IMG/VR virus record: IMGVR_UViG_3300025121_000035 | Location: 20,044-84,043 of that record | Length of the DNA: 64,000 bases | Source of the DNA: a virus | Reading direction: 5' to 3' (one strand) | In this document: piece after piece, positions 1 through 64,000 of the stretch | Layout of the letters: every line of letters starts with the position of its first letter | Numbering within the stretch: the stretch's first letter is position 1 | Notes under the pieces: model-generated | Told to the model about the DNA's origin: nothing | The model's input: only the letters and a program-made list of their open reading frames with translations | Database searches by the model: none | Position numbers and translations under genes: made by a program

Positions 1-760
1 CAATATTAACACTTTCTCCTGTATTATCAACAGTACTTAATATATTAGTATCATCATGTTCGACTTCTGTTGTAATAGAATCTCGTTCTAATTTAGTTAC
101 ACTATCATTATCAACTATATTAACATGTTTAGATTTAAATGTACTAGATATAGATTTATATTCAGTTATAAGAGCATCTATTTCTGGTTTTAAAATAGGT
201 GCAGCCATATTACCAACTAACGAAGTTGGAATTAATAATTTATCCATAAATTTATCAAACCATTTAAAAAAAGAAGTTCCTAATACTGCTTCTTGTGTTG
301 CACCATCAGTTCCTAAATTAAGAACTTGATTATTATCTTTTAATTCTAAATTAATACCTTCACTTTTAACCATTATTTTATTAAGTAAAAAATCTAATGT
401 AATTCCTTTATGTGCATCTGCATACATTCTTGTTCTATGATCAAATGTTAATGCTATGAAATCAGAATAATCTTCATCTGATAAACTTTCTAACATATCT
501 TGTAAATTTAAATTATATTTATCACTATATACATAACAAGGATGATATATATTTCCATCAAAAAATACATTAACCATTTTTCCAGGATTAGGTATACTAA
601 AAGATTTACCGTCTGGTGTTAAATATGGTGTTGCCCAAGGTATATGTTCTGTTGGAATATCTTGAAATACATTTTGTACTCTAACTTTAATTCTACCTAA
701 TCTTCTAGGATCATTTATATTCTCTACAAATCCCACATATGTTTTACTTATATCAATCAT
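1..760 (-). CDS. Baseplate hub/spike protein with gp5/VgrG-like N-terminal OB fold (runs off window start)
   Basis: Manual translation from ATG at 760: MIDISKTYVGFVENINDPRRLGRIKVRVQNVFQDIPTEHIPWA...IPNPGKMVNVFF matches the gp5 OB-fold signature (DP..LGR.KVRV, PWA, P..G..V.V.F). Confidence 0.8.
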   Translation of the reverse strand, partial: MIDISKTYVGFVENINDPRRLGRIKVRVQNVFQDIPTEHIPWATPYLTPDGKSFSIPNPGKMVNVFFDGNIYHPCYVYSDKYNLNLQDMLESLSDEDYSDFIALTFDHRTRMYADAHKGITLDFLLNKIMVKSEGINLELKDNNQVLNLGTDGATQEAVLGTSFFKWFDKFMDKLLIPTSLVGNMAAPILKPEIDALITEYKSISSTFKSKHVNIVDNDSVTKLERDSITTEVEHDDTNILSTVDNTGESVNI

Positions 761-769
761 TTAATAGTT

Positions 770-3040
770 TTATTTCTTCTTATAGATATTTCCAGTAGGT
801 TGTTTATCATTATCGTTTTTATTTCCATATAAACTACCTGTTGGTTTTTTATCTGTTGCTTTTTCTGTATCTTCTTCTTTTACTTTATAAACATCACCAT
901 TTGGTATTTTTTCATTATAATTACCTGGTTCTTGTAAATCACCATTCGGATATTTTTTATTATATTGACCGTCAGTTTGAACATCTCCCTTTGGTTGTTT
1001 TTCAATATCTATACCTTTTGTATATAATTTTCCCTTTGGGTATTTTTTATTATATTGACCGTCAGATTGAACATCACCGTTTGGAAATTTAGTATTATAT
1101 TGTCCATCAGCTTGTAAATCACCTATTGGGTATTTTAAATTATATTGACCGTCAGATTGAACATCACCATCTGGTAATTTTAAATTATACGTACCATCAG
1201 CTTGTAAATCTCCATCCGGAAATTTTAAATTATATTGACCATCATCTTGTAGATCACCATCTGGTAATTTAATATTGTATGTTCCATCGTCCTGTAAATC
1301 TCCATCAGGTTTTTTATAATGATATGTTCCATCGTCTTGTAAATCTCCATCCGGAAATTTTAAATTATATTGACCATCATCTTGTAGATCACCGTCAGGA
1401 AACTTTTGATTATATTGACCATCAGCGTGTAAATCAGTTGGGTATTCACTAACATATGGTGGTCCACCACCTATTCCATCACTTGTTAAATCTTGTTGGA
1501 AACTACCATCAGCATTTAAAACAGAACTTAAATATCTATTTCTATCTGTTGGGTATTTTTCGTTATAAGTTCCATCAGTTTGTAAATCTCCATCAGGGTA
1601 TTTTTTGTTATAAGTTACATTATCACTGCCACTATTTATATCACTACCTAATCCATGAGATGCATTAATTTCGGGTGTTCTATTTCTATCAAATATCTTA
1701 TCATCTAAAAAATCATTAATAAAACCGCTAGCGTTATCTATTTTATCAGCAATGGTATCATAATATACATTTATCTTAGTAAGAGTTATACCAAATCTTT
1801 CACCTGATGTATTCTGAATATCCCCTATAAATTGACCTACTTCGTTAGATAATTTATTAATAAGTACCGCCCTAATTTCAGATGTTTCATTTTGTAATAA
1901 TTTTTTAGTATTACTAATTTTATTACTAACAAATTTTTGAAATCTACTATTTCTACTAGTTCTTTCTCTTGTGTTATTTATTGGTGGTTCTGTAATTGTA
2001 AAATCGTTTGTAGCTAAATCATTTCTTTCTCTAAAATCAATTATTTTACCATTTTTAATAAGATAAGGTGCAATTGCTTTACTAATTGATTTAAAATTAA
2101 TAGTAAAAGTATTTTTAGCGGGTGTAGAAACAATAGGTGTACCCCAACCATTTACAGTCATATTATCAGTTATAGACTTTGTTTCAAAAAAATTAAATTG
2201 ACAATCATGAAAAGTATAAATTATTTTAGAACTAGTATCAATTTCGTTATTACCAGTAGTTGTATTTATTTCACTTTCAAATTGTAATCTTGGAGTTTTA
2301 AAATTTCTTATATCTTTAATTGTTATTTGGAAATTAAATCTTAATAAGTTTTCAGGAATAAGACATCTTTGAGTATCATAAGAAAATATTAAATTATTAT
2401 ATAATTCAGCTAAATAATGTGATATTAAAGTAATATCCTCTGATAATATAAATGTTATTTTATCTTCTGGATAATTTATAATTTTTTTATTTACTATATC
2501 TAATCCTGAAATAGATTCTATATAATGTCTTTTTAATCCACTACTATCAGAATGGGATTCACTTGGAAATATTTTAAATAATATATTTAAAAATTCTTCA
2601 TATATATTTTGTTGGAATCTTTCATTTAATTCTGGAATATAACTATAATAATTTGTTATGAAATTTCGTAAACCATAATCATTAGATGTAAATAAAGGGC
2701 TTTCGTTTTTTATTAATTTAATATCAAATATTAAAAATGTAGGATCTTCATAATCATCAGTATTATTACTATTATAACCATATAGTGCTTTTTTAAATTG
2801 ATTTGATGGATTATCAAACATACCACCTTCTAAATTTGGTACAGCACCACTAGTTTCACTAAATCCGGTTTCGTGTTTTTTAACTCTATTTAAAAATTCA
2901 TCAGGTCCACCATGTTTTTCTAAATAACTAGAATAACCTTTAATATAGGTAGGTACTGTTATAGAATTATCTCTATCTGATCCTACTAAATTATTAGGAT
3001 CAAACGATGCTACATTTTTTTTAAATAAATCTAATGCCAT
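770..3040 (-). CDS. Probable tail/baseplate-associated protein with C-terminal 15-aa tandem repeats
   Basis: 756-aa ORF inside the baseplate cluster. The C-terminal third is made of PDGDLQxDGxYNxK repeats. Confidence 0.5.
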   Translation of the reverse strand: MALDLFKKNVASFDPNNLVGSDRDNSITVPTYIKGYSSYLEKHGGPDEFLNRVKKHETGFSETSGAVPNLEGGMFDNPSNQFKKALYGYNSNNTDDYEDPTFLIFDIKLIKNESPLFTSNDYGLRNFITNYYSYIPELNERFQQNIYEEFLNILFKIFPSESHSDSSGLKRHYIESISGLDIVNKKIINYPEDKITFILSEDITLISHYLAELYNNLIFSYDTQRCLIPENLLRFNFQITIKDIRNFKTPRLQFESEINTTTGNNEIDTSSKIIYTFHDCQFNFFETKSITDNMTVNGWGTPIVSTPAKNTFTINFKSISKAIAPYLIKNGKIIDFRERNDLATNDFTITEPPINNTRERTSRNSRFQKFVSNKISNTKKLLQNETSEIRAVLINKLSNEVGQFIGDIQNTSGERFGITLTKINVYYDTIADKIDNASGFINDFLDDKIFDRNRTPEINASHGLGSDINSGSDNVTYNKKYPDGDLQTDGTYNEKYPTDRNRYLSSVLNADGSFQQDLTSDGIGGGPPYVSEYPTDLHADGQYNQKFPDGDLQDDGQYNLKFPDGDLQDDGTYHYKKPDGDLQDDGTYNIKLPDGDLQDDGQYNLKFPDGDLQADGTYNLKLPDGDVQSDGQYNLKYPIGDLQADGQYNTKFPNGDVQSDGQYNKKYPKGKLYTKGIDIEKQPKGDVQTDGQYNKKYPNGDLQEPGNYNEKIPNGDVYKVKEEDTEKATDKKPTGSLYGNKNDNDKQPTGNIYKKK
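885..1610 (-). repeat. 45-nt tandem repeats encoding (F/Y)PxGD(L/V)QxDG(Q/T)YNxK, about 14-15 copies
   Basis: Visible in both DNA (ttatattgacc...atc(t/a)cc) and protein. Confidence 0.9.
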
Positions 3041-3092
3041 TTTTATTTGTATATTTTATTTGTATATTTTATTTGTATATTTTATTTATATA
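3041..3092. repeat. 13-nt tandem repeat TTTTATTTGTATA x4 (last copy variant) in the intergenic region
   Basis: Read directly from the sequence. On the minus strand the variant copy contains TATAAATA. Confidence 0.8.
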
Positions 3093-3104
3093 TTTATATA
3101 TTTA

Positions 3105-4505
3105 TTATATCTTATTGAAATCTTCATCATTAAAACCTAATTCTCTTTTTACTAATGTTATATCTTGTGAAAATCCTCCTATTCTATTAAAATTATAATT
3201 AATAGCTGTTATTAACCATTCACCAGTTAATCTTTGATTTAATCTTTTTTCATCATAATCAATATTTTGAGGATTTTTAATAGTATCTTCATTTACTACA
3301 ACTGGTTTATCATCATCATGTAATTCACTTAATTTATAAAATTTTATCATAATTTTTTGAAAACGATATAAATTAAAATTCATTAATTTTAATGATATTT
3401 TAATTTTTACTTTTTGTAAAAAATTAAGATTTTTAGAATTTTGTTGTTCAGCATATAAGAAATTAGGATGTACATTATCTGTATCTAATCTACCCATAAT
3501 ACCTCGAGTAGTTATATTATTTAAATCAACTAATTCATTTATATTACCTTTTAATATTATTTGATTACCATTAGAACTAGTAGTTGATATTGTTTCTAAT
3601 TTAAATTTATAAAATGTATTATTATTCATATCATAATATGATATAAACGTAGCATATCCAATTTGTAAATTAACTTTTGTAGAACTATTAATCAAATTAT
3701 ATTTATTTATATACAAATTACTATTTGATTTATCTGGATGATCAGTTAATATTAAATTAGATAATGGTTCATTATCACCTTTAATTATATTTGATGACGC
3801 CATAACACCTGTTTGTTCTGATATATCTTCATTTAATGCTGTTTCTATATCTACATAATTTAAGTTATAATAAAAATCAACATAAGCATACATAAAACTT
3901 TCATCACTTTTGTAAGAATATTGAACTATTTCTTGCACAAATTCTAATGTTGGTGAAGAACCATTTATCCATACCATTTCATCATTTGTATCATTAATAT
4001 TACTAGCAAACCCTAATTCACAATCAATTGATATTTTTTTTAAAACAGTATAACTTGTTCCTTTATAACTAATAAATGGTGTAAAATATAATGGATTAAC
4101 ATTTAATATACCTATTAATACATAAGTTAATTCTTGATTATCATCGCTTTTATTTTTATTAACATTAAATTCAATTATTTTAAAGTCCATTCTAACAGGC
4201 ATTAATATTTCACTATTTGATTGAATAAATATACTTAATATCTCATTATCTGTTGGAAATAAAGGATCTATTAATCTAAAAGTTGGATCTTTAAAATGTA
4301 CTTCTACTTTAGGTAAAAAATGATTATTATATAATATTATTTTTATTGTATCATTTGTTTGTATAACTATATTTCCTATTTGTAAATAAGGGTATAATCC
4401 TAATGTTTCAGCATACTCATCAGCACCTGAATCTTGTAAAGTTTCATCATAATCAATAGATAATTCTTTTAATACTATTGTTGGTCTTGTTATAACTTCA
4501 ATCAT
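3105..4505 (-). CDS. Putative baseplate hub / tail protein (gp27 or gpD-like)
   Basis: C-terminal LTGEWLITAINYNF...QDITLVKRE is typical of hub proteins; lies near the gp5-like gene. Confidence 0.55.
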   Translation of the reverse strand: MIEVITRPTIVLKELSIDYDETLQDSGADEYAETLGLYPYLQIGNIVIQTNDTIKIILYNNHFLPKVEVHFKDPTFRLIDPLFPTDNEILSIFIQSNSEILMPVRMDFKIIEFNVNKNKSDDNQELTYVLIGILNVNPLYFTPFISYKGTSYTVLKKISIDCELGFASNINDTNDEMVWINGSSPTLEFVQEIVQYSYKSDESFMYAYVDFYYNLNYVDIETALNEDISEQTGVMASSNIIKGDNEPLSNLILTDHPDKSNSNLYINKYNLINSSTKVNLQIGYATFISYYDMNNNTFYKFKLETISTTSSNGNQIILKGNINELVDLNNITTRGIMGRLDTDNVHPNFLYAEQQNSKNLNFLQKVKIKISLKLMNFNLYRFQKIMIKFYKLSELHDDDKPVVVNEDTIKNPQNIDYDEKRLNQRLTGEWLITAINYNFNRIGGFSQDITLVKRELGFNDEDFNKI

Positions 4506-4967
4506 TTATCTAAATTTATTTATAATAGTTATTTTCTTTTTATCATAATTGATATCTATTTGCTTTAAATTATCTGGCTTAATAGTTGGGGGAGAACCTA
4601 TTCTATTAACATCTTTTTTAGTGTTTTTCTTTTTATTCATATTTAATATTTGATCTTTATTAGAAAAATCTTCTGGATCAGATTGATATAATAAACCATA
4701 ATTATCTAAATTCTTATAATAATATATTATATTACCTATTTTTATTGAAAATGGATTAATAATACCATTTAATGTCATTAATTCTTCAACTAAATCTGAA
4801 TTACCATGTAAATATCTACAAACTAAATCTATACGACCTTCGTATTCATCTGTAACAACAAAAATACCTATATCAGTTGTTATAAATCTATTTACTAATG
4901 TTCTTTTAAATAAATCATAAAACCCATTTTTTTCTATGTTTAATTTAATAAAGGAATATATATTCAT
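4506..4967 (-). CDS. Baseplate wedge protein, gp53/LysM-like
   Basis: GRIDLVCRYLHGNSD...LMTLNGIINPFSIKIG matches the R.DL....YG.......N.I.NPF pattern. Confidence 0.65.
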   Translation of the reverse strand: MNIYSFIKLNIEKNGFYDLFKRTLVNRFITTDIGIFVVTDEYEGRIDLVCRYLHGNSDLVEELMTLNGIINPFSIKIGNIIYYYKNLDNYGLLYQSDPEDFSNKDQILNMNKKKNTKKDVNRIGSPPTIKPDNLKQIDINYDKKKITIINKFR

Positions 4968-6436
4968 TATGAATTTTCTAATTTTTTATATACTCGTTTG
5001 TAATTTACTCCAAACATATCATATATTTCATTCTTACCCATACTTCTACCTTGTCTCATTTCTACTGTAACATCAATAAACTTAGGTATATCATTATACT
5101 GCATTTCACCATGATATTTAACAGATACATCACTAACATGAACATTATTCATTGAAAATAATGGAGCATATGGATTACCAATAGTTAAATGCCAAGGTGT
5201 AGATGCTTCTCCAGTTAACATTGCAATAGAACCTCTTAATGGCCAAACCCATCTTGCAACAGTAGATGCTAATATTGATTTTAAAATAGTATTATTAACT
5301 AAACTATTTAATATTGTACCTTGATCTGGTGGTGAAGGTTTTTTTGTTTCATTTGCTGCATCTCCTTCTTCAGTTGAAACATCTACTGAATCTTCATCTG
5401 AATCTGATATTAATTCTTTTATTTCACCTGCAATAGCACTTATAAATCCTTTAACTACATTTCTAATTAAATATACCCAAGCACTTATATTTGTAGGATC
5501 ATTATTAGCAGTTCTTAATTTTGCAATAAGATCAGAATCTGATTTTCCTATAAAATTAGTATCCGATGTACCCATTGTTAATAAATTATTTAAAATATCC
5601 ATAGTAGATACTGTCATATCAATATCACCAATATATTTTTGTTCATATACTGTTTCTAATTTAAATGTAAAATTTGAACTTAATCCAAAATCTTCAACTT
5701 CTCTAGTTATTGATTGTTTTAATACATTAGGATCACCAATAGGTATATTAGTTTTATTATAATCTGTTATACCTAATCTATTTAATACACCAAATACAAA
5801 ACCAATACCCCAACCAGGAATAGGTACTATTTGATCCATATGAATTCCAAAACTTTTAGAAATCATATCATTTAACATTAAATGTAACATTTTATCTGAA
5901 CCTTGATTAACCCATACTTCATTAAAATTAAAACTAAGAAAATCATTTTCGTCTTTAACCCAACCTATTACTGTTGATATTGGTTCAGCATTTAACAATT
6001 GTAAATCTTTAGGTACAACTACACCTTCTGCAAATCTTCTTAATATCATTAAACGATTAATAGGATATACACCAATATCTCTTAAATATGAAAAATCTGT
6101 ACTTTTTAATCTTAATGCAGGTGAATCATTATATATTTTATCTTTACCTGGATTACTATTACTTCCACTAAAATCATCTAATAATTGTAAATATGGATTT
6201 TTTTTAGTTGCTTTATATGCTTTATTTACATCAGATTGAATATAATTATCTTTAATACCACTTGAAGTTACTACATATTCGTTTAATTCAAACTCCTTTG
6301 TTTTTTTATTATATTCTCTTCGTTGTTCAACTATTTGGGCTCGATTAGAGTTAGAACTAGCTGTTTTAGTAGTTGTATTAACATTATTTTTAATTTTTAA
6401 ATTAGCTTTAAATAAAAAGCTCATTTCATCAAACAT
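4967..6436 (-). CDS. Putative tail tube initiator / baseplate protein
   Basis: Baseplate cluster context; C-terminal WHLTIGNP...V.VKY.G......DIP.FIDVTV. Confidence 0.45.
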   Translation of the reverse strand: MFDEMSFLFKANLKIKNNVNTTTKTASSNSNRAQIVEQRREYNKKTKEFELNEYVVTSSGIKDNYIQSDVNKAYKATKKNPYLQLLDDFSGSNSNPGKDKIYNDSPALRLKSTDFSYLRDIGVYPINRLMILRRFAEGVVVPKDLQLLNAEPISTVIGWVKDENDFLSFNFNEVWVNQGSDKMLHLMLNDMISKSFGIHMDQIVPIPGWGIGFVFGVLNRLGITDYNKTNIPIGDPNVLKQSITREVEDFGLSSNFTFKLETVYEQKYIGDIDMTVSTMDILNNLLTMGTSDTNFIGKSDSDLIAKLRTANNDPTNISAWVYLIRNVVKGFISAIAGEIKELISDSDEDSVDVSTEEGDAANETKKPSPPDQGTILNSLVNNTILKSILASTVARWVWPLRGSIAMLTGEASTPWHLTIGNPYAPLFSMNNVHVSDVSVKYHGEMQYNDIPKFIDVTVEMRQGRSMGKNEIYDMFGVNYKRVYKKLENS

Positions 6437-6501
6437 ATTGATAGTTATTAGATTTTGATTTATATATAAAAAAGATATTTATAATATATATTAAAATATA
6501 A

Positions 6502-6903
6502 TTAATAACTTTTTAATATTTGTGATGCATCAAATATATTCATATTAGATAATATTGATTGATTAATATTATCATCATCTTTAAATTCATCATAAAATAA
6601 TAATATATTAAATTTAGTATTAGATGTAAGTATTTTTTTTATTTTAAATACGTCTTCTATATTAAGAACTTTACTATAAAAATTAGGAATATAATATATA
6701 TCCTTTCCTTTATCTAAGGATTGAGTTATTTTAGTATAAATTAATAAATTAAAATATTCTTTATATTCTAAATAACTTTTAGAAATTTCATATTCATCTA
6801 ATTGTTGATTTATATCTATAATAATTTTATTTTTTATCCTATTAACTTTTACATATTTGTCAAAACGTTTTCTATTTTTAGTAAAAACTAAATAAAAGTT
6901 CAT
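6502..6903 (-). CDS. Hypothetical protein
   Basis: 133-aa ORF. Confidence 0.6.
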   Translation of the reverse strand: MNFYLVFTKNRKRFDKYVKVNRIKNKIIIDINQQLDEYEISKSYLEYKEYFNLLIYTKITQSLDKGKDIYYIPNFYSKVLNIEDVFKIKKILTSNTKFNILLFYDEFKDDDNINQSILSNMNIFDASQILKSY

Positions 6904-7136
6904 GCATTTATATTTTTTTTATTTATTACATTTTTAATATATATTGAATTATTTGAGTCGTATTGTAAAAAAAATATAAATCTTTGATTTTTAATATTTC
7001 ATTCCATATAATAGTAGATTATTATTTAGTTTGATGATGATTAATTTTTTATAATTTTTAAACTTATTTAAAAATTTAGCATAAAATTAATAATTGAAAA
7101 ATTTAATTATTTTTTATAAAAACAAATTAAATATGA

Positions 7137-8345
7137 ATGGCAAAAAAGAAATCAACATCATCATATTCAATATCTCAACTATCAAGCCTTATTGATAACT
7201 TAGGAGAAGAATCTAAAATCATGATTGAAAATGAAGAACATAATGGGACTATTGATACTAGTGTTTATATACTTAATGCATTACTTTCTAAAAGTATTTT
7301 TGGTGGAGTAGCAGATGATAGAATTACTATTTTCGCAGGTGATCCAAATACTGGTAAATCTTATATTATGTATAATATTGCCAGAAATGCACAAAAATCT
7401 GGATATTATATTATATTTATTGATACAGAACATTCAATAAATAAAAATACATTATCTGATTTTGGAATTAAAACTGATAAAGAAAGTCTTAAATTAATAA
7501 CATCTAACAAAGTAGAAGATTTAAAAATCTTTTTAACTAAATTTTTAGATGAATTAAAAACTCAAAAAGTTAATGGTATTGAAGTACCTAAAATTATGAT
7601 ACTATTAGATAGTATTGGTCAATTAGCATCTGAAAAAGAAAAACAAGATGCACTAGAAGGTAAAAATAAAGTTGATATGACTAGAGCTAAATCCATTAAA
7701 CAATTTTTTAGAATTATTAATTCTGATATGGGATATTTAGGAATTCCTTTGATTGCTTCTAATCACGTATATGAAGATACTAATTCTTTTTTCCCTACTA
7801 AAATTATGAGTGGTGGTAAAGGTGTTGAATATTCAGCATCAACTATTATATTTTTAAGTACCGCTAAATTAAAAACAGGTCGTGAAGATGATATGGATTT
7901 AAATTCAACTGGTTCAATAATTACAGCTCAAGCTAAGAAAAATAGAATGGCAAAACCTAAAAAAATTAAATTTGAAATTGATCATACTTATGGCACTAAT
8001 AGATATAAAGGATTAGAATATTTCTGTACTATCGAAAATTTTGATAAAGTTGGTATAGCAATTGGTAAAAAAGTTATAAAGGAAAACGGTGAAATTGGAA
8101 TTGAATCAAGTGGAAAAAAATGGTACGTTAAGCATCTTGATAAAACACTTTTTGAAAAACAATTATATAATAATAAAGTTTTTACACAAGAAGTACTAGA
8201 AGCATTAGATCCAATTATCTATAAATATTTTGATTATTCTTCATTCGAAGAAGAACAAAGTTATATAAATGATATAGATAATGTTGATGATAATATTAAT
8301 ATTGATCCTGATTTCGATGATATTGATAATGATGATTTGTTTTAA
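7137..8345 (+). CDS. uvsX: RecA/UvsX-like recombinase
   Basis: Walker A GDPNTGKS, IFIDTE, Walker B ILLDSIG, DMTRA, NHVY and SGGKG motifs. Confidence 0.9.
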   Translation: MAKKKSTSSYSISQLSSLIDNLGEESKIMIENEEHNGTIDTSVYILNALLSKSIFGGVADDRITIFAGDPNTGKSYIMYNIARNAQKSGYYIIFIDTEHSINKNTLSDFGIKTDKESLKLITSNKVEDLKIFLTKFLDELKTQKVNGIEVPKIMILLDSIGQLASEKEKQDALEGKNKVDMTRAKSIKQFFRIINSDMGYLGIPLIASNHVYEDTNSFFPTKIMSGGKGVEYSASTIIFLSTAKLKTGREDDMDLNSTGSIITAQAKKNRMAKPKKIKFEIDHTYGTNRYKGLEYFCTIENFDKVGIAIGKKVIKENGEIGIESSGKKWYVKHLDKTLFEKQLYNNKVFTQEVLEALDPIIYKYFDYSSFEEEQSYINDIDNVDDNINIDPDFDDIDNDDLF

Positions 8346-8364
8346 AAAATTATAAAAGTAAAAT

Positions 8365-9087
8365 ATGAGTGAAATTGTAAATACAAACTTAGAAAAATTA
8401 TTTTTTGCTAAAATTTTAGAAGAACCTAGTCAATTTTATAAAGTAGATTCTAACTTTTTTGAAAATGATCAAATACGATTTATATATGATATTATTAGAA
8501 ATACTTATATTGAATCTATAGAAAAAATAGTACCTAGTCCAAAACAAATTTGGGCTATGATACAATTAAATGATACTAAAAAAATAATAACAAAAGAATC
8601 ATTTAAAATTCTTTTTAAAGAATCAACACAAGATATATCTGATGAATGGCTAACTAAAAAATTTAAAGCTTGGAAATCTTCTAAATATACTCGTCAAAAA
8701 ATTTATGAATCCATTGATATTATAAAAGGAATGGAAGAAATAGATTATGATAATGTAATGGATATAGTAAGTAGATTAAAAAATACATTTTCTGAAATTG
8801 ATTCTATATCTAATGACGATGAAGATTTAGGCGATGATTTTGATAATCCTGAAAGTCATAAACAATCTATATCATTAAGAAAAATGTCATCTGGATGGTC
8901 TAATATTGATAAAATATTAAATGGTGGTTGGGATAGAGCTACATTTAATGTTATTATGGGAGAAACTAATGTCGGAAAATGCCAATCCTTTGATACACAG
9001 ATAGTTATAAAAAATAAGATATCCAACAAAACACAAAAAATTAAAATAGGTGATTTGTTTCATTTAATAAAACATAGTAAATCCTAA
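8365..9087 (+). CDS. DnaB/gp41-like replicative helicase, N-terminal part fused to a 35-aa N-intein
   Basis: Walker A GETNVGK is followed directly by intein block A CQSFDTQI (8980-9084). Confidence 0.88.
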   Translation: MSEIVNTNLEKLFFAKILEEPSQFYKVDSNFFENDQIRFIYDIIRNTYIESIEKIVPSPKQIWAMIQLNDTKKIITKESFKILFKESTQDISDEWLTKKFKAWKSSKYTRQKIYESIDIIKGMEEIDYDNVMDIVSRLKNTFSEIDSISNDDEDLGDDFDNPESHKQSISLRKMSSGWSNIDKILNGGWDRATFNVIMGETNVGKCQSFDTQIVIKNKISNKTQKIKIGDLFHLIKHSKS

Positions 9088-9127
9088 ATTGGTTTCGCCT
9101 GTTTTTATATATAAAAATAAAAAGATT

Positions 9128-10255
9128 ATGAACTGTAAAATATGTAATAAAAATTGTAATGGTTTAAAAGGGTTATCTATTCATTTAAAAAAGAAACATA
9201 ATTATGATGATATTCACCTTAAAGAATATTATGATAAATATATTAAAAAAGAAAATGAAGGTGAATGTTATTTTTGTAATGATAATGCTATATTTTTTGG
9301 ATTTAGTAAAGGTTATCATAGAATATGTAAATCTGAAAAATGTTTAGGCAAAACAAGAGCAACAGGAACATATGAATTTTTAATGTATAAATATAATTTA
9401 TCAAAAGATGATGCTGTAAAATTGATGAATAAAAGATCAAAAAATAGAGGAATTAAAATAAAAGAATCTTTGAATAAGGAATTAGAAAAAAATTCAAATT
9501 TTTATAAAGAAAAATCACACCAAACAAAAGAATACTGGATTAAAAGAGGATTTAACGAAAAAGATGCCATAAATAAATCAAAAGATATTATGGATATGAT
9601 TCATGAAAAAACTTGGGAAAAAAGAAAAAAACATCCTGAATTATACGACAATGTAAACACCACTCAATTGAAATACTGGATCGATAAAGGGTATAATGAA
9701 AATGAATCTATAGAAAAAAGAAAAGAAAGACAAAGTACATTTACATTAGAAAAATGTATTGAAAAATATGGAGAAATAAATGGACTGAAAAAATGGAACA
9801 ACAGACAAATAAATTGGAAAAAATCTATGAAAAAAAGTCTTATAGAAAACGGAAATTATAAAAAAGATTTTTCAAATGTAGAAAAGGATTTAATTAATAA
9901 TTTATTATTATCATTACCATATATAAATGAAAACAATCATTATTCATATATGAATAAACAATTTTTTATTTATGATAAAAAAGAAAAAAGTTTTAATAGT
10001 TATGATTTTGTTTATAAAAATAAAATCATAGAATTTAATGGTGATTACTGGCATTGTAATCCAAAAATATATAAATCCGATTTTTTAAACTTAAGAAAAC
10101 AAATGTATGCATATGAAATTTGGAATTATGATAAAATTAAAATATATAAAGCAAAAAACGAAGGTTATGAAGTTTTGATAATTTGGGAAAATGAATATAA
10201 ACAAAATAAAGAAAAAGTAATACAACAATGTATAAATTTCTTAAAAAATGATTAA
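9128..10255 (+). CDS. Free-standing homing endonuclease (Zn fingers plus Vsr/PD-(D/E)XK-like domain) inside the fractured helicase gene
   Basis: CKIC...HLKKKH, CYFC, and C-terminal YDF...IIEFNGDYWH...IIWENE. The ATG at 9128 follows a TTTTTATATATA motif and is preferred over TTG 9089. Confidence 0.8.
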   Translation: MNCKICNKNCNGLKGLSIHLKKKHNYDDIHLKEYYDKYIKKENEGECYFCNDNAIFFGFSKGYHRICKSEKCLGKTRATGTYEFLMYKYNLSKDDAVKLMNKRSKNRGIKIKESLNKELEKNSNFYKEKSHQTKEYWIKRGFNEKDAINKSKDIMDMIHEKTWEKRKKHPELYDNVNTTQLKYWIDKGYNENESIEKRKERQSTFTLEKCIEKYGEINGLKKWNNRQINWKKSMKKSLIENGNYKKDFSNVEKDLINNLLLSLPYINENNHYSYMNKQFFIYDKKEKSFNSYDFVYKNKIIEFNGDYWHCNPKIYKSDFLNLRKQMYAYEIWNYDKIKIYKAKNEGYEVLIIWENEYKQNKEKVIQQCINFLKND

Positions 10256-10262
10256 AAAATAA

Positions 10263-11351
10263 ATGATAAATGAAGATACATATAAAAAATTTATAGAAAC
10301 ATTTAAAGTTGATGATTGGGAAGTAGAAACAGATAATGGATGGTCAGATATAAATGAAATAGGTATGACTATAGAATATGATGAATGGATATTAAAAACA
10401 AAAAATACTGAATTAATAAGCGCAGATAAACATATAGTATTTAAATTTGATTATAGTGAGGTATATGTTAAAGATTTAAAAATTGGTGATGAAATTATTA
10501 CCAAATTTGGTACAGAAGAAGTAATATCTGTTTATAAATCAGATAAAAAATCTAATATGTATGATTTATCATTAAATGATAAAAATCATAGATATTATAC
10601 TAATGATATATTATCACATAATTCAATGTGGTTACAAAATATAGCTCACCATATTGCAGATGAAGGTTATAATGTTGTATTCGTAACATTAGAAATGGCT
10701 TCTTATAAAGTAATGAAAAGAATGGGATCAATGAGATTAAAAATTGATTCTACACAATATGATGATTTAAGCAAAGATTCTACATTTATTAAAAATAAAA
10801 TTAATGAATTAAAATCTATGTCAACTGGTAATAAATTATTTGATACTGGAAAAACAGGTAAAATATTTGTTAAAAAATATCCTACTAGTGATTGTTCAGT
10901 TACTGATTTAGAAAATTATATTAAAAAGTTCGAGCAAAGTAAAAAACTTAAAATAGATGTTATGATTATAGATTATATAAATATTATGTCTATTGAAAAG
11001 GGATTTAATCTAGATACGATGTTATATCTTAAAGGAAAACATTTAGCAGAAGGTATAAGAAGATTAGGTGATAAATATGATATTTGTATGATTACAGCAA
11101 CACAAACAGATAAATCCGTATGGGGAGCAAATGATATAAATCTTGATGATATACCAGAAAGTAAAGCAATCGCGGAAGCTGCTGATAGTGTGTGGGCTAT
11201 TATTAGAAATCCACAAATGAAAAAAGAAAATATTTATAGATTAAAAATTTTAAAACTAAGAGATGGTGAACATCATGAAGAACAAATAAAATTTGATTTT
11301 AATACTAAATATTTAACTATGGAAAACGATATTTTAGTCGGTACAAAATAA
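10263..11351 (+). CDS. 120-aa C-intein fused to the helicase C-terminal part
   Basis: ADKH block B, MYDL...YYTNDILSHN|S, then FVTLEM, IIDYI, TATQT, ESK..AE.AD and KLRDG helicase motifs. Confidence 0.9.
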   Translation: MINEDTYKKFIETFKVDDWEVETDNGWSDINEIGMTIEYDEWILKTKNTELISADKHIVFKFDYSEVYVKDLKIGDEIITKFGTEEVISVYKSDKKSNMYDLSLNDKNHRYYTNDILSHNSMWLQNIAHHIADEGYNVVFVTLEMASYKVMKRMGSMRLKIDSTQYDDLSKDSTFIKNKINELKSMSTGNKLFDTGKTGKIFVKKYPTSDCSVTDLENYIKKFEQSKKLKIDVMIIDYINIMSIEKGFNLDTMLYLKGKHLAEGIRRLGDKYDICMITATQTDKSVWGANDINLDDIPESKAIAEAADSVWAIIRNPQMKKENIYRLKILKLRDGEHHEEQIKFDFNTKYLTMENDILVGTK

Positions 11352-11362
11352 TAATTATAAAT

Positions 11363-12079
11363 ATGTCAAAACCAAAAGATGATAATTACATAAATTTTGA
11401 TGATGAAGAAGATGAAAAAGATTTAATAAAAAATATTATTAATGATAATGATGATATTGAAGATGATGATGATAATATTGATATTATTATAGATTTAGAT
11501 GATGATATTATAGAATTAGAAGAAGATTTTATAAATTCAGATGATGTTGAAGATATAGGTGATGGTGATAGTGATAAATTTGACTTAATGTACAGATTTA
11601 ATACTAATAAACATAAACAAGAAGGTAAACATCGATTACAAAGAGATACTATATTTAAAGGAAAATTAGATAAAAAAGATGAAAATTCAGATATTAATAA
11701 TACATATCAAGATACTTCCAATGAATATGGAGATATAGTTAATTTTCTTAATGATTATGATGATGCTGATGATCATTTAAATCAAAATAATTTAACTAAA
11801 GATGTTTATGATATATTAAAAACAAAAACAGATTTAGATTTCAAACAAAATAGAAGAAAACCTAATAAAGAAACTTTTAATGAATATTATAGTTTATTAT
11901 TAAAAGAATTAGGTTTCAGATATACAAGATCTGAAATATTTGTAGAATTATCCTATTATTTTACAGATAACATTTTTAATATGTTTAAATTATTAGATAA
12001 AAAACCAGCTACAATAATAATTAAAGAATTATTACAAAAAGGATACTTAAAAAATTTAGATGGAATAAATTTTTTATAA
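11363..12079 (+). CDS. Hypothetical protein with acidic N-terminus
   Basis: 238-aa ORF in the replication operon. Confidence 0.7.
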   Translation: MSKPKDDNYINFDDEEDEKDLIKNIINDNDDIEDDDDNIDIIIDLDDDIIELEEDFINSDDVEDIGDGDSDKFDLMYRFNTNKHKQEGKHRLQRDTIFKGKLDKKDENSDINNTYQDTSNEYGDIVNFLNDYDDADDHLNQNNLTKDVYDILKTKTDLDFKQNRRKPNKETFNEYYSLLLKELGFRYTRSEIFVELSYYFTDNIFNMFKLLDKKPATIIIKELLQKGYLKNLDGINFL

Positions 12080-12097
12080 AAAAATTAAAATTATAAC

Positions 12098-12955
12098 ATG
12101 AATAAATACAATAGAAAAGAGGTAGAAATAGAAGCTCTTAAATATTTTAATGATGATTCATTAGCAAAAGATGTATGGATTAATAAATATGCATTAAAAG
12201 ATTCAATTGGTAATATATATGAATTAACACCAATTGATATGCATAAAAGATTAGCTAAAGAACTTAATAGAATAGAAGAAAAATATCCTAATCCTTTATC
12301 AGAAGAAAAAATCTTTAATCTTATTAAAGATTTTAAATATATTGTACCACAAGGTGGACCAATGTCAGGCATTGGTAATAATTTACAAACTGTATCTTTA
12401 TCTAATTGTTTTGTGATTGGTAATACATCTGATAGTTATGGAGGTATTACTATGACAGATCAACAACAAGTTCAATTAATGAAACGTAGAGGTGGTGTAG
12501 GTCATGATTTATCACATATAAGACCAAAAGGAAGTCCTGTTAAAAACAGTGCTTTAACATCTACTGGTGTAGTTCCATTTATGGAAAGATTTTCTAATTC
12601 TACTAAAGAAGTAGCACAAGATGGAAGAAGAGGTGCCTTAATGTTAAGTTGTTTTGCGCCAGATACTTATGTATTGGTAGATTATGGTTGGGATCAAATT
12701 ATCAATGTTATCCAAAAAATTAAAAATGGTGAAACAATTAAAGCTTGGACACACAATGGATTTGAAAACATCACAGATATACAAGAATTTAAAAATAGAG
12801 ATATTTATGAAATTGAAACAGAAAATGGTAAAAAAATTAAAGTTACACCAGATCATAAATTTATGGTAAGAAATATAATTACAGGTGAAGAATATTTAAA
12901 AGCCATAATTGATGTAGATGTAATAAATGAAGAATTGATTTTTTATTTAGATTAA
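12098..12955 (+). CDS. nrdJ: Class II (B12-dependent) ribonucleotide reductase, N-part plus 101-aa N-intein
   Basis: VPQGGPM, SLSNCFV, KRRGGVG, QDGRRGALMLS, then intein CFAPDT...VTPDHKF from 12650. Confidence 0.9.
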   Translation: MNKYNRKEVEIEALKYFNDDSLAKDVWINKYALKDSIGNIYELTPIDMHKRLAKELNRIEEKYPNPLSEEKIFNLIKDFKYIVPQGGPMSGIGNNLQTVSLSNCFVIGNTSDSYGGITMTDQQQVQLMKRRGGVGHDLSHIRPKGSPVKNSALTSTGVVPFMERFSNSTKEVAQDGRRGALMLSCFAPDTYVLVDYGWDQIINVIQKIKNGETIKAWTHNGFENITDIQEFKNRDIYEIETENGKKIKVTPDHKFMVRNIITGEEYLKAIIDVDVINEELIFYLD

Positions 12956-12963
12956 GAAAAAAC

Positions 12964-13001
12964 AGAGTGTTTTATATTTATATATAACAATAAAACACTC
13001 T
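12964..13001 (+). promoter_or_regulatory. 12-bp perfect hairpin immediately upstream of the endonuclease start, with the promoter-like motif overlapping the loop
   Basis: AGAGTGTTTTAT (12964-12975) pairs with ATAAAACACTCT (12990-13001). The loop holds TTTATATATA; ATG is at 13006. Confidence 0.6.
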
Positions 13002-13005
13002 AAAA

Positions 13006-13989
13006 ATGAAAATTAAATTATTGAAAATTAAAGAAAATGAAAAAATAGTTTTATATAAAATAAATCAAGATACTTTTACAATAAATGAAAAAACGTTTAA
13101 ATGTAAAAAAAATACGTCAAATTTAAGTTGTTATTTAAATTCTATAAATTATAGTTTAATTGATTTATTAAATGTTTCAATAGAAAATAATAAATGTTTA
13201 AATTGTAATAATATAATTGACAATAATAGATTTGAAAGAAATACTTTTTTTACTTATAAATTTTGTTCAAAATGTAATAACCATAACATTTTGAAAAAAT
13301 ATAAAAAAACTAAATGTATTATATGTGATAAAATAATTTTTTATAAAGATATTATATATTCAACTTGTGGTAATGACAATTGTTTACAAACTCATAGAAA
13401 TAATATAAATAATAACATTAAAAAAACACATTGGACTAAAAAGGAAAATGTACAAGATATTTATTTTAAAAGAAGTAATAAAAGATTAGATAATGATAAA
13501 AAATTAAATAGAAAATATACAGCTTGGAATAAGGGAAAAATTGGAATATATTCTAAAGAAACAATAGAAAAAATCAGAAATGCTACTATAAAACAAATGA
13601 AAGAAGGAAGAATTAAAAAAACTAAACAAGAAAAAGTATTTGAACAATTTTTAATTCATAATAATATAAAATATATTTATTCATTCATCTATAAAAAAAG
13701 ACAATTTGATTTCTTTTTAAAAGATTATAATTTAATAATAGAATTACAAGGAGATTATTGGCACGCAAATCCTAATTTTTGGGATGTTAATGATGATGAT
13801 GATACAAAGAAAAAATTATACGAAACACAAAAAATGAAAATAAAAGATGATATTATTAAAAAAGAATTAATAAACAAATCTAAATATAGTTTTATTGAAT
13901 TTTGGGAGTATGATATTTATAATAATTTTATAAGTGTTATACAAACTTTAACTAATAATTTTAATATAAAATTAAAAAATAATAATTAA
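13006..13989 (+). CDS. Free-standing homing endonuclease (CxxC motifs, NUMOD3-like segment, Vsr/DUF559-like domain)
   Basis: AWNKGKIGIYSKETIEKIR; FDF...IIELQGDYWH...FWEYD. Confidence 0.8.
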   Translation: MKIKLLKIKENEKIVLYKINQDTFTINEKTFKCKKNTSNLSCYLNSINYSLIDLLNVSIENNKCLNCNNIIDNNRFERNTFFTYKFCSKCNNHNILKKYKKTKCIICDKIIFYKDIIYSTCGNDNCLQTHRNNINNNIKKTHWTKKENVQDIYFKRSNKRLDNDKKLNRKYTAWNKGKIGIYSKETIEKIRNATIKQMKEGRIKKTKQEKVFEQFLIHNNIKYIYSFIYKKRQFDFFLKDYNLIIELQGDYWHANPNFWDVNDDDDTKKKLYETQKMKIKDDIIKKELINKSKYSFIEFWEYDIYNNFISVIQTLTNNFNIKLKNNN

Positions 13990-13997
13990 AAAATAAT

Positions 13998-16900
13998 ATG
14001 AAAAAAACATATAGTAAAATACTAAAAATTAATAAAAAAGGTAAGGGTAATGTATATGATTTTACAGTTCAAAATACACATAGAATTCTAGCTAATAATT
14101 TTTATACATCTAATTGTAGTATTAATCATCCTGATGCAGAAGATTTTATAGATGCTAAATTAGTAGCTGGTAAAGTAACAGGTGCTAATGTATCTGTTAA
14201 ATTAACTGATGAATTTATGAAAGCTGTAAAATCAGATTCAGATTATTATCAAACTTTTCCTATTAATTATGACATATCATCTTATACTGATAGATCTAAT
14301 CTTAAATATGGAGTTATAGAGGAACATAGTTTTCATAATATTGTAAATGATACTTTTGAAAAAGTTCAAGTTAAAAAAATCAAAGCTAAAGATTTATGGG
14401 AAAAAATTATTCATAATGCTTGGAAATCTGCTGAACCTGGTTTAATGTTTTGGGACACTATTGAAAGAGAAGCAATACCAGATTGTTATAAAGAGTTTGG
14501 TTTTAAGACAGTTAGCACAAATCCGTGCATTGTAGGAGATACATTAATTGCAGTTGCTGATGGTCGAAATTATGTATCAATAAAACAATTAGCAGAAGAA
14601 AATAAAGATATTCCAGTATATTCATCAGATGATAATGGCAATCTTGTTATTAAAACTATGAGAAATCCACGAATAACTGGATATAATAAACAAATTTATA
14701 AAATTACAATAGAAGGTGGTCATACAATAAGAGTAACAGATAATCATAAATTTATACTTAAAAGTGGTATTGATAAAGAAGCAAAAGATTTAAAATATGG
14801 TGATAGTTTACAAATATTAAATAAAGTTAATTATTTTGCTAAAAATAATTCAAATTCTTATTATTCACTATCATCTAATGGTAAAGGCTATAAGGAACAT
14901 CATCATATAGCTGAATATAATATTGGTCGTAAATTATTTGAAAATGAAGTTGTTCATCATATAGATTATATTGGTAAAAATAATAACCCAAATAATTTAG
15001 AAGTGATGACTAAAAAAGAACATGATACGTTACATATTAAAGATATGTTAAGTGATAAAAACCCATATCATAAAATGACTGATGATTGGAAATTTAATTT
15101 TGCATCACATCCTGGCGAAACAAATCCTAATTTCAGTGGATTATCAAATAATGATATTAAAAACCATGCAATTTTACTAACAAAAAAATTAAATAGAAGA
15201 TTTAGTAAAAAAGATTGGATTGATTATGCAAAAGAAAATAATTTACCACAATATTTTAGTTCATTTAGGTTATTTGATACAATTATATCATTATCTAAAT
15301 TAGTTGCTAGTGAACTTGATATTAAATTTATACATGATGATCCTAGATTAGTTAAATCTTATAATAATGCTTTAGATAATGGTTATAATGCTGAAATCAA
15401 AGATAATATGGTTATTGTTGAAAAAATATGTGAAAATTGTGAAGAATCATTTTGGGTAGATTACCAAAAAAGAGAAATATCATTTTGTTCACATAAATGT
15501 GCATTAAAATATATTAATAACAATAAAGAAATAGATATTAAAAGATCAAATTCATTAAATAATACTTATAATAAAAAAGGAGAAATAACTAAAGAAACAC
15601 AATTAAAAATTTATTCTGATTTAAAATTCGAATTAGGTAGAACACCTTTATTAAAAGAATGGGAAAATGAATGTAAAAATAATAATGTTCCTTTTAGACT
15701 AAAAACAAAATATGGGTTTAATTCATTTAAAAAAATAAAAGAATCTTCTGATTTTTATAACCATAAAGTAATATCTATTGAATTAGATGGTTTTGAAGAT
15801 GTTTATAACGGGACTGTTGATGATACACATAAATTTTATGCTGGTGGATTTGAAGAAAAAACAAAATCAGGTAAGTCGAAGACAATCAGTGTGTTACAAG
15901 AAAATTGCGGAGAGATTCCGTTAAATCCATATGATTCTTGCCGACTATTAGCTATAAATTTATATTCATATGTTGATAATCCTTTTACAAAAGATGCTAA
16001 ATTTAATTTTAAATTATTTAAAGAACATACTCAATATGCACAAAGATTTATGGATGATATTGTTGATTTAGAAATTGAAAAAATTGATGAAATTTTGAAA
16101 AAAATTGATGCAGATCCTGAACCTGAAGAAATGAAAATTGTTGAAAGAAATCTATGGATAAAAATTAAAGAAAAAGCTATTCAAGGTAGACGAACTGGAT
16201 TAGGTATTACTTCTGAGGGCGATATGTTAGCTGCACTTGGTATTATTTATGGAACACCTGAAGCAACTGAATTTGCAGAAAAAATTCATAAAACATTAAC
16301 AATAGAGGCCTATAAATCTACTATTATTATGGCAGAAGAAAGAGGTGCTTTTTTAGTATGGGATTTTGAAAAAGAATATAATAATCCATTTATTCAAAGA
16401 ATTATGGGTGAATTAGATGAAGATTTTTTACATCGTTATAAAATAAAAGGTAGAAGAAATATAGCATTATTAACTATTGCTCCTACAGGTTCTGTATCCA
16501 TAATGACACAAACTACTTCTGGTATTGAACCAGTATATTTAGTTTCTTATAAAAGAAAAAGAAAAATTAATCCTAATGATAAAAATGCAAGTATTGATTA
16601 TACTGATAGTGAAGGAATAGCTTGGGAAAGATATAATGTATTTCATCCTAAATTTAAAATTTGGGCTGATATTAATGGTTATGATTCAACTAAATTAGAA
16701 AAATTAACATCTGAAGAATTAGATGTAATAATTAAAAAATCACCTTACTATAAAGCTACATCTAATGACGTTGATTGGGTCGAAAAAGTTAAAATGCAAG
16801 GTGCTATTCAAAAATGGGTTGATCATTCAATATCTGTAACAGTTAATTTACCAAATGATGTTACTGAAGATATAGTATCAAAAGTATATCAAACTGGTTG

Positions 16901-17552
16901 GGAATATGGATGTAAAGGTATTACAGTATATCGTGATGGTTCTAGAGATGGTGTTTTAGAAACTAATAAACCTGAACAAAAAGTTAATATTTTTAGAGAA
17001 ATTAATGCACCACGTAGACCTAAAAATCTTAAATGTGAAGTTATAAGATTTAATAATAAAGGTGAAAAATGGATTGGTTTTTTAGGTCTTTTAGAAAATA
17101 AACCTTATGAAGTTTTCAGTGGATTATTAGAAGCTGTTAATATACCTAATTATGTAGATTATGGTGAAATAGTTAAAATAAAAAAAGAAGAAGGTGAAAT
17201 AAATTCTAGATATGATTTTAAATATATTGATAAAGATGGTTATACTCAAACATTTAATGGATTATCTAGAGCATTTAATCGTGAATATTGGAATGTTGGT
17301 CGTATGATAAGTGGAATTTTAAGACACGGTATGCCTTTACCTAATGTTATGAGAATTATTGACAAATTAGATTTTGGAGAAAATTCAAATGATATAACTT
17401 CATGGAAAGCTGGTATTAAGAGAATGTTAAAAAAATACATTAAAGATGGAACTTCTGTTCATGGTTCTAAATGTCCTCAATGTGGAAATACAGAATTGAT
17501 GTTTAAGGAAGGGTGTGTTAGCTGCGAATGTGGTTGGAGTAAATGTGATTAA
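13998..17552 (+). CDS. nrdJ: 39-aa C-intein plus class II RNR C-part containing a second, contiguous intein
   Basis: VYDFTV...YTSN|CSINHPD; STNP|C...QEN|CGE; RRTGLG, TIAPTGS, KGITVYRDGSR and a C-terminal CPQC..C..C Zn ribbon. Confidence 0.92.
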   Translation: MKKTYSKILKINKKGKGNVYDFTVQNTHRILANNFYTSNCSINHPDAEDFIDAKLVAGKVTGANVSVKLTDEFMKAVKSDSDYYQTFPINYDISSYTDRSNLKYGVIEEHSFHNIVNDTFEKVQVKKIKAKDLWEKIIHNAWKSAEPGLMFWDTIEREAIPDCYKEFGFKTVSTNPCIVGDTLIAVADGRNYVSIKQLAEENKDIPVYSSDDNGNLVIKTMRNPRITGYNKQIYKITIEGGHTIRVTDNHKFILKSGIDKEAKDLKYGDSLQILNKVNYFAKNNSNSYYSLSSNGKGYKEHHHIAEYNIGRKLFENEVVHHIDYIGKNNNPNNLEVMTKKEHDTLHIKDMLSDKNPYHKMTDDWKFNFASHPGETNPNFSGLSNNDIKNHAILLTKKLNRRFSKKDWIDYAKENNLPQYFSSFRLFDTIISLSKLVASELDIKFIHDDPRLVKSYNNALDNGYNAEIKDNMVIVEKICENCEESFWVDYQKREISFCSHKCALKYINNNKEIDIKRSNSLNNTYNKKGEITKETQLKIYSDLKFELGRTPLLKEWENECKNNNVPFRLKTKYGFNSFKKIKESSDFYNHKVISIELDGFEDVYNGTVDDTHKFYAGGFEEKTKSGKSKTISVLQENCGEIPLNPYDSCRLLAINLYSYVDNPFTKDAKFNFKLFKEHTQYAQRFMDDIVDLEIEKIDEILKKIDADPEPEEMKIVERNLWIKIKEKAIQGRRTGLGITSEGDMLAALGIIYGTPEATEFAEKIHKTLTIEAYKSTIIMAEERGAFLVWDFEKEYNNPFIQRIMGELDEDFLHRYKIKGRRNIALLTIAPTGSVSIMTQTTSGIEPVYLVSYKRKRKINPNDKNASIDYTDSEGIAWERYNVFHPKFKIWADINGYDSTKLEKLTSEELDVIIKKSPYYKATSNDVDWVEKVKMQGAIQKWVDHSISVTVNLPNDVTEDIVSKVYQTGWEYGCKGITVYRDGSRDGVLETNKPEQKVNIFREINAPRRPKNLKCEVIRFNNKGEKWIGFLGLLENKPYEVFSGLLEAVNIPNYVDYGEIVKIKKEEGEINSRYDFKYIDKDGYTQTFNGLSRAFNREYWNVGRMISGILRHGMPLPNVMRIIDKLDFGENSNDITSWKAGIKRMLKKYIKDGTSVHGSKCPQCGNTELMFKEGCVSCECGWSKCD
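14526..15905 (+). mobile_element. Contiguous 460-aa intein with HNH endonuclease, inserted at the RNR thiyl-radical Cys (NP|CGE)
   Basis: CIVGDT start, VTDNH block B, HHIDYIGKNNNPNNLEV..KKEH HNH motif, VYNGTV block F, ending QEN|C. Confidence 0.88.
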
Positions 17553-17574
17553 TTTGATTTTAATAATTATTTTT

Positions 17575-17608
17575 AAGGTCTATTGAATAATTTTCAATAG
17601 ACTTTTTT
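17575..17608 (+). terminator. Rho-independent terminator after nrdJ
   Basis: GTCTATTGAA-taat-TTCAATAGAC-type stem followed by a T-run. Confidence 0.7.
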
Positions 17609-17621
17609 ATATATATGTAAT

Positions 17622-18110
17622 ATGAAAACATTTAAACAATATAACGAGTCAATAAAAGATTTACTTCAACCGAAATCTAATGATGAAATAATTAAAGCAT
17701 TAGAAGGTTTATCTGATTCAGATAAGATAAAACAAATAATTATAAATCAATTAGATTATGATTTATTACCAGAAAATTTAGTTGTTGATGGTGATTTATT
17801 TTGTAATAATAAAAGATTAACTAGTTTACCTGATAATTTAGTTGTTAATGGTTATTTAAATTGTAGTTTTAATGAATTAACTATTTTACCAAAAAATTTA
17901 ACTGTTAATGGTGATTTAGATTGTAGATATAATAAGTTAACTAGTTTGCCTGAAAATTTAGTTGTTGATGGTTATTTAAATTGTAGAAATAATCAATTAA
18001 CTAGTTTGCCTGAAAATTTAGTTGTTGATGGTTATTTAGATTGTAGAAATAATCCTTTACTAGAAGATATTAAAAAACCAAAAGGTGTAACAGGATACTT
18101 TTATAATTAA
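17622..18110 (+). CDS. LRR protein with MKTFKQYNE leader
   Basis: Repeats LTSLPxNLVVxGxLxCxxN; C-terminal IKKPKGV.G cap. Confidence 0.85.
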   Translation: MKTFKQYNESIKDLLQPKSNDEIIKALEGLSDSDKIKQIIINQLDYDLLPENLVVDGDLFCNNKRLTSLPDNLVVNGYLNCSFNELTILPKNLTVNGDLDCRYNKLTSLPENLVVDGYLNCRNNQLTSLPENLVVDGYLDCRNNPLLEDIKKPKGVTGYFYN

Positions 18111-18132
18111 TTTTTGAATTTAATATATACAT

Positions 18133-18600
18133 ATGTTAAAACAAGAACTAAATATGATAAAAACTTTTAAACAATATAATGAAAGTGTAAAAGATTTACT
18201 GATTGGTAAATCTGATGAAGATGTAAAAAAAGGATTAGATAATTTACCTAATAATAAAAAAATAGAAACAATTATTAAGTATCAATTAGATTATTCTTTA
18301 TTACCTAGAAATAGCGAAGGTATTTGTACTTATTATGGTCATTTAGATTGTAGTTTTAATAAATTAACTAGTTTGCCTGACAATTTAACTGTTAATGGTC
18401 ATTTATATTGTTATGATAATCTATTAACTAGTTTGCCTGATAATTTAATTGTTAATGGTTTTTTAAATTGTAGACATAATCAATTAAAAAAATTACCAGA
18501 TAATTTAATTGTTAAAGGTGATTTATATTGTGGTTATAATAATCAATTACCAGAAGGTATTAAAAAACCAAAAGGTGTAAAAGGGAATCTTTATAAATAG
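18133..18600 (+). CDS. LRR protein with KTFKQYNE leader (start may be 18154)
   Basis: Same LRR repeat and C-terminal cap as 17622. Confidence 0.85.
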   Translation: MLKQELNMIKTFKQYNESVKDLLIGKSDEDVKKGLDNLPNNKKIETIIKYQLDYSLLPRNSEGICTYYGHLDCSFNKLTSLPDNLTVNGHLYCYDNLLTSLPDNLIVNGFLNCRHNQLKKLPDNLIVKGDLYCGYNNQLPEGIKKPKGVKGNLYK

Positions 18601-18643
18601 TTTCTAAATTTAATATATACATATGTTAAAACAATAATTAAAT

Positions 18644-20698
18644 ATGATAAAAACTTTTAAACAATATAATGAAAATATTATAGATTATCTTAAGCCTAAA
18701 TCTAAAGATGAAATTATTAAAAATATTAAAATTTATATAAAAAAATATTATTTAGAAAAAGGTTATATTGTTTTACCACACTCAGAATATATTTGGATCG
18801 GTAAAGATGAAAATAATAATACAAAACTTATTACTTCTTTACATATAGAAGGTGTTCGTGTTTTACTATATAATAAAAATATGATTAAAAAAGATTCTTA
18901 TATAATACCATATGAAGTATTAAGTACTGATATAATAGATAATATAACATCAGCTTTACGATATATAAAAAAACCTATAAATGAGGGAATTACTAATATA
19001 CTAAAAGGAAAATCAAAAGATGATATATTAAAAACTATTAGCAAAATTGATATTAGTAATGATATATTTTATGTTATAAAAAAATATACTGAAGTATATC
19101 CACAAGAAGTAGAATTTTTTGTAGAATTTATTAATAATTATCCGATAAAATCATATTTATATGATGATATATATAATTATTTTTATAATGGATATAATGT
19201 TTTTTCAAGCATTAAACAATATAAAAATATTTTAGATGATAAAGATAAAGTAGAAGATTTAATTAGTGTTTTAGATGCTAGATTAAATAGTTTAGATGAT
19301 GATAATGATTTATTACCAAATTTTGATATAATTATATCATTTATAAAAGATTTACTTAAAACAAGTTGGGCTACAAAAATTATATATGAATCTGTAAAAG
19401 ATTTACTGAAGGGTAAATCAGATGAAGAAATAGAAAAAACATTAAAAGAATTAAATATATTAGAAAAAGTTAAAAAAGTTAAATCATATAATTTAAATGA
19501 TAAATATATGCCATCAGATAAAGAAATTCAAAAAGCATTAGAAGATAATTGGAGAAATGTTAATTTGAAAAATGTTATTTATATTGATGATAAAATTTTA
19601 TTAGATGTATCATTAAAAACTTTAAAATTAGCACATCTTGTAATAAAATATAAATTACCCGAAAATTTTTTTCCACAAGAATATATTGATGTAAAAAACA
19701 AAACAATTTTAAATATTAAAAAATATTATGATAAATTACGTAAATTATTAATAAATAAGAATATAAATAATGAAAATAAATTTTATTTACATTCTGATTT
19801 AAAACAAGATGAATTATTTTTAAGGAATAATGAAGAAGGTGATGAAGAAGGAATAACTGAACATATTATTTATGTATTATATCCTGAACAAGTAGGTGTT
19901 GATTTAATTTTATATGATATTGATGAATCTAAATCATATAAGTTATATTATGAAGATTTGAATCTTTTTATTTTAAAAAAAATTGATGACATATTAACTA
20001 ATGTATTTTATAATTTTAATCAACAAGGACAAACAAAAGAAGATCAAAAAGAAATAAACGAAAATGTTAAAAATTTGTTGAAGGGTAAATCAGATGAAGA
20101 AATAGAAAAAGCATTAAAAGAATTAGATATATTAGAAAAAGTTGAAAAAGTTAAATCATATAATTTGGATGATAAATATATGCCATCAGATGAAGAAGTT
20201 AAAAACTATTTGGATAATTTAGATAAAACAGATATTGAAAAAGTACAATTAATATTTAAATATGAATTATCTGAAAAATTCTTACCTAAAAATTATGAAT
20301 TATATAAAAAAAGGTATATTAAAAATATTAAAAAATTTTTTAAAAAACTATATGATAATCAAATAAAATATAATATTGGACAATCTGAAGATTATTATAA
20401 ACCACCAAATATTGATAATTTTTATTTTAATATTGATGATTTAAATATTAAAAATATTTATTCTTATCGTTTATCGTATAAATATGATATGCATTATATT
20501 AATCGTATATGTTATAATAATATATCTACATCAGTTATAGATGAAGAAGATATGGATGATGATAATATAGATGATAATATAGATAGTTATGAAACTATAC
20601 CTTATGAAAATTTAAATATATTTGATTTAAAAGAAATATATTTACTATTAAAAACATTTATAAATAAAAATATTGTAAAGCAATTCATATATTTTTAA
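18644..20698 (+). CDS. Multi-module protein containing four copies of the (N/Y)E-x(2,3)-LKxKSxD(E/D)I leader motif
   Basis: Motif at the N-terminus and near 18980, 19385 and 20057. DNA at about 19385-19530 is duplicated at about 20060-20200. Confidence 0.75.
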   Translation: MIKTFKQYNENIIDYLKPKSKDEIIKNIKIYIKKYYLEKGYIVLPHSEYIWIGKDENNNTKLITSLHIEGVRVLLYNKNMIKKDSYIIPYEVLSTDIIDNITSALRYIKKPINEGITNILKGKSKDDILKTISKIDISNDIFYVIKKYTEVYPQEVEFFVEFINNYPIKSYLYDDIYNYFYNGYNVFSSIKQYKNILDDKDKVEDLISVLDARLNSLDDDNDLLPNFDIIISFIKDLLKTSWATKIIYESVKDLLKGKSDEEIEKTLKELNILEKVKKVKSYNLNDKYMPSDKEIQKALEDNWRNVNLKNVIYIDDKILLDVSLKTLKLAHLVIKYKLPENFFPQEYIDVKNKTILNIKKYYDKLRKLLINKNINNENKFYLHSDLKQDELFLRNNEEGDEEGITEHIIYVLYPEQVGVDLILYDIDESKSYKLYYEDLNLFILKKIDDILTNVFYNFNQQGQTKEDQKEINENVKNLLKGKSDEEIEKALKELDILEKVEKVKSYNLDDKYMPSDEEVKNYLDNLDKTDIEKVQLIFKYELSEKFLPKNYELYKKRYIKNIKKFFKKLYDNQIKYNIGQSEDYYKPPNIDNFYFNIDDLNIKNIYSYRLSYKYDMHYINRICYNNISTSVIDEEDMDDDNIDDNIDSYETIPYENLNIFDLKEIYLLLKTFINKNIVKQFIYF

Positions 20699-20816
20699 GA
20701 TAATCAATAGTTAAAGAAAACCATTAAATATTTAATTTAATGGACGATTTTTATCAAAACAGGCTTCAATTATTTAATATATAAAATAAAACAAAAAAAA
20801 TAATAAATTAGAAATT

Positions 20817-21002
20817 ATGGAAGAACGTATAACATTAGATCAACTTATTGAATTAGTCGAAGAAGTTAGAAAAGATTATGATAAGTTTTATGATAAAGGA
20901 GTTAAAGCTGCCGCTACTCGTCTTAGAAAAGGATTACAAGATATAATCAAAATATCGAAAGATATGAGAGTTCAAGCAATCGAACACAAAAAATCATTAT
21001 AA
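20817..21002 (+). CDS. Histone H1-like (Hc1 family) nucleoid protein
   Basis: D..KF..KG.KAAATR.RK.LQ.I......R pattern of the short Hc1-like proteins found in Bacteroidota. Confidence 0.75.
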   Translation: MEERITLDQLIELVEEVRKDYDKFYDKGVKAAATRLRKGLQDIIKISKDMRVQAIEHKKSL

Positions 21003-21005
21003 AAG

Positions 21006-21040
21006 AAAAAAAGGGATATATAATTTATATCCCTTTTTTT
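21006..21040. terminator. Bidirectional rho-independent terminator
   Basis: A7-GGGATATA...TATATCCC-T7 between convergent genes. Confidence 0.85.
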
Positions 21041-21041
21041 G

Positions 21042-21057
21042 TGTTCCACGTGGAACA
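21042..21057. promoter_or_regulatory. parS-like palindrome TGTTCCACGTGGAACA
   Basis: Perfect 16-bp palindrome matching the chromosomal parS consensus TGTTNCACGTGNAACA. Confidence 0.8.
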
Positions 21058-21088
21058 ATTATTTAATTTTTATCTTTTTTATATAAAT

Positions 21089-21135
21089 CGTCAAATTCAT
21101 CTATTAAACTAAAGATTTATCGATTTTCTTTGACG
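21089..21135 (-). mobile_element. Orphan IS200/IS605-type left-end hairpin
   Basis: CGTCAAAGAAAATCGATAAATCTTTAGTTTAATAGATGAATTTGACG on the minus strand closely resembles the left end at 40223-40268. Confidence 0.6.
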
Positions 21136-21166
21136 TATAATATAAATTATACTCTTTGATAAGTAA

Positions 21167-21520
21167 TTATTCTACTTTTAAAATATCTTTAAACGCTTTT
21201 TTAAAACTTTCTTTTGGCATACCACCATGTGACATTTGAGGTTGTTCGTTCATAGGTATAAATAACAGTGATGGAATACTTTGAATACCAAATGCTGATG
21301 CTAATTCGTGTTCTTCTTCAGTATTAATTTTGTATATATCTATTTTTCCATCATATTCTTTACTTAATTCATCAAGAATAGGCGCAATAGATTTACAGGG
21401 CATACACCAGTCTGCATACCAGTCAATTAAAGTAGGTTTATCACCTTCAAATTTCCAATCTTTATTTTTTTCATAATCGAATACTTTTGTTTTAAATGTT
21501 TCTGTTGTTAAATTTTCCAT
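21167..21520 (-). CDS. trxA: Thioredoxin
   Basis: WYADWCMPCK active site and FGIQSIP; Bacteroidota-like N-terminus FKTKVFDYEKNKDWKFEG. Confidence 0.92.
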   Translation of the reverse strand: MENLTTETFKTKVFDYEKNKDWKFEGDKPTLIDWYADWCMPCKSIAPILDELSKEYDGKIDIYKINTEEEHELASAFGIQSIPSLLFIPMNEQPQMSHGGMPKESFKKAFKDILKVE

Positions 21521-21561
21521 AATTTTATAATTATTTTTTTAGTTATATGTTTCCTTAACAT

Positions 21562-21602
21562 ATCAATTATAATGCCTAATAATTAAATCGGCAACATTGT
21601 CA
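21562..21602 (-). promoter_or_regulatory. Sigma54-like promoter (AGGCA-N6-TTGAT) with upstream TGACA box, before trxA
   Basis: Same layout as the sites upstream of dnaK and hsp20. Confidence 0.5.
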
Positions 21603-21651
21603 TATTTATATAGTTTTAAATTTGTAAAGTTTAATTTAATATATAATAGAT

Positions 21652-22413
21652 ATGAAAACATTTAAACAATTTAATGAAAGTGTAAAAGATTTACTGATTG
21701 GTAAATCTGATGAAGAAATTATTAGATTATTAAATAGATTATCACCAAATGAAATGTTGATTACTTCTATTCAAAATAATTATATTTATGGTGTAAAAAA
21801 ATCTATAGAATTAGGTGCTTCCATTGACACCGAAGAATCTAAACCAATTAAGATAGCGAGTGAAAAGGGATATGTAGATATAGTTAAAATATTACTAAAT
21901 AATAATGCTAATCCATTTAAAGTACATATTATAAATAGTGAAAAATATGATGAAATATATAATTTAATTTCTAAATATAGAAATAAGTCAGTTAATGAAT
22001 CAGTAAGAGATCTACTTCAACCAAAATCTGATGATGAAATGATTAAAGCATTAGAAGGTTTATCTGATTCAGATAAGATTATACAAATAATTAAATATCA
22101 ATTAGATTATGATTTACTACCTAGAAATAGTGAAGGTATTTGTACTTTTTATGGTCATTTAGATTGTGAACAGAACCAATTAACTAGTTTACCTGATAAT
22201 TTAGTTGTAAATGGTGATTTATATTGTTATCATAATCAATTAACTAGTTTACCAGAAAACTTAGTTGTTAAAGGTAATTTAGATTGTAGTTATAATGAAT
22301 TAAAAAGTTTACCCGAAAATTTAGTTGTTAAAGGTGATTTATATTGTAGAGATAATCCGTTACCAAAAAATATTAAAAAACCAAAAGGTGTAAAAGGAGA
22401 ACTTATATTATGA
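21652..22413 (+). CDS. Two-module protein: leader plus ankyrin, then leader plus LRR
   Basis: MKTFKQFNESVKDLLIGKSDEE; ankyrin IASEKGYVDIVKILLNNNAN; internal VNESVRDLLQPKSDDE; LRR repeats. Confidence 0.8.
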   Translation: MKTFKQFNESVKDLLIGKSDEEIIRLLNRLSPNEMLITSIQNNYIYGVKKSIELGASIDTEESKPIKIASEKGYVDIVKILLNNNANPFKVHIINSEKYDEIYNLISKYRNKSVNESVRDLLQPKSDDEMIKALEGLSDSDKIIQIIKYQLDYDLLPRNSEGICTFYGHLDCEQNQLTSLPDNLVVNGDLYCYHNQLTSLPENLVVKGNLDCSYNELKSLPENLVVKGDLYCRDNPLPKNIKKPKGVKGELIL

Positions 22414-23048
22414 TAAAAACATATAAACAATATAATGAGTCAGTAAAAGATTTACTTAAAGGCAAGTCCGATGAAGATGTAAAAAAAGGGTTAGAAGGAT
22501 TATCTGATTTAGATAAAATATCTACTATCAGTAGATATAATATAAATCAAAAATTTTTACCTTCAGATGAAAATATTAAAAAAATTTTAAGCAAATTTAA
22601 ATTATTTGATATATTATTTTTTGTAAAAGGAAACAATCTACCTATTAGATTTATGCCATCAGATGAAGAAATAGAAAAAGAATTAGATAAATTAACATAT
22701 AAAAAAAGAATAGATACAATAGAAAGATTTAAATTATCAGATAAATTTTTACCAAAAAGAGCAAAAACTCAAAGATTACAAACTATACAAAAAATTCGTG
22801 AAATAATAAAACAACGCGGATCATTTAATAACTTTAAAAGTACATATATTTTAGATAGATTCATTTGGTGGGATAATAATTATGATGCACTTTTATTAGC
22901 AGAAATAGGATATAATGGAATAGTATGTTATGGTTATATTAATCAAATAGATAATAAAATTAAATATAAATATGATGATTTGGATTATTTTACAGTTAAT
23001 TTTATTATGAAAGTATTAAAAAATCAAATTAAAGAAGGTAGATTTTAA
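22410..23048 (+). CDS. Leader-family hypothetical protein
   Basis: MIKTYKQYNESVKDLLKGKSDED, followed by K(F/Y)(L/M)PSDE repeats shared with the 684-aa ORF. Confidence 0.75.
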   Translation: MIKTYKQYNESVKDLLKGKSDEDVKKGLEGLSDLDKISTISRYNINQKFLPSDENIKKILSKFKLFDILFFVKGNNLPIRFMPSDEEIEKELDKLTYKKRIDTIERFKLSDKFLPKRAKTQRLQTIQKIREIIKQRGSFNNFKSTYILDRFIWWDNNYDALLLAEIGYNGIVCYGYINQIDNKIKYKYDDLDYFTVNFIMKVLKNQIKEGRF

Positions 23049-23123
23049 CCTAAATCATGAACTATCAACTACACTAAATATGCTTTGTTAGTCAAAAAAT
23101 TTTAAACAGATTTATAAAAATAT

Positions 23124-23783
23124 TTAATAACTTAATATAAAATTTACATATACAACATAAGATACTTTAACACACTTTCCTCTTTGTTTTCCTGGAATAT
23201 AGTCTGGTAAATTATTGATAACTCTTAATGCTTCTTTATCTAAATTTGGATCTACACCTTTTAATATTTTAACATTAGATACTTTACCTTTTTCATTTAC
23301 AACAAATTGAACATATACTTTACCTTGTATATTATTTTCTTTACATATTTCCGGATATTTAATATTTTTTGTTATATATGTATGAACATTACCTTGTGTA
23401 AATATTGGCATTTCTTCCACAATAATAAACGGAACATCTGATATTTCTTCTTCATCATCTAATTCAGGTATATTAATTTCTATATCTTCATTTGATTCTG
23501 TATTTTCTATTTCCAATTCTTCTTTTATTTCTATATTATCTGCAACTATATTTATAACTTCTATAACTTTTGGTATAGGGGGTTTTATCTTTTCAGTTCT
23601 TGTAATAGGAATTATTTCTTCGTCAATTATAGTTATAGGTAATTCACCTAAATCATGTATAGTTTTAGTACTATTCCATTCAAAAGCAATTAACATTAAT
23701 ACTAATGCAATTACAAAACCTATTTGTAAAAAAATACTTCTTTGGTTTTCTAAATTTACTTTATCTGATTTTTTCTGTTCCAT
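23124..23783 (-). CDS. tonB: Energy transducer TonB (Bacteroidota type)
   Basis: N-terminal TM helix ending AFEW; TonB_C motif VEEMP.F..G, IKYP....NIQGKVYVQFVV...LDKEALRV...PGKQRGK.V.V. Confidence 0.88.
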   Translation of the reverse strand: MEQKKSDKVNLENQRSIFLQIGFVIALVLMLIAFEWNSTKTIHDLGELPITIIDEEIIPITRTEKIKPPIPKVIEVINIVADNIEIKEELEIENTESNEDIEINIPELDDEEEISDVPFIIVEEMPIFTQGNVHTYITKNIKYPEICKENNIQGKVYVQFVVNEKGKVSNVKILKGVDPNLDKEALRVINNLPDYIPGKQRGKCVKVSYVVYVNFILSY

Positions 23784-23824
23784 AATTTTTAATTTTTATT
23801 ATAATAAAACAAAAACCATACCAA

Positions 23825-24664
23825 TTATAGACTATCAAAATATGTCATATCACTGATACTTGAATCATCTGACCAGTGAGCTGATGTAAATTTACCTTTC
23901 GGAGATACAGTAACACCAATTAAATGTCTTTTATCAGATATAGATTTTGTAAAATCATATATAAAATACTGATTAGTAAATGGATTAACATAACTATTCC
24001 ACATACTTTCAGATGTACTAATACACCAATGTTTTGATCCAATTGCACAAGATGCTTTATAATTATTTACTTGTAATACTAATAATTCTGGTGTAGATAT
24101 TTTAATTTCTATATCACCGTTTTCTACAAAACTATCTATTTTTTTTAACATTGTTTCTAAATTATAATTACCAGATAAATTAGTGATTAGTGATTTAGTA
24201 TCATTAATTAAGTCATGTACATTTTTATATTTACCACCTTTTTTAGAATAGAAATCTATAATATTTTTAGACCATTGGCTATTTAATTTAATTAATGATT
24301 TTAATTCATCATTAGCTAATTCTCTTGTTCTTGATGGTAATGCTTTTAATACTTGATTAATCTTTGTATTAATTTCAAAATCTTGTATATAATCAAATAA
24401 ATCTTCAAACTTTTTAAAAGTATCTACTGGTTTATCTATTTTAATTTCATCTAATAATTTTAATAATTCTTCTAAACGACTAATATCAATTCTTTCTTCA
24501 AAATACCATTCGGTAAATTTTCCTAAATATCCGGGATTATTTTTAAATAATTCCTTTAATTTTAAGAATCTTTCATCATTTTCTTTAATATGATGTTTTC
24601 TTAATACTGTTAAAGCTTTCTGCTTATTTTCGAATATTTTATATGTTGCTAAATTTTTAAACAT
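23825..24664 (-). CDS. Hypothetical phage protein (AS..IG...WCIS motif)
   Basis: 279-aa ORF beginning LATYKIFE, a variant of the leader. Confidence 0.65.
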   Translation of the reverse strand: MFKNLATYKIFENKQKALTVLRKHHIKENDERFLKLKELFKNNPGYLGKFTEWYFEERIDISRLEELLKLLDEIKIDKPVDTFKKFEDLFDYIQDFEINTKINQVLKALPSRTRELANDELKSLIKLNSQWSKNIIDFYSKKGGKYKNVHDLINDTKSLITNLSGNYNLETMLKKIDSFVENGDIEIKISTPELLVLQVNNYKASCAIGSKHWCISTSESMWNSYVNPFTNQYFIYDFTKSISDKRHLIGVTVSPKGKFTSAHWSDDSSISDMTYFDSL

Positions 24665-24738
24665 TTTGAATATATTTATTTTTATTATTATATATTAATT
24701 TTTATTTTTATATATTAATTTTTATTTTTAAAAAATTG

Positions 24739-25350
24739 TTAAAGTTTACCGTTTATATCATCTTTATAAAATTCATTACTATCTTGATATATCTTTTTTA
24801 ATATAATGACACTTTCTGGTATTTTTACAAATTCTTCGTATTGTTGATTAAAACAAGCAAACCAACCATGTACAATCAAATCGTCAGGTACTTCTTTGAT
24901 ATAATTTTCTGAAACATCTAAATTACCATAAACTGTAAATTGTTTAGGCAATTCTGTTAATAAATTTTCTGATAAAAAAATATCATTACCTACTTTAAGA
25001 GATTTTGGTATGTTTCTAATATTATTTCGGCAACAATAGAAATTTTTATCAACTGTTATATTTTTACCTATTTTTTTCATTCCTGTAAAATTAACTTTTA
25101 CTGAACCATGAACGTGTAAATTATTAGGTAGTTCTTCTACTATTTGTTCTTCTATATTTAAATCTTCATGAATATGACAAATGCCATTTTCGTCTCTTGG
25201 TAATAATTCAAATGGTAAATTATATTTAATAATTTCTATTTTCTTCTCTTCATCATTTAAATGTTTTAATTTATCTAATATATATTCATATGATTTACCT
25301 TGAAGTGAATCATATATATTCTCATTTATAAATTCTTTAAAATTTTTCAT
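24739..25350 (-). CDS. Divergent LRR protein with leader motif
   Basis: MKNFKEFINENIYDSLQGKS, LLPRDENGIC, and LPxxLxVxG repeats. Confidence 0.75.
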   Translation of the reverse strand: MKNFKEFINENIYDSLQGKSYEYILDKLKHLNDEEKKIEIIKYNLPFELLPRDENGICHIHEDLNIEEQIVEELPNNLHVHGSVKVNFTGMKKIGKNITVDKNFYCCRNNIRNIPKSLKVGNDIFLSENLLTELPKQFTVYGNLDVSENYIKEVPDDLIVHGWFACFNQQYEEFVKIPESVIILKKIYQDSNEFYKDDINGKL

Positions 25351-25380
25351 AAAACTATATATAAATAATTGAAAATTATA

Positions 25381-25728
25381 TTATTCATTTAGTTCTATAC
25401 GTTGATTTTCATTGTTTAATAATTCTTCTGTTTGTTTAGGTGTAGTTATATATCCAAACCCTATAGTTGGAATAGTACTTGCTATAGTTCCTTCTAATTT
25501 TCCATAATCAATATCTTCATATTTAATCAAAATATATCCATCACCATATTTTTTTATTACTTTAAATCGCCTTGGATTACAAATACAACTATGAGTAAGT
25601 GAATATGTTTTTGATTCCCAACAATCATACGATAAACCTTCTATAATTAAAGGTCTTAGATATTTACCATCATTTAATGACCATAACCCATCTGTTCTAA
25701 CACCGTATTTTTTTTGTTCCATTTTCAT
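25381..25728 (-). CDS. Hypothetical protein
   Basis: ORF track. Confidence 0.55.
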   Translation of the reverse strand: MKMEQKKYGVRTDGLWSLNDGKYLRPLIIEGLSYDCWESKTYSLTHSCICNPRRFKVIKKYGDGYILIKYEDIDYGKLEGTIASTIPTIGFGYITTPKQTEELLNNENQRIELNE

Positions 25729-26351
25729 AATATTCTTTTATTTAATGGATAGTCCACTTGAATTCCAATAATATCACCTTTTTTACAAATAGTTTTATGA
25801 AAACTTTCTACATTTTTAACATCATAGATTTCTCCATCAATTTCTACTTTCGGGTAAAGATCATCAAATTGTCCAGGCTTTCTTATCATATCATTTTTAA
25901 CACTAAATACAGTATGATTATTAGCAGTATATTTATTTATTGATTTAAATTTCTTAATATTTTTAGTTTCACCGTAATATAAATTCATACATATTATTTT
26001 AAATAATTCCCGGTCTCCGTTTTCTGGTGATCTTATTTTAAAACCAAACCCATAATCATTTTCATCACCTCCCATTTGGTCAATATATCTATCACTTGGT
26101 TCTATACTACATAACCAATTATATACAAAATCAAAACAAATATTTTCATTTATAGGATTTTGAAAATATTCTGCATTTTCTTTTTTACCCCAATATAATA
26201 TTAATTCGTTTTTATATTTAATAAAACAAGTTGCTTTATTATGTGTAGAAAATGCAATTTTAATAGCATTATTTAATACTTCAATAGAGTCAGATTTTAT
26301 ATCGAATGAATTTATAATTGCATTCTTATATAATTTATTTTCGTTTATCAT
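25725..26351 (-). CDS. Hypothetical protein
   Basis: ORF track. Confidence 0.6.
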   Translation of the reverse strand: MINENKLYKNAIINSFDIKSDSIEVLNNAIKIAFSTHNKATCFIKYKNELILYWGKKENAEYFQNPINENICFDFVYNWLCSIEPSDRYIDQMGGDENDYGFGFKIRSPENGDRELFKIICMNLYYGETKNIKKFKSINKYTANNHTVFSVKNDMIRKPGQFDDLYPKVEIDGEIYDVKNVESFHKTICKKGDIIGIQVDYPLNKRIL

Positions 26352-26367
26352 GATATTAATTATATAA

Positions 26368-26529
26368 TCAAAAACAAAGAAAGTTATATTCCTAAAAAAA
26401 TATTTATCTAATGAAAAAAACGGGTTTTATGGTAAAAAACATAGTGAAGAAACTAAATTAAAAATGACAGAAACTCGAAAAAGAAAAAAAGAATTATTAA
26501 AAAATAAAAGGAATTTAAAAAACGTGTAG
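26368..26529 (+). pseudogene. NUMOD3 homing-endonuclease remnant
   Basis: The frame reads EKNGFYGKKHSEETKLKM, with no usable start upstream (ATG 26350 is followed by an in-frame TAA). Confidence 0.55.
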
Positions 26530-26537
26530 GATGATAT

Positions 26538-26568
26538 AAAAAAAAGGGGATTTAAAATCCCCTTTTTT
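26538..26568 (-). terminator. Rho-independent terminator after dnaK
   Basis: AAAAAAGGGGATTT-AAATCCCCTTTTTT inverted repeat. Confidence 0.85.
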
Positions 26569-26571
26569 GTT

Positions 26572-28705
26572 TTACTTTATTTCCTCGAAATCTACATCTT
26601 CTGCACTATTATCTGGTTTTGGTTCAGATGTCTGTTCAGTTTGAGTTTGTTGATACATTTTAGTTGAAACTTCATTCCACAAAGCAGTTAAACTTTCCAT
26701 ATCGGTTTTGATTTTATCTAAATCTTTTGCTTTATGAGATTCTTTTAAGATATCTACTTTTTCTTGTAATTTTGTTTTTTCATTATCAGATATTTTATCA
26801 CCAAACTCTTTAATTTGTTTTTCAGTTTGGAAAATCATAGAATCTGCATTATTTAATAATTCAACTTCTTCTTTAGCTTTTTTATCAGCTTCGGCATTAT
26901 TTTCAGCATCTTTCTTCATTGTTTCTATTTCTGTATCAGATAAATTAGAAGATCCTTCAATTCTAATAGATTGTTTTTTATTAGTTCCTTTATCTTCCGC
27001 TGTTACGTTCAATATACCGTTTACATCCAAATCAAATGATACTTCTATTTGCGGAGTTCCTCGAAATGCTGGTGGGATACCGTCTAAATGAAATCTTCCT
27101 AAACTTTTATTATCTCTTGCCATTGGTCGTTCTCCTACCAAAATATTAATTTCTACAGATGGCTGATTATCAGATGCTGTAGAAAAAATTTGAGATTTAG
27201 TTGTTGGAATAGTTGTATTAGCTTCTATTATTTTAGTGGAAACACCGCCCATAGTTTCAATAGATAGTGATAATGGTGTAACATCTAAAAGTAATACATC
27301 ATTAACATCACCACTTAAAATTCCTCCCATTATTGCTGCCCCAATAGCAACTGATTCATCAGGATTAATTGCCTTAGATGGATCTTTACCAAATACTTCT
27401 TTAACAATTGCTTGAACTGCTGGAATTCTTGAAGAACCACCAACTAATAAAATTTCATCAATATCAGATGCTTTAAAACCAGAATCTTTTAATGCTTTAA
27501 TACAAGGTTGTTTTAAACGTTGTAACAAAGAATCTGATATTTTTTCAAAATCTGATCGACTTATTGTTCTTACTAAATGTTTAGGCATTCCATCAACTGG
27601 AATAATATATGGTAAATTTACTTCTGTTGAAGATGAAGATGATAATTCAACTTTAGCTTTTTCGGCTGCTTCTTTTAATCTTTGATAAGCCATTTTATCT
27701 TTTCTTAAATCAACACCATATTCTTTTTGAAAATCATCTGCTAAAAAATCGATAAGTAAATCATCGAAATTATCACCACCTAAATTAACATCACCATTAG
27801 TTGATTTTACTTCGAATACACCATCACCTAATTCCAATATAGAAACATCATATGTACCACCACCAAGATCGAACACAACGATTTTTTTATCTGATTTATC
27901 TTTATCTACTCCATAAGCTAAAGATGCGGCAGTTGGTTCATTAATAATTCTTAATACATTAAGTCCTGCTATTTTTCCAGCTTCTTTAGTAGCTGTTCTT
28001 TCAGCATCATTAAAATATGCCGGAACAGTAATAACGGCATCTGTTACATCTACACCTAGATATTCTTCCGCAGTTTTCTTCATTTTTTGAAGAACCATTG
28101 CAGATATTTCTTGAGGTGTATATTTATTATCGCCTATTTGAACAACAGCTAATCCATTATTTCCTTCGACTATTTTAAATGGTAATTTAATATTTTTAAC
28201 ATCTTTATATTTTTTACCAATTATTCTTTTTATACTGTAAATAGTATCTGGATTTGTAATCATTTGTCTTTTAGCTGGTTCTCCAACTTTTCTTTCACCA
28301 TCTTTTAAAAAAGATATAATTGAAGGTGTCGTTCTTTTACCTTCACTATTAGCTATTACTATTGGTTGTCCTGCTTCAATTACTGATACACAAGAATTTG
28401 TTGTTCCTAAATCACTTTACCACGCTTAATTTCTTAAGCCAATTTTACTTGTTGTAGTCTGGACTATACCATCATCCTATAAGGATGGAGTTATTATAGT
28501 CTCTGAACCTTCACCATATTTTAACAACTTAGGTGCTTGGATGCTGATTGCCCAATATTATATTTTTTCAAACTTTCACAACTATCGTTTCCAATTTTGT
28601 TGTAGTAATATAATCTTAAGGGGTTTCCAGCAGTTTAAACTCTTTAACCATTATATGTTACCATATAAAGGGGACTGGTATGTTAATCCCGATTGTTTTT
28701 CTCAT
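26572..28705 (-). CDS. dnaK: DnaK/Hsp70, spliced from exon1 28686-28705 and exon2 26572-28414 (620 aa)
   Basis: Joined exons give [18 protein letters not shown]...RTTPS. Also [22 protein letters not shown] and GGSSRIP. Confidence 0.93.
28415..28685 (-). ncRNA. Group I self-splicing intron, 271 nt, no ORF
   Basis: The 5' exon ends in U and pairs with the guide (GGGAU with GUCCC, G-U wobble). P AACUGCUGGAAA, Q AAUCAGCA, R GUUCAGAGACUA and S GGUAUAGUCC are present, and the intron ends in G. Removal restores GIDLGT. Confidence 0.92.
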
Positions 28706-28760
28706 AATTTTTAATTTTTAATTTTTTTAATTTTTTATTTATTTTAATTGTTTTTATATT

Positions 28761-28800
28761 ATCAAAACGTATGCCATTCAAAATATGTGTCATACTGTCA
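28761..28800 (-). promoter_or_regulatory. Sigma54-like promoter TGGCA-N6-TTGAT with upstream TGACA-N3-TGACA, before dnaK
   Basis: Minus strand reads TGACAGTATGACA-N11-TGGCATACGTTTTGAT. Confidence 0.6.
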
Positions 28801-29521
28801 TATTTTTTATTTTATTATTTAACATTAATTCCCAATCTTGTCTATTGTAATTAGTTATACTATGACAATTATAACATAAGGATATTAAATTTGTTTCTAA
28901 TATATTTGTCTTATTATAATCTATATGATGTATTGCTAATTTTTGAGTTTGTTTATTACATATACAACATTTATAATTATCTCTTTTTTTAATTTTTTCT
29001 TTTAAATTTTTATTAAATTCAAAAGGATATGGTTCATTAGAAATACCACCTTTCCAATTAGGATGATTTTCACCTTTTGGTGTATTTTCTAACAATTTAT
29101 TATATCCATCTATATCATAAGACCATTTACTTTCTCTTGATTTTCTTGCCCATTGCTTATATTCTTCTGTATGTTCTTTTCCATAAAAAGGATTTTTTTC
29201 ACCACATCTAGGATTATCTATTAAATATTTTTTTAAACTATTTGATACTTTTTTGGCAACATTTTCATTTTTTGTTGGGTTTTTATCTCCTTTTACTCTA
29301 ACACTTGTTTCTTCTCTTATTCTATCTGCTACTTCTTTACCTACTCTATCTTCCCATTTAATTTGGCGTTGCCATTTATTTTGACATTTCAAAGAACAAA
29401 ATCTTCTATTTTCTTGTGATTTAACTATTTTACCATAATTTTTTCTATATTTATTAGTTACTAAGGTAAGTTCTATCATATTATCACATAATTCACATTT
29501 TCTATATCTATATTTTTCCAT
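28790..29521 (-). CDS. HNH homing endonuclease (NUMOD3 plus HNH)
   Basis: GEKNPFYGKEHTEE, GENHPNWKGG, RDNYKCCIC...HHIDYNK.N....NLISLC..CH. Confidence 0.85.
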   Translation of the reverse strand: MEKYRYRKCELCDNMIELTLVTNKYRKNYGKIVKSQENRRFCSLKCQNKWQRQIKWEDRVGKEVADRIREETSVRVKGDKNPTKNENVAKKVSNSLKKYLIDNPRCGEKNPFYGKEHTEEYKQWARKSRESKWSYDIDGYNKLLENTPKGENHPNWKGGISNEPYPFEFNKNLKEKIKKRDNYKCCICNKQTQKLAIHHIDYNKTNILETNLISLCYNCHSITNYNRQDWELMLNNKIKNMTV

Positions 29522-29712
29522 ATTTAATATTTTTATATTTATATATTAAATATCAAAACCCCAAAAATATACATTATTTTTGGGGTTGTCTTGTTTTAAT
29601 TTTTATGTCATTATGACAGTTTAATATGTTATATATGATGCTAAAAGAATAACTATAAAAAAAGCGGACTAAATATTTTTTTATATATAAATAAAAAAAA
29701 TAAAAGTCTATT

Positions 29713-31500
29713 ATGAATAAAAAATCGATATTAAATTTATTTAATGAGAAGCAACGAAGAAAATTTTATATAGAAAAACATCAACCTGATTTATATTCTG
29801 AATTATTATTTTATAATTTAAAGTTGGGTATAAATAATTTTACTCAATTATGTTATCATTTTGATAATAATATTAGTAATATTCCTTTATGTAAAATATG
29901 TCAAAAAAAAGAATTAAAATTTAAAGGATTTAATCAAGGATATACTAAATATTGTTCTACTAAATGTGCTATGAATGATGAAGAATTAATTAATAATAGA
30001 AATAAAATAACAATAAAAACTAATTTAGAAAAATATGGTGTAGATAATCCTATGAAATTAAATGAAATTAAAGATAAAGTTAAAAAAACTAATTTAGAAA
30101 AATATGGTGTAGATAATCCTATGAAGTTAAATGAAATTAAAAATAAAGTTAAAAAAACTAATTTAGAAAAATACGATACTGAATATTATTTTCAAACCGA
30201 TGAATTTAAAACTAAAGTTAAATTGTATAGTATTAACAAATATGGTATTAATCATTATAATCAACATAATGATATAATAAACAAAAAAAATAAAACTAAT
30301 TTAGAAAAATATGGTGTAGATAATCCTATGAAATTAGATAAAATTAAAGATAAAATTAAAAAAACTAATTTACAAAAATATGGTTATGATCATCATATGA
30401 AATATAAAAAATCATTAGGCTTATTAGAATATTTTTTTGACAAACAAACATATAATTATTATAATAAACATATCAATAAACAAAAATATCATTTATTATC
30501 AATTAAAAATAAAAAATTAAAAATTAAACATAATAGTTGTAATAAAGTATTTTTTATAGATAAACAATTATTTTATTTAAGAGATAAGATAAAATGTGAA
30601 ATATGTACAGAATGTAATCCAACTATTGGAAAAAATATTTCGTATATGGAAAAAGATTTATTAAAATTTATAGAAGAAAATTATAACAGTAATATTTTAA
30701 AAAATATTAAAAAAATTATAAAACCATACGAATTAGATATTTATTTACCTGATTTAAAATTAGCATTCGAATTTAATGGATTATATTGGCATAATGAAAT
30801 TAATAAATCAAACGATTACCATATAAATAAAACTAATTTATGTGAAGAAAATGGAATTCAACTTATACATATTTATGAAGATGATTGGATTTATAAACAA
30901 GATATAGTTAAATCAATGATATTAAATAAATTAAATATTACATTAAATAAAATTTATGCAAGAAAAACTGAAGTAAAAGAAATAACAGATAATAAATTAG
31001 TTAGAAAATTTCTGAATGAAAATCATATTCAAGGTTTTGTTGGTTCAAAAGTTAAAATAGGTTTATTTTATAAAAATGAATTAATTAGTTTAATGACTTT
31101 TGGTAAAATAAGAAAACCACTAGGTCAAACATCAAATGAAAATGATTGGGAAATGTTAAGGTTTTGTAATAAGCTAAATACAAATGTTATAGGCGGTGCA
31201 AGTAAACTGTTTAAATATTTTATTAAAAATTATAAATATAATAGTATAATAACATATGCAGATAGGAGTTATTCAACTGGTAAATTATATGAAATATTAG
31301 GATTTATATATTCACATACATCTAAACCAAATTATAATTATATTATAGATAAAGTTAAATATCATAGATTTGGATTTAGAAAAGATATTTTAGTTAAAGA
31401 AGGATACGATGCTAATAAAACAGAACATGAAATTATGTTAGAAAGAGGAATTTATAGAATTTATAATTCTGGTAATTTAAAATATACATATGAAAATTAA
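29713..31500 (+). CDS. Hef-like putative homing endonuclease with KTNLEKYG repeats
   Basis: Repeats KKTNLEKYGVDNPMK; ELDIY...AFEFNGLYWH; IYAR...NH.QG...RFC...GGASKL...YAD. Confidence 0.8.
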   Translation: MNKKSILNLFNEKQRRKFYIEKHQPDLYSELLFYNLKLGINNFTQLCYHFDNNISNIPLCKICQKKELKFKGFNQGYTKYCSTKCAMNDEELINNRNKITIKTNLEKYGVDNPMKLNEIKDKVKKTNLEKYGVDNPMKLNEIKNKVKKTNLEKYDTEYYFQTDEFKTKVKLYSINKYGINHYNQHNDIINKKNKTNLEKYGVDNPMKLDKIKDKIKKTNLQKYGYDHHMKYKKSLGLLEYFFDKQTYNYYNKHINKQKYHLLSIKNKKLKIKHNSCNKVFFIDKQLFYLRDKIKCEICTECNPTIGKNISYMEKDLLKFIEENYNSNILKNIKKIIKPYELDIYLPDLKLAFEFNGLYWHNEINKSNDYHINKTNLCEENGIQLIHIYEDDWIYKQDIVKSMILNKLNITLNKIYARKTEVKEITDNKLVRKFLNENHIQGFVGSKVKIGLFYKNELISLMTFGKIRKPLGQTSNENDWEMLRFCNKLNTNVIGGASKLFKYFIKNYKYNSIITYADRSYSTGKLYEILGFIYSHTSKPNYNYIIDKVKYHRFGFRKDILVKEGYDANKTEHEIMLERGIYRIYNSGNLKYTYEN

Positions 31501-31527
31501 AGGTGATAACTTCAAGTTATCACCTTT
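31499..31527. terminator. Bidirectional terminator between convergent genes
   Basis: AAAGGTGATAACTT-c-AAGTTATCACCTTT inverted repeat. Confidence 0.75.
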
Positions 31528-31531
31528 AATT

Positions 31532-31969
31532 TTATTTTATATCAATTTTTTTAATTGGTTTATTTTCTTCCATTTTTTCATACTTATTTAAAGTAAGTAT
31601 TAATATACCATTTTTCATTTCGGCATCAATCTTATCTTTATCTACATTTTCTGGAATATAAAAACTCTTTTCAAATGATGATTTATAAAATTCTTTTCTG
31701 ATATAATTTTCATCATTTTGTTCATTTGTTTTTTCAACATCACTTTTAATTGTGATTCGGTCATCGTTAATTTCAATATCAATATCTTTTTTATCAAAAC
31801 CTGGTAAAGATAATGATATTTCATAGTTTTTTTCATTTTCTTTAGTATTAGATAATACTGAACCAAAGAAATTGTTTTCAAACAACTTAAATGGATTTCC
31901 ACCAAAAAATTCATTTGCGAAGCTATCCATAGTTGGTAATACTGAATTTTTTAATCTTAATAGTGTCAT
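31532..31969 (-). CDS. Hsp20/alpha-crystallin small heat shock protein
   Basis: LPGFDKKDIDI, YIRKEF...SFEKSFYIPENVD...A.MKNGIL. Confidence 0.92.
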   Translation of the reverse strand: MTLLRLKNSVLPTMDSFANEFFGGNPFKLFENNFFGSVLSNTKENEKNYEISLSLPGFDKKDIDIEINDDRITIKSDVEKTNEQNDENYIRKEFYKSSFEKSFYIPENVDKDKIDAEMKNGILILTLNKYEKMEENKPIKKIDIK

Positions 31970-32013
31970 AATTATAAAATTTATTTTTTAATTGTTAATT
32001 TATTAATACATTT

Positions 32014-32054
32014 ATCAATTTGTATGCCACTACATATTTTATGACAAAATGACA
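32014..32054 (-). promoter_or_regulatory. Sigma54-like promoter with TGTCA-N3-TGTCA, before hsp20
   Basis: Minus strand reads TGTCATTTTGTCA-N12-TGGCATACAAATTGAT. Confidence 0.6.
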
Positions 32055-32123
32055 CAAAAATCTGTTTCATTTGACAATTTATGTAAAAATTTCATTTAGT
32101 ATATTATGAAATATTATTAGATA

Positions 32124-33465
32124 ATGAACTACAACTAAACTAAAGATTTAGTTGTTTCTTGGGCTGAACCTGTAACCAGTTTCATATCTCCACAAGCGTA
32201 TATTTCTGCTGTTCCAGCAGTATTATTTTTTACAAAACTAAACTTTTTAATATTTGTTGCTGCATTTTGATCCCTATTGTGTTTTGTATTACAATTAGGA
32301 CAAATCCATTCCCTATCAGATAATTTCAAATTTGATTTAATATACCCACAACAAGAACACATTTTAGAAGAAGGTTCAAATTGACCAATTCTAATGATAT
32401 TACAACCATACCATTCACTTTTGTAATCCAAATACAAATTGAAATTACTAATTGATATATCAGATAATGATTGTGATAATTTATGGTTTTTAATCATATT
32501 AGATGGTTTTAATGTTTCTAAACATATTGTATCATATGTGGTTACTAATTCTTTTGATACTTTATGTAAAAAATCATTCCTTTTATTTGAAACTTTTTCA
32601 TGAATAATAGATAATTTTTTTACATATTTTTTTCTATTATTTGATCCTTTTACTTTTTTTGAAACTTTCCTTTGAATCCTTTTTAATTTTTTTAATGACT
32701 TTTTAAGATTCTTTGGATTTTCAATTTCAGTTCCATTTGATAATACAGCAAATGTTTTAATTCCCAAATCAATTCCAACTGCTTTATCTTCACTAATTGG
32801 TTTCTTTTTTGGTAATTCACTTGGTATTTCTACTAAAATAGAAATGAAATACTTACCTGTTGATGTTCTTGTTATTGTTGATTTTTTAGTTATTCCTTCA
32901 AATATTCTATCAATTTTAATTTTAATTGATGATTTGAACTTCGGTATATCTAATTTTTCATTTTCAAAATCCACATAAGTATTTTGTGGTATTCCAAATG
33001 ATTGTTTATTATCTTTTTTTGATTTGAACTTTGGAAATCCACCTTGCTTTTTGAAAAACTTTGTATATGCGTTATCAAGATTTTCTAAACTATATTGTAA
33101 AGATTGGCTATTTACTTCTTTTAACCAAGATGTTTCTTCTTGTTTTTTAAGAATTGGTAAATCTTTTTGTATATCAAATCTTGATAATCCTACACCAGTT
33201 TCTTGATATGTTTTGTTTTTTTTGTTCAACGCATAATTGTATATCCATCTTGCACAACCAAAATGTTGATGTATCAATTCTTTTTGAATTGAATTAGGAT
33301 ATATCCTATATTTGTAAGTTTTCAAAATCATATCTATTATACTATATATTTTAGAATTAGTTTCATTTTTTTCTAAAATTATTTTCAACTTTAGAATAAT
33401 TATATATAATTATTATTACAATTCATCTACCTAAACTGAAGATTTAGGGGATTTCTTGTAAAAGA
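32124..33465 (-). mobile_element. IS200/IS605 family (IS1341-type, tnpB only) element
   Basis: Left-end hairpin CCTAAATCTTCAGTTTAGG downstream of TTAT; right-end hairpin CAACTAAATCTTTAGTTTAGTTG followed by TAGTTCAT; tnpB lies between them. Confidence 0.82.
32135..33331 (-). CDS. tnpB: RNA-guided endonuclease TnpB
   Basis: YKYRIYP HTH, GIDLGI (RuvC I), ICLETL (RuvC II), SSKMCSCCG...CPNC Zn finger, RDQNAATNI (RuvC III). ATG 33331 is the likely start. Confidence 0.93.
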   Translation of the reverse strand: MILKTYKYRIYPNSIQKELIHQHFGCARWIYNYALNKKNKTYQETGVGLSRFDIQKDLPILKKQEETSWLKEVNSQSLQYSLENLDNAYTKFFKKQGGFPKFKSKKDNKQSFGIPQNTYVDFENEKLDIPKFKSSIKIKIDRIFEGITKKSTITRTSTGKYFISILVEIPSELPKKKPISEDKAVGIDLGIKTFAVLSNGTEIENPKNLKKSLKKLKRIQRKVSKKVKGSNNRKKYVKKLSIIHEKVSNKRNDFLHKVSKELVTTYDTICLETLKPSNMIKNHKLSQSLSDISISNFNLYLDYKSEWYGCNIIRIGQFEPSSKMCSCCGYIKSNLKLSDREWICPNCNTKHNRDQNAATNIKKFSFVKNNTAGTAEIYACGDMKLVTGSAQETTKSLV

Positions 33466-33508
33466 ATAATTAAATTTTAATATATAGAAAAAAATATATA
33501 TATTATAT

Positions 33509-34390
33509 ATGATTTCTAAATATAATGATTTTCAATTATTGAATGAAGCAATACTAAATGAAGAATTTGATTTTAATCAAATTAAAAATTCTATAAAAAA
33601 TGTTGCCGATAAAAATAAAGTATTAAACTATTTAATCAATAAATTTAACAAAGCCAAAAATCAACCTTTTAAAAAACATATAGCTACATTATTAATTGCG
33701 GTTTTCTTAATAAATTTCGGATTAAAATCAAATAAGTGGGCAAATAGATTATCTGATGAAAAAATTCAAGAATTAACTACTAAAATAGCTGCACAAGAAA
33801 TTTTATCACAAGAAAATATGGTTCAATTTTTTAATACTAATCTATATACAAATGAAATAGATAATGTAGATGAATCAGAACCTCGTAAATCTATATTTGA
33901 TAATCAGGTATTTGTAGATGCGACAAATTTACATACATCAGAAAAAGCAATAAAACTTATTAAAAAACACGAAAAGTTAAGATTAAAAGCTTATAATATA
34001 GGGGATAACAGAATTACAATTGGATATGGTCATGCTGAACCAATTCAAACATCAAGATATAAAATAGGTGATAGAATAACTAGGGAACAAGCAGAAAAAT
34101 TATTTAAAAAGGATTTAGAAATTGCAGAAAAAGGAATTAAAAGAATGTTTGTTCGTTGGAAAAGTGCCGGAATTAAGATAGAATTAACACAAAGTATGTT
34201 TGATGCTATGGTATCTATGACATTTAATATGGGAGTTTATGGAATGGCTACAACTAATTTTATTCAATACATTAAACAAGGTGATTTTGAAGCAGCAGCC
34301 GATTCCATAAAAACAACAAAAATAAACGATAAGTTTCCTGGTTTAGAAAATAGACGAGAAGATGAATATGAATTGTTTATAGGTACTTAA
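33509..34390 (+). CDS. GH24 lysozyme with long N-terminal extension
   Basis: IKKHEKLRLKAY...TIGYGH, FDAMVSMTFNMG, GLENRR..E. The N-terminus has a leader-like ISKYNDF..LNE and a hydrophobic helix. Confidence 0.85.
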   Translation: MISKYNDFQLLNEAILNEEFDFNQIKNSIKNVADKNKVLNYLINKFNKAKNQPFKKHIATLLIAVFLINFGLKSNKWANRLSDEKIQELTTKIAAQEILSQENMVQFFNTNLYTNEIDNVDESEPRKSIFDNQVFVDATNLHTSEKAIKLIKKHEKLRLKAYNIGDNRITIGYGHAEPIQTSRYKIGDRITREQAEKLFKKDLEIAEKGIKRMFVRWKSAGIKIELTQSMFDAMVSMTFNMGVYGMATTNFIQYIKQGDFEAAADSIKTTKINDKFPGLENRREDEYELFIGT

Positions 34391-34400
34391 ACTAATAACT

Positions 34401-34610
34401 TTAATAATCCGTTCCACTATTTGCGGTAACAGTCATTTTCTTTTTACAGTAGGGGCATTTAGGCACTTTTGCTTTTGGATTTAATTCTTTTGAAAGCATT
34501 ATATCACTTACTACTGTCCATTGTCTTTTACCTGTTCTACCTTGCTTTTCCCATTCTTTTTGGTTACATTCATCATTATAACAATAACAATTCCATCCTA
34601 ATTCTTTCAT
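34401..34610 (-). CDS. Small Zn-ribbon protein
   Basis: C....C and CPYC motifs. Confidence 0.55.
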   Translation of the reverse strand: MKELGWNCYCYNDECNQKEWEKQGRTGKRQWTVVSDIMLSKELNPKAKVPKCPYCKKKMTVTANSGTDY

Positions 34611-34644
34611 TTTTCAATAAATTTTAATACGTTAGTAATAATAA

Positions 34645-34878
34645 TTAATCTTCTTCGAAAGATAGTGGTGAATCATATTTTGCTTTTATATAAAATGTTT
34701 TACCACTTTGAGTCTTTACTACTAATCTATAATCAGTATAATCATCCATATCAAAATCTGATATATACATATCAACAACTTTATCTTTTGTAGAATTACT
34801 CTCATTAATATCAGATATATTCAAGTTTTCGTGATGTTCATTGAACTTTTGTATGTGTTTATTATCTATCATCTTCAT
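34645..34878 (-). CDS. Small protein with HIQKFNEH leader variant
   Basis: KHIQKFNEHHENLNISD is shared with the 34913 ORF. Confidence 0.6.
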   Translation of the reverse strand: MKMIDNKHIQKFNEHHENLNISDINESNSTKDKVVDMYISDFDMDDYTDYRLVVKTQSGKTFYIKAKYDSPLSFEED

Positions 34879-34912
34879 ATTTTATTTTTAGTGTATATTT
34901 AAAATAAAAAAA

Positions 34913-35311
34913 TTATCTTATTCTATTATGTAAATTTTCTACCCCATCTAATGATGTTAAATTTGGCAAATCTTCTGACGAACCTTTTATATTAGATGGC
35001 AAACCTTTCAATGATGTCAGTTTTACATCTTCTAACGAACCTTTTATATTAGATGGTACACCTTTCAATGATGTCAGTTTTACATCTTCTAACGAACCTT
35101 TTATATTAGATGGTACACCTTTCAATGATGTCAATTTTACATTTTTCAACTCACTATCATCTAACATTAGAAAATTTACCAAATCGTATATTTCCTTATT
35201 AGACCATCCTAAATCTTTTAATGTATTAATTTTTTCACTACTTATGACATCAGATATATATATATTTTCTTGATGCTCGTTGAACTTTTGTATATGTATT
35301 TTATCTTTCAT
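34913..35311 (-). CDS. Protein with HIQKFNEH leader and three 20-aa LRR-like repeats
   Basis: Near-perfect 60-nt tandem repeats encoding VKLTSLKG(V/L)PSNIKGS(L/S)ED. Confidence 0.7.
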   Translation of the reverse strand: MKDKIHIQKFNEHQENIYISDVISSEKINTLKDLGWSNKEIYDLVNFLMLDDSELKNVKLTSLKGVPSNIKGSLEDVKLTSLKGVPSNIKGSLEDVKLTSLKGLPSNIKGSSEDLPNLTSLDGVENLHNRIR

Positions 35312-35372
35312 TATATTAAATTGTTTTTTAGTATATATTAAAAATAAAACCTAAATATATTTAATTAAAAAA

Positions 35373-35678
35373 TTATTTTGATATTTCTAATTTAAAATCA
35401 TTAGGAAACTCAAGTTTATTTAATTTATTTTTTGACACAGGAAATGACACATTTCTTGATACACCAAACTTATTTCTTGTCTGATATATTTTACCATTTA
35501 ATAAATATTCATTATCTATTCTTGTGTGATGTTGAAAACCTAAATCATAGTTTTCTTCAAATGGAAGTTTTTGTTTAAGAATCTCAATATCGTTTAAAAA
35601 ATAAATTAAATAAGACCTACTCTTATTATCTTTACCTCTTTTATTTAACTGATATTTATATGTTAATTTATATTCCAT
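35373..35678 (-). CDS. Hypothetical protein
   Basis: ORF track. Confidence 0.55.
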   Translation of the reverse strand: MEYKLTYKYQLNKRGKDNKSRSYLIYFLNDIEILKQKLPFEENYDLGFQHHTRIDNEYLLNGKIYQTRNKFGVSRNVSFPVSKNKLNKLEFPNDFKLEISK

Positions 35679-35780
35679 GATTTTATTTTTAATTGATTTA
35701 TCTAATTTTTATTATCATATTTTCAACCGTTATACACTATCACTATATTATAGTTACAATTTAGCATTTGTGTTTAAAAA

Positions 35781-36386
35781 TTAAAATTTAATCAACCCAC
35801 TTAAAAAAGAAATAGGTAGTTCTGTATAATTAATTATTCCACTATCAGAATGTTCTTCAACTATTTTGTTTTGTTTTTTTAATCTACAATCATCTAACCA
35901 ATTAATAACAGATTGAATTACTTCTTCTTTTGTATCTATTGTTTCGAATTTACCAATTGAACAATCAGAACAATCCATATCAAACCAAAAGAACATATAT
36001 TTTCCAATTTCGTCATTTTCAGTTTCTATTTCAGAAAGAATAACTATATCATCACCAAAACAATCTAAACTAGTATGATACATTTTAATTTCACCAGATA
36101 TTATTTTATCTTTTAATTCTTTCTTTGTACCGTCAAATTTTAACCATTCTCTTTCATCTTTGTTTTGGTAACTGATATTTCTATCACCAATATTTTTATT
36201 ATCTGGTGTATATCTATCAAGTAAAAAACAACAGATAGGTTTCACATAATTAATGAATCCATTTAAAAATGTTGATGATACGTAAGTCCAAACAGTTCCA
36301 TAAGGTATTGGATTGCGTGCTATTTCTTTCGGATATTCCGAATAATCTTCAAAATAGTCCCAAATTTTTTTCTTTTCTTCTATCAT
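35781..36386 (-). CDS. Hypothetical protein
   Basis: ORF track. Confidence 0.6.
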   Translation of the reverse strand: MIEEKKKIWDYFEDYSEYPKEIARNPIPYGTVWTYVSSTFLNGFINYVKPICCFLLDRYTPDNKNIGDRNISYQNKDEREWLKFDGTKKELKDKIISGEIKMYHTSLDCFGDDIVILSEIETENDEIGKYMFFWFDMDCSDCSIGKFETIDTKEEVIQSVINWLDDCRLKKQNKIVEEHSDSGIINYTELPISFLSGLIKF

Positions 36387-36646
36387 TTTAATTTTTTATT
36401 TGTGTTTCAATTTAAGTTTCATAGTAATATCAAAATTTTTAGTTAGCAAACATAAAACTACCGTAACCATAAAATGTTGTAGTAACATATTTGATTATCT
36501 GTCAAATTGCTTACCCATTCTTCAAAATATTTTTGATATTTAGGTAAATTGTTATTCTTCCATTCGTCTTGTAAATATTCATATAATTTATCATTCATGA
36601 AATTACGTTTATTAATTTTAATTTCTGTATGTTATTTTACAACATA

Positions 36647-37420
36647 TTAAAAAACCAATAGATTATTTTTAATAACTTCTTTTGCCAAGTTTAAATAACT
36701 TACAGCACCTTTTGATGCTGCATCAGAAACAATTACTGGTTTTCCAAGACTAGGTGCTTCACAAATTTTATTATTACGCTGTATAACACTTTTGAAAACC
36801 ATATCATGAAAGTGTTTACGAACATCATTAGCAACTTGGTTAGATAAATCTAATCGTGGTTCATACATTGTAAGTAAAAATCCCTCAATATCAAGTTCTG
36901 GATTTAAACGATTTTGTACAAGTTTTATGGTATTTAATAATTTACCTAAACTTTCTAATGCAAAAAATTCACATTGTACAGGAATAATAACTGAATCTGC
37001 GGCAGTGAGTGCATTTATTGTAAGCAAATCTAAATTTGGAGAACAATCAATAAAGATAAAATCATAATTATCTTTAACTTTATTAATTAATATTTTTAAT
37101 ATTTCTTCCCGATTTGGCTTATCAAGAAATTCTATATTAGCAGTAGATAAACTTATATTTGAAGGTATGATATCCATTCCATCAATTTCAGTTTTTAAAA
37201 TAATTTCTTTTGGATTAATATCTTCAATAATACTATCATAAATACTTATTTTGATTTCTTTAACATCAAATCCTATACCTGATGTAGAATTTGCTTGTGG
37301 ATCAGCGTCTATTAATAATACTTTTTTATCTAAAACAGCTAAACTAGCTGCTAAATTTATTGCGGTTGTAGTTTTTCCTACACCTCCTTTTTGGCTTGAT
37401 ATTGCTATAACTTTTCCCAT
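36647..37420 (-). CDS. parA: ParA/Soj family ATPase
   Basis: QKGGVGKTTT, IDADPQANST, FIDCSP, IPVQCEF.ALE and EAPS.GKP; resembles chromosomal Soj. Confidence 0.93.
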   Translation of the reverse strand: MGKVIAISSQKGGVGKTTTAINLAASLAVLDKKVLLIDADPQANSTSGIGFDVKEIKISIYDSIIEDINPKEIILKTEIDGMDIIPSNISLSTANIEFLDKPNREEILKILINKVKDNYDFIFIDCSPNLDLLTINALTAADSVIIPVQCEFFALESLGKLLNTIKLVQNRLNPELDIEGFLLTMYEPRLDLSNQVANDVRKHFHDMVFKSVIQRNNKICEAPSLGKPVIVSDAASKGAVSYLNLAKEVIKNNLLVF

Positions 37421-37580
37421 TTTAATCTAATACTTTTACTTGTGAATTAAAAACTGTCATACATTGATAATCATTAATATATAAATCTGTCATTGTCGGT
37501 GGATTATCCAACGCTTTTCCTTTATAAATATAACCACATTTAGGGTGATTTTTGTCAATTATAATATATTCTTTCATAAA

Positions 37581-37781
37581 TTATTTTCGTTTAAAATGTT
37601 CAGTATCTTCTATATTAATTATTCCATTATTGTTATATTCTGTATAATATCCATATCCATAATAAAAAGATATAACTGGATTACCGTTACTATCACAATG
37701 AACTCTAATTTTTTTACCTACATATTGATAATACCAACTACTTGATATCTCACAACCAGATATTTTTACAACTGCGTACAT
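37581..37781 (-). CDS. Hypothetical protein
   Basis: ORF track; co-oriented with its neighbours. Confidence 0.45.
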   Translation of the reverse strand: MYAVVKISGCEISSSWYYQYVGKKIRVHCDSNGNPVISFYYGYGYYTEYNNNGIINIEDTEHFKRK

Positions 37782-37787
37782 AATATG

Positions 37788-37994
37788 TTATATCCAATAT
37801 ATTAATTGTATTAATAATAAAAAAAATATATGTTCTACCAATCCCCATTTATATAACGACATCGTTTTAATAGATTTTATTTCTTCTTGCACATCTTCTA
37901 ATTTATATTTTATTAATACAATTATAGTAGCTATTAACTTATAAATAAAGTACAAAGATAATAAAATAAATGCAATTAATTGTATAATTTTCAT
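37788..37994 (-). CDS. Small membrane protein
   Basis: Two hydrophobic segments. Confidence 0.5.
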   Translation of the reverse strand: MKIIQLIAFILLSLYFIYKLIATIIVLIKYKLEDVQEEIKSIKTMSLYKWGLVEHIFFLLLIQLIYWI

Positions 37995-38425
37995 ATTTTT
38001 ATTTTTTTAACTATTTCTATTAATTTTTTTAAACACATTAAATTTGCTTTTTCTTCAGTATCATAATCACCCACATATTCATATTCTATGATAGAATCTA
38101 AAATATATACAGTATTCCATTTATTCCATATATCAGGTCTGATATAAAATTTCATGTTATATTTATCTTTAAACCATTGTAATGCCTGTTGGTATGTAGG
38201 AGCAGAAGTTGCCCATTGTGGAAGATTCGAATTTCTATTATCTATTTTATATAATTTTGGTCGTTTTTGTTGTTCGGATGTTAATGTAGTATTATTATAA
38301 TTAATTACCAAAATTTCTTTTTCGTGAAAAGAATTAGGATTTTCAAAATATCCAAAGCATTGTTCATTAAACCCTAATTTTTTTAAATCTAATGCTTGTT
38401 CGTATGGTATAAATTGATTTTCCAT
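37991..38425 (-). CDS. Phage hypothetical protein (FIPYEQAL.LK.LGF.E.C...APTYQQA..WF)
   Basis: Recognisable motif of small Bacteroidota-phage proteins; start is probably ATG 38425. Confidence 0.6.
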   Translation of the reverse strand: MENQFIPYEQALDLKKLGFNEQCFGYFENPNSFHEKEILVINYNNTTLTSEQQKRPKLYKIDNRNSNLPQWATSAPTYQQALQWFKDKYNMKFYIRPDIWNKWNTVYILDSIIEYEYVGDYDTEEKANLMCLKKLIEIVKKIKI

Positions 38426-38731
38426 TATTTTATTACTTCGTCTGCCCATAATATTTCTGTATAATAACTAACACAATAATCACTATCCTTTTGTTTATAA
38501 TGGTTTTTTATTTTTTCTTTTACTTCATCTTTATCTATAGCTTCAACAATATGCATTTTTTCATATGATTTTTTACCATCTGGATAATATGATTTTTATA
38601 TTAAAACATTTACTAAATATAACATAATTACCTATAATTTATATAAAATTTCAACTACAAAGGTAAGCAACATTTTTGTAATATACAAATATTTAAATTT
38701 TTTTTTAATATGTCATCAAATTCTATTTCAT

Positions 38732-40827
38732 TCATAATTCTATTTGGCTTAAAACTTCTAAACATAATTCGTTAGGTACAATGGATCTTTGTTCAGCTCC
38801 TTTTAGTCCTTGTGTTCCTGTTTTACTTCCTCTTGGTGCAGCAATGTGACAAGTCATACCATTTTTACACATTGGTCTAGGTGTCCATAATTCATTATTA
38901 GTCCAGATATCTGTCGGTTTCATGCGATCATCCCCATACTGACAATATGTAACTGTATTTCTAATTGGTAAATCTATCATAATAGGGAATTTTCTTAACA
39001 TACCTCTAGGGTTTTCGATGTACCAATATTTAGGTTTAAAATAATTAATTAATTCTATTGTTTTTTCAACTAATTTATAACCAATTAAAGCTGTTTCAGA
39101 TTTAGGTTCTCTTTCTTTTGTCCAATGATGTGATACAGAAGCAATTGAGAAGGACGTACAGTTATGTACTATTAAATTTTTAACAGTATATGTATTGTCT
39201 TCTTCTACTTCTAAATTATATGTTTTTAATGATACATTTAATTTTTCTTTTTTATCAAATTGTAACCATATGTAATTATTATCAATATCATATTTTATAT
39301 TTTTACAATTTATACTAAATTTAATATTATAAAGTTTATTTGTTCTATCATCTATAATCAAAGTTGTTGGTATTTTATATACTTTATTTATACAATATTG
39401 AATACCGTATGCTAATTTTTCACTAGTTGTTGATAAATTATATTTTCCTTTTTTTATAGTATGACCATCAGAATCTATATAACCGTTTATAAATGAAATT
39501 AAATATTCATTTGGTAAATTGAATATATCAGATGTTAATTCTTTATTTGGTGATCCTATTCCAAATCGTTTAAAATAATGATATAATTCTTTATTATAAA
39601 AAATAAATTGGTTTACCGTTTTTTTAGTTTTAGATAAATTATATTTATTAAAAACTAATTTTATTTTATTTTCTAAATAATCTGTTTTTTTTTTATTACA
39701 ACATATATTAACTTCTTCACACCCATTATCTTTATGTATACTTATCCACCCATCACCAATAAATCTTCCTACAATATACCAAAAATTAATATCATTAATA
39801 GGTAGGGTATTAATTAATTTTTTAATATTATTTTGTTTTTGGTATTGGTTACTTATACCTTGTTCATAATAACAACCTTTGTATATTGGTAGTGATTGTT
39901 CTTTATTTAAAGGAATAGCAACGTATGGTGATTCTATAATTGCTTTACTTTTATTTTTACTTATATTTACTTCTATATCACCTACATTAACCCAATCTGG
40001 TTCTGTAAAATAATATTCATATTTTCTTAATTTATTATTCCATTTACGTTTTTTGTATTTAATATAATACGGGTGATTTCCAGTTACTATTGTGTTTTTA
40101 GTTTGTCTTGTATTAAAATTATAACAATCATTAGAATGATTTTCATATATTTTTGTTACTTTTCTAAATCTATTTTTATGTGTTAATACTTGATCACCAA
40201 CTACAATATTTTTTATATGTTCCGTCAAAGAAAACCATTAAATCTTCAGTTTAATGGATGAATTTGACTAAAATGGACTTTAAATATTTAATATATATAT
40301 ATAATAATTAAATAAAAGTTCTTTGAAATGATTTAATGGTTTTGATCTACAAACCTAGATCAAGTAAAATCATTGAGGTTCAAGTATGTAAATACTTGAT
40401 AGTTAAGTATCTATACGAAAACCAAGGTAGATGCAAAATATAAAAAATGTTTAAAAATATTTTTTAACTGTGGAGCGAGTGACCGAATTCGCAGTCTAAA
40501 CAAAAAAACGGTGAGGCGTCAACATTAGTTGAGTCTATGAAACGTTGAAACACATTAATATTTATTTAATGTGTAGTTCATTTCTTTATAACCATTATTT
40601 GTTAATACTAATTCATCTTCTCCAAAACAAGGCGGAGATGCCCATATAATATCTGGTTGCCAGGGAACTTTATTAACATCAAATTCTAATAAATCAACTG
40701 TATAATCAGTTTTAAATTTTTCTAAATAGTCTGATGAAAATACTTCATAACCAAGTTCTTTTGCAGCTTTCCCTATTGATTTAGTACCAGCAAATAATTC
40801 TAGTACTTTTATTTTATGAATTTCCAT
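38732..40827 (-). pseudogene. C5 cytosine DNA methyltransferase with a LAGLIDADG intein, interrupted by a 365-bp insertion (pseudogene or split gene)
   Basis: Motif I ELFAG, motif IV SPP|C and motif VI YIENP. The intein runs CFGEDE...HN|C (39161-40629) with GRFIGDG and GYIDSDG. Removing 40217-40581 restores the frame (NGYKE|IKNIVVGD). Confidence 0.85.
40217..40581 (+). mobile_element. Non-autonomous IS200/IS605-derived element (MITE/PATE-like) with an internal structured RNA
   Basis: Preceded by TTTAT. Left-end hairpin CCATTAAATCTTCAGTTTAATGG; right end CACATTAA..TTAATGTG-TAGTTCAT. No target duplication and no ORF. Confidence 0.8.
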
Positions 40828-41051
40828 TTATTAATATCCTTCTTATTTTTGCATAAACTTCTAAGTCTCCTGGCTTTTCAGTATCTATAACTACTTTGTC
40901 TACTAGAATGGATATTATTAATTTTAAATCTTCGACTGTATTAACTAAATCCCAATTAATATCATACGTTTTAATCACTATGAAAAATTATTTTTTATAA
41001 TATAAATAGTTTCTTATTTATAATATAGACAATAAATTATAATTTGTTTAT

Positions 41052-41101
41052 ATTGTCCCTTAAAAGAAAACCGTTAAATTGTTAGTTTGTGTGTAGTTCA
41101 T
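41052..41101 (+). mobile_element. Fused left-end/right-end IS200/IS605 remnant of about 50 bp
   Basis: TTTAT|ATTGTCCCTTAAAAGAAAACCGTTAAAT...GTGTAGTTCAT. Confidence 0.5.
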
Positions 41102-41118
41102 AAAATTACAAAATAAAT

Positions 41119-41556
41119 TTAAAGATTTTTTATAATAATTTTAATTTTTTTGTTTCTTTCTATCATTTGTCTATCATTTAATATAGATTCTATTACATTT
41201 ATATATAAATTGATTTTATCTGTTTTTAATCTACTTTTTTGAACTGTTAAAATATTTTCTAAATGATTAGTTGTACAATTAATTAATTTAACCCATTTTA
41301 AAGAATTATGTTCTAAATTATTCGATATACCATATGTACCCCAAACTAATTTTTCTTTAAGTTCTGATAAAGAAGAATCATCATATAAATCTAATAATTT
41401 TATTTTATCTTCACAATTCACAGGGCAACCATATCTTATATAATCATTACCACCATCAACATAATATCAATCTTTTTCTATATAATCATGTACAGATCTT
41501 GAAATTAAAATTGTACCGTCTGGTAATTCTATTGCATTTTGTATAATTTGTTCCAT
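41119..41556 (-). pseudogene. Phage hypothetical protein with an in-frame TGA
   Basis: The frame from ATG 41556 reads ...SRSVHDYIEKD*YYVDGGNDYIR and continues into the 41119-41421 ORF. The TGA is at 41467-41469. Confidence 0.6.
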
Positions 41557-41601
41557 TATATTAAAAATAAAAATGGTAAGACTAAATTATCTTACCGTTT
41601 G

Positions 41602-41977
41602 TGGAAAAGCAGGGAATCGAACCCTGGTGTTTACTAAATTAAAATTAATATTCTACATGCTTATAATATTTTTTAATAATTCGATACTTTACAAAATATT
41701 CAAACATACAAGTATAAAATAATTGTTACACTATAAAATATCGATTTCACAATCATTATCAATAAGTTTTTGGTTAATTTCTATTACACTGCTACAAGTT
41801 CACCTTCTTGTAAAACAGATTCGTTTCCAAATCCGACAGTCAATGCGTCACTAATCTTATTAGCCGCATTAAATAAATTCGCGTTTGCGTTTATTGTTTT
41901 GCCTTTTTTAAAGTGTTCTGACAAACACTACATGCTAATTAACCCCGTTTTAATAAGTCGATGCCATTTTCTTTCCC
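41602..41977 (-). ncRNA. ssrA: tmRNA (SsrA)
   Basis: Acceptor stem GGGAAAG/CUUUUCC-A with a G3-U wobble, 5' AUCGAC, T-arm CAGGGUUCGAUUCCCUG, 3' UAAGCAUGUAG, and a tag ORF at 41888-41784 after AUAAAC. Confidence 0.9.
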
Positions 41978-42058
41978 ATAAAATTAAAGAACTTTTCACT
42001 ATATATTATATATAGTAAATTAAAAAAGTTTATTTTTTCTAAATACAAATATAATAAA

Positions 42059-42526
42059 TTATTGATCTAAATCAAAATTTTCTAATGTTTTTTTCTTTAA
42101 TTTTTTAAATTTTTCATCAATGTCAATAATACTAGCTATTAATTCTTTTTGCATTTCTTCATCAGTAATACCTATATGTTTTTCTTTAATATTAGTATAT
42201 AACGTTCTTTGATCTTTATCTAATTTTTTAATATTATTATCATATTCAATAATATATTTTTTTAATTGTTCTATATTTTTACTAAGTTTAAAAGTTTTTT
42301 CTTTATATGCTTTATCATTTTTAATAATATCTTCATCATTTAGTTCATCTTTAATGGTTTCTATTATCGTTAAATATTCTTTCATTTCTCCTTCTTTTTC
42401 AACAATATAAAATAAGTTAGTTAAATATTCTTTTCTTATTCGTCTTGCTTCATTAATATATAATTGATCTATCATAATTCTATTTATCTTCGTTTTTATC
42501 TTCGTTTTTATCTTCGTTTTTATCAA
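42059..42526 (-). CDS. Coiled-coil hypothetical protein (true start probably about 42475)
   Basis: ORF track; the N-terminal KIKT repeats come from overlap with the neighbouring gene's 12-nt repeat. Confidence 0.6.
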   Translation of the reverse strand: MIKTKIKTKIKTKINRIMIDQLYINEARRIRKEYLTNLFYIVEKEGEMKEYLTIIETIKDELNDEDIIKNDKAYKEKTFKLSKNIEQLKKYIIEYDNNIKKLDKDQRTLYTNIKEKHIGITDEEMQKELIASIIDIDEKFKKLKKKTLENFDLDQ

Positions 42527-43598
42527 CAGATGCTTTCTTAGTATATTTTCTTTTTGATTTTTTTTCTTGTTCGTTTTTCATATCATCATCAGTTTCTTCT
42601 TTAAGATATTCATCTGGAATATCATCTCCAAAAATTTCTTTAATTATTTGTTTTTCAACTTGTTCTTCAATAATTTTAATATTTGTATATATATTATTAA
42701 TAATTATTTTTTTATAATATTGTACAATATCACCCTCCATATTTTCAACCATCATTTTAACAAATTCTGGTTTACCTATTTTATCTTTAAATTCTATATT
42801 TACAGAAATATCGTGTTTTCTTTTAAATGTACTGAAAACCATTTCATTAGGATCCAATTGTGATTGTTGTACTTGTGGTTGATTAAGATTATTTGTTTGT
42901 TGTGATTGAGAAACACTTGTAGGTTGTCTTTGTAATCTTTTCAACCTTCTTTTATTTGCTTCTTCTTCTCCATATGCCAATTTTTCATTTTCATATAATT
43001 CATCTATATTTACTATTGGTTTAATAATTGGTTGTGGTTTAGGTTGTGTTTTATTTTGTTGATTTAAAAAATCTTGGTAGGCATCATCATCATTATCATA
43101 TACCTTATATTGTGATACATTTGTATTAGTATTATTTGGTATTTGTTGAGGACTATTATCTTGTCTTATTATAGCTGATTCATTCATATTAGGTATAAAT
43201 TGGTTTTGTATAGGTTGATTTTGCACTATATTGGATTGTGCTACCTTAGTTTTATTTGTAGTATTTTTAAGTATTTCTGAACCAATATTTTCATTTTTAA
43301 CTTTACTTATATCAACAGATTTAATTTTATTTAAAATATCCGTATTTACTGCACTTGTTCTTAAAAATGCTTCTGGATCAATTTCATTTGATTGAACATT
43401 TGATTGAACATTTGATTGAACATTTGATTGAACATTTGTTGATTCACTAACTACATTATCAAGTATACCATAATATTTTGAAAAAATATTTTTTTTAATC
43501 ATTTGACCGTCTGATAGTTGATAAAATGCTTCTTCAATATTATCTTTAGCTATTGTAACTGCTTTATGAGTAGGATCATCTTTTCTATAATAATGCAT
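42480..43598 (-). CDS. Hypothetical protein with Q/N-rich low-complexity linker
   Basis: SNVQ x4 and DKNE x3 12-nt repeats. Confidence 0.7.
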   Translation of the reverse strand: MHYYRKDDPTHKAVTIAKDNIEEAFYQLSDGQMIKKNIFSKYYGILDNVVSESTNVQSNVQSNVQSNVQSNEIDPEAFLRTSAVNTDILNKIKSVDISKVKNENIGSEILKNTTNKTKVAQSNIVQNQPIQNQFIPNMNESAIIRQDNSPQQIPNNTNTNVSQYKVYDNDDDAYQDFLNQQNKTQPKPQPIIKPIVNIDELYENEKLAYGEEEANKRRLKRLQRQPTSVSQSQQTNNLNQPQVQQSQLDPNEMVFSTFKRKHDISVNIEFKDKIGKPEFVKMMVENMEGDIVQYYKKIIINNIYTNIKIIEEQVEKQIIKEIFGDDIPDEYLKEETDDDMKNEQEKKSKRKYTKKASVDKNEDKNEDKNEDK

Positions 43599-43697
43599 AA
43601 TTAATTTGTTTATTATTTTTTTTTTACTTATCTTGTGATATATTTTAATATATAGTTAAAAATGTAATTAAAGTTCAAAAAATAATCGTTTTTAATT

Positions 43698-44081
43698 ATG
43701 ATTAAAAGATTTAACGAGTTTAATAAAAATCAAAGTATAGAAAGTGAAAGACTAGCAATGGAAAGAGAATTGATAGCACGTAAAATTGCTAGAAATTTTG
43801 ATGAAGGAAATTTAGAAAATGATATATCAGTTGCAGATATAGTTGAACTAATTACATTTGAAATAACTCATAACGGAAATTTTCATATATCAGTTAGTAA
43901 TGAAGATTCACTCTATATGCAATATGAAAGTGAAAATATAGGAAGATTAAAAGTATTTAAACCAGAAGATATTGCAACAATCGGAGTAATAGATTTAAAT
44001 GGAATACTATATGAAAAAGATATCGACTTAATAAGAAAATTGTATTTAATATTAAAGAATCATTTAAAAAGTAATATGTAA
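43698..44081 (+). CDS. Hypothetical protein with MIKRFNEF leader variant
   Basis: ORF track; a TTTAATATATA motif lies upstream. Confidence 0.65.
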   Translation: MIKRFNEFNKNQSIESERLAMERELIARKIARNFDEGNLENDISVADIVELITFEITHNGNFHISVSNEDSLYMQYESENIGRLKVFKPEDIATIGVIDLNGILYEKDIDLIRKLYLILKNHLKSNM

Positions 44082-45016
44082 TGAATCATAAATTTAAACA
44101 AGCGTGTATAAATAATGATATAAATCTTGTAAAGGACTTGTTAAAAACTAAAAATTTTCGTAGTAAAATTAATATAAATCAACGTCATAATATTTTAACA
44201 GAAGTATGTATATCTTCTAATAATTTTGAATTAGCAAAGATATTATTAAAAGATAATAAATTTGATGCTAAAAAATATGATTATATTATTTTTAAAAAAT
44301 TAATAGAAGATAATAAATTAGAAATGTTTAAAATAGTATATGAAAATACTTTAAATATTAATATTAAAACAGAACATTATATTTTATTTAATTCTGCTAT
44401 ATATTTCAATAAATTAGATATATTTAAATTCTTATTACAACAAAATGATACTATTATTAATGATATGTTAAGTGTTGTAGAATATGCAGTAATTAGAAGT
44501 AATAAAATTATGATATCAGAATTTATTAACCATAAATATTTAAATGTAGAATTTTTAAAATATATATTAATACTAATTATTGATAAACCAGAATTTACAG
44601 ACATAGTTAAAAAAATATTAGATTTAAACAAAATCGATATTAGTTATAATAATAATATATTATTAAAACGTTCTTGTAGAAATTTTTCAAATATTCAAAC
44701 AATTAAACTCATATTATCAGATAAAAAAGTTGATCCTGGTACTAATAACTATGAAATTATTAAGGGATTATTATTATTTGGTCATACTCATACAGAATTA
44801 GTAAAACTATTTATTTATGATAAAAGATTGGATTTATCATTTGATAGAAATTTTATTATAAGAAGATTAATATTAAATAATCAAATAGAATTAGCTCGTT
44901 ATGTTATAAATGATAAAAGGGTTAGAAAAAAATTAACTAAATCTATAACAAAAGATTTAATAAATAATAAAATAATCCCTTATTATAAATCTCGTAGTCA
45001 AGCATTAGTACTTTAA
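44081..45016 (+). CDS. Ankyrin repeat protein
   Basis: AC.NN...LVK.LL and IL.D.KVDP...N repeats. Confidence 0.75.
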   Translation: MNHKFKQACINNDINLVKDLLKTKNFRSKININQRHNILTEVCISSNNFELAKILLKDNKFDAKKYDYIIFKKLIEDNKLEMFKIVYENTLNINIKTEHYILFNSAIYFNKLDIFKFLLQQNDTIINDMLSVVEYAVIRSNKIMISEFINHKYLNVEFLKYILILIIDKPEFTDIVKKILDLNKIDISYNNNILLKRSCRNFSNIQTIKLILSDKKVDPGTNNYEIIKGLLLFGHTHTELVKLFIYDKRLDLSFDRNFIIRRLILNNQIELARYVINDKRVRKKLTKSITKDLINNKIIPYYKSRSQALVL

Positions 45017-45046
45017 AAAACAAGTGATTATTATATTTTTTGATTA

Positions 45047-46132
45047 ATGAAACGAATAATTAAAATTTTTAAGAAATTCAAAAAAAAGTTTCAAATCATT
45101 TTTAAGAAATTAAAAAATGATTTGAAACTTTTTATACAAGTCTATTTTTATGAAAACTGGAATAGACAAGTATATATTGGTGCTATATCTGATAATCCTG
45201 ATGAATTTTTTAAATTAATGACAAAATGGAAAACTAATTTAAAATACAATTATAATTATTATATTAAATGGGCATCAACGAAAGGATATACTACAATTGT
45301 CAAATATCTTCTGAAATCAAATGAAGTTGATCCAAGTGTTAGTAATGATTTTTCATTAAATATAGCAGCAAAAGAAGGACATTTAGATATAGTTAAATTA
45401 TTATTAAATGATAAAAGAGTGAATATTGATACTTCTAGACAACCTATTATTACATCTATGGATAATCATAAATATGATATAACTAAATATCTACTAAATA
45501 AAATATATCATAGAAAGAAAAATATAAATAATACCCAATATAGAAGACGAGGTAATTTTTATACTGATCATTTTTATCCAATAAATTTTAAATATTTTCA
45601 ATACGCCTGTAATAATGGTCATATTGAAATTGTTGAATATTTATTAACTAAATCTTATTTAACTTTAAGTTTTTCTTTTTTAGTTGATGTATATAACCAT
45701 GAAGTATTTAGAGTATTATTAAAAGATAAAAGATTTAATCCTGATTATGATAATAATTATATTTTAAAAACAGCAGTATCAAGAAATCAAACAGAAATCG
45801 TAAAAGTTTTATTAGAAGATCCAAGAGTTGATCCAACAGTTGACAGATATATTATTCTAAAACGTATTATTGCTAATAAAAATATAGAATTATTAAAAAT
45901 TTTATTAAATGATAAAAGAATAGATCCATCAGTTTTTAATAATACATTATTAAAGTCAATAGATAATAGATTAGCTTCGAGTGAAAATAAAACAATAATT
46001 AATTTATTATTAAAAGACGATAGAGTATTATCAAAAATATCAGATAAAAAAAATATTAAAGAGTTAACAATTAGGAATATATTACCTAATTATAATTCTA
46101 AAAAAAAAATTATAAATAAAAAATATAGATAA
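45047..46132 (+). CDS. Ankyrin repeat protein
   Basis: AAKEGHLDIVKLLLNDKRV, ACNNGHIEIVEYLL and LLEDPRVDP. Confidence 0.88.
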   Translation: MKRIIKIFKKFKKKFQIIFKKLKNDLKLFIQVYFYENWNRQVYIGAISDNPDEFFKLMTKWKTNLKYNYNYYIKWASTKGYTTIVKYLLKSNEVDPSVSNDFSLNIAAKEGHLDIVKLLLNDKRVNIDTSRQPIITSMDNHKYDITKYLLNKIYHRKKNINNTQYRRRGNFYTDHFYPINFKYFQYACNNGHIEIVEYLLTKSYLTLSFSFLVDVYNHEVFRVLLKDKRFNPDYDNNYILKTAVSRNQTEIVKVLLEDPRVDPTVDRYIILKRIIANKNIELLKILLNDKRIDPSVFNNTLLKSIDNRLASSENKTIINLLLKDDRVLSKISDKKNIKELTIRNILPNYNSKKKIINKKYR

Positions 46133-46893
46133 TGTATATGTATACTGAAAAAAGTTTAATACAAGCAGCTATTAATAACGAAAATGAATTATTTATAAAA
46201 ATTTTTTATAAACCATATATTAATGTTATATATAATAACTGTGAAATTATGTTACATTTATGTGAAAACGGAAACGTAGAATTAGTTAAAATGGTATTAG
46301 ATGATAAAAGAATAAATCCTATGGTATCTGATGGTTATCCATTAGGTAAAGCTTGTCAGTTTGGTCATATAGAAATAGTAAAATTACTTTTAGCTGATTC
46401 AAGAGTACAACCTAATACTTGTTATGAAGAACCTATTAGAATGGCAGCCATGTATAATCATCCTGAAATAGTTAAAATATTATTAGAAGATGGTAGAGTT
46501 AATCCATTTTTTAATGGAAATATGGCTATTTCTAATATGATTAGTGAAAGATACAGTAGAACAATTAATTATGATATTATAAAAATGCTATTTGATTATA
46601 AAAAAGAAAAATTAATTAAAAATTCAAATGATATAATATATTATAGTTCTATGATAGCGTCAGATTTATTTGATTTATTTAAATTTGTATTAAGTATTGA
46701 TTGGGATTATGCAATAAAATTAACAAATAAAATTATAAAACTATGTTTACAATATAAAAGATCAATTTTTATCAAATATTTAATAAGTAATAATTTTATT
46801 AAAATAAATAATTTAAATAAAGATGATATATTAAGATTTAAAGAAATGAAAATATTACCCGATTATACACCACGAAAAAAAATTATTTCATAA
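46132..46893 (+). CDS. Ankyrin repeat protein
   Basis: ACQFGHIEIVKLLLADSRVQP and AAMYNHPEIVKILLEDGRVNP. Confidence 0.88.
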   Translation: MYMYTEKSLIQAAINNENELFIKIFYKPYINVIYNNCEIMLHLCENGNVELVKMVLDDKRINPMVSDGYPLGKACQFGHIEIVKLLLADSRVQPNTCYEEPIRMAAMYNHPEIVKILLEDGRVNPFFNGNMAISNMISERYSRTINYDIIKMLFDYKKEKLIKNSNDIIYYSSMIASDLFDLFKFVLSIDWDYAIKLTNKIIKLCLQYKRSIFIKYLISNNFIKINNLNKDDILRFKEMKILPDYTPRKKIIS

Positions 46894-46929
46894 ATTTATA
46901 TATATGTTTATAAAATAATTTACATTAAT

Positions 46930-47328
46930 ATGGAAAAATATAAAGAATTAAAATATGAAGGTAAAACTTATACAGAAAGATATCAAATTGAAGAAATTTT
47001 AGTTAAAGAAAAATGTGTATGGTTTATTGATGCAGAAACAGAATTAGCTAGAATCGAAATCAAACATAATATATTAATATTTAATGGTGGTAGGAAATTT
47101 GGAGTTTTCAGAAACGGAGAATTCAAATTTGGAAAATTTGATGATGGCGTTATTTTTAATGGTGTGTTTAAAGGTGGTCTTTTTAAAAACGGTTATATTT
47201 ATAATGGTACATTTATAGATTGCCAATTTTTAAATGTTGTGTTAAAAAAATTTAATCAAAACGGATCAGAAACTATGCAAGATTTTATTAATTGTGATAT
47301 ATCTCCTAATGTGAAAAAAGAAAAATGA
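46930..47328 (+). CDS. GxF pentapeptide-like repeat protein
   Basis: FGVFRNGEFKFGKFDDGVIFNGVFKGGLFKNG 5-residue periodicity. Confidence 0.65.
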   Translation: MEKYKELKYEGKTYTERYQIEEILVKEKCVWFIDAETELARIEIKHNILIFNGGRKFGVFRNGEFKFGKFDDGVIFNGVFKGGLFKNGYIYNGTFIDCQFLNVVLKKFNQNGSETMQDFINCDISPNVKKEK

Positions 47329-47389
47329 AAATTATAAATTTGTTTAATTAATTAATAATTATTAACTTTACTCGATAATACAATCAAAT

Positions 47390-48520
47390 ATGTTTAAAAA
47401 ATTAATAAACAGGCATAAAATGATATTACAAAATCGTTTTTATACTGTTTGTGTAAAAGGTTATGATTATAAAAAGTTTAAAAGGTTATTAAATAATAGG
47501 TTTGTTGATCCATTTATTAATGATAAAGCTTTAACTGTTTGCGTTATGCAAAATAATGTGAGTTTTATTAGAGAATTTATGTTAGTTCGAAAATTAAATA
47601 ATTCTAATACTGTATTTGGAAAAATATCCGGGTATAATGATTTTAATAATATACTTGAGGCAGCTATTGTTTATGGATCTATTGAGGCAGTAAAGGAATT
47701 AATGAATTTTAGAACATATAATTCTTTTACAATATCATATTTAATTTTTCTTTGTGCTAAATATAATCAAATAGAAATAGCTAAAATATTATTAGATATA
47801 TGGGAAGAAGATACTCACAATAAAAATATAATATTATATGATATTACTAAACCAAATATTTTATCTCAATATATAACATCAGAATCTTCTGAATTAGCAT
47901 TTGGTGAAATTATTAAACATATGATAAAATTAAAATTTGATTTTGCATATGATCATAATTCAATACTTAAAACATTTGTTAAAAATAATTTTATATCATT
48001 AGTTAAAATACTATTAGATTATTCGTCTGTTAGTTCTATGTTTAAACATAGTTATATATTTAGTGATGTTTGTAATGATGGTAATTTAGATATGTTGGAT
48101 TTATTATTAAAAGATGGTAGATATAATCCATGTTTTAATGATAATGAAGCTTTAAAAATAGCTTGTAAACGAGGATATTTAAATATAGTTAAAAGATTAT
48201 TAGAAGATAATAGAGTTAAAGATATTTTTATGAAAAACCAATCATCTACATATAGAATTGTATGTGATGTTTTAAATATTGATATATTTAAATATTTTGT
48301 TGATAATCATAATTTAATACCTTCATTTAAAAATAATTATATGTTAGATACATTGTTATTTAATATATTGTCGTATAATTATAAATCATATATTCCTTTT
48401 ATAAAATATTTACTTCAACAATCAAGTGTAATAAAAAATTTAAATATTAAACAAAAAAATAAATTAGAAAAATTAAATTTAATACCAGATTATAAATCAA
48501 AAAAAAATAAAATTAGTTAG
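47390..48520 (+). CDS. Ankyrin repeat protein
   Basis: NEALKIACKRGYLNIVKRLLEDNRV. Confidence 0.85.
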   Translation: MFKKLINRHKMILQNRFYTVCVKGYDYKKFKRLLNNRFVDPFINDKALTVCVMQNNVSFIREFMLVRKLNNSNTVFGKISGYNDFNNILEAAIVYGSIEAVKELMNFRTYNSFTISYLIFLCAKYNQIEIAKILLDIWEEDTHNKNIILYDITKPNILSQYITSESSELAFGEIIKHMIKLKFDFAYDHNSILKTFVKNNFISLVKILLDYSSVSSMFKHSYIFSDVCNDGNLDMLDLLLKDGRYNPCFNDNEALKIACKRGYLNIVKRLLEDNRVKDIFMKNQSSTYRIVCDVLNIDIFKYFVDNHNLIPSFKNNYMLDTLLFNILSYNYKSYIPFIKYLLQQSSVIKNLNIKQKNKLEKLNLIPDYKSKKNKIS

Positions 48521-48902
48521 TAGTTTCTTTAAGAAAATCATATAATACACTAAATGTTAATACATCAAAAAATCCTAATTCTAATATATCTTCAATAGCA
48601 AGTCCTCTTGTTTTTAATGTATGAATATATAATGGCATAATATTATAAGTCATTAAATTAAAATTAATATCATAATCATCTAATAAAGATATATTAAATT
48701 TTTCTTCTTCATAAAACATTGAAAATGCAACAATAACAATTTCATTTGGTTTGATAATTGTATATTGATTTTCTATATCTAATAAAGGTAATCCATCAAG
48801 AATATTATCATCATATATTATAAACAAAAGTGGTTGTTCATCTATGATAGCAATACATCCTAAATAATCCATATCATATTTCGCCATATAATCATATATC
48901 AT
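48513..48902 (-). CDS. Hypothetical protein
   Basis: ORF track. Confidence 0.55.
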   Translation of the reverse strand: MIYDYMAKYDMDYLGCIAIIDEQPLLFIIYDDNILDGLPLLDIENQYTIIKPNEIVIVAFSMFYEEEKFNISLLDDYDINFNLMTYNIMPLYIHTLKTRGLAIEDILELGFFDVLTFSVLYDFLKETTN

Positions 48903-48925
48903 AAAAAGTATATATTAAAAAAATG

Positions 48926-49870
48926 TTATCCTTTTAAAATATATTTTATGTTTAAAACATAGTTAACTAGGTGAATAATAGGATCCATAGTAGTTACAAA
49001 TCCTAAATTATATTGTGTTTGAATTTCTAAAATTGATCCACCTTTTGATAATACAATATCCAAATGATATTCTTTTAAATAATCAAAAAATGGTCTACCT
49101 AAATAATTTATTGCTTCATAAAAATTAGTAAAAAAATTATTCATTATGTAATCATAATTTGTAACTGGATTTATATCACCATTTAAAATAAATTTAAAAA
49201 AATCTAATCTATCTGAACCATAATCAGTATTAATTAATGACATATCACCTGTTAATAATATTAGTTGAACAGTTTGTATTGAACGTCTTAAATCTGGAAA
49301 ATTTTTATTAACGATTTTTTTGAATGGTTCAATTTCTTTATAAATTCCTAATCCTTCTCGTTTAGATACAGCTCTTAAATATTTTATTTGATTATCATAC
49401 ATAAATTTTCGTTCTTCTGAATTCAATGGATCAAAACAAACTTCAGTAAACCTCGACTTTAATTCAGGTGTAATCTTATCAATATGATTAGTAGTAAATA
49501 TAAATCTTGTATTGTGTTCATATGTTTCCATAAATCCTTTTAACTCTTCTTGTAATTGTGAAGAAGCTCTATCGAATTCATCAAGGTATATAACTTTCAT
49601 ACCTTCTTTAAATGATAATGTTTTACAATGGTTTTCTATTTTAGTTCTTAAAATATCTACACCAAGTTTACTACTTAATTTTAATGTATTGTATTCTTCT
49701 GATAATATATTCGCTAATGTTGATTTACCTGTTCCTGGAGTTCCATAAAAAATGAAATTAAGATGAATTCCATCTTTTATAAGAAGATGTATTCTAGGTA
49801 ATAGTACCATTTGTTTTATTATTTTTGGTCTGTATTTCTCCCAAAATAATTTATCTTTTAAAGTTGTCAT
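48926..49870 (-). CDS. Clamp loader AAA+ subunit (T4 gp44 / RFC small subunit-like)
   Basis: WEKYRP, GTPGTGKS, LDEFD, FIFTTN, LKSRF and FPDLR. Confidence 0.92.
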   Translation of the reverse strand: MTTLKDKLFWEKYRPKIIKQMVLLPRIHLLIKDGIHLNFIFYGTPGTGKSTLANILSEEYNTLKLSSKLGVDILRTKIENHCKTLSFKEGMKVIYLDEFDRASSQLQEELKGFMETYEHNTRFIFTTNHIDKITPELKSRFTEVCFDPLNSEERKFMYDNQIKYLRAVSKREGLGIYKEIEPFKKIVNKNFPDLRRSIQTVQLILLTGDMSLINTDYGSDRLDFFKFILNGDINPVTNYDYIMNNFFTNFYEAINYLGRPFFDYLKEYHLDIVLSKGGSILEIQTQYNLGFVTTMDPIIHLVNYVLNIKYILKG

Positions 49871-50223
49871 ATTTTGTTTTCTTCTATTATTGTTATTGAA
49901 TTATAATTATCGTATATAAAATACATCAAAAATGTTTTAATCTTATCTTTATAATTAATTATATTTTTATTCTTGATTTGATTAATTTTTATCTCTCTCA
50001 TATATAATTTAAATTGATTAATGTCTGTTAAAATTTCAATTAATTTTTCTTTTTTCATAATATTATCAAATACATAATATATATTGTCTTCAAGATTAGT
50101 ATACCAGGGTAATAACAAAGTTTTACAATGATATATTTTTGGTATTTCTGATCCATTCATAACCCTAATTATAGTATAATTTGGAATTATAGGTATTTTT
50201 TTTGTATGTTTTTTCTTTCTCAT
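49867..50223 (-). CDS. Hypothetical protein with R-x2-KI motif
   Basis: MREIKINQI. Confidence 0.55.
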   Translation of the reverse strand: MRKKKHTKKIPIIPNYTIIRVMNGSEIPKIYHCKTLLLPWYTNLEDNIYYVFDNIMKKEKLIEILTDINQFKLYMREIKINQIKNKNIINYKDKIKTFLMYFIYDNYNSITIIEENKI

Positions 50224-50523
50224 TCATCTAAGTGTTCCGTTATATTCTAATGATGTTATTAAATCTATCTTATCATTTTGATAAATATAAAAATATAGAA
50301 ACATATCGTTATTTGTAATTTTATAATTATTAAGTATTTTATTTATTTTTAACCTTCTAAAAAATAATTTCATTTTATTGAAATCTTGCTTTCTAATAGT
50401 TTCATATAATATATTAGATATTTCATATGAATAAACAGTTCTACCGTCTATTCTCGATTTGTTTAAATATTTAAAATCAAGATTAGGCAATTCACCACTA
50501 TATTTAAATATTATCTTTTCCAT
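50224..50523 (-). CDS. Hypothetical protein with R-x2-KI motif
   Basis: RRLKINKIL. Confidence 0.55.
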   Translation of the reverse strand: MEKIIFKYSGELPNLDFKYLNKSRIDGRTVYSYEISNILYETIRKQDFNKMKLFFRRLKINKILNNYKITNNDMFLYFYIYQNDKIDLITSLEYNGTLR

Positions 50524-50815
50524 TTATATTATTCATTAATTTTTTTAATTTTTCAAATCTTCTTTTCATAATAACATCATTGAATATATCTATCCATTCT
50601 TCTACCCACACTTTGTATACAAGTGTTCCATTATTTTGTACCAAGTCATTAATAGCATATATAATATTAGCATCAGTCATATCTTTTAGTTTGATAGCAC
50701 TTCTTTCTTTATCCATATCATAAATTAAATCTAATCCTTTAATTTTATAACTTTGTAATAATGTCTTAGGACTATGCCAATCATGGGTTGCTGTTTTTTT
50801 ATTAATTAATGTCAT
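50504..50815 (-). CDS. Hypothetical protein, paralogue of the 50846 ORF
   Basis: LKDMTDANI...WI.IF.DV.MKRR..K. Confidence 0.6.
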   Translation of the reverse strand: MTLINKKTATHDWHSPKTLLQSYKIKGLDLIYDMDKERSAIKLKDMTDANIIYAINDLVQNNGTLVYKVWVEEWIDIFNDVIMKRRFEKLKKLMNNINGKDNI

Positions 50816-50829
50816 AGTTCTGTATTTTT

Positions 50830-50845
50830 TGTTCCACGTGGAACA
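50830..50845. promoter_or_regulatory. Second parS-like palindrome TGTTCCACGTGGAACA
   Basis: Identical to 21042-21057 and also intergenic. Confidence 0.8.
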
Positions 50846-51100
50846 TTATTTATTTTTTATATTTTTTTGTATTTTATTAATTTTTAAACATCTTCTTTTC
50901 ATAAAAACATCTTCTAATACATAAATCCAATCTAACCTTATTTGACTAGATTCATTTCTTTTAAGCATATTAATACAATTTTTAATATGACTATCTTTCA
51001 TATTTTTTAGAAGGATAGGTGTACCATCTTTCATTGTCCATTCCATATCCATTCCTAATACTTTATATTGTGTTATTATTTCTGTTTGTCTTATTTTCAT
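50846..51100 (-). CDS. Hypothetical protein
   Basis: WTMKDG..I...NM.DSH..NCI.ML; ends KRRCLKINKI. Confidence 0.6.
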   Translation of the reverse strand: MKIRQTEIITQYKVLGMDMEWTMKDGTPILLKNMKDSHIKNCINMLKRNESSQIRLDWIYVLEDVFMKRRCLKINKIQKNIKNK

Positions 51101-51258
51101 TTCATTTGAAATTATTAATTAACAATGCCATTTAATAGCAATAGCATCTTTTCCATCCCACCCTGCGTCTTTTTCAACATATAAATCAGATGTCATCATT
51201 AACATACCCTGATTAAAAAGTGGTCCAATTATATTAGGGTGGTCTTTTTCTAATTCAT

Positions 51259-51540
51259 CTAATTTTTATCATCATATATTTTAGATATTTTTAAAACTCT
51301 ATACCACATTTTTAAATTCAATTCTATATGATAATATTTTCTATTATAATCTATTATTTCAATTAAATCATTATTTAATATATTATCTTTAATTCTTGTT
51401 TTCTTTTCAATATAAAAATTATCTATACTAGATGAATGAAAAAAACCTAACTGATTTATCAAATCTTCAACTTGTTCTCTTGTAACAGAACATTCAAGTG
51501 TATGTGTTCCTAATTGTACACTTTTAGTAGTTAAATTCAT
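51259..51540 (-). CDS. Hypothetical protein with R-x2-KI motif
   Basis: YRVLKISKI near the C-terminus. Confidence 0.55.
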   Translation of the reverse strand: MNLTTKSVQLGTHTLECSVTREQVEDLINQLGFFHSSSIDNFYIEKKTRIKDNILNNDLIEIIDYNRKYYHIELNLKMWYRVLKISKIYDDKN

Positions 51541-53171
51541 TATGTTCTTTTTTGTTTTAATTCACTAATAGCATTTATAAACCAAATAGGTAAAAGTTTA
51601 TAACTTCTCTGTAAAATATTACTAAAATTTGAGTCTAATATATAAGTAATTGCATAATCATCATCACTTCTAATTGATCGACCATAACTTTGAATTAAAT
51701 CTGCTACTGTTTTATAACTATACCAATCTTTATAATCATTCATTCTTTTTTTAACTCTATTTGATTTTAAATTCGGATATGGCATTTTCAATATAACTTG
51801 AAATCTAGATAAATCATCTTTTAAATCTACTCCATTCATCATTGATGGTGAAACTAATATAGTTGGTTTTTTTGATTGAATATGTTTAAGTAAAATAGCA
51901 TCTTTATCTTCGACTGTTGGAAATAAAAATTTTTCATTTTTACCATATTTTTCTTTTAACCATTCCGCAAGTTCATAATTTCCAGTATGAATAATACCTT
52001 TTTCGTTTTTATGTTTATTAAATATTTTTTCTAAAACTGATTGTTGTTTTAACCAGGTTTCTTTTTTTTCATTAAAAGACATTTTACCAACTTTTATATA
52101 TTTCACTCTTCTATTTTTTATAGCAAAAGGGGAATCTACATTAAAATATGTACATAGATTAGGTTCTAACCCATTTAAGTAAGCAAACATATTTTTATCT
52201 AATATTGTACCACTCATAAATATAATATGATCATATTTATCATAAATTATTTTTTTAAGATAATTATATGCCCAAACTGGTTGAATATTAAATATTTTTT
52301 GAAATAATGTAAATTTCTTATCTACTTCAATATCTAATACCCAATTATCCGGATTAATAGAATAATCTTCTATTAATTTTTTGAAAGATAAACGACTAGA
52401 TTCAATATTTGCTAATTCTTTACTTAATTTTATTTTTTCGTTTGTAGATATGGATTGATTTCCAATTCTATTTGTATGTGCTTCTTCTAATTTTTCTAAA
52501 TAATGAGTTAATTCATCTTCAATATATTTAATAAATTGATTAGTATTTTTAATACCATTCATTTCTTTATCTATTTTATTAATACTAGCATCATTAAATC
52601 CTAATTTTTTTAAAGTTCTTTGTGATACTTTATTAGATATAAAATCACATAATACTGCTTCAAAGTCATGTGCTTCATCTATTATTAAAACATTACACCT
52701 ATTTTCTATTACATTAGGTAAAAATAAATGTAATGTGATGAATAAATGAAAATTAGTTAATGATATATCAGATTTTTCCCAACTAGACATTGCTAATGTA
52801 TAAGGACAAGCTGTACATGTCTTTTTTAAAGCTTTATTTAATTCTTTTCCATCTTGACAATTAGAATTATAGGTAGAACAGCTATAATTTGCTTTTCCTT
52901 TTAAACTTGATATAAATGGAAATTCTCTGACATATTGACTTTGAAGAACTTTACTGTTTGTTAATAAATCAATTTTAGCATTTGAATTTATATAATTTTT
53001 GTACCAATTGGCAACCATTATACTAAATAATGATTTTCCTACACCAGTAGGTGCATTCATCAGAAAATATTTTTTACCTCTTCTAATATGATGTTTGATA
53101 TGATTTAACATATCTATTTGAATTTGCCTTGGTTCGTGTTTAACAGGGAAATATATTTGGTTTTTGTACAT
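51540..53171 (-). CDS. DinG/XPD-family SF2 helicase
   Basis: PRQIQ, APTGVGKS, KGKANY.C with conserved Cys, IIDEAH, MSGT, GVDL, KMPYP and QSYGRSIR...D. Confidence 0.9.
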   Translation of the reverse strand: MYKNQIYFPVKHEPRQIQIDMLNHIKHHIRRGKKYFLMNAPTGVGKSLFSIMVANWYKNYINSNAKIDLLTNSKVLQSQYVREFPFISSLKGKANYSCSTYNSNCQDGKELNKALKKTCTACPYTLAMSSWEKSDISLTNFHLFITLHLFLPNVIENRCNVLIIDEAHDFEAVLCDFISNKVSQRTLKKLGFNDASINKIDKEMNGIKNTNQFIKYIEDELTHYLEKLEEAHTNRIGNQSISTNEKIKLSKELANIESSRLSFKKLIEDYSINPDNWVLDIEVDKKFTLFQKIFNIQPVWAYNYLKKIIYDKYDHIIFMSGTILDKNMFAYLNGLEPNLCTYFNVDSPFAIKNRRVKYIKVGKMSFNEKKETWLKQQSVLEKIFNKHKNEKGIIHTGNYELAEWLKEKYGKNEKFLFPTVEDKDAILLKHIQSKKPTILVSPSMMNGVDLKDDLSRFQVILKMPYPNLKSNRVKKRMNDYKDWYSYKTVADLIQSYGRSIRSDDDYAITYILDSNFSNILQRSYKLLPIWFINAISELKQKRT

Positions 53172-53203
53172 ATAATATAGTTTTACTTTTAAATAATATA
53201 TGA

Positions 53204-54103
53204 TTAAGATTTCAAATAGTTTTTTATTTTATTTTCTATATTTTCATTATATTTTATTCTTAATAAACCTATACCACTATTTTTACAAAAATTATTTTTA
53301 ATTATATCTAATTTTTTTCTATTTTTTAATCCTTCTTTTCCTCCAAAAAAATTCAGTGGTTTAAAATGTTGTTCTCCATCATATTCTATTATTAAATTTA
53401 TATTAGGTAAATAAAAATCAAATGGCAATTGGTTTTTATTTCTACAATTTTTAAATTTTTTCTGTGTTTCAAAAATTATATTATTTTGTTCTAATAAAAT
53501 TCTAATTTCTTTTTCTCCGTGACTTTCTTTACAAAATGGACAACCAATACCTCTTATATGATCATCTGGTCTTTGTTCAAATTCCCCATGAATAGGACAA
53601 TCAATTTTAATTTTAGTTTTATTATTTATATAATTTGTATTTGGATAACTATATTTATTATTATGAATATTTTTTACTTTTTCAATAAATTCTTCGGTAG
53701 TAAAAATTTTATATGAACATTTTGGGCAACCTTTACCATTTAAATGATTATTAGGCAATTGTTCAAATATTCCATGTTCTTTACATATAATTTTAATTTT
53801 TGTTCTAGCGTTAACATAATTTACTAAAAGATAACCAAAATTATCACCATGAACTTTTTTAGCATCTATGATAAATTTATTAGTAGTTTTAGTTTGATTT
53901 ACTGCTTTTTTCAAATATGAACAAATAGGGCATCCACTACCAGATAAATGGTCACTTGGTCTTTGTTTAAACTCTCCGTGTTCAAGACAATTTATTTTAA
54001 TTTTTGTTGAATTATTTATATAATTCAACAACGAATAATCATATTTATCGCCTTGTACTTTTATTGCTTTTTCAATAAATTCATTAGTTGTTAGTTTTTT
54101 CAT
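53204..54103 (-). CDS. Putative homing endonuclease (DUF723-like Zn-finger repeats plus PD-(D/E)XK)
   Basis: Three repeats of KIKI.C..HG.F.Q.P..H..G.GCP.C; LPFDFY...IEYDGEQH. Confidence 0.82.
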   Translation of the reverse strand: MKKLTTNEFIEKAIKVQGDKYDYSLLNYINNSTKIKINCLEHGEFKQRPSDHLSGSGCPICSYLKKAVNQTKTTNKFIIDAKKVHGDNFGYLLVNYVNARTKIKIICKEHGIFEQLPNNHLNGKGCPKCSYKIFTTEEFIEKVKNIHNNKYSYPNTNYINNKTKIKIDCPIHGEFEQRPDDHIRGIGCPFCKESHGEKEIRILLEQNNIIFETQKKFKNCRNKNQLPFDFYLPNINLIIEYDGEQHFKPLNFFGGKEGLKNRKKLDIIKNNFCKNSGIGLLRIKYNENIENKIKNYLKS

Positions 54104-54239
54104 TTAATTTATTAATTTTTTTTGTTAATTCATTTTCTATCCAAGTATTTAATATTAAGGATTTATCTACACAATATAATTTGATTTTTTTGTGCAATTC
54201 AGGCGAAATTTTAATTGTTTTATATTCATTCATTTTCAT
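54084..54239 (-). CDS. Small ribbon-helix-helix-like protein
   Basis: Manual translation MKMNEYKTIKISPELHKKIKLYC...WIE; overlaps the endonuclease start. Confidence 0.45.
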   Translation of the reverse strand: MKMNEYKTIKISPELHKKIKLYCVDKSLILNTWIENELTKKINKLNEKTNN

Positions 54240-54356
54240 ATCTAATATCTTTTTATTTTATATATAAAATTTTAAAAGTGTAATTTTACTATTTATTTTT
54301 CATCATATATACGAATAGTTTTTTTAATATATAAATTAAAATAATATTATTATTAA

Positions 54357-55064
54357 ATGAAAAATATTAAAGATTTTTTAATTGGTAAATCAGAAGAAGA
54401 TATCAAGAAAGTTATGAATAAATTAGAACCAATTAAACAATTAGATAAAATGATTGAATATGATACGAAACTTTTATCTGATGATGAACTTATAAATTTT
54501 TTAAATAACTTAAAACCCAATCCAAATACAACAAAAAATATTATCGAAACACAAATACATTATGCTTGTAGATATGGATCAGCAAAAGCTGTAAAATATT
54601 TTTTAGATAAAGGTGCTAAATATGATGATAATAACTATCAAAAAGTACTATTAACATTTAGAAATAATCAAACAGATATAGCCAAAGTATTTATAGAAAA
54701 GATGAAAGAAGATGGTGTTGAAAATAAATTAACGATAGTAAGTAATTATTGTTTAAGACGCGCTTGTAAAAATGGGAATTTAATATTAGTAAAAGAATTA
54801 TCTAAAAATAATGTACCATTAGAATATCCTTATAATGATCCATTTAAATATGCTTGTAAAAGTGGAAATGTAGAATTAGTTAAATTTTTATTACAAGACA
54901 AAAAAATAAATGCTTCTTCTGGAAATAATGCTGCGTTATATAATGCATTTAACGATAAATCTTATGATATAGTTAAATTATTATTACAAGATGAAAAAGT
55001 AATTGAAAAATTAAAAAATGATACTACATTAGAAAAAATGATAAAAAATGTAGGATTATTATAA
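54357..55064 (+). CDS. Ankyrin repeat protein with leader variant
   Basis: MKNIKDFLIGKSEEDI; ACKSGNVELVKFLL repeats. Confidence 0.85.
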   Translation: MKNIKDFLIGKSEEDIKKVMNKLEPIKQLDKMIEYDTKLLSDDELINFLNNLKPNPNTTKNIIETQIHYACRYGSAKAVKYFLDKGAKYDDNNYQKVLLTFRNNQTDIAKVFIEKMKEDGVENKLTIVSNYCLRRACKNGNLILVKELSKNNVPLEYPYNDPFKYACKSGNVELVKFLLQDKKINASSGNNAALYNAFNDKSYDIVKLLLQDEKVIEKLKNDTTLEKMIKNVGLL

Positions 55065-55151
55065 TGAGGTAATTTAATATATACTTATGAATAACATATC
55101 AAATAAATATTATTAAATATTTAAAATTAAAAATGATTAAAATTAAATTTA

Positions 55152-56195
55152 ATGAGAAACATTTATTATAAACAAACCCCTATAAATCTGAGAAAATTTG
55201 GAGTAAATTCTGATGCATATAATGCAGTCATACAGAATTACATAAGTAAAATTAAATCAAATATGATACATTTTTTACAAAAAAATAAAAATTTAGATGA
55301 AGATAAAGCATTTGATTTTGTTGAAGATATGTTTAATATGGGTTATGAAAGAACTCATAAAATAATAAATGAGATAAAAGATTATTATCAACAAAAAGTA
55401 TCAACAGTTGATGCTGCTAAAAAATTAATGGATAAATATTATAAAATAGCAGTATTGAATAGTGAAAATCCTATTTATTCTCAAGCAGAAGTAGTAGAAG
55501 TTACAGAGAGTATTGATACAACAGATAAAAAACTTGTATCTAAAAAATTGTTTTGGTTATTTATTATTAAATTAAATGATATAAATATAAAATTTAATTT
55601 AAATACTCATTATATAAAAGGAATTGATAATTCATTAAATAATAATTATTTTCTTAATATGGAATCTAACAAAATAAATGTTCAGGATGTCATATATGAA
55701 TTTAAATATAGTAAGATATTTTCGTCATTTTTAAAATTTATTGAAGATAAAAATGAAATATCATTTTTTTTAAATATTAATGATAATAATATGCTACAAT
55801 TTGGTTATATGGTTAATACTAAAAAATATGAATTAGGATATTATAATTATACTAATATTGACATAGGAAAATTAGATTTTATCATAGAAAAAACTAATAG
55901 TGATATAAGTTTCAGAGAATTATCTAGAGGATTTAAGACAAATTTAGCAATAACTTATCAAATAAAAAAAACACTAATAGCATATTTAAATAAATATGAT
56001 GATATAGATTTTTATATAAATATTTTAAAAAATGAGTTTACTATTATAATTGAATCTAATAATAGTGATGTATTAAATAAAAAATATCTTGAACAAATTA
56101 TAAGTAATCATTTATCTAAATTAGAATATAAACGAGTAAGTATCATAAATAAAAAAATAGATAATGGTGATGTATATTATATTTCAATTATATAA
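55152..56195 (+). CDS. Hypothetical protein
   Basis: 347-aa ORF. Confidence 0.65.
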   Translation: MRNIYYKQTPINLRKFGVNSDAYNAVIQNYISKIKSNMIHFLQKNKNLDEDKAFDFVEDMFNMGYERTHKIINEIKDYYQQKVSTVDAAKKLMDKYYKIAVLNSENPIYSQAEVVEVTESIDTTDKKLVSKKLFWLFIIKLNDINIKFNLNTHYIKGIDNSLNNNYFLNMESNKINVQDVIYEFKYSKIFSSFLKFIEDKNEISFFLNINDNNMLQFGYMVNTKKYELGYYNYTNIDIGKLDFIIEKTNSDISFRELSRGFKTNLAITYQIKKTLIAYLNKYDDIDFYINILKNEFTIIIESNNSDVLNKKYLEQIISNHLSKLEYKRVSIINKKIDNGDVYYISII

Positions 56196-56306
56196 GATAC
56201 ACATTTAAATGAATAATTATTTTATATATAATTGAAATATAATATACCTTTAATACCTTTAAATTTTTTATATATAATTCTAAATTAAAAAAAAATAAAT
56301 TTATAA

Positions 56307-59300
56307 ATGGCTGTGCAAAAAAATTCGTTTGTTCAGATTGCCGAACAAATACAATTACTAAACAACAATAATGTTGAAGTATTAACTAAAATAAATGATA
56401 TAGTTGTAGGAGAAGATTCATCGGTAAATGTAACACAATTAGATGAACAAGGTAATGAAACTACGTATTCTTTACCAACTGTAGGTAAATTACAAAAAGA
56501 TATTAATAATCTTAATAATAATGTTAAAACATTAGCAGGATTAAATAATAATACAGTACATATAATTGATGGAAATACTACTAAAAAAATATTTATATCT
56601 GATTTAAATAGAGAACCTAATAAAATAGATAATTTGAGTACTGTTACTCAATTTGATTCTAATAATAATTGGTTTTTTGAATCTCTTATGAATCCATCGT
56701 TAACTATAAATTATGATTTATCTGATAAAGTAGGAAATGATGTAGATGGTGTTATATCAAGAAGATATATAGTTAAATTTAAGAAAGATGAAAACGGCAA
56801 TTATACTGAGGATGGTGCAAAATATTTAGATCAATTTAATAGTTTATTTCTTGGAAAGAATGATATAAATTTACAAGATTTTTTAGATTGGCATACGAAC
56901 CCTACAAATACTGGTATTTATAGAGGTAGTAATCCAATTTATGATGAAGAATATTTTAAATTTGATTTTCAAGATGTAGATGAATATGGTTTGTTTTCTG
57001 TTGTAAAACAAGAAGTTGATACAATTAATAATAAATTATGGTTTCATATATATCCATCAAGATATACATCTATTACAGATGGTCAAAAAATATTAGCAGT
57101 AGATGATCAATTAATTTTGAATAGTCAAGAATCAGTTACAAGATGGAAAATTATTGAAACAAGTACAGCATCATCAGAATTTAGAGTTAGATTAGAAAGA
57201 TTAGAAGGTTATGATCCTATTGTAACAGGAGCTAATGTTTTAAAAATATATGGTAGTAGTATTGCTAAAAAAATTGTTAAGGTTACTGTTGGTTTTGATG
57301 AAAATTTAGTAGTTTTTATGAAAGCTACAAATAGTAAAAATAATTTAAAAGGAAGTACTTGGTCAAATGGAACAGGGTTATATACAAATAATTTAGTATT
57401 AGATACTGATACTAATTTAACAATGTCACAATATTATTTAGATTATGTTGAGGATTATGGTAAAATATTAAATGATATGATTCAAAAAGTTATACCATCT
57501 AATTTAGGATTACCGCCAAATAAACCTATTTTAGATAGTACTAATTTTAATGTTGTTCAAATTAATAAACATTTAACAGATACCGATAATAGTAAAGTTC
57601 TAAAAGATTTACATTCTGAAAAAACAAAAGTTAAAACAAAATTAGAACAAGTAAATGCTGCAATAGTTCAAAAAAATAAAGAATTATCAGTAACTAGATT
57701 CGCATCAATTGGTGAAAAAACTAAATCACAAAATGAATTAGGTAAATTATCAGGAGAACAAGAAAATTTATCTAAATTATTATATTCTATAACAAGACAA
57801 ATTAAAAGCAAAACTGATACAACAACAACAGTAGATGCTAAGTTTAGAGTTAGGGGATTTTGGGATATACCAGAAGCAAAACAAGATTATGGTTATAGAC
57901 CACAAGAAATAATTCAATTTGAAATACAACATAGATATTCTTCTAAAACTGGTGTAGAAAATCAAACAGAAGGATTTAAATTAGAATCATCTGATGGAAC
58001 AAAGAAAAATGCATATTTTGCAAATTGGGTTTCAATTACATCAGATTTAAGAAAAAGAACATATAATAAAGATACATCAACTTGGACTTGGGATATAGAA
58101 GATGTTTCAGATGCAGATACACCAAATATTAATCAATTAGATATTTCTATTAGTGCAGACGAAAAAGTTGAAATAAGAGTTAGATCAATATCAGAAGTAG
58201 GATATCCAGATTCAAAAATTTATAGTGATTGGTCAGATACTTTAAGTGTAGAATTTCCTGATAATTTAAAAAATGTATTAGGTGAAAATGATTTCATATT
58301 ACAAGAAGCTAAAGATGATAATACAATGCTTGAATTTGAACAATCATTAGATGCTAAAGGTGTTATTAAACATATAAATGAATCTTATTTTAATCAAGAT
58401 GAATATGTAGCACATTTAGATAAAAGTATAATAACAAATTACAAAGATGATACTGGTACAGCATTTGATTTAAGAGAATATTTAGATTATTTAACAAAAA
58501 AAATAGTTTCATTAGAAAATATTATTTATTCAGCTAAAGGATTACTTAAAGTATATGTATTCAATGGTTCTGAAGAAGTAGAAATTGCTAATAATAGTAA
58601 TATAAAAATAGATTTTACATGTGAAAATGCAGGAAATACATCAGATGGTGTTACATTTGATAATAATATATATATTAATGGAGATTATTATATAAAAATT
58701 CAAAATATATCTGAAAACTCACAATTAAATTTCTTAATAAGAGATAATTATAGTTATACACCTAGTAATGCTTATAGAACAGGAGTAAATAATTTACCTT
58801 GTTTAGTAGACGTAAATAATAAATTTGTTGTTCAAGAAGCTAATCAATTTATATATTTTATGGATAGTGCGGGTGGTAATTTATTATATACTGGTAATAC
58901 TTCTTATGATACATCATTATATTCTAGTTCAGATTATACTTGGTTATATCAAAATTTAACTGGTTCTACAACAATAAATGGTTTAAGTGGAGATTATATT
59001 AATTTAAATAGAAGTAGTAATCCTAATAATTATTCATATAGTGCATTAGGTCAAGATACGGGTAGTGGTTATGATTGGGATAAATCTGGTGGATTTAGTA
59101 CATTAATTTGTCCAGTTGTAGATTCAATAGATGATATAGTTATATCTGAATCACAAGATTTTAAATCGTTAGCTTTTAATGAAGAAATTATATTCCCTAT
59201 TAACATTTATTGGAAATTTGTTGGAAATTCAGCAACAACAATAGATATTACAACATTAAATTATATAACACATGTTAAATCAATTAAAGTTCGTTTAAGA

Positions 59301-59405
59301 CCATTATCTATAGATGGATTTTTTGATTTTACAATAACATTTAATATAAAAAATGTTAATTTAACAACAACTACAGGTAGTTCAGTGCCATCTGGTCTTT
59401 CTTAA
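56307..59405 (+). CDS. Large probable virion structural protein (coiled coil plus FnIII-like segment)
   Basis: 1032 aa; VEIRVRSISEVGYP....SDWS resembles an FnIII C-terminal strand; promoter-like motif upstream. Confidence 0.55.
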   Translation: MAVQKNSFVQIAEQIQLLNNNNVEVLTKINDIVVGEDSSVNVTQLDEQGNETTYSLPTVGKLQKDINNLNNNVKTLAGLNNNTVHIIDGNTTKKIFISDLNREPNKIDNLSTVTQFDSNNNWFFESLMNPSLTINYDLSDKVGNDVDGVISRRYIVKFKKDENGNYTEDGAKYLDQFNSLFLGKNDINLQDFLDWHTNPTNTGIYRGSNPIYDEEYFKFDFQDVDEYGLFSVVKQEVDTINNKLWFHIYPSRYTSITDGQKILAVDDQLILNSQESVTRWKIIETSTASSEFRVRLERLEGYDPIVTGANVLKIYGSSIAKKIVKVTVGFDENLVVFMKATNSKNNLKGSTWSNGTGLYTNNLVLDTDTNLTMSQYYLDYVEDYGKILNDMIQKVIPSNLGLPPNKPILDSTNFNVVQINKHLTDTDNSKVLKDLHSEKTKVKTKLEQVNAAIVQKNKELSVTRFASIGEKTKSQNELGKLSGEQENLSKLLYSITRQIKSKTDTTTTVDAKFRVRGFWDIPEAKQDYGYRPQEIIQFEIQHRYSSKTGVENQTEGFKLESSDGTKKNAYFANWVSITSDLRKRTYNKDTSTWTWDIEDVSDADTPNINQLDISISADEKVEIRVRSISEVGYPDSKIYSDWSDTLSVEFPDNLKNVLGENDFILQEAKDDNTMLEFEQSLDAKGVIKHINESYFNQDEYVAHLDKSIITNYKDDTGTAFDLREYLDYLTKKIVSLENIIYSAKGLLKVYVFNGSEEVEIANNSNIKIDFTCENAGNTSDGVTFDNNIYINGDYYIKIQNISENSQLNFLIRDNYSYTPSNAYRTGVNNLPCLVDVNNKFVVQEANQFIYFMDSAGGNLLYTGNTSYDTSLYSSSDYTWLYQNLTGSTTINGLSGDYINLNRSSNPNNYSYSALGQDTGSGYDWDKSGGFSTLICPVVDSIDDIVISESQDFKSLAFNEEIIFPINIYWKFVGNSATTIDITTLNYITHVKSIKVRLRPLSIDGFFDFTITFNIKNVNLTTTTGSSVPSGLS

Positions 59406-59426
59406 AAATATAATTAATTATTAAAA

Positions 59427-62400
59427 TTGAATAAAAGTTTTCAAATAATACGAACTAATCCAAGATTAACAACAAATATAAAAATAGTTGTAGATAATGA
59501 CTATAATTTATATTTAGAAAGTTTTAATAGTAGTAAAGATTTAAACGATGATAAATTTAAACATATTATATTAAATACTGAAGCATCAATTGAAGATGAA
59601 GTTCCAAAATTTTATGACAAAATACCTAAAAATATAGCATTTTCACCTAAAAATGATAATGATGTAGATATTATGTATAACACATATGAAAATCAATTTG
59701 ATGAAATTTATCATTCTGGTGCTAATGAAGTAGAAGATCAATGGTATTCAGAAGAATTTGAATATTTTGCTCCATTATATTTACAAAAAAATAATATTCC
59801 TAAACAATTTATAATTTTAAGAGTTGATGACCCTGCAATATATGAATTAAAAGGTGATACATATACTATCGGTAAATTAACAAAAGATAATTTTAGAAGT
59901 GAAATAATCGATAAATGGAAATGTGTAAAAGTATTTGATTTAACAGAAAATACAAATCTTGGAAAATTTATTAAAAGAAATATAACTGATAATAATAGAT
60001 TTCCTGAATTTTCTTTTTTCTTTGATACTAAAAAATATAATTACTCTAAATGGGGTGGAATGGATTATAAATCAGGAGTTTATACAACAAAAGAATTATT
60101 TATAAATGATAAATTATATTATGAAAATAATCATTTTGAATTTGAACAATTTATAACAAAAGGATTTGAAGATAATAATATAATATATCCTTTTATTTGG
60201 AATTTTAAATTTCTATATGATGATAATCCAGCTACACCAATTAAATTTAATAAATATTCTTCTAATAGATATTTTGGTTTTTATACAGAAGAAATGGAAT
60301 TAGTTAAAATATTAACATCTTATAAATTAGATGCATTAAATCCTATTGCTACAATAAAAAATAATATTTTTTATGTTGATGGTGTAATTGCTAATCCTTT
60401 TGTTAATCAACTAACTACAACAGGATGGGTACAAATTGATAATGAAATTTATAAAATAAATAGATTAAGTAATTTACAATATCAAATTTTTAGTAATAAA
60501 GATTTAACAAATTATAGTGTTTCTACTTTTAATCAAAATGAATGTGAAATTACATATACAGATGATAAAAATCGTATAAGTTATACTGGAATTATAGATG
60601 AATATATAAATACAATCGGTGAAAATAAAAATATGTATGCTGATTTATATTTAATTGATATAGATGGAATATTCCATGTTCTCAAAAAAGATACTATTGG
60701 ATATTATATACAAACAGATTATGCTATAATTTCTAATTTCAAAGAATTACATTATTGGAAAGGTGGTTTAAATAATGAATATGATATTAAAAAATCAATA
60801 TTAAATGACGATGGTTCACCTATTACATATAAAATATATCGTGTAAAATTTAATTCTATAAAAGACTTTGATTTTGATAGAATTAATACAAAATATGCTG
60901 ATTTTGATTATGAAAAATATACTTATTATTATACACCAGAAGTAAAATTATATGCTAATGAGTATTTAGATGATAGTATGCCTATTCGTAAAAAAACACA
61001 TGATATTAGTTATGACGGTCAATATAGTTTAATGGATATTTCATCTGAATATATTGCTGATGATGAAGCATTTGAAATACAAAGAAATTTAAAAAACGGT
61101 AACTTAAATCAATTATGGACAAAAAATCAAACAATTTGTAAATGGGGATATGATAGTTCAATAAGTCATTCAGATTATACATATAAATTAAATAATTCAT
61201 ATGAACATGGTGGTGCTTTTAATAGAACTACTAATACTGATATTAAAAAAGCTATTATTAAAGAAAAATCTCTAGATTATTTTTATAGAATTGGTAATTT
61301 TTATGAAAATGCATCAACAATTTATATAAGTGAACCATATATTAGTAATGATTGGATAAGTAACGAATTAAATATTTGGAATGTATATTCAACTTATATT
61401 GATGCTGAATGGGATTATATAACACCAACATATTTAACATATTTAGTAGAACCACTAATAATTGGAGATGAATATGATATAGTATTAAGTGCTGAAGTGT
61501 ATAATAATTTTGGTGGAGGAACAGTAGGTGTTGATCTAAATTCTTTTGATGATGCAACAGGGACTGCACTAGCTGGATATAATGTAGAAATAAATGTTAC
61601 ATCAACTGCTAAATCAAGTGTATTTAAATTAGAATTAATTAATATGAATGTTAGAATAACTAATATTTCAATAACTAAAAAAATTCAAAATAAATATTAT
61701 TTAAATCAATCTACAAATATACAAACATCCTTACATAAAAAATACGATACTTTAATTGAACCTAAATTTAATTTACAACATTATATGAATTCAGAATTTG
61801 ATTATTTTGATTTCTTTTTCAAAAATATAATGTATTATAATAATAATGGACAATATTTTGAAAAACCGTATTTAAAATACTCAATATTTGGTGGAGGTGA
61901 TACTGAATTACCAGCGTCTTCTTTATTTAAAGGATTAGAATATAATATATATTCAGTTGATAATATTACATTTAATATTAATTCTAATGGTACGGAAACT
62001 ATTAAAAGTATAATTAAAAGCAATGGCAAATTTTATAACGGTTATAAAATGGCTGTTATATTAAGTGAAAATTATACTAATTATAGTTTTGATGGGGATT
62101 ATGATAACGGCTATTCAAATGCAAGTTGGATATCTAGTGAAAATAAATCAATAGCATATTCAAATTTACTACAATCCATTGATCAAAACGGAATTCATGT
62201 TATATTAAACGAAAAATTTAAAAATTTATTAATTATAATAAATGTAAATTTATCTATTAATTCAGAATGGGGTTCATTAAATAATGTAGGTATATTTGGT
62301 GAAAATAATGGATTATATTATGGTAAAACAAAAGATAATAAATATAATTTATTCCCTATTACTCCAACTATCGAAAAAATATATAATCCTGATAATTTAA

Positions 62401-64000
62401 CTGCTAATTATTTTTTAACTAATGTGAATAATTTAAATACTACTGTTATATATGATAGACCAGTTACATATTATTATATTGATGAAAACGGAAACAAAGG
62501 TCAAGTTAATATGGGTAATTTTGCTGATACATCTAATACAATTAATTTGAAAAATAAATTAGGTGGTACTGCAATTTGGGATAAAAAATATCCACCATTT
62601 TATATTCAAATTAATACTCCATCATCTATACAATTAAAGAAAAAATCATATGTGACAAATTCAATTCGTGGACCACAATATAATATTTATGATAAATATA
62701 TAGTTTATAGTAATAATAAACCATTAGAAGGTTCATATATTAAAGAACCATTAGCAAGAGAAATAAATATACATAGAAAAGATGATGTTAGAAATAAAAT
62801 ACTTGGTAGAGAAAATTTAGATAATTATAAAAATATAAACAGATTTGTTGGTTATTATGAACCAATATTTACTGATATAACTATGTTTAAACCTACTTAT
62901 TATTGGTGGGATGAATCAGAATCAAAATATAAATATTATTCTGGAAATTATACTTTTGGTGATGATTTAGAGCAATTTGGAAAAATAAATGAAATGATGT
63001 ATTCAAAAGTAAACCAAGATGGTAATTATTTAAAATTAAGAAATCAAGATATTGATAAAAGTATTTATCCTATGGTAGACGAAATTGGATTATCACAAAC
63101 CGAAAGAAATATACTATTATCATCTTGGGATGAAGAATTTTATATTAAAACACTTAATCAACAAACATTGTTAGAAGATTATGTTGAAATACCAGAATTT
63201 TTAATTATTTATCCATCATTTGCAGCAATTATTTCTGTTGAAGTAATACCTGGTAAAATAGTTAGTTCTAATTATTATACAGGTATAAATTATTATGGTT
63301 ATAATAAAGCTATAATAGAGGATCATCAAACTGGTATGACATATAATGTTACTGTCAGAAATAATTCAGAATCAGTAAAATCATTTGATGTTACTATTAA
63401 ATATAGTTCTCCTGATTATCCAACTACAACAGAGTTAGGAAGACAAACAATAATATTAAACCCTAGTGGATATACTGGTGATGAAATAGATGTAACCTTT
63501 ACGGATATTAAACTACCATATGAACAAAATGATTCGTCTGCAAAAGAATATACTCTATATTATGTTAAATTTGATATATGGGATAATAATGAAAATATTG
63601 CTACTGATAGTCAAGTATCATTTAATATATTTAATAATTTAGTTTTTTATTCTATACCTACTATCACTACACCATATGGAATCACTACTACATATTATAT
63701 AGTATCAGGTGTTGATGCTGTAACATATAATTTTAGTGTAGGAGTTGTTCATATTAATCCTAAAATAAATAGTACTTTTTATAATGCAAAATTTTATATA
63801 AGTGTTGATCAAGGTGTTTATGAACAAATAGGGCAAACTATTTCACCAGGTACTATTATAAGCAAAAACGGTACAACTACTTTAACTTTTAATGATGTAG
63901 AATTAAAAGCAGTAACTGGTTTAGGCAATAATATTATTACACAACAAGAATTAAAATGTATTATATCGTATAGATATTATATAGAAAATTCACCTAAAAT
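59427..64000 (+). CDS. Very large probable structural protein (more than 1500 aa, runs off window end)
   Basis: TTG start giving (M)NKSFQIIRTNPRLTTNIKIVV. The same frame is open at the window end; the interior was only spot-checked for stops. Confidence 0.65.
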   Translation, partial: MNKSFQIIRTNPRLTTNIKIVVDNDYNLYLESFNSSKDLNDDKFKHIILNTEASIEDEVPKFYDKIPKNIAFSPKNDNDVDIMYNTYENQFDEIYHSGANEVEDQWYSEEFEYFAPLYLQKNNIPKQFIILRVDDPAIYELKGDTYTIGKLTKDNFRSEIIDKWKCVKVFDLTENTNLGKFIKRNITDNNRFPEFSFFFDTKKYNYSKWGGMDYKSGVYTTKELFINDKLYYENNHFEFEQFITKGFEDNNIIYPFIWNFKFLYDDNPATPIKFNKYSSNRYFGFYTEEMELVKILTSYKLDALNPIATIKNNIFYVDGVIANPFVNQLTTTGWVQIDNEIYKINRLSNLQYQIFSNKDLTNYSVSTFNQNECEITYTDDKNRISYTGIIDEYINTIGENKNMYADLYLIDIDGIFHVLKKDTIGYYIQTDYAIISNFKELHYWKGGLNNEYDIKKSILNDDGSPITYKIYRVKFNSIKDFDFDRINTKYADFDYEKYTYYYTPEVKLYANEYLDDSMPIRKKTHDISYDGQYSLMDISSEYIADDEAFEIQRNLKNGNLNQLWTKNQTICKWGYDSSISHSDYTYKLNNSYEHGGAFNRTTNTDIKKAIIKEKSLDYFYRIGNFYENASTIYISEPYISNDWISNELNIWNVYSTYIDAEWDYITPTYLTYLVEPLIIGDEYDIVLSAEVYNNFGGGTVGVDLNSFDDATGTALAGYNVEINVTSTAKSSVFKLELINMNVRITNISITKKIQNKYYLNQSTNIQTSLHKKYDTLIEPKFNLQHYMNSEFDYFDFFFKNIMYYNNNGQYFEKPYLKYSIFGGGDTELPASSLFKGLEYNIYSVDNITFNINSNGTETIKSIIKSNGKFYNGYKMAVILSENYTNYSFDGDYDNGYSNASWISSENKSIAYSNLLQSIDQNGIHVILNEKFKNLLIIINVNLSINSEWGSLNNVGIFGENNGLYYGKTKDNKYNLFPITPTIEKIYNPDNLTANYFLTNVNNLNTTVIYDRPVTYYYIDENGNKGQVNMGNFADTSNTINLKNKLGGTAIWDKKYPPFYIQINTPSSIQLKKKSYVTNSIRGPQYNIYDKYIVYSNNKPLEGSYIKEPLAREINIHRKDDVRNKILGRENLDNYKNINRFVGYYEPIFTDITMFKPTYYWWDESESKYKYYSGNYTFGDDLEQFGKINEMMYSKVNQDGNYLKLRNQDIDKSIYPMVDEIGLSQTERNILLSSWDEEFYIKTLNQQTLLEDYVEIPEFLIIYPSFAAIISVEVIPGKIVSSNYYTGINYYGYNKAIIEDHQTGMTYNVTVRNNSESVKSFDVTIKYSSPDYPTTTELGRQTIILNPSGYTGDEIDVTFTDIKLPYEQNDSSAKEYTLYYVKFDIWDNNENIATDSQVSFNIFNNLVFYSIPTITTPYGITTTYYIVSGVDAVTYNFSVGVVHINPKINSTFYNAKFYISVDQGVYEQIGQTISPGTIISKNGTTTLTFNDVELKAVTGLGNNIITQQELKCIISYRYYIENSPK

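Follow-up and report, generated by a model that had tools for sequence, protein, structure and literature searches.

How a mobile element that encodes no protein and sits inside a phage gene could be kept and spread is the question raised by a 365-nt segment at 40217-40581 (+ strand; 2-nt boundary ambiguity, AT) of the window, by which we mean the whole 64,000-nt stretch of IMG/VR virus record IMGVR_UViG_3300025121_000035 that was analysed. A first-pass annotation had described this segment as an IS605-type element built as a cassette for an omega-RNA-like transcript, and what it had stated of the promoter, leader, hairpins, right end, flank and TTTAT was all confirmed at the given positions. 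Each structural part of its interpretation passed the test applied to it, and the interpretation is largely supported. Our reading is that the segment is a non-autonomous protein-less IS200/IS605-family element (palindrome-associated transposable element, PATE) whose sole cargo is probably a guide-RNA cassette, with TnpB acting in trans; we assign this reading a probability of roughly 0.7.

The identity of the element follows from its ends. Its ORFs reach at most 35 and 30 aa, and it holds no protein gene. Its 5′ side abuts a TTTAT transposon-adjacent motif (TAM; 40212-40216, +), and a left-end (LE) subterminal hairpin, GTCAAAGAAAACCATTAAA/TTTAATGGATGAATTTGAC, lies at 40224-40268 (+; inverted repeat I19, 79% complementary). 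At the opposite side, a right-end (RE) subterminal hairpin, ACACATTAA/TTAATGTGT (40550-40574), and the terminal AGTTCAT together occupy 40550-40581 (+); the right end reads GTAGTTCAT, and the GC-richer right part stops with TAGTTCAT at 40581. LE and RE are not inverted copies of one another, and there are no terminal inverted repeats. The RE hairpin covaries among copies (ACACACAAA/TTTGTGTGT, CCACTAAA/TTTAGTGG) with GTAGTTCAT kept, and both hairpins are near-identical in two relatives (L018 and L049). The tnpB element of the window and many copies in other viral contigs share both the LE hairpin and the GTAGTTCAT end with this element, as expected from the IS605-type ends that had been claimed. 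TTTAT lies 5′ of LE, at most 22 nt from the LE motif, in 20 of the 21 elements that have a recognisable LE and bear the 5′ module described below; it precedes LE at 10 of 10 loci of a separate set with the left end in view, and it is also found 5′ of the tnpB element of locus L024, whose LE and RE are related to those described here. Further LE-like copies are present in the window at 20710-20783 (+), 21090-21135 (−), 33420-33457 (−) and 41063 (+), and in a 50-nt relic of the same family at 41052-41101 (+; repeats D1 and D2) the LE start and hairpin arm are fused to the RE arm and GTAGTTCAT, again after TTTAT. The segment is therefore a non-autonomous IS200/IS605-family element, inserted 3′ of TTTAT without target duplication.

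Database searches with the element itself gave little. A blastn search of 40100-40700 against the phage collection returned no match, and within 40217-40581 the only hit among 4227 Rfam families, to sucC, was at chance level (17.4 bits, where the gathering score is 50; E = 2.5). The Y1 (HUH) transposase TnpA (PF01797) was absent from the six records searched, five of them incomplete, which comprised the window's own record and five others; one of these (G006) was reached via L068, a locus without the 5′ module. With records this incomplete, a TnpA may yet be supplied in trans. CheckV puts the completeness of the window's record at 12%.

The insertion point is the N-terminal splicing region of an intein nested in a phage DNA-methyltransferase gene. 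The upstream part of the interrupted gene (40582-40827, −) encodes the methyltransferase N-half (67 aa) and the first 16 intein residues, and the downstream part (38732-40216, −) encodes the rest of the LAGLIDADG intein and the C-terminal half of the methyltransferase. In PHROG 757, 'DNA methyltransferase', the upstream part matches profile positions 12-83 and the downstream part 82-218, so that the two halves are contiguous and abut at position 82/83. The downstream part also matches Pfam LAGLIDADG_3 (4.4e-8) and positions 33-155 of the Intein_splicing profile, and with the 16 N-side residues counted, intein residue 31 falls at about position 33 of that profile. When the element was removed in silico, ...CFGEDELVLTNNGYKE joined IKNIVVGDQVLTH... 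in frame and the intein reading frame was restored exactly, with no duplicated bases at the junction apart from the 2-nt ambiguity. The site thus forms a three-level nest of selfish elements, with a PATE in an intein in a methyltransferase gene. The element carries a cost, since it lies antisense to the methyltransferase-intein gene, which it seems to disrupt. Searches for the empty site with the intein-methyltransferase protein reached nothing but the C-extein at 6 of 6 confirmed loci in viral contigs. At 30 confirmed loci in metagenome contigs the matches started at query residue 304 or beyond, within the C-extein or the terminal portion of the intein, and the insertion site was reached by none.

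Inside the element, a promoter-like motif, TTTAATATATA (40287-40297) followed by TATAAT, occupies 40287-40305 (+). The window holds 14 copies of TTTAATATATA where 3.06 would be expected, and 0 of 100 shuffles reached 14. For 12 of the 14, an ATG ORF of 50 aa or longer lies on the same strand no more than 70 nt downstream, which holds for 750 of 5000 random positions (15%). The motif is thus the phage's own, over-represented and located upstream of genes, and it is kept in related elements; its placement suggests a role as promoter, as had been claimed. A sigma-70 consensus scan of the window yielded 20 promoter-like sites against 20.8 in shuffles and, because it stayed at shuffle level, was not used as evidence. 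The same scan returned one weak terminator-like site at 40652-40664 (+).

Downstream of the putative promoter lies a leader motif, GTTCTTTGA (40318-40326, +), inside AAAAGTTCTTTGAAA, which starts at 40314. The motif is kept as GTTCWTTGA, without variation, in all 8 aligned elements; because the 21 sequences of the 5′-module alignment were selected with the leader motif, they add nothing to this invariance. With one mismatch allowed, AAGTTCTTTRA occurs 12 times in the window against 11.98 expected, which is chance, and the motif therefore takes its weight from its conservation in relatives and not from the window count. The layout recurs at a tmRNA on the minus strand (41599-41977), as the first-pass annotation had noted: the tmRNA is recognised by Rfam (60.4 bits; gathering score, 47), although ARAGORN reported no tmRNA and no tRNA in the window, and AAAAGTTCTTTAA lies just 5′ of it at 41983-41995 (−). 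The leader motif also precedes the tmRNA of a second phage (G003), and in both phages 4 to 6 nt separate it from the 5′ end of the mature tmRNA. The motif shares 8 of 9 bases with GCTCTTTAA of the E. coli rrsH leader, which we take to be the sequence known as boxA, and the host's own consensus may differ. BoxA protects the untranslated rRNA transcript, and in nut sites boxB follows boxA. The likeness to boxA of rRNA operons and lambda nut sites lies in the occurrence of GTTCTTTAA/GTTCTTTGA close to where two untranslated RNAs begin and, for the boxA-boxB arrangement, in the hairpin that follows the leader motif in the element; the difference is that the resemblance here is one of a short motif alone, known from sequence. 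A literature search for boxA together with this motif returned unrelated papers or nothing.

The leader is followed by a conserved stem-loop (TGGTT, hairpin, GTAAAATCAT; 40335-40374, +) that includes the hairpin TTGATCTA/TAGATCAA at 40343-40364, and then by the hairpins TCAAGTAT/ATACTTGA (40381-40400) and GTATCTA/TAGATGC (40407-40434, +). In the latter the stem varies and the loop, CGAAAACCAAG, is constant: GTATCTA/TAGATGC in the window corresponds to ACATTTAA/TTAAGTGT in L013, with U-G wobbles on the + strand. Promoter-like motif, leader and stem-loop constitute what we call the 5′ module. It was found in 26 distinct stretches, and the right end lies within 340 nt in 21 of them; the element lengths measured are 263-441 nt. 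These 26 were kept from 70 pattern matches among all collected loci on two conditions: the gap had to contain GGTT, and a TA-rich promoter-like motif had to lie upstream. One motif search had given 63 loci, many of which were fortuitous matches within coding regions of unrelated phages. Copies occupy many different sites, and their flanks differ.

The covariation of the stems, on which the first-pass annotation had made its proposal depend, is strong. In the 5′ module, 9 of 15 pairs are compensatory in 21 distinct sequences, and 98.1% of cells are paired as compared with 80.8% in shuffles. In the 15 scaffold cores compared (see below), compensatory changes affect 12 of 24 pairs (94.7% of cells paired, 78.5% in shuffles). 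The covariation score was matched by 0 of 500 shuffles in either case, 21 of 43 pairs were compensatory in full RNAs (n = 7), and pairing fell to 30-50% in slid controls. Because G-U and U-G pairs of the 5′ module are invariant in 21 of 21 sequences and because the predicted fold of 40314-40581 is more stable on the + strand (−67.2 kcal/mol, z = −5.55) than on the opposite strand (−47.1, z = −3.0), the structured strand is the + strand.

The right 125 nt of the element (40457-40581, +) show homology, at the level of both sequence and structure, with the RNA scaffold found at tnpB 3′ ends, which bears out the omega-RNA-like character that had been suggested. The order of scaffold core blocks, CGGTGAGGCGT, hairpin, GTCTATGAAAC, hairpin, end, recurs as the 3′ end of the tnpB (383 aa) of L024 and L027; the core blocks are shared exactly with these loci, and the overall identity of the scaffold to that of L024, a different and GC-richer viral contig and the source of the best-matching tnpB, is 68% over 130 nt. 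A covariance model built from the cores (R1) scored 123 bits on the element and 37.4 bits (E ~1e-7) on the 3′ end of the window's tnpB (32124-32230). Both matches end exactly at the right end, as do those in the other tnpB-linked copies.

The window's tnpB (32135-33388) is carried by an IS with the same end type (32124-33469, −; left boundary approximate) that ends with TTGTAGTTCAT and lies 7 kb from the element, making it a possible partner in trans. Its product matches PF01385 (5.9e-32), PF07282 (1.1e-21) and the ISDra2 TnpB (8h1j; E = 1.1e-77), and GIDLG, LETL and RDQNAA align with the D/E/D motifs of 9yyg, the best-matching solved TnpB-like chain. The homology of the element to this resident scaffold is weaker than that to L024: the resident scaffold is without the central hairpin, reaches 37 instead of 123 bits, and shows 66% identity over 130 nt, which is no better than between scaffold types. 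Because of this poor match, cross-use of the resident TnpB with the element RNA is uncertain.

TnpB uses the flank 3′ of the element as guide, as stated by Meers et al. (10.1101/2023.03.14.532601). By this known mechanism and by geometry, the predicted guide is TTCTTTATAACCATTATTTG (40582-40601, +), which together with TTTAT reconstitutes the empty site. That it would be antisense to the methyltransferase mRNA, as the first-pass annotation had said, holds by geometry alone, and the segment covered is the intein part of the gene. The proposed sequence of events is as follows. An RNA of about 270-290 nt would start near 40310-40316 and run through the right end into the flank, where TTCTTTATAACCATT... 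would serve as guide once a TnpB supplied in trans has bound the scaffold. The complex would cut phage genome copies with an uninterrupted site, that is, TTTAT plus a match to the guide, as may arise after excision or be present in a co-infecting relative. Repair by recombination would then copy the element back, so that it could be kept and spread without encoding a protein, and movement to new sites would require a Y1 TnpA from elsewhere. In the weakest step of this scheme, the leader motif may protect the untranslated transcript in the way that boxA does for rRNA.

The RNA could also be real and have nothing to do with TnpB, acting as a phage small or antisense RNA in silencing of the methyltransferase-intein mRNA or in transcription, with the IS ends serving mobility only and the scaffold being an inherited leftover. 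The conservation of the 5′ module on its own across scaffold types and the antisense orientation of the transcript to its host gene are in line with this, and so is a 147-kb record (G003; 80% complete) in which four scaffold matches were found and tnpB was not, the empty protein search there being of little weight. Nevertheless, the scaffold is the most conserved block of the element, with invariant runs and compensatory pairs, and its boundary always coincides with the right end, the geometry required of a guide RNA. Because copies reside at many sites with different flanks, they have no common antisense target. We consider this explanation unlikely.

That the element is inert, a decaying remnant of a tnpB element shortened by deletion, with any transcript mere noise, is a distinctly poor prospect. 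Truncated or minimal relics do exist (41052-41101; L028, 122 nt; L116), and the sequencing runs that contain the stretch are DNA only; yet in 26 distinct copies the promoter motif and the leader are retained, as are stems whose pairing is maintained by compensatory changes. Moreover, the module recurs with several scaffold types. By eye, about four such types carry it, and a tnpB-linked counterpart exists for each. Pairwise identities for types W and 51 (68-69% within a type, 57-70% between them) give no clean separation, and these two types therefore rest on shared motif blocks as judged by eye. Neither the maintenance of the module nor its recurrence across scaffolds is expected of neutral decay.

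It is very improbable that the hairpins are single-stranded DNA signals for a transposase alone, with no functional RNA. Transposases of the IS200/IS605 family do recognise DNA hairpins close to the two ends (10.1101/2023.03.14.532601), and the LE and RE hairpins of the element are alike, but interior stems distant from the ends covary too, a gene-type promoter motif lies upstream, and the scaffold shares homology with guide scaffolds linked to tnpB. Finally, a group I intron or IStron remnant spliced from the methyltransferase mRNA, a reading invited by the precise interruption of the coding frame and by the existence of PATEs with IStron ends (10.1101/2023.11.20.567912), was rejected as scarcely credible because the structured strand is antisense to the gene, no Rfam intron family matched either strand up to E = 10, and the minus-strand ends have, by inspection, no frame-compatible U...G splice pair.

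A PATE with a guide-RNA cassette has known counterparts. The scaffold of the ISDra2 TnpB and omega RNA complex (PDB 8h1j, 8exa) likewise ends at the right end, the window's TnpB is clearly related to that of ISDra2, and the TAM is of the same form, TTTAT here and TTGAT in ISDra2. By contrast, the ISDra2 scaffold overlaps the tnpB 3′ end and is made from the tnpB locus, whereas the element described here is without tnpB and has a separate promoter-like motif and leader instead. Stand-alone omega RNA loci were reportedly described by Altae-Tran et al. in 2021; a literature search for stand-alone omega RNAs in K. racemifer returned only commentary without such a statement. IStrons, in which a group I intron is combined with an IS605/IS607 tnpB, resemble the element in being IS605-type, in lying inside genes, in having a structured RNA and a guide RNA share one element, and in having PATE forms. 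TTGAT is also the TAM of C. difficile IStrons (10.1101/2023.11.20.567912). The element differs from IStrons in that it has no intron signature and is antisense to the interrupted gene, so that splicing cannot rescue that gene.

The closest comparison is with PATEs that, according to Meers et al. (10.1101/2023.03.14.532601), 'often encode omega RNAs', on which TnpB from other IS elements would act in trans. They share with the present element the lack of an ORF, the LE and RE hairpins, the insertion after a TAM and a right-end scaffold that needs TnpB in trans. The differences are that the element is located in phage genomes, carries a phage promoter motif, leader and stem-loop as a module, and that this module recurs on about four scaffold types (by eye). 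PATEs encoding omega RNAs are thus already known from that 2023 preprint, and what is new is the phage-adapted, swappable promoter and leader module. No such 5′ module is described in the literature searched, the scope of which ended short of the extended data of Meers et al. and Zedaveinyte et al., which may list omega RNAs of PATEs and their promoters.

More tentatively, and with the odds in our judgement somewhat against it, these elements might constitute a family of 'guide-only' selfish elements in which a portable module of phage promoter, boxA-like leader and stem-loop has been attached repeatedly to different TnpB scaffolds. Each copy would express its own guide during infection and home into uninterrupted rival alleles with a borrowed TnpB, whether encoded by the phage itself, by a co-infecting phage or by the host. 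If so, nuclease and guides would be separate parasites, with dispersed, promoter-driven single guides located apart from the nuclease gene, which would resemble a step toward stand-alone guide loci and would bear on how guide loci become detached from nuclease genes. One nuclease gene would thereby give phages a drive, similar to that of introns or homing elements, acting at many sites. If the RNA is made and used, TnpB guide RNAs would be independent, self-expressed mobile units in phage genomes. The 5′ module would then represent a novel RNA element that acts in expressing or maturing the guide; swapped as it is among scaffold types, it is a candidate expression or stabilisation signal for guide RNAs and might suit compact TnpB tools.

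The sequencing runs that contain the stretch (15 listed) are all DNA runs from groundwater or soil metagenomes. In Logan contigs from four DNA runs, the contigs break at the element and the precise excision joint was not seen. A weak joint connects 39838 to 40604 with 37 other letters between (runs X6 and X8, side 23). In run X1, the depth of the bin that contains LE was about 10 times that of its flanks, which fits a multi-copy repeat.

The element at 40217-40581 (+) is a precise IS605-type insertion whose right end holds a TnpB-type scaffold; the same strand carries a promoter-like motif and a structured leader that is conserved. The outer parts of the gene that it interrupts match adjoining stretches of a single phage DNA-methyltransferase family (PHROG 757, profile positions 12-83 and 82-218), and the inner part matches the intein profile and a LAGLIDADG domain. 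As judged from the sequence, this gene therefore encodes a methyltransferase interrupted at its PPC motif by an intein, and the 365-nt insertion follows the 16th residue of the intein. The minus-strand ORF that starts at 40827 reads MEIHK...IIWASPPCFGEDELVLTNNGYKE, continues for 8 codons inside the element and then stops, and the ORF at 38732-40228 (498 aa) covers positions 33-155 of the intein splicing profile, its later part, besides the LAGLIDADG domain. With exactly 40217-40581 taken out, ...NNGYKE runs on in frame into IKNIVVGDQ..., and the offset in the intein profile agrees with the residue count across the junction. The structured strand of the element is antisense to the methyltransferase-intein gene.

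The first-pass annotation had described an IS605-type element, which is borne out by a left-end hairpin common to the element and the tnpB element of the window, by the TTTAT target and by the precise insertion. Inspection of the sequence placed the named motifs where they had been reported, with TTTAATATATA at 40287, AAAAGTTCTTTGAAA at 40314, three hairpins, the element end TAGTTCAT at 40581, the flank TTCTTTATAACCATTATTTG and TTTAT right before 40217. The tnpB gene lies 7 kb from the element (32135-33388, −; PF01385, 5.9e-32; PF07282, 1.1e-21); its product matches ISDra2 TnpB with an E-value of 1.1e-77, and its motifs GIDLG, LETL and RDQNAA have aligned counterparts in the solved TnpB-like chain that matches best. 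The left-end hairpin of the tnpB element resembles the hairpin at 40224-40268, and its terminus is TTGTAGTTCAT. Pattern scans of IMG/VR recovered the element core in 19 loci; TTTAT lies directly 5′ of the left end in all 10 loci that have this end in view, and the flanks 3′ of GTAGTTCAT differ in every copy.

The proposed likeness of the right part to an omega RNA was supported by two matched loci, L024 and L027, which share with the element the blocks CGGTGAGGCGT, a hairpin, GTCTATGAAAC, another hairpin and the end. There, the blocks make up the final codons of a 383-aa tnpB and the sequence downstream of it; this tnpB element is also located 3′ of TTTAT, and its TnpB is 45% identical to that of the window. 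The suggested covariation check, run on an alignment of 15 cores, showed that 12 of 24 pairs are compensatory and that 94.7% of cells are paired, compared to 78.5% in shuffles; the covariation score was reached by 0 of 500 shuffles, and slid controls drop to 28-46% paired. A covariance model of these 15 cores, R1, matches 40457-40581 at 123 bits and another copy, truncated by a contig start (G000:1-102), at 105 bits. On the 3′ end of the window's own tnpB it scores 37.4 bits (E ~1e-7); there, the match stops exactly at the right end and the central hairpin is missing. In L025 and L026 (~7880-8003, −), the scaffold core is found directly 3′ of an unrelated ORF (tail ...CRGERNIHKGWEII) and its own 5′ part is replaced; to judge from this layout, the copy is truncated or recombined.

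In the left part, the promoter motif TTTAATATATA is one of 14 copies in the window (3.06 expected), 12 of which are followed by a same-strand ORF within 70 nt, compared to 15% of random positions. The two copies without such an ORF, that of the element and one at 6933-6943 (+), also have none of at least 50 aa in the 120 nt downstream; the second may mark another non-coding RNA. Downstream of the promoter motif lies GTTCTTTGA, which does not vary among the 8 aligned elements. Because its spacing from the promoter motif is variable (16-24 nt), GTTCTTTGA more likely belongs to the transcript than to the promoter. Next follows a stem-loop (40335-40374), compared across 21 distinct sequences: compensatory changes occur in 9 of its 15 pairs, the paired share of cells is 98.1% (shuffles, 80.8%), and a G-U as well as a U-G pair never varies; the 15-core alignment of the scaffold contains a further invariant G-U pair. 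These wobble pairs, together with fold energies of −67.2 kcal/mol for the + strand RNA versus −47.1 kcal/mol for the opposite strand, point to a predicted RNA that would be read from the + strand.

The GTTCTTTGA motif is also present 4-6 nt 5′ of the mature tmRNA start, both here and in another phage record (G003), and it agrees in 8 of 9 bases with GCTCTTTAA of the E. coli rrsH leader, which we take to be boxA; a literature search for GCTCTTTAA as boxA returned no support. The tmRNA reported near 41983 (−) corresponds to an Rfam match at 41599-41977 (−; 60.4 bits), with AAAAGTTCTTTAA immediately 5′ of it. ARAGORN did not call a tmRNA at this position, an ordinary tag frame is not readable by eye, and GCGGCUAAUAAG, the part that aligns with the end of the E. 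coli tag, lacks an in-frame stop in the expected frame. In a Candidatus Saccharibacteria MAG contig (L126, CAYXST010000005.1, ~4860-5260), a ~190-nt protein-less element with the same scaffold adjoins a tRNA gene, and GCTCTTTGAAAAAAC directly 3′ of the tRNA resembles boxA, in what may be a host lineage.

A scan for the 5′ module, consisting of promoter motif, leader motif and stem-loop, yielded 63 loci; many were chance hits in unrelated coding sequence, and filtering left 26 distinct stretches. A right end follows within 340 nt in 21 of these, three are cut by a contig end and two show neither; the left-end motif is present in 21, and 20 of those 21 have TTTAT. The measured lengths of 263-441 nt (n = 16) leave no room for tnpB. 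Judged by eye, about four types of scaffold carry the module, and each type also has a tnpB-linked copy. Given with the tnpB-linked copy first and the protein-less one second, these are the window type (L024; window element with module), type 46 (L046; L053 with module), type 51 (L051; L054 with module) and type 50 (L050; L067 with and L047 without module). Pairwise identity clearly backs types 46 (79%) and 50 (78%) and weakly backs the window type and type 51 (68-69%, versus 57-70% between types). Shorter forms without the module are L016 and L011 (~190 nt) and L028 (122 nt), and MAG contigs of Candidatus Saccharibacteria, Patescibacteria and Actinomycetota contain ~190-nt protein-less elements with the same scaffold. 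Within single phage records, scaffold matches outnumber tnpB genes. G003 (147 kb, 80% complete, the record of L021) contains four scaffold matches and a tmRNA, and Pfam and protein searches of this 80% complete record found no tnpB, leaving guide-type elements with no nuclease gene in view. Two 51205-nt contigs, L125 (JBBAEW010000007.1, 'Saccharofermentanales' MAG) and the viral L029 (IMGVR_UViG_3300028603_000074), carry the same element (23% GC); L125 probably stems from a phage and was binned with a bacterial MAG.

We propose as the most likely mechanism that an RNA would be transcribed from the phage-type promoter and run on into the flank, and that a TnpB encoded elsewhere would use it. 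The complex would cleave sites of TTTAT plus flank from which the element is absent, and subsequent recombination would restore or spread the element, a cut-and-recombine mechanism described for tnpB elements in the preprint by Meers et al. (10.1101/2023.03.14.532601). Against this mechanism count that no empty site was seen in run contigs or intein-homologue scans, that searches of six records, the window's own among them, turned up no Y1 TnpA, that the TnpB partner is uncertain and that there is an apparent cost to the host gene. The kind of element is already known because protein-less elements (PATEs) often encode omega RNAs, for which TnpB from other elements must act in trans (Discussion of Meers et al., 10.1101/2023.03.14.532601), a PATE with IStron ends appears in a figure legend of Zedaveinyte et al. 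(10.1101/2023.11.20.567912), and TnpB is, as stated in PMC12607003, often encoded by phages. In the literature, supplements aside, we found neither a promoter-and-leader module common to several scaffold types nor guide-carrying PATEs as a phage-borne family. A dedicated module of this kind across scaffold types and a phage-borne family of such elements are apparently new.

The window, which spans positions 20044-84043 of an IMG/VR virus record of 84 kb (completeness 12%, CheckV), has a GC content of ~19-28%. Public runs containing the element stretch are groundwater and soil metagenomes, DNA only. Many element copies are located at contig ends, and in run X1 the left-end bin is ~10x deeper than the flanks, both of which fit a multi-copy repeat. 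One contig each in runs X6 and X8 skips 765 nt within 39838-40604 (part of the intein and the whole element) and reads 37 other letters in their place; with a flank of just 23 letters, this may tentatively be a variant allele.

Further left ends lie within the window. A copy of left end plus promoter at 20710-20783, 81% identical to element bases 8-81, lies upstream of a 61-aa ORF (20818-21003) that it would drive as a putative promoter. It faces an inverted left-end copy after TTTAT at 21090-21135 (−), so that 20710-21135 holds two left ends head to head and no right end. A 50-nt relic at 41052-41101 (+), also after TTTAT, fuses the left-end start and 5′ hairpin arm to the right-end 3′ arm and GTAGTTCAT, and looks like a deletion between the similar hairpin loops of the two ends.

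Follow-up and report, generated by a model that had tools for sequence, protein, structure and literature searches.

In the window analysed here, a stretch of 64,000 nucleotides from a virus record, a short C5-methylase-like gene on the minus strand carries a LAGLIDADG intein, and an element of 365 bp (40217-40581) separates the first 16 residues of this intein from the rest. As shown here from reading frames and homolog alignments, the element is nested in the intein and the intein in the methylase. The gene is most likely plainly broken, which makes this an ordinary disruption in an unusual nested setting. Three outcomes had been offered in the original prediction, namely a new split intein, an excision switch and a gene that is simply dead, and the last of these is the best supported.

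We suggest the following course of events. A non-autonomous PATE, i.e. a gene-less derivative of the IS200/IS605 family, would have inserted by single-strand 'peel-and-paste' 3' of a TTTAT motif, on the strand opposite to the methylase and at a site that happens to be codon 16/17 of the intein. The outcome would be a 90-aa N piece (66 extein, 16 intein and 8 junk residues) and a promoter-less, poorly startable 498-codon C frame, and the methylase would most likely not be made from the present DNA, with loss of its function. The element was presumably mobilised by a TnpA acting in trans and encoded either by the host or within the unsampled ~88% of the phage genome, and the RNA of its plus strand could guide a TnpB against the vacant site, as omega RNAs carried by PATEs are known to do. 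We also propose that the methylase is a dispensable accessory gene and that the hit was tolerated for this reason.

Intein and host gene

The extein of the host gene amounts to 66 + 142 aa and the intein to 16 + 352 = 368 aa, which are distributed over two ORFs as follows.

40827..40555, minus strand: N piece ORF, 90 aa, ending in IWASPP, CFGEDELVLTNNGYKE and MNYTLNKY before the stop
40630..40827, minus strand: N-extein of the C5-cytosine-methylase-like gene, 66 aa, with motif I (LELFAGTKS) and the end IWASPP; aligns with the intein-less P0046 and P0063
40582..40629, minus strand: intein codons 1-16 (CFGEDELVLTNNGYKE), including Cys1; colinear with P0002-P0004
40555..40581, minus strand: element-derived tail of the N piece, 8 codons (MNYTLNKY) and a TAA stop, from the ORF and junction reading
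40228..38732, minus strand: C piece ORF, 498 aa, with a TTG start at 40228-40226
40217..40228, minus strand: element-derived head of the C piece, 4 codons (TTG ACG GAA CAT), from the in-frame start listing
39161..40216, minus strand: the other 352 intein codons, with block B TGNH, the LAGLIDADG motifs VGRFIGDGW and INGYIDSDGH, block F YNLEVEEDNTYTV and block G LIVHN
38732..39160, minus strand: C-extein, 142 aa and stop, whose first residue is the catalytic Cys (CTSFSIAS)

The translation contains the putative methylase motifs LFAGTKS (I), SPPC (IV) and ENPRG (VI). After CTSFSIAS, the C-extein shows ENPRG, QYGDDRMKPTD, CKNG..CH and SIVPNELC in this order, and across residues 62-234 its identity with the intein-less P0063 is 56%. 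PF00145 was matched by all four intein-less homologs that were scanned (31.9-47.4 bits, cut-off 22), within profile positions 1-118 of 324 only; in the Pfam scan, the two methylase halves of the window scored below the PF00145 threshold, and P0063 gave no Pfam match at E 0.001 or better. A sequence search against solved structures found no relative of the methylase, and no second methylase copy was found in G000 (84 kb), G001 (112.6 kb) and G002 (10.2 kb).

The intein lies directly before the catalytic Cys, ends in LIVHN and has the Cys of the PPC motif as its +1 residue. It is of class 1 by its features, namely Cys1 (CFGED...), TGNH in block B, and VHN followed by C with the nucleophile at +1, and all intein splicing blocks and extein motifs are intact. 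Intein-less alleles exist as well, and P0046, P0063 and P0122 run through ASPPC(T/E)(H/S)FS uninterrupted. LAGLIDADG_3 (PF14528) was matched with 33.7 bits (cut-off 22.5); the PF14890 splicing-domain model stayed below its cut-off (35.8) for both the C piece (18.2 bits) and the intact P0002 (28.1 bits). The homologs P0002-P0004 carry 14 aa in the endonuclease part that are missing from the intein of the window, and the only solved structures matched by sequence, and hence its nearest solved relatives, are the V-ATPase inteins 7qsu/7qss (E 1.4e-5), with a match over the endonuclease part.

The original prediction had placed the insertion after residue 16 of a 368-aa LAGLIDADG intein at the catalytic PC cysteine, and this was confirmed by the ORFs, the sizes and the homolog alignment. 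Removal of exactly 40217-40581 fuses GAA to ATA and joins GYKE to IKNIVVGDQVLTH (GYKE to IKNI) in frame, and the rejoined sequence has the length and register of GYKKIKDIHINDKVLTH (P0002), GYKRIKDIHIDDEVLTH (P0003) and GYTKIKDIKIGEYVLTH (P0004) in three uninterrupted homologs. The claims that the N part ends 8 codons into the element (40581-40555), and that an in-frame TTG at 40228 from the element opens the rest of the intein and the C-half of the methylase, were likewise borne out. An alternative border with TATAAA/TTTATA as a target-site duplication was rejected, as it would cost the intein 3 residues in comparison with P0002-P0004 and is also contradicted by the element copies, the borders of which are fixed after TTTAT and after TTCAT. 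The uninterrupted intein of a relative (G003/L015) has TTTAT at the equivalent site. Since TTTAT is so frequent in this genome of 22.6% GC (1409 sites in 84,043 bp, or 16.8 per kb), the choice of the target needs no special explanation.

The 365-bp element and its relatives

To judge from its hairpins, its borders, the lack of a target duplication and the ends that it has in common with a TnpB IS of the window, the element is an IS200/IS605 derivative without a protein (PATE/MITE), as had been predicted. The description as a MITE inside an intein inside an MTase holds for the nesting but not for the wording, because this is a hairpin-ended PATE without terminal inverted repeats and not a classical MITE. 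The features concerned are listed below.

40217..40581, plus strand (top strand antisense to the methylase): protein-less IS200/IS605-type element (PATE/MITE), 365 bp, 3' of TTTAT (40212-40216) and ending in GTAGTTCAT
40224..40268, plus strand: left-end subterminal hairpin, GTCAAAG...CCATTAAA / TTTAATGG...TTTGAC, inverted repeat I4; DNA fold -8.3 kcal/mol, z -2.56
40546..40581 (hairpin to 40580), plus strand: right-end hairpin and cleavage motif, GAAACACATTAA...TTAATGTGT AG TTCAT, where the element ends; DNA fold -8.7 kcal/mol, z -4.73
41052..41101, plus strand: 50-bp miniature of the element family, with left-end and right-end pieces fused, TTTAT upstream and the end GTAGTTCAT
32124..33468, minus strand: TnpB-only IS, with the ORF 33388..32135 (417 aa), the right end ...TTGTAGTTCAT at 32124 and a left border placed by analogy at ~33468

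At the right border, all five aligned copies end in GTAGTTCAT and the sequences diverge immediately beyond it; at the left border, all three full copies have TTTAT upstream and start with ATG. A target duplication is absent, and the right flanks of the three full copies differ (TTCTTT, ATAATA and TATGTA). The termini ATGTTCC... and ...GTTCAT do not form an inverted repeat, and the ORFs within the element do not exceed 35 aa. Its left-end hairpin is homologous to that of the TnpB IS, and similar hairpins occur at four further places in the record.

The element is present in three full copies (in the window, in G001/L026 and in L030), three copies truncated by contig starts (at the starts of G000, G002/L028 and L029) and a 141-base right-end fragment (L027). 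Their sources are a single metagenome assembly and the record of the window, and the right-end border is identical throughout. Because several copies occupy different loci, the element family has been mobile. The copy in the window does not look obviously fresh, because it is ~14% divergent from the G001 and L030 copies, although the L029 copy is 94% identical to it across 213 nt. Left-end fragments at g14020 and g41133 also lie 3' of TTTAT, and the fragment at g40756 does not. Two further candidates were rejected. GTAGTTCAT at g8782 was not accepted as another right end, as it is within coding sequence and without a hairpin, and the L030 copy was not accepted as a second gene disruption, as the frames on either side do not join in frame.

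The plus strand of the element folds with -94 kcal/mol (z -6.96) and the minus strand with -69.1 kcal/mol (z -3.84). Among five element copies, 2 of the 29 predicted pairs are compensatory, and the plus strand has several G-U pairs. Such a strongly structured stretch could raise the idea that the transcript loses the 365 bases, by a self-splicing intron or an IStron-like mechanism, which would give a whole mRNA. However, in the Rfam scan of the element no family came near its gathering score, and introns of neither group I nor group II were matched up to E 10. The strand that folds better runs antisense to the gene, other copies are located outside genes (the G001 copy is intergenic), and the ends are those of the IS200/IS605 type. 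The identity as an intron or IStron was rejected because of the strand asymmetry and the lack of a covariance-model match, and we give almost no credence to removal at the RNA level.

Occurrence of the interrupted allele

The exact 90-aa N piece with its element-coded tail was found on seven contigs from JGI/IMG, Logan and ENA, and the 498-aa C frame, which starts inside the element, on three; every assembly has the identical interrupted allele. Record 2 of run X1 contains 543 letters of flank and 37 letters of the element with zero mismatches. Under a bridging rule of 31 letters, this record alone bridges a junction, and the other contigs enter the element by 24-28 letters. Stretches that no contig covered and the runs X11-X13, each with a small share, were left out of this comparison. 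None of the runs listed as containing the sequence is recorded as an RNA run, which does not bear on expression. A repeat misplaced into the gene could be imagined, as several element copies are located at contig ends and assemblers do break there, but the agreement among three sources and the mismatch-free junction make an assembly artefact extremely improbable.

Uninterrupted relatives are more distant. Among 5.8 billion proteins, the best one has 75% identity, and the nearest relatives range from 67 to 75%. The three nearest intein-bearing homologs are contiguous, and none of the 15 small N-piece homologs inspected (of 35 matches) ends in a short intein N-fragment.

Expression of the two pieces

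A nascent atypical split intein would require that the N piece, with its 16-aa N-fragment and 8-aa tail, and the C piece started from the TTG at 40228 associate and trans-splice to an active methylase of 208 aa. Several features are compatible with this. The break after residue 16 is close to the N-proximal 'S1' site, the splicing residues are complete (Cys1, TGNH, the HN end and Cys+1), and no stop interrupts either frame (90 and 498 codons), in a genome prone to stops. The open frames and intact motifs would fit a recent insertion, and also continued selection.

However, the expected expression of the C piece argues against it. The N piece retains its native ATG; the C piece has in-frame starts at codons 1 (TTG), 290 (TTG) and 410 (ATG), and only the codon-1 TTG, which follows an in-frame TAA at a distance of 4 codons, would give a complete C piece. 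TTG is rare as a start, and here it lies within the 3' arm of the left-end hairpin stem (RNA fold -12.1 kcal/mol). The long ORFs of the phage have ATG behind A-rich leaders, with a Shine-Dalgarno motif in 2 of 65, whereas the C piece is preceded by a leader that is rich in U and engaged in pairing. On these features, the C piece seems poorly suited to translation. The sigma-70 promoter scan of the minus strand of the element gave 5 sites against 5.5 expected, which is not above chance, and the promoter motif AAAAGTTCTTTRA, also present in the tmRNA upstream region, was discarded with 3 matches at one mismatch against 2.26 expected. In addition, transcription of the plus strand of the element may yield RNA that is antisense to the N piece.

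The intein itself also differs from what a split form would lead one to expect. Natural split inteins are usually without an endonuclease domain, and the domain is retained here. With the nearest relatives contiguous and the small homologs unsplit, the claim of a new split intein fares poorly, and trans-splicing to an active methylase is in our view very unlikely. Plain disruption of the gene is preferred.

TnpB, TnpA and excision

The TnpB of the window has HTH, OrfB_IS605 and TNB domains. Three Pfam domains exceed the cut-off (PF01385 with 102.7 bits, PF07282 with 69.8 bits and PF12323 with 66.4 bits), and its translation includes the stretches GIDLG, CLETL and NRDQNAA, which we take to be its RuvC catalytic motifs. 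The right end of this IS is laid out like that of the element, with GAAACAACTAAA...TTTAGTTGT AG TTCAT at its border and TGTAGTTCAT as its terminus. The 3' region of the IS and the 365-bp element align convincingly only in the last ~40 nt, and by this comparison with the resident tnpB IS the element has no scaffold that derives from, or corresponds to, the 3' end of a cognate tnpB. A second TnpB, in G001, has a right end unrelated to the element. As the 3' regions differ, neither the tnpB IS of the window nor the G001 tnpB was accepted as the parent IS of the element, and no other parent was found. By analogy, the guide of the element is expected to be the 16-20 nt beyond its right end; with TTTAT in front of it, this sequence would match the vacant intein allele.

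The insertion could also be a reversible knock-out. A Y1 TnpA encoded by the host or in an unsampled region of the phage genome would scarlessly excise the element from single-stranded DNA during replication and restore the intein-methylase in some genomes, and the resident TnpB with the element RNA would counter the loss by cutting the vacant site. The ends of the IS200/IS605 type are intact, precise removal restores the frame, the family has moved among loci, and the window contains a TnpB IS whose ends have the same structures. Scarless excision that restores an interrupted lacZ is described for the IS200/IS605 family in PMC10055086. Moreover, the contig depth of run X1 is 47-57 at the element ends and 6-7 in the flanks, as a sum over all contigs and not a copy number, and this excess suggests many copies.

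Against this, no Y1 TnpA (PF01797) was found in G000, G001 and G002, ~207 kb in total. The CheckV completeness of these records is 12%, 23% and 3%, respectively, which puts the whole phage genome at ~0.5-0.7 Mb, and the search extended to neither the host nor the contigs of 232.9 kb and 55.1 kb. The empty-site joint, in which 40216 is connected directly to 40582 (...TTTTTTAT followed by TTCTTTATAACC...; GAA to ATA on the coding strand), was absent from the contigs of all four runs, where contigs cannot reveal rare variants. The protein collection held no near-identical uninterrupted protein, and there was no sign of a regulated switch as opposed to occasional loss. The excision switch of the original prediction, for which both tnpA and the empty junction had been named as evidence to look for, is not supported by either search, and we consider reversible excision unlikely. 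Plain disruption again remains the preferred reading.

Discussion

The gene described here is a clean and well-delimited case in which a single phage gene unites three selfish layers, namely a hairpin-ended mini-transposon, a homing-endonuclease intein and a methylase. In the open-access papers searched, we found no report of an IS or MITE inside an intein. The case also points to IS200/IS605 derivatives and TnpB elements that are active in very large AT-rich phages, and it offers a natural substrate for the question of whether the RNA of a gene-less element can recruit a TnpB encoded elsewhere in the phage genome to police the insertion site. The origin of split inteins is usually ascribed to genome breaks, with natural intermediates lacking, and here both halves are intact. 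In the most far-reaching reading, the LAGLIDADG intein, contiguous before the insertion, would now work in two pieces, of which the N-fragment has 16 residues, and trans-splicing would still assemble the methylase. The element could in addition contribute a guide RNA with which the resident TnpB cuts those intein alleles that are uninterrupted, and the split form would thereby be driven. We see only a slim chance that this is right. If the working split intein were true, it would be a natural snapshot of the birth of an atypical split intein; if neither trans-splicing nor TnpB policing holds, the gene is an ordinary pseudogene.

Compared with known systems, the arrangement has several likenesses and differences. 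First, natural atypical split inteins are described for the phage terminase genes AceL-TerL, GOS-TerL and Cat-TerL, with N-fragments of 25-37 aa, and engineered S1 splits have N-fragments of 11 aa; about half of the engineered atypical splits are reported there as active (PMC11766414). The present intein is similar in its very short N-fragment (16 aa), its Cys1/Cys+1 chemistry and its phage setting. In contrast, the terminase inteins are presented in the same source as conserved two-gene systems with proven trans-splicing and C-fragments of 104-115 aa without an endonuclease, whereas here a transposon break in one lineage would leave a 352-aa C-fragment with a LAGLIDADG domain, and it is doubtful whether the C piece is expressed.

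Second, IStrons, which combine IS605/IS607 with a group I intron (PMC10690162, PMC13521648), are likewise elements of the IS200/IS605 type in a gene, with the same conflict between keeping and removing the element. The present element differs in having no intron module and in being antisense to the gene, and for these reasons a rescue at the RNA level is not expected.

Third, IS1341-type TnpB-only elements and the retention of elements by TnpB/omega-RNA 'homing' are described in PMC8612924 and PMC10055086. The window carries such an IS; the guide function, the TAM and the pairing with this TnpB are putative.

Fourth, the PATEs according to PMC10055086 are gene-less IS200/IS605 derivatives, for example beside ISGst elements in Geobacillus stearothermophilus, often with omega RNAs, and are acted on in trans, with TnpA excision being scarless; they are also described in Haloquadratum walsbyi (PMC3119063). 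The present element differs from them in its source, which is a jumbo-phage-like virus record with a very high AT content and not a cellular genome, in a 3' scaffold that resembles that of the resident TnpB IS over the last ~40 nt only, and in that no TnpA has been found so far. In its remaining features it is a PATE. It codes for no protein, carries a subterminal hairpin at either end, and has neither inverted terminal repeats nor a target duplication; it is inserted 3' of a fixed short motif (here TTTAT), with a similar motif (TTCAT) closing its right end; its ends are in common with a TnpB-bearing IS of the same genome; and its top strand is structured in the 3' part, which is the usual place of omega RNAs.

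Organization of the interrupted gene

The nesting of an element in an intein in a methylase-like gene is real and neatly delimited, and the open-access literature searched yielded no description of an intein that carries an insertion sequence. It probably reflects an ordinary PATE (a gene-less IS200/IS605 derivative) that recently knocked out a dispensable methylase and is fixed in the sampled population.

40827..40555, minus strand: N piece, 90 aa
40217-40581: inserted element, 365 bp
40228..38732, minus strand: C piece, 498 codons from TTG 40228

The N piece reads MEIHKIKVLELFAGTKS...IWASPP, CFGEDELVLTNNGYKE and MNYTLNKY before its stop, and the C piece reads (L/M)TEH, IKNIVVGDQVLTH...LIVHN and CTSFSIAS... 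to its end. A protein search gave 312 proteins at E ≤0.001 from 6307 candidates, and the best three non-self matches are uninterrupted (585, 582 and 585 aa; 75%, 72% and 67% identity). When the element-coded residues are set aside, the two pieces abut without gap or overlap in the alignment to uninterrupted homologs, with the joint GYKE/IKNI against GYKKIKDI, GYKRIKDI and GYTKIKDI in three of them. The computed sizes are 66 aa for the N-extein, 16 + 352 = 368 aa for the intein and 142 aa for the C-extein. Because intein-less homologs (P0046, P0063 and P0122) run ASPPC(T/E)(H/S)FS without interruption, the intein is placed by alignment directly ahead of the predicted catalytic Cys, which would be the +1 nucleophile. 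In Pfam, LAGLIDADG_3 scored above its cut-off in the C piece and the intein splicing model below; the nearest relatives of solved structure are V-ATPase inteins. The original prediction was thus accurate on the anatomy: an insertion after residue 16 of a 368-aa LAGLIDADG intein (sizes and LAGLIDADG_3 match), an intein at the catalytic Cys (homologs contiguous across the site), an N piece ending with eight element codons (reading frame and alignment), and a TTG opening the remaining intein and the methylase C half, as a frame open to 38732.

In its 39161-40216 part (minus strand), the window intein lacks 14 residues (~FNLIEGRKIYFRHK) that are present in the uninterrupted homologs P0002-P0004, near ...DDRT/NKLY... 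in the endonuclease part; decay of the homing endonuclease may already be under way. P0122, a 148-aa protein on a 684-nt contig with 88% identity to the window N-extein, is intein-less and reads ASPPCTSFSIASVS unbroken; therefore, judged from its sequence, intein-free versions of a close relative occur in nature.

As for the host gene, neither window half reached the PF00145 threshold in Pfam, all four scanned intein-less homologs matched it (31.9-47.4 bits) only over profile positions 1-118 of 324, and the conserved C-half segment CKNG..CH..APRGSKTGTQG matched no solved structure by sequence. The label supported is thus only C5-methylase-like, and extends to neither specificity nor substrate.

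Phage setting

13998-17552, plus strand: ribonucleotide reductase large-subunit ORF, 1184 aa; HNH-endonuclease matches at residues ~279-510, reductase match at 637-1183
41599-41977, minus strand: tmRNA gene, 60.4 bits (gathering score 47)

The record, of 84,043 bp (22.6% G+C; CheckV completeness 12%), contains the window as bases 20044-84043 and seems to be one piece of a very large phage, since the window encodes a UvsX-like recombinase, ribonucleotide reductase, helicase, tmRNA and TnpB. Over the whole record, a Shine-Dalgarno 4-mer core precedes 2 of 65 long ATG ORFs, below the 5.9% background, and the leaders of phage genes are A-rich, which suggests a host initiating without Shine-Dalgarno pairing. 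In the reductase ORF, the HNH matches precede the reductase match and may represent an endonuclease insertion or another intein. Upstream of the tmRNA, 38 nt (41984-42024) share 82% identity with element-internal 40287-40324, AAAAGTTCTTT included; the count of the motif common to both was not above chance. A 59.8-kb relative (G003, locus L015; CheckV 8%) carries an uninterrupted intein-methylase; window ORFs 42059-42475 and 42480-43598 have homologs upstream of it, with their order conserved.

The element and its family

41052-41101, plus strand: 50-bp miniature of fused left and right ends; TTTAT upstream, ending GTAGTTCAT
L027 contig, 1-290: right-end fragment with just the final 141 nt of the element, 87% identity
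33388..32135, minus strand: TnpB gene, 417 codons; PF01385, PF07282 and PF12323 all above cut-off
20712-21135 (40755-41178 of the record): two left-end-type hairpins in opposite orientation, bracketing an ORF, a hairpin and a palindrome
L012 (55156-58353 of related record G001): second TnpB type, 406-codon frame; TNB domain 84.6 bits; no relation between its right end and the element

The longest ORF of the element is ≤35 aa, a hairpin lies close to each end, and no target duplication is present. At the right border, 5 of 5 aligned copies finish with GTAGTTCAT, directly beyond which their sequences differ; at the left, TTTAT precedes and ATG begins all three full-length copies (window; G001, locus L026, where the copy is intergenic; L030). 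Three more copies are cut by contig starts (this record, L028 in G002, and L029). The left-end hairpin that borders the TnpB gene is a homolog of the element's own, and at the right end the two agree in layout and in their final bases (GAAACA-stem-loop-stem-TGT AG TTCAT). By sequence, such features define IS200/IS605 elements and PATEs; the MITE proposed originally stands as a non-coding repeated mobile element, now reassigned to an IS200/IS605-derived PATE by its borders, hairpins and TnpB-type ends. TTTAT is found at the same intein position in uninterrupted L015 and occurs 1409 times in the record, so the choice of insertion site needs no special explanation.

The 50-bp miniature lies in the spacer upstream of the methylase, ~225 bp from its start. 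The L027 fragment comes directly after an apparent ORF end and would be a right end standing alone or else a copy that was truncated. At 20712-21135, three features lie between the hairpins: a short ORF (MEERITLDQLIELVEEV...), a hairpin resembling a terminator, and the palindrome TGTTCCACGTGGAACA. Behind the first of the bracketing hairpins comes a stretch of the TTATTTAATATATA type, which the 365-bp element also has; an IS end may here have donated a promoter, or the arrangement may be a composite cassette. Since the L012 TnpB is of another type, at least two TnpB lineages appear, from their sequences, in these related phage contigs.

The plus strand of the element, antisense to the methylase, is predicted to fold at -94 kcal/mol (z -6.96), and the minus strand at -69.1 (z -3.84). 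In the 3' part, both sides changed in 2 of 29 predicted pairs across five copies, with several plus-strand G-U pairs. These features fit the place that omega RNAs take in TnpB elements, and PATEs reportedly often have omega RNAs used in trans by TnpB of other elements (available text of PMC10055086). Such an RNA is plausible. Three points count against it: no Rfam family came near its threshold for the element, scaffold similarity to the resident TnpB element is limited to the last ~40 nt, and the ends of the second TnpB in G001 are unrelated.

Fate of the interrupted gene

Among trans-splicing, restoration by excision and a dead gene, the fates originally considered, the dead gene is best supported, by the poor C-piece start and by the interrupted allele alone being seen. 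In IS200/IS605 elements, Y1 TnpA cleaves on the 3' side of both a short target motif and a similar motif at the right end, and joins the flanks again scarlessly (available text of PMC10055086), and TnpA supplied in trans could occasionally reverse the insertion. We consider this unlikely: the proposed tnpA search found no PF01797 match in this record, G001 or G002, and the proposed empty junction (40216 to 40582) was absent among the 3 joints found in 4 runs, in contigs, which cannot reveal rare vacant sites. This check covered the contigs of 4 of 14 runs (6 studies, all as contigs; 13 of the 14 contain at least part of the stretch), with 31 letters required for bridging. One record (run X1, record 2) bridged the left junction, and the others extend 24-28 letters into the element. 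In X1, depth over the element ends is ~8x that of the flanks, a summed value and not a copy number, which suggests many copies. Seven contigs from three sources carry the 90-aa N piece together with the tail that the element encodes, 3 carry the C frame (identical except for the written start residue), the protein collection searched holds no near-identical uninterrupted protein, and no second methylase copy is present in this record, G001 or G002; thus the interrupted allele is the only one seen in the sampled contigs and proteins.

A natural split intein with a 16-aa N-fragment is known, and the window retains every splicing residue and two open frames. Even so, a working split intein is a long shot. 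The complete C piece has a single possible in-frame start, TTG 40228, with an in-frame TAA four codons upstream and later starts only at codons 290 (TTG) and 410 (ATG). In the left-end hairpin (RNA fold -12.1 kcal/mol), this TTG is part of the 3' arm, its leader is U-rich and paired whereas those of phage genes are A-rich, and no promoter signal above chance was found on the element minus strand. Furthermore, no relative has the split form: the three closest homologs are contiguous, and none of the 15 inspected small N-piece homologs (35 matches, 38 candidates) ends in a short intein N-fragment. A dead methylase-like gene remains the preferred reading.

Comparison with known systems

The element resembles a PATE in its absence of coding capacity, its end hairpins, the lack of target duplication, the 5' TTTAT and the ends common to the resident TnpB element. 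The break lies near the N-proximal site used by engineered splits and natural atypical split inteins; in the available text of PMC11766414, the N-fragments are 25-37 aa in natural atypical split inteins and 11 aa in engineered ones, whereas that of the window is 16 aa.
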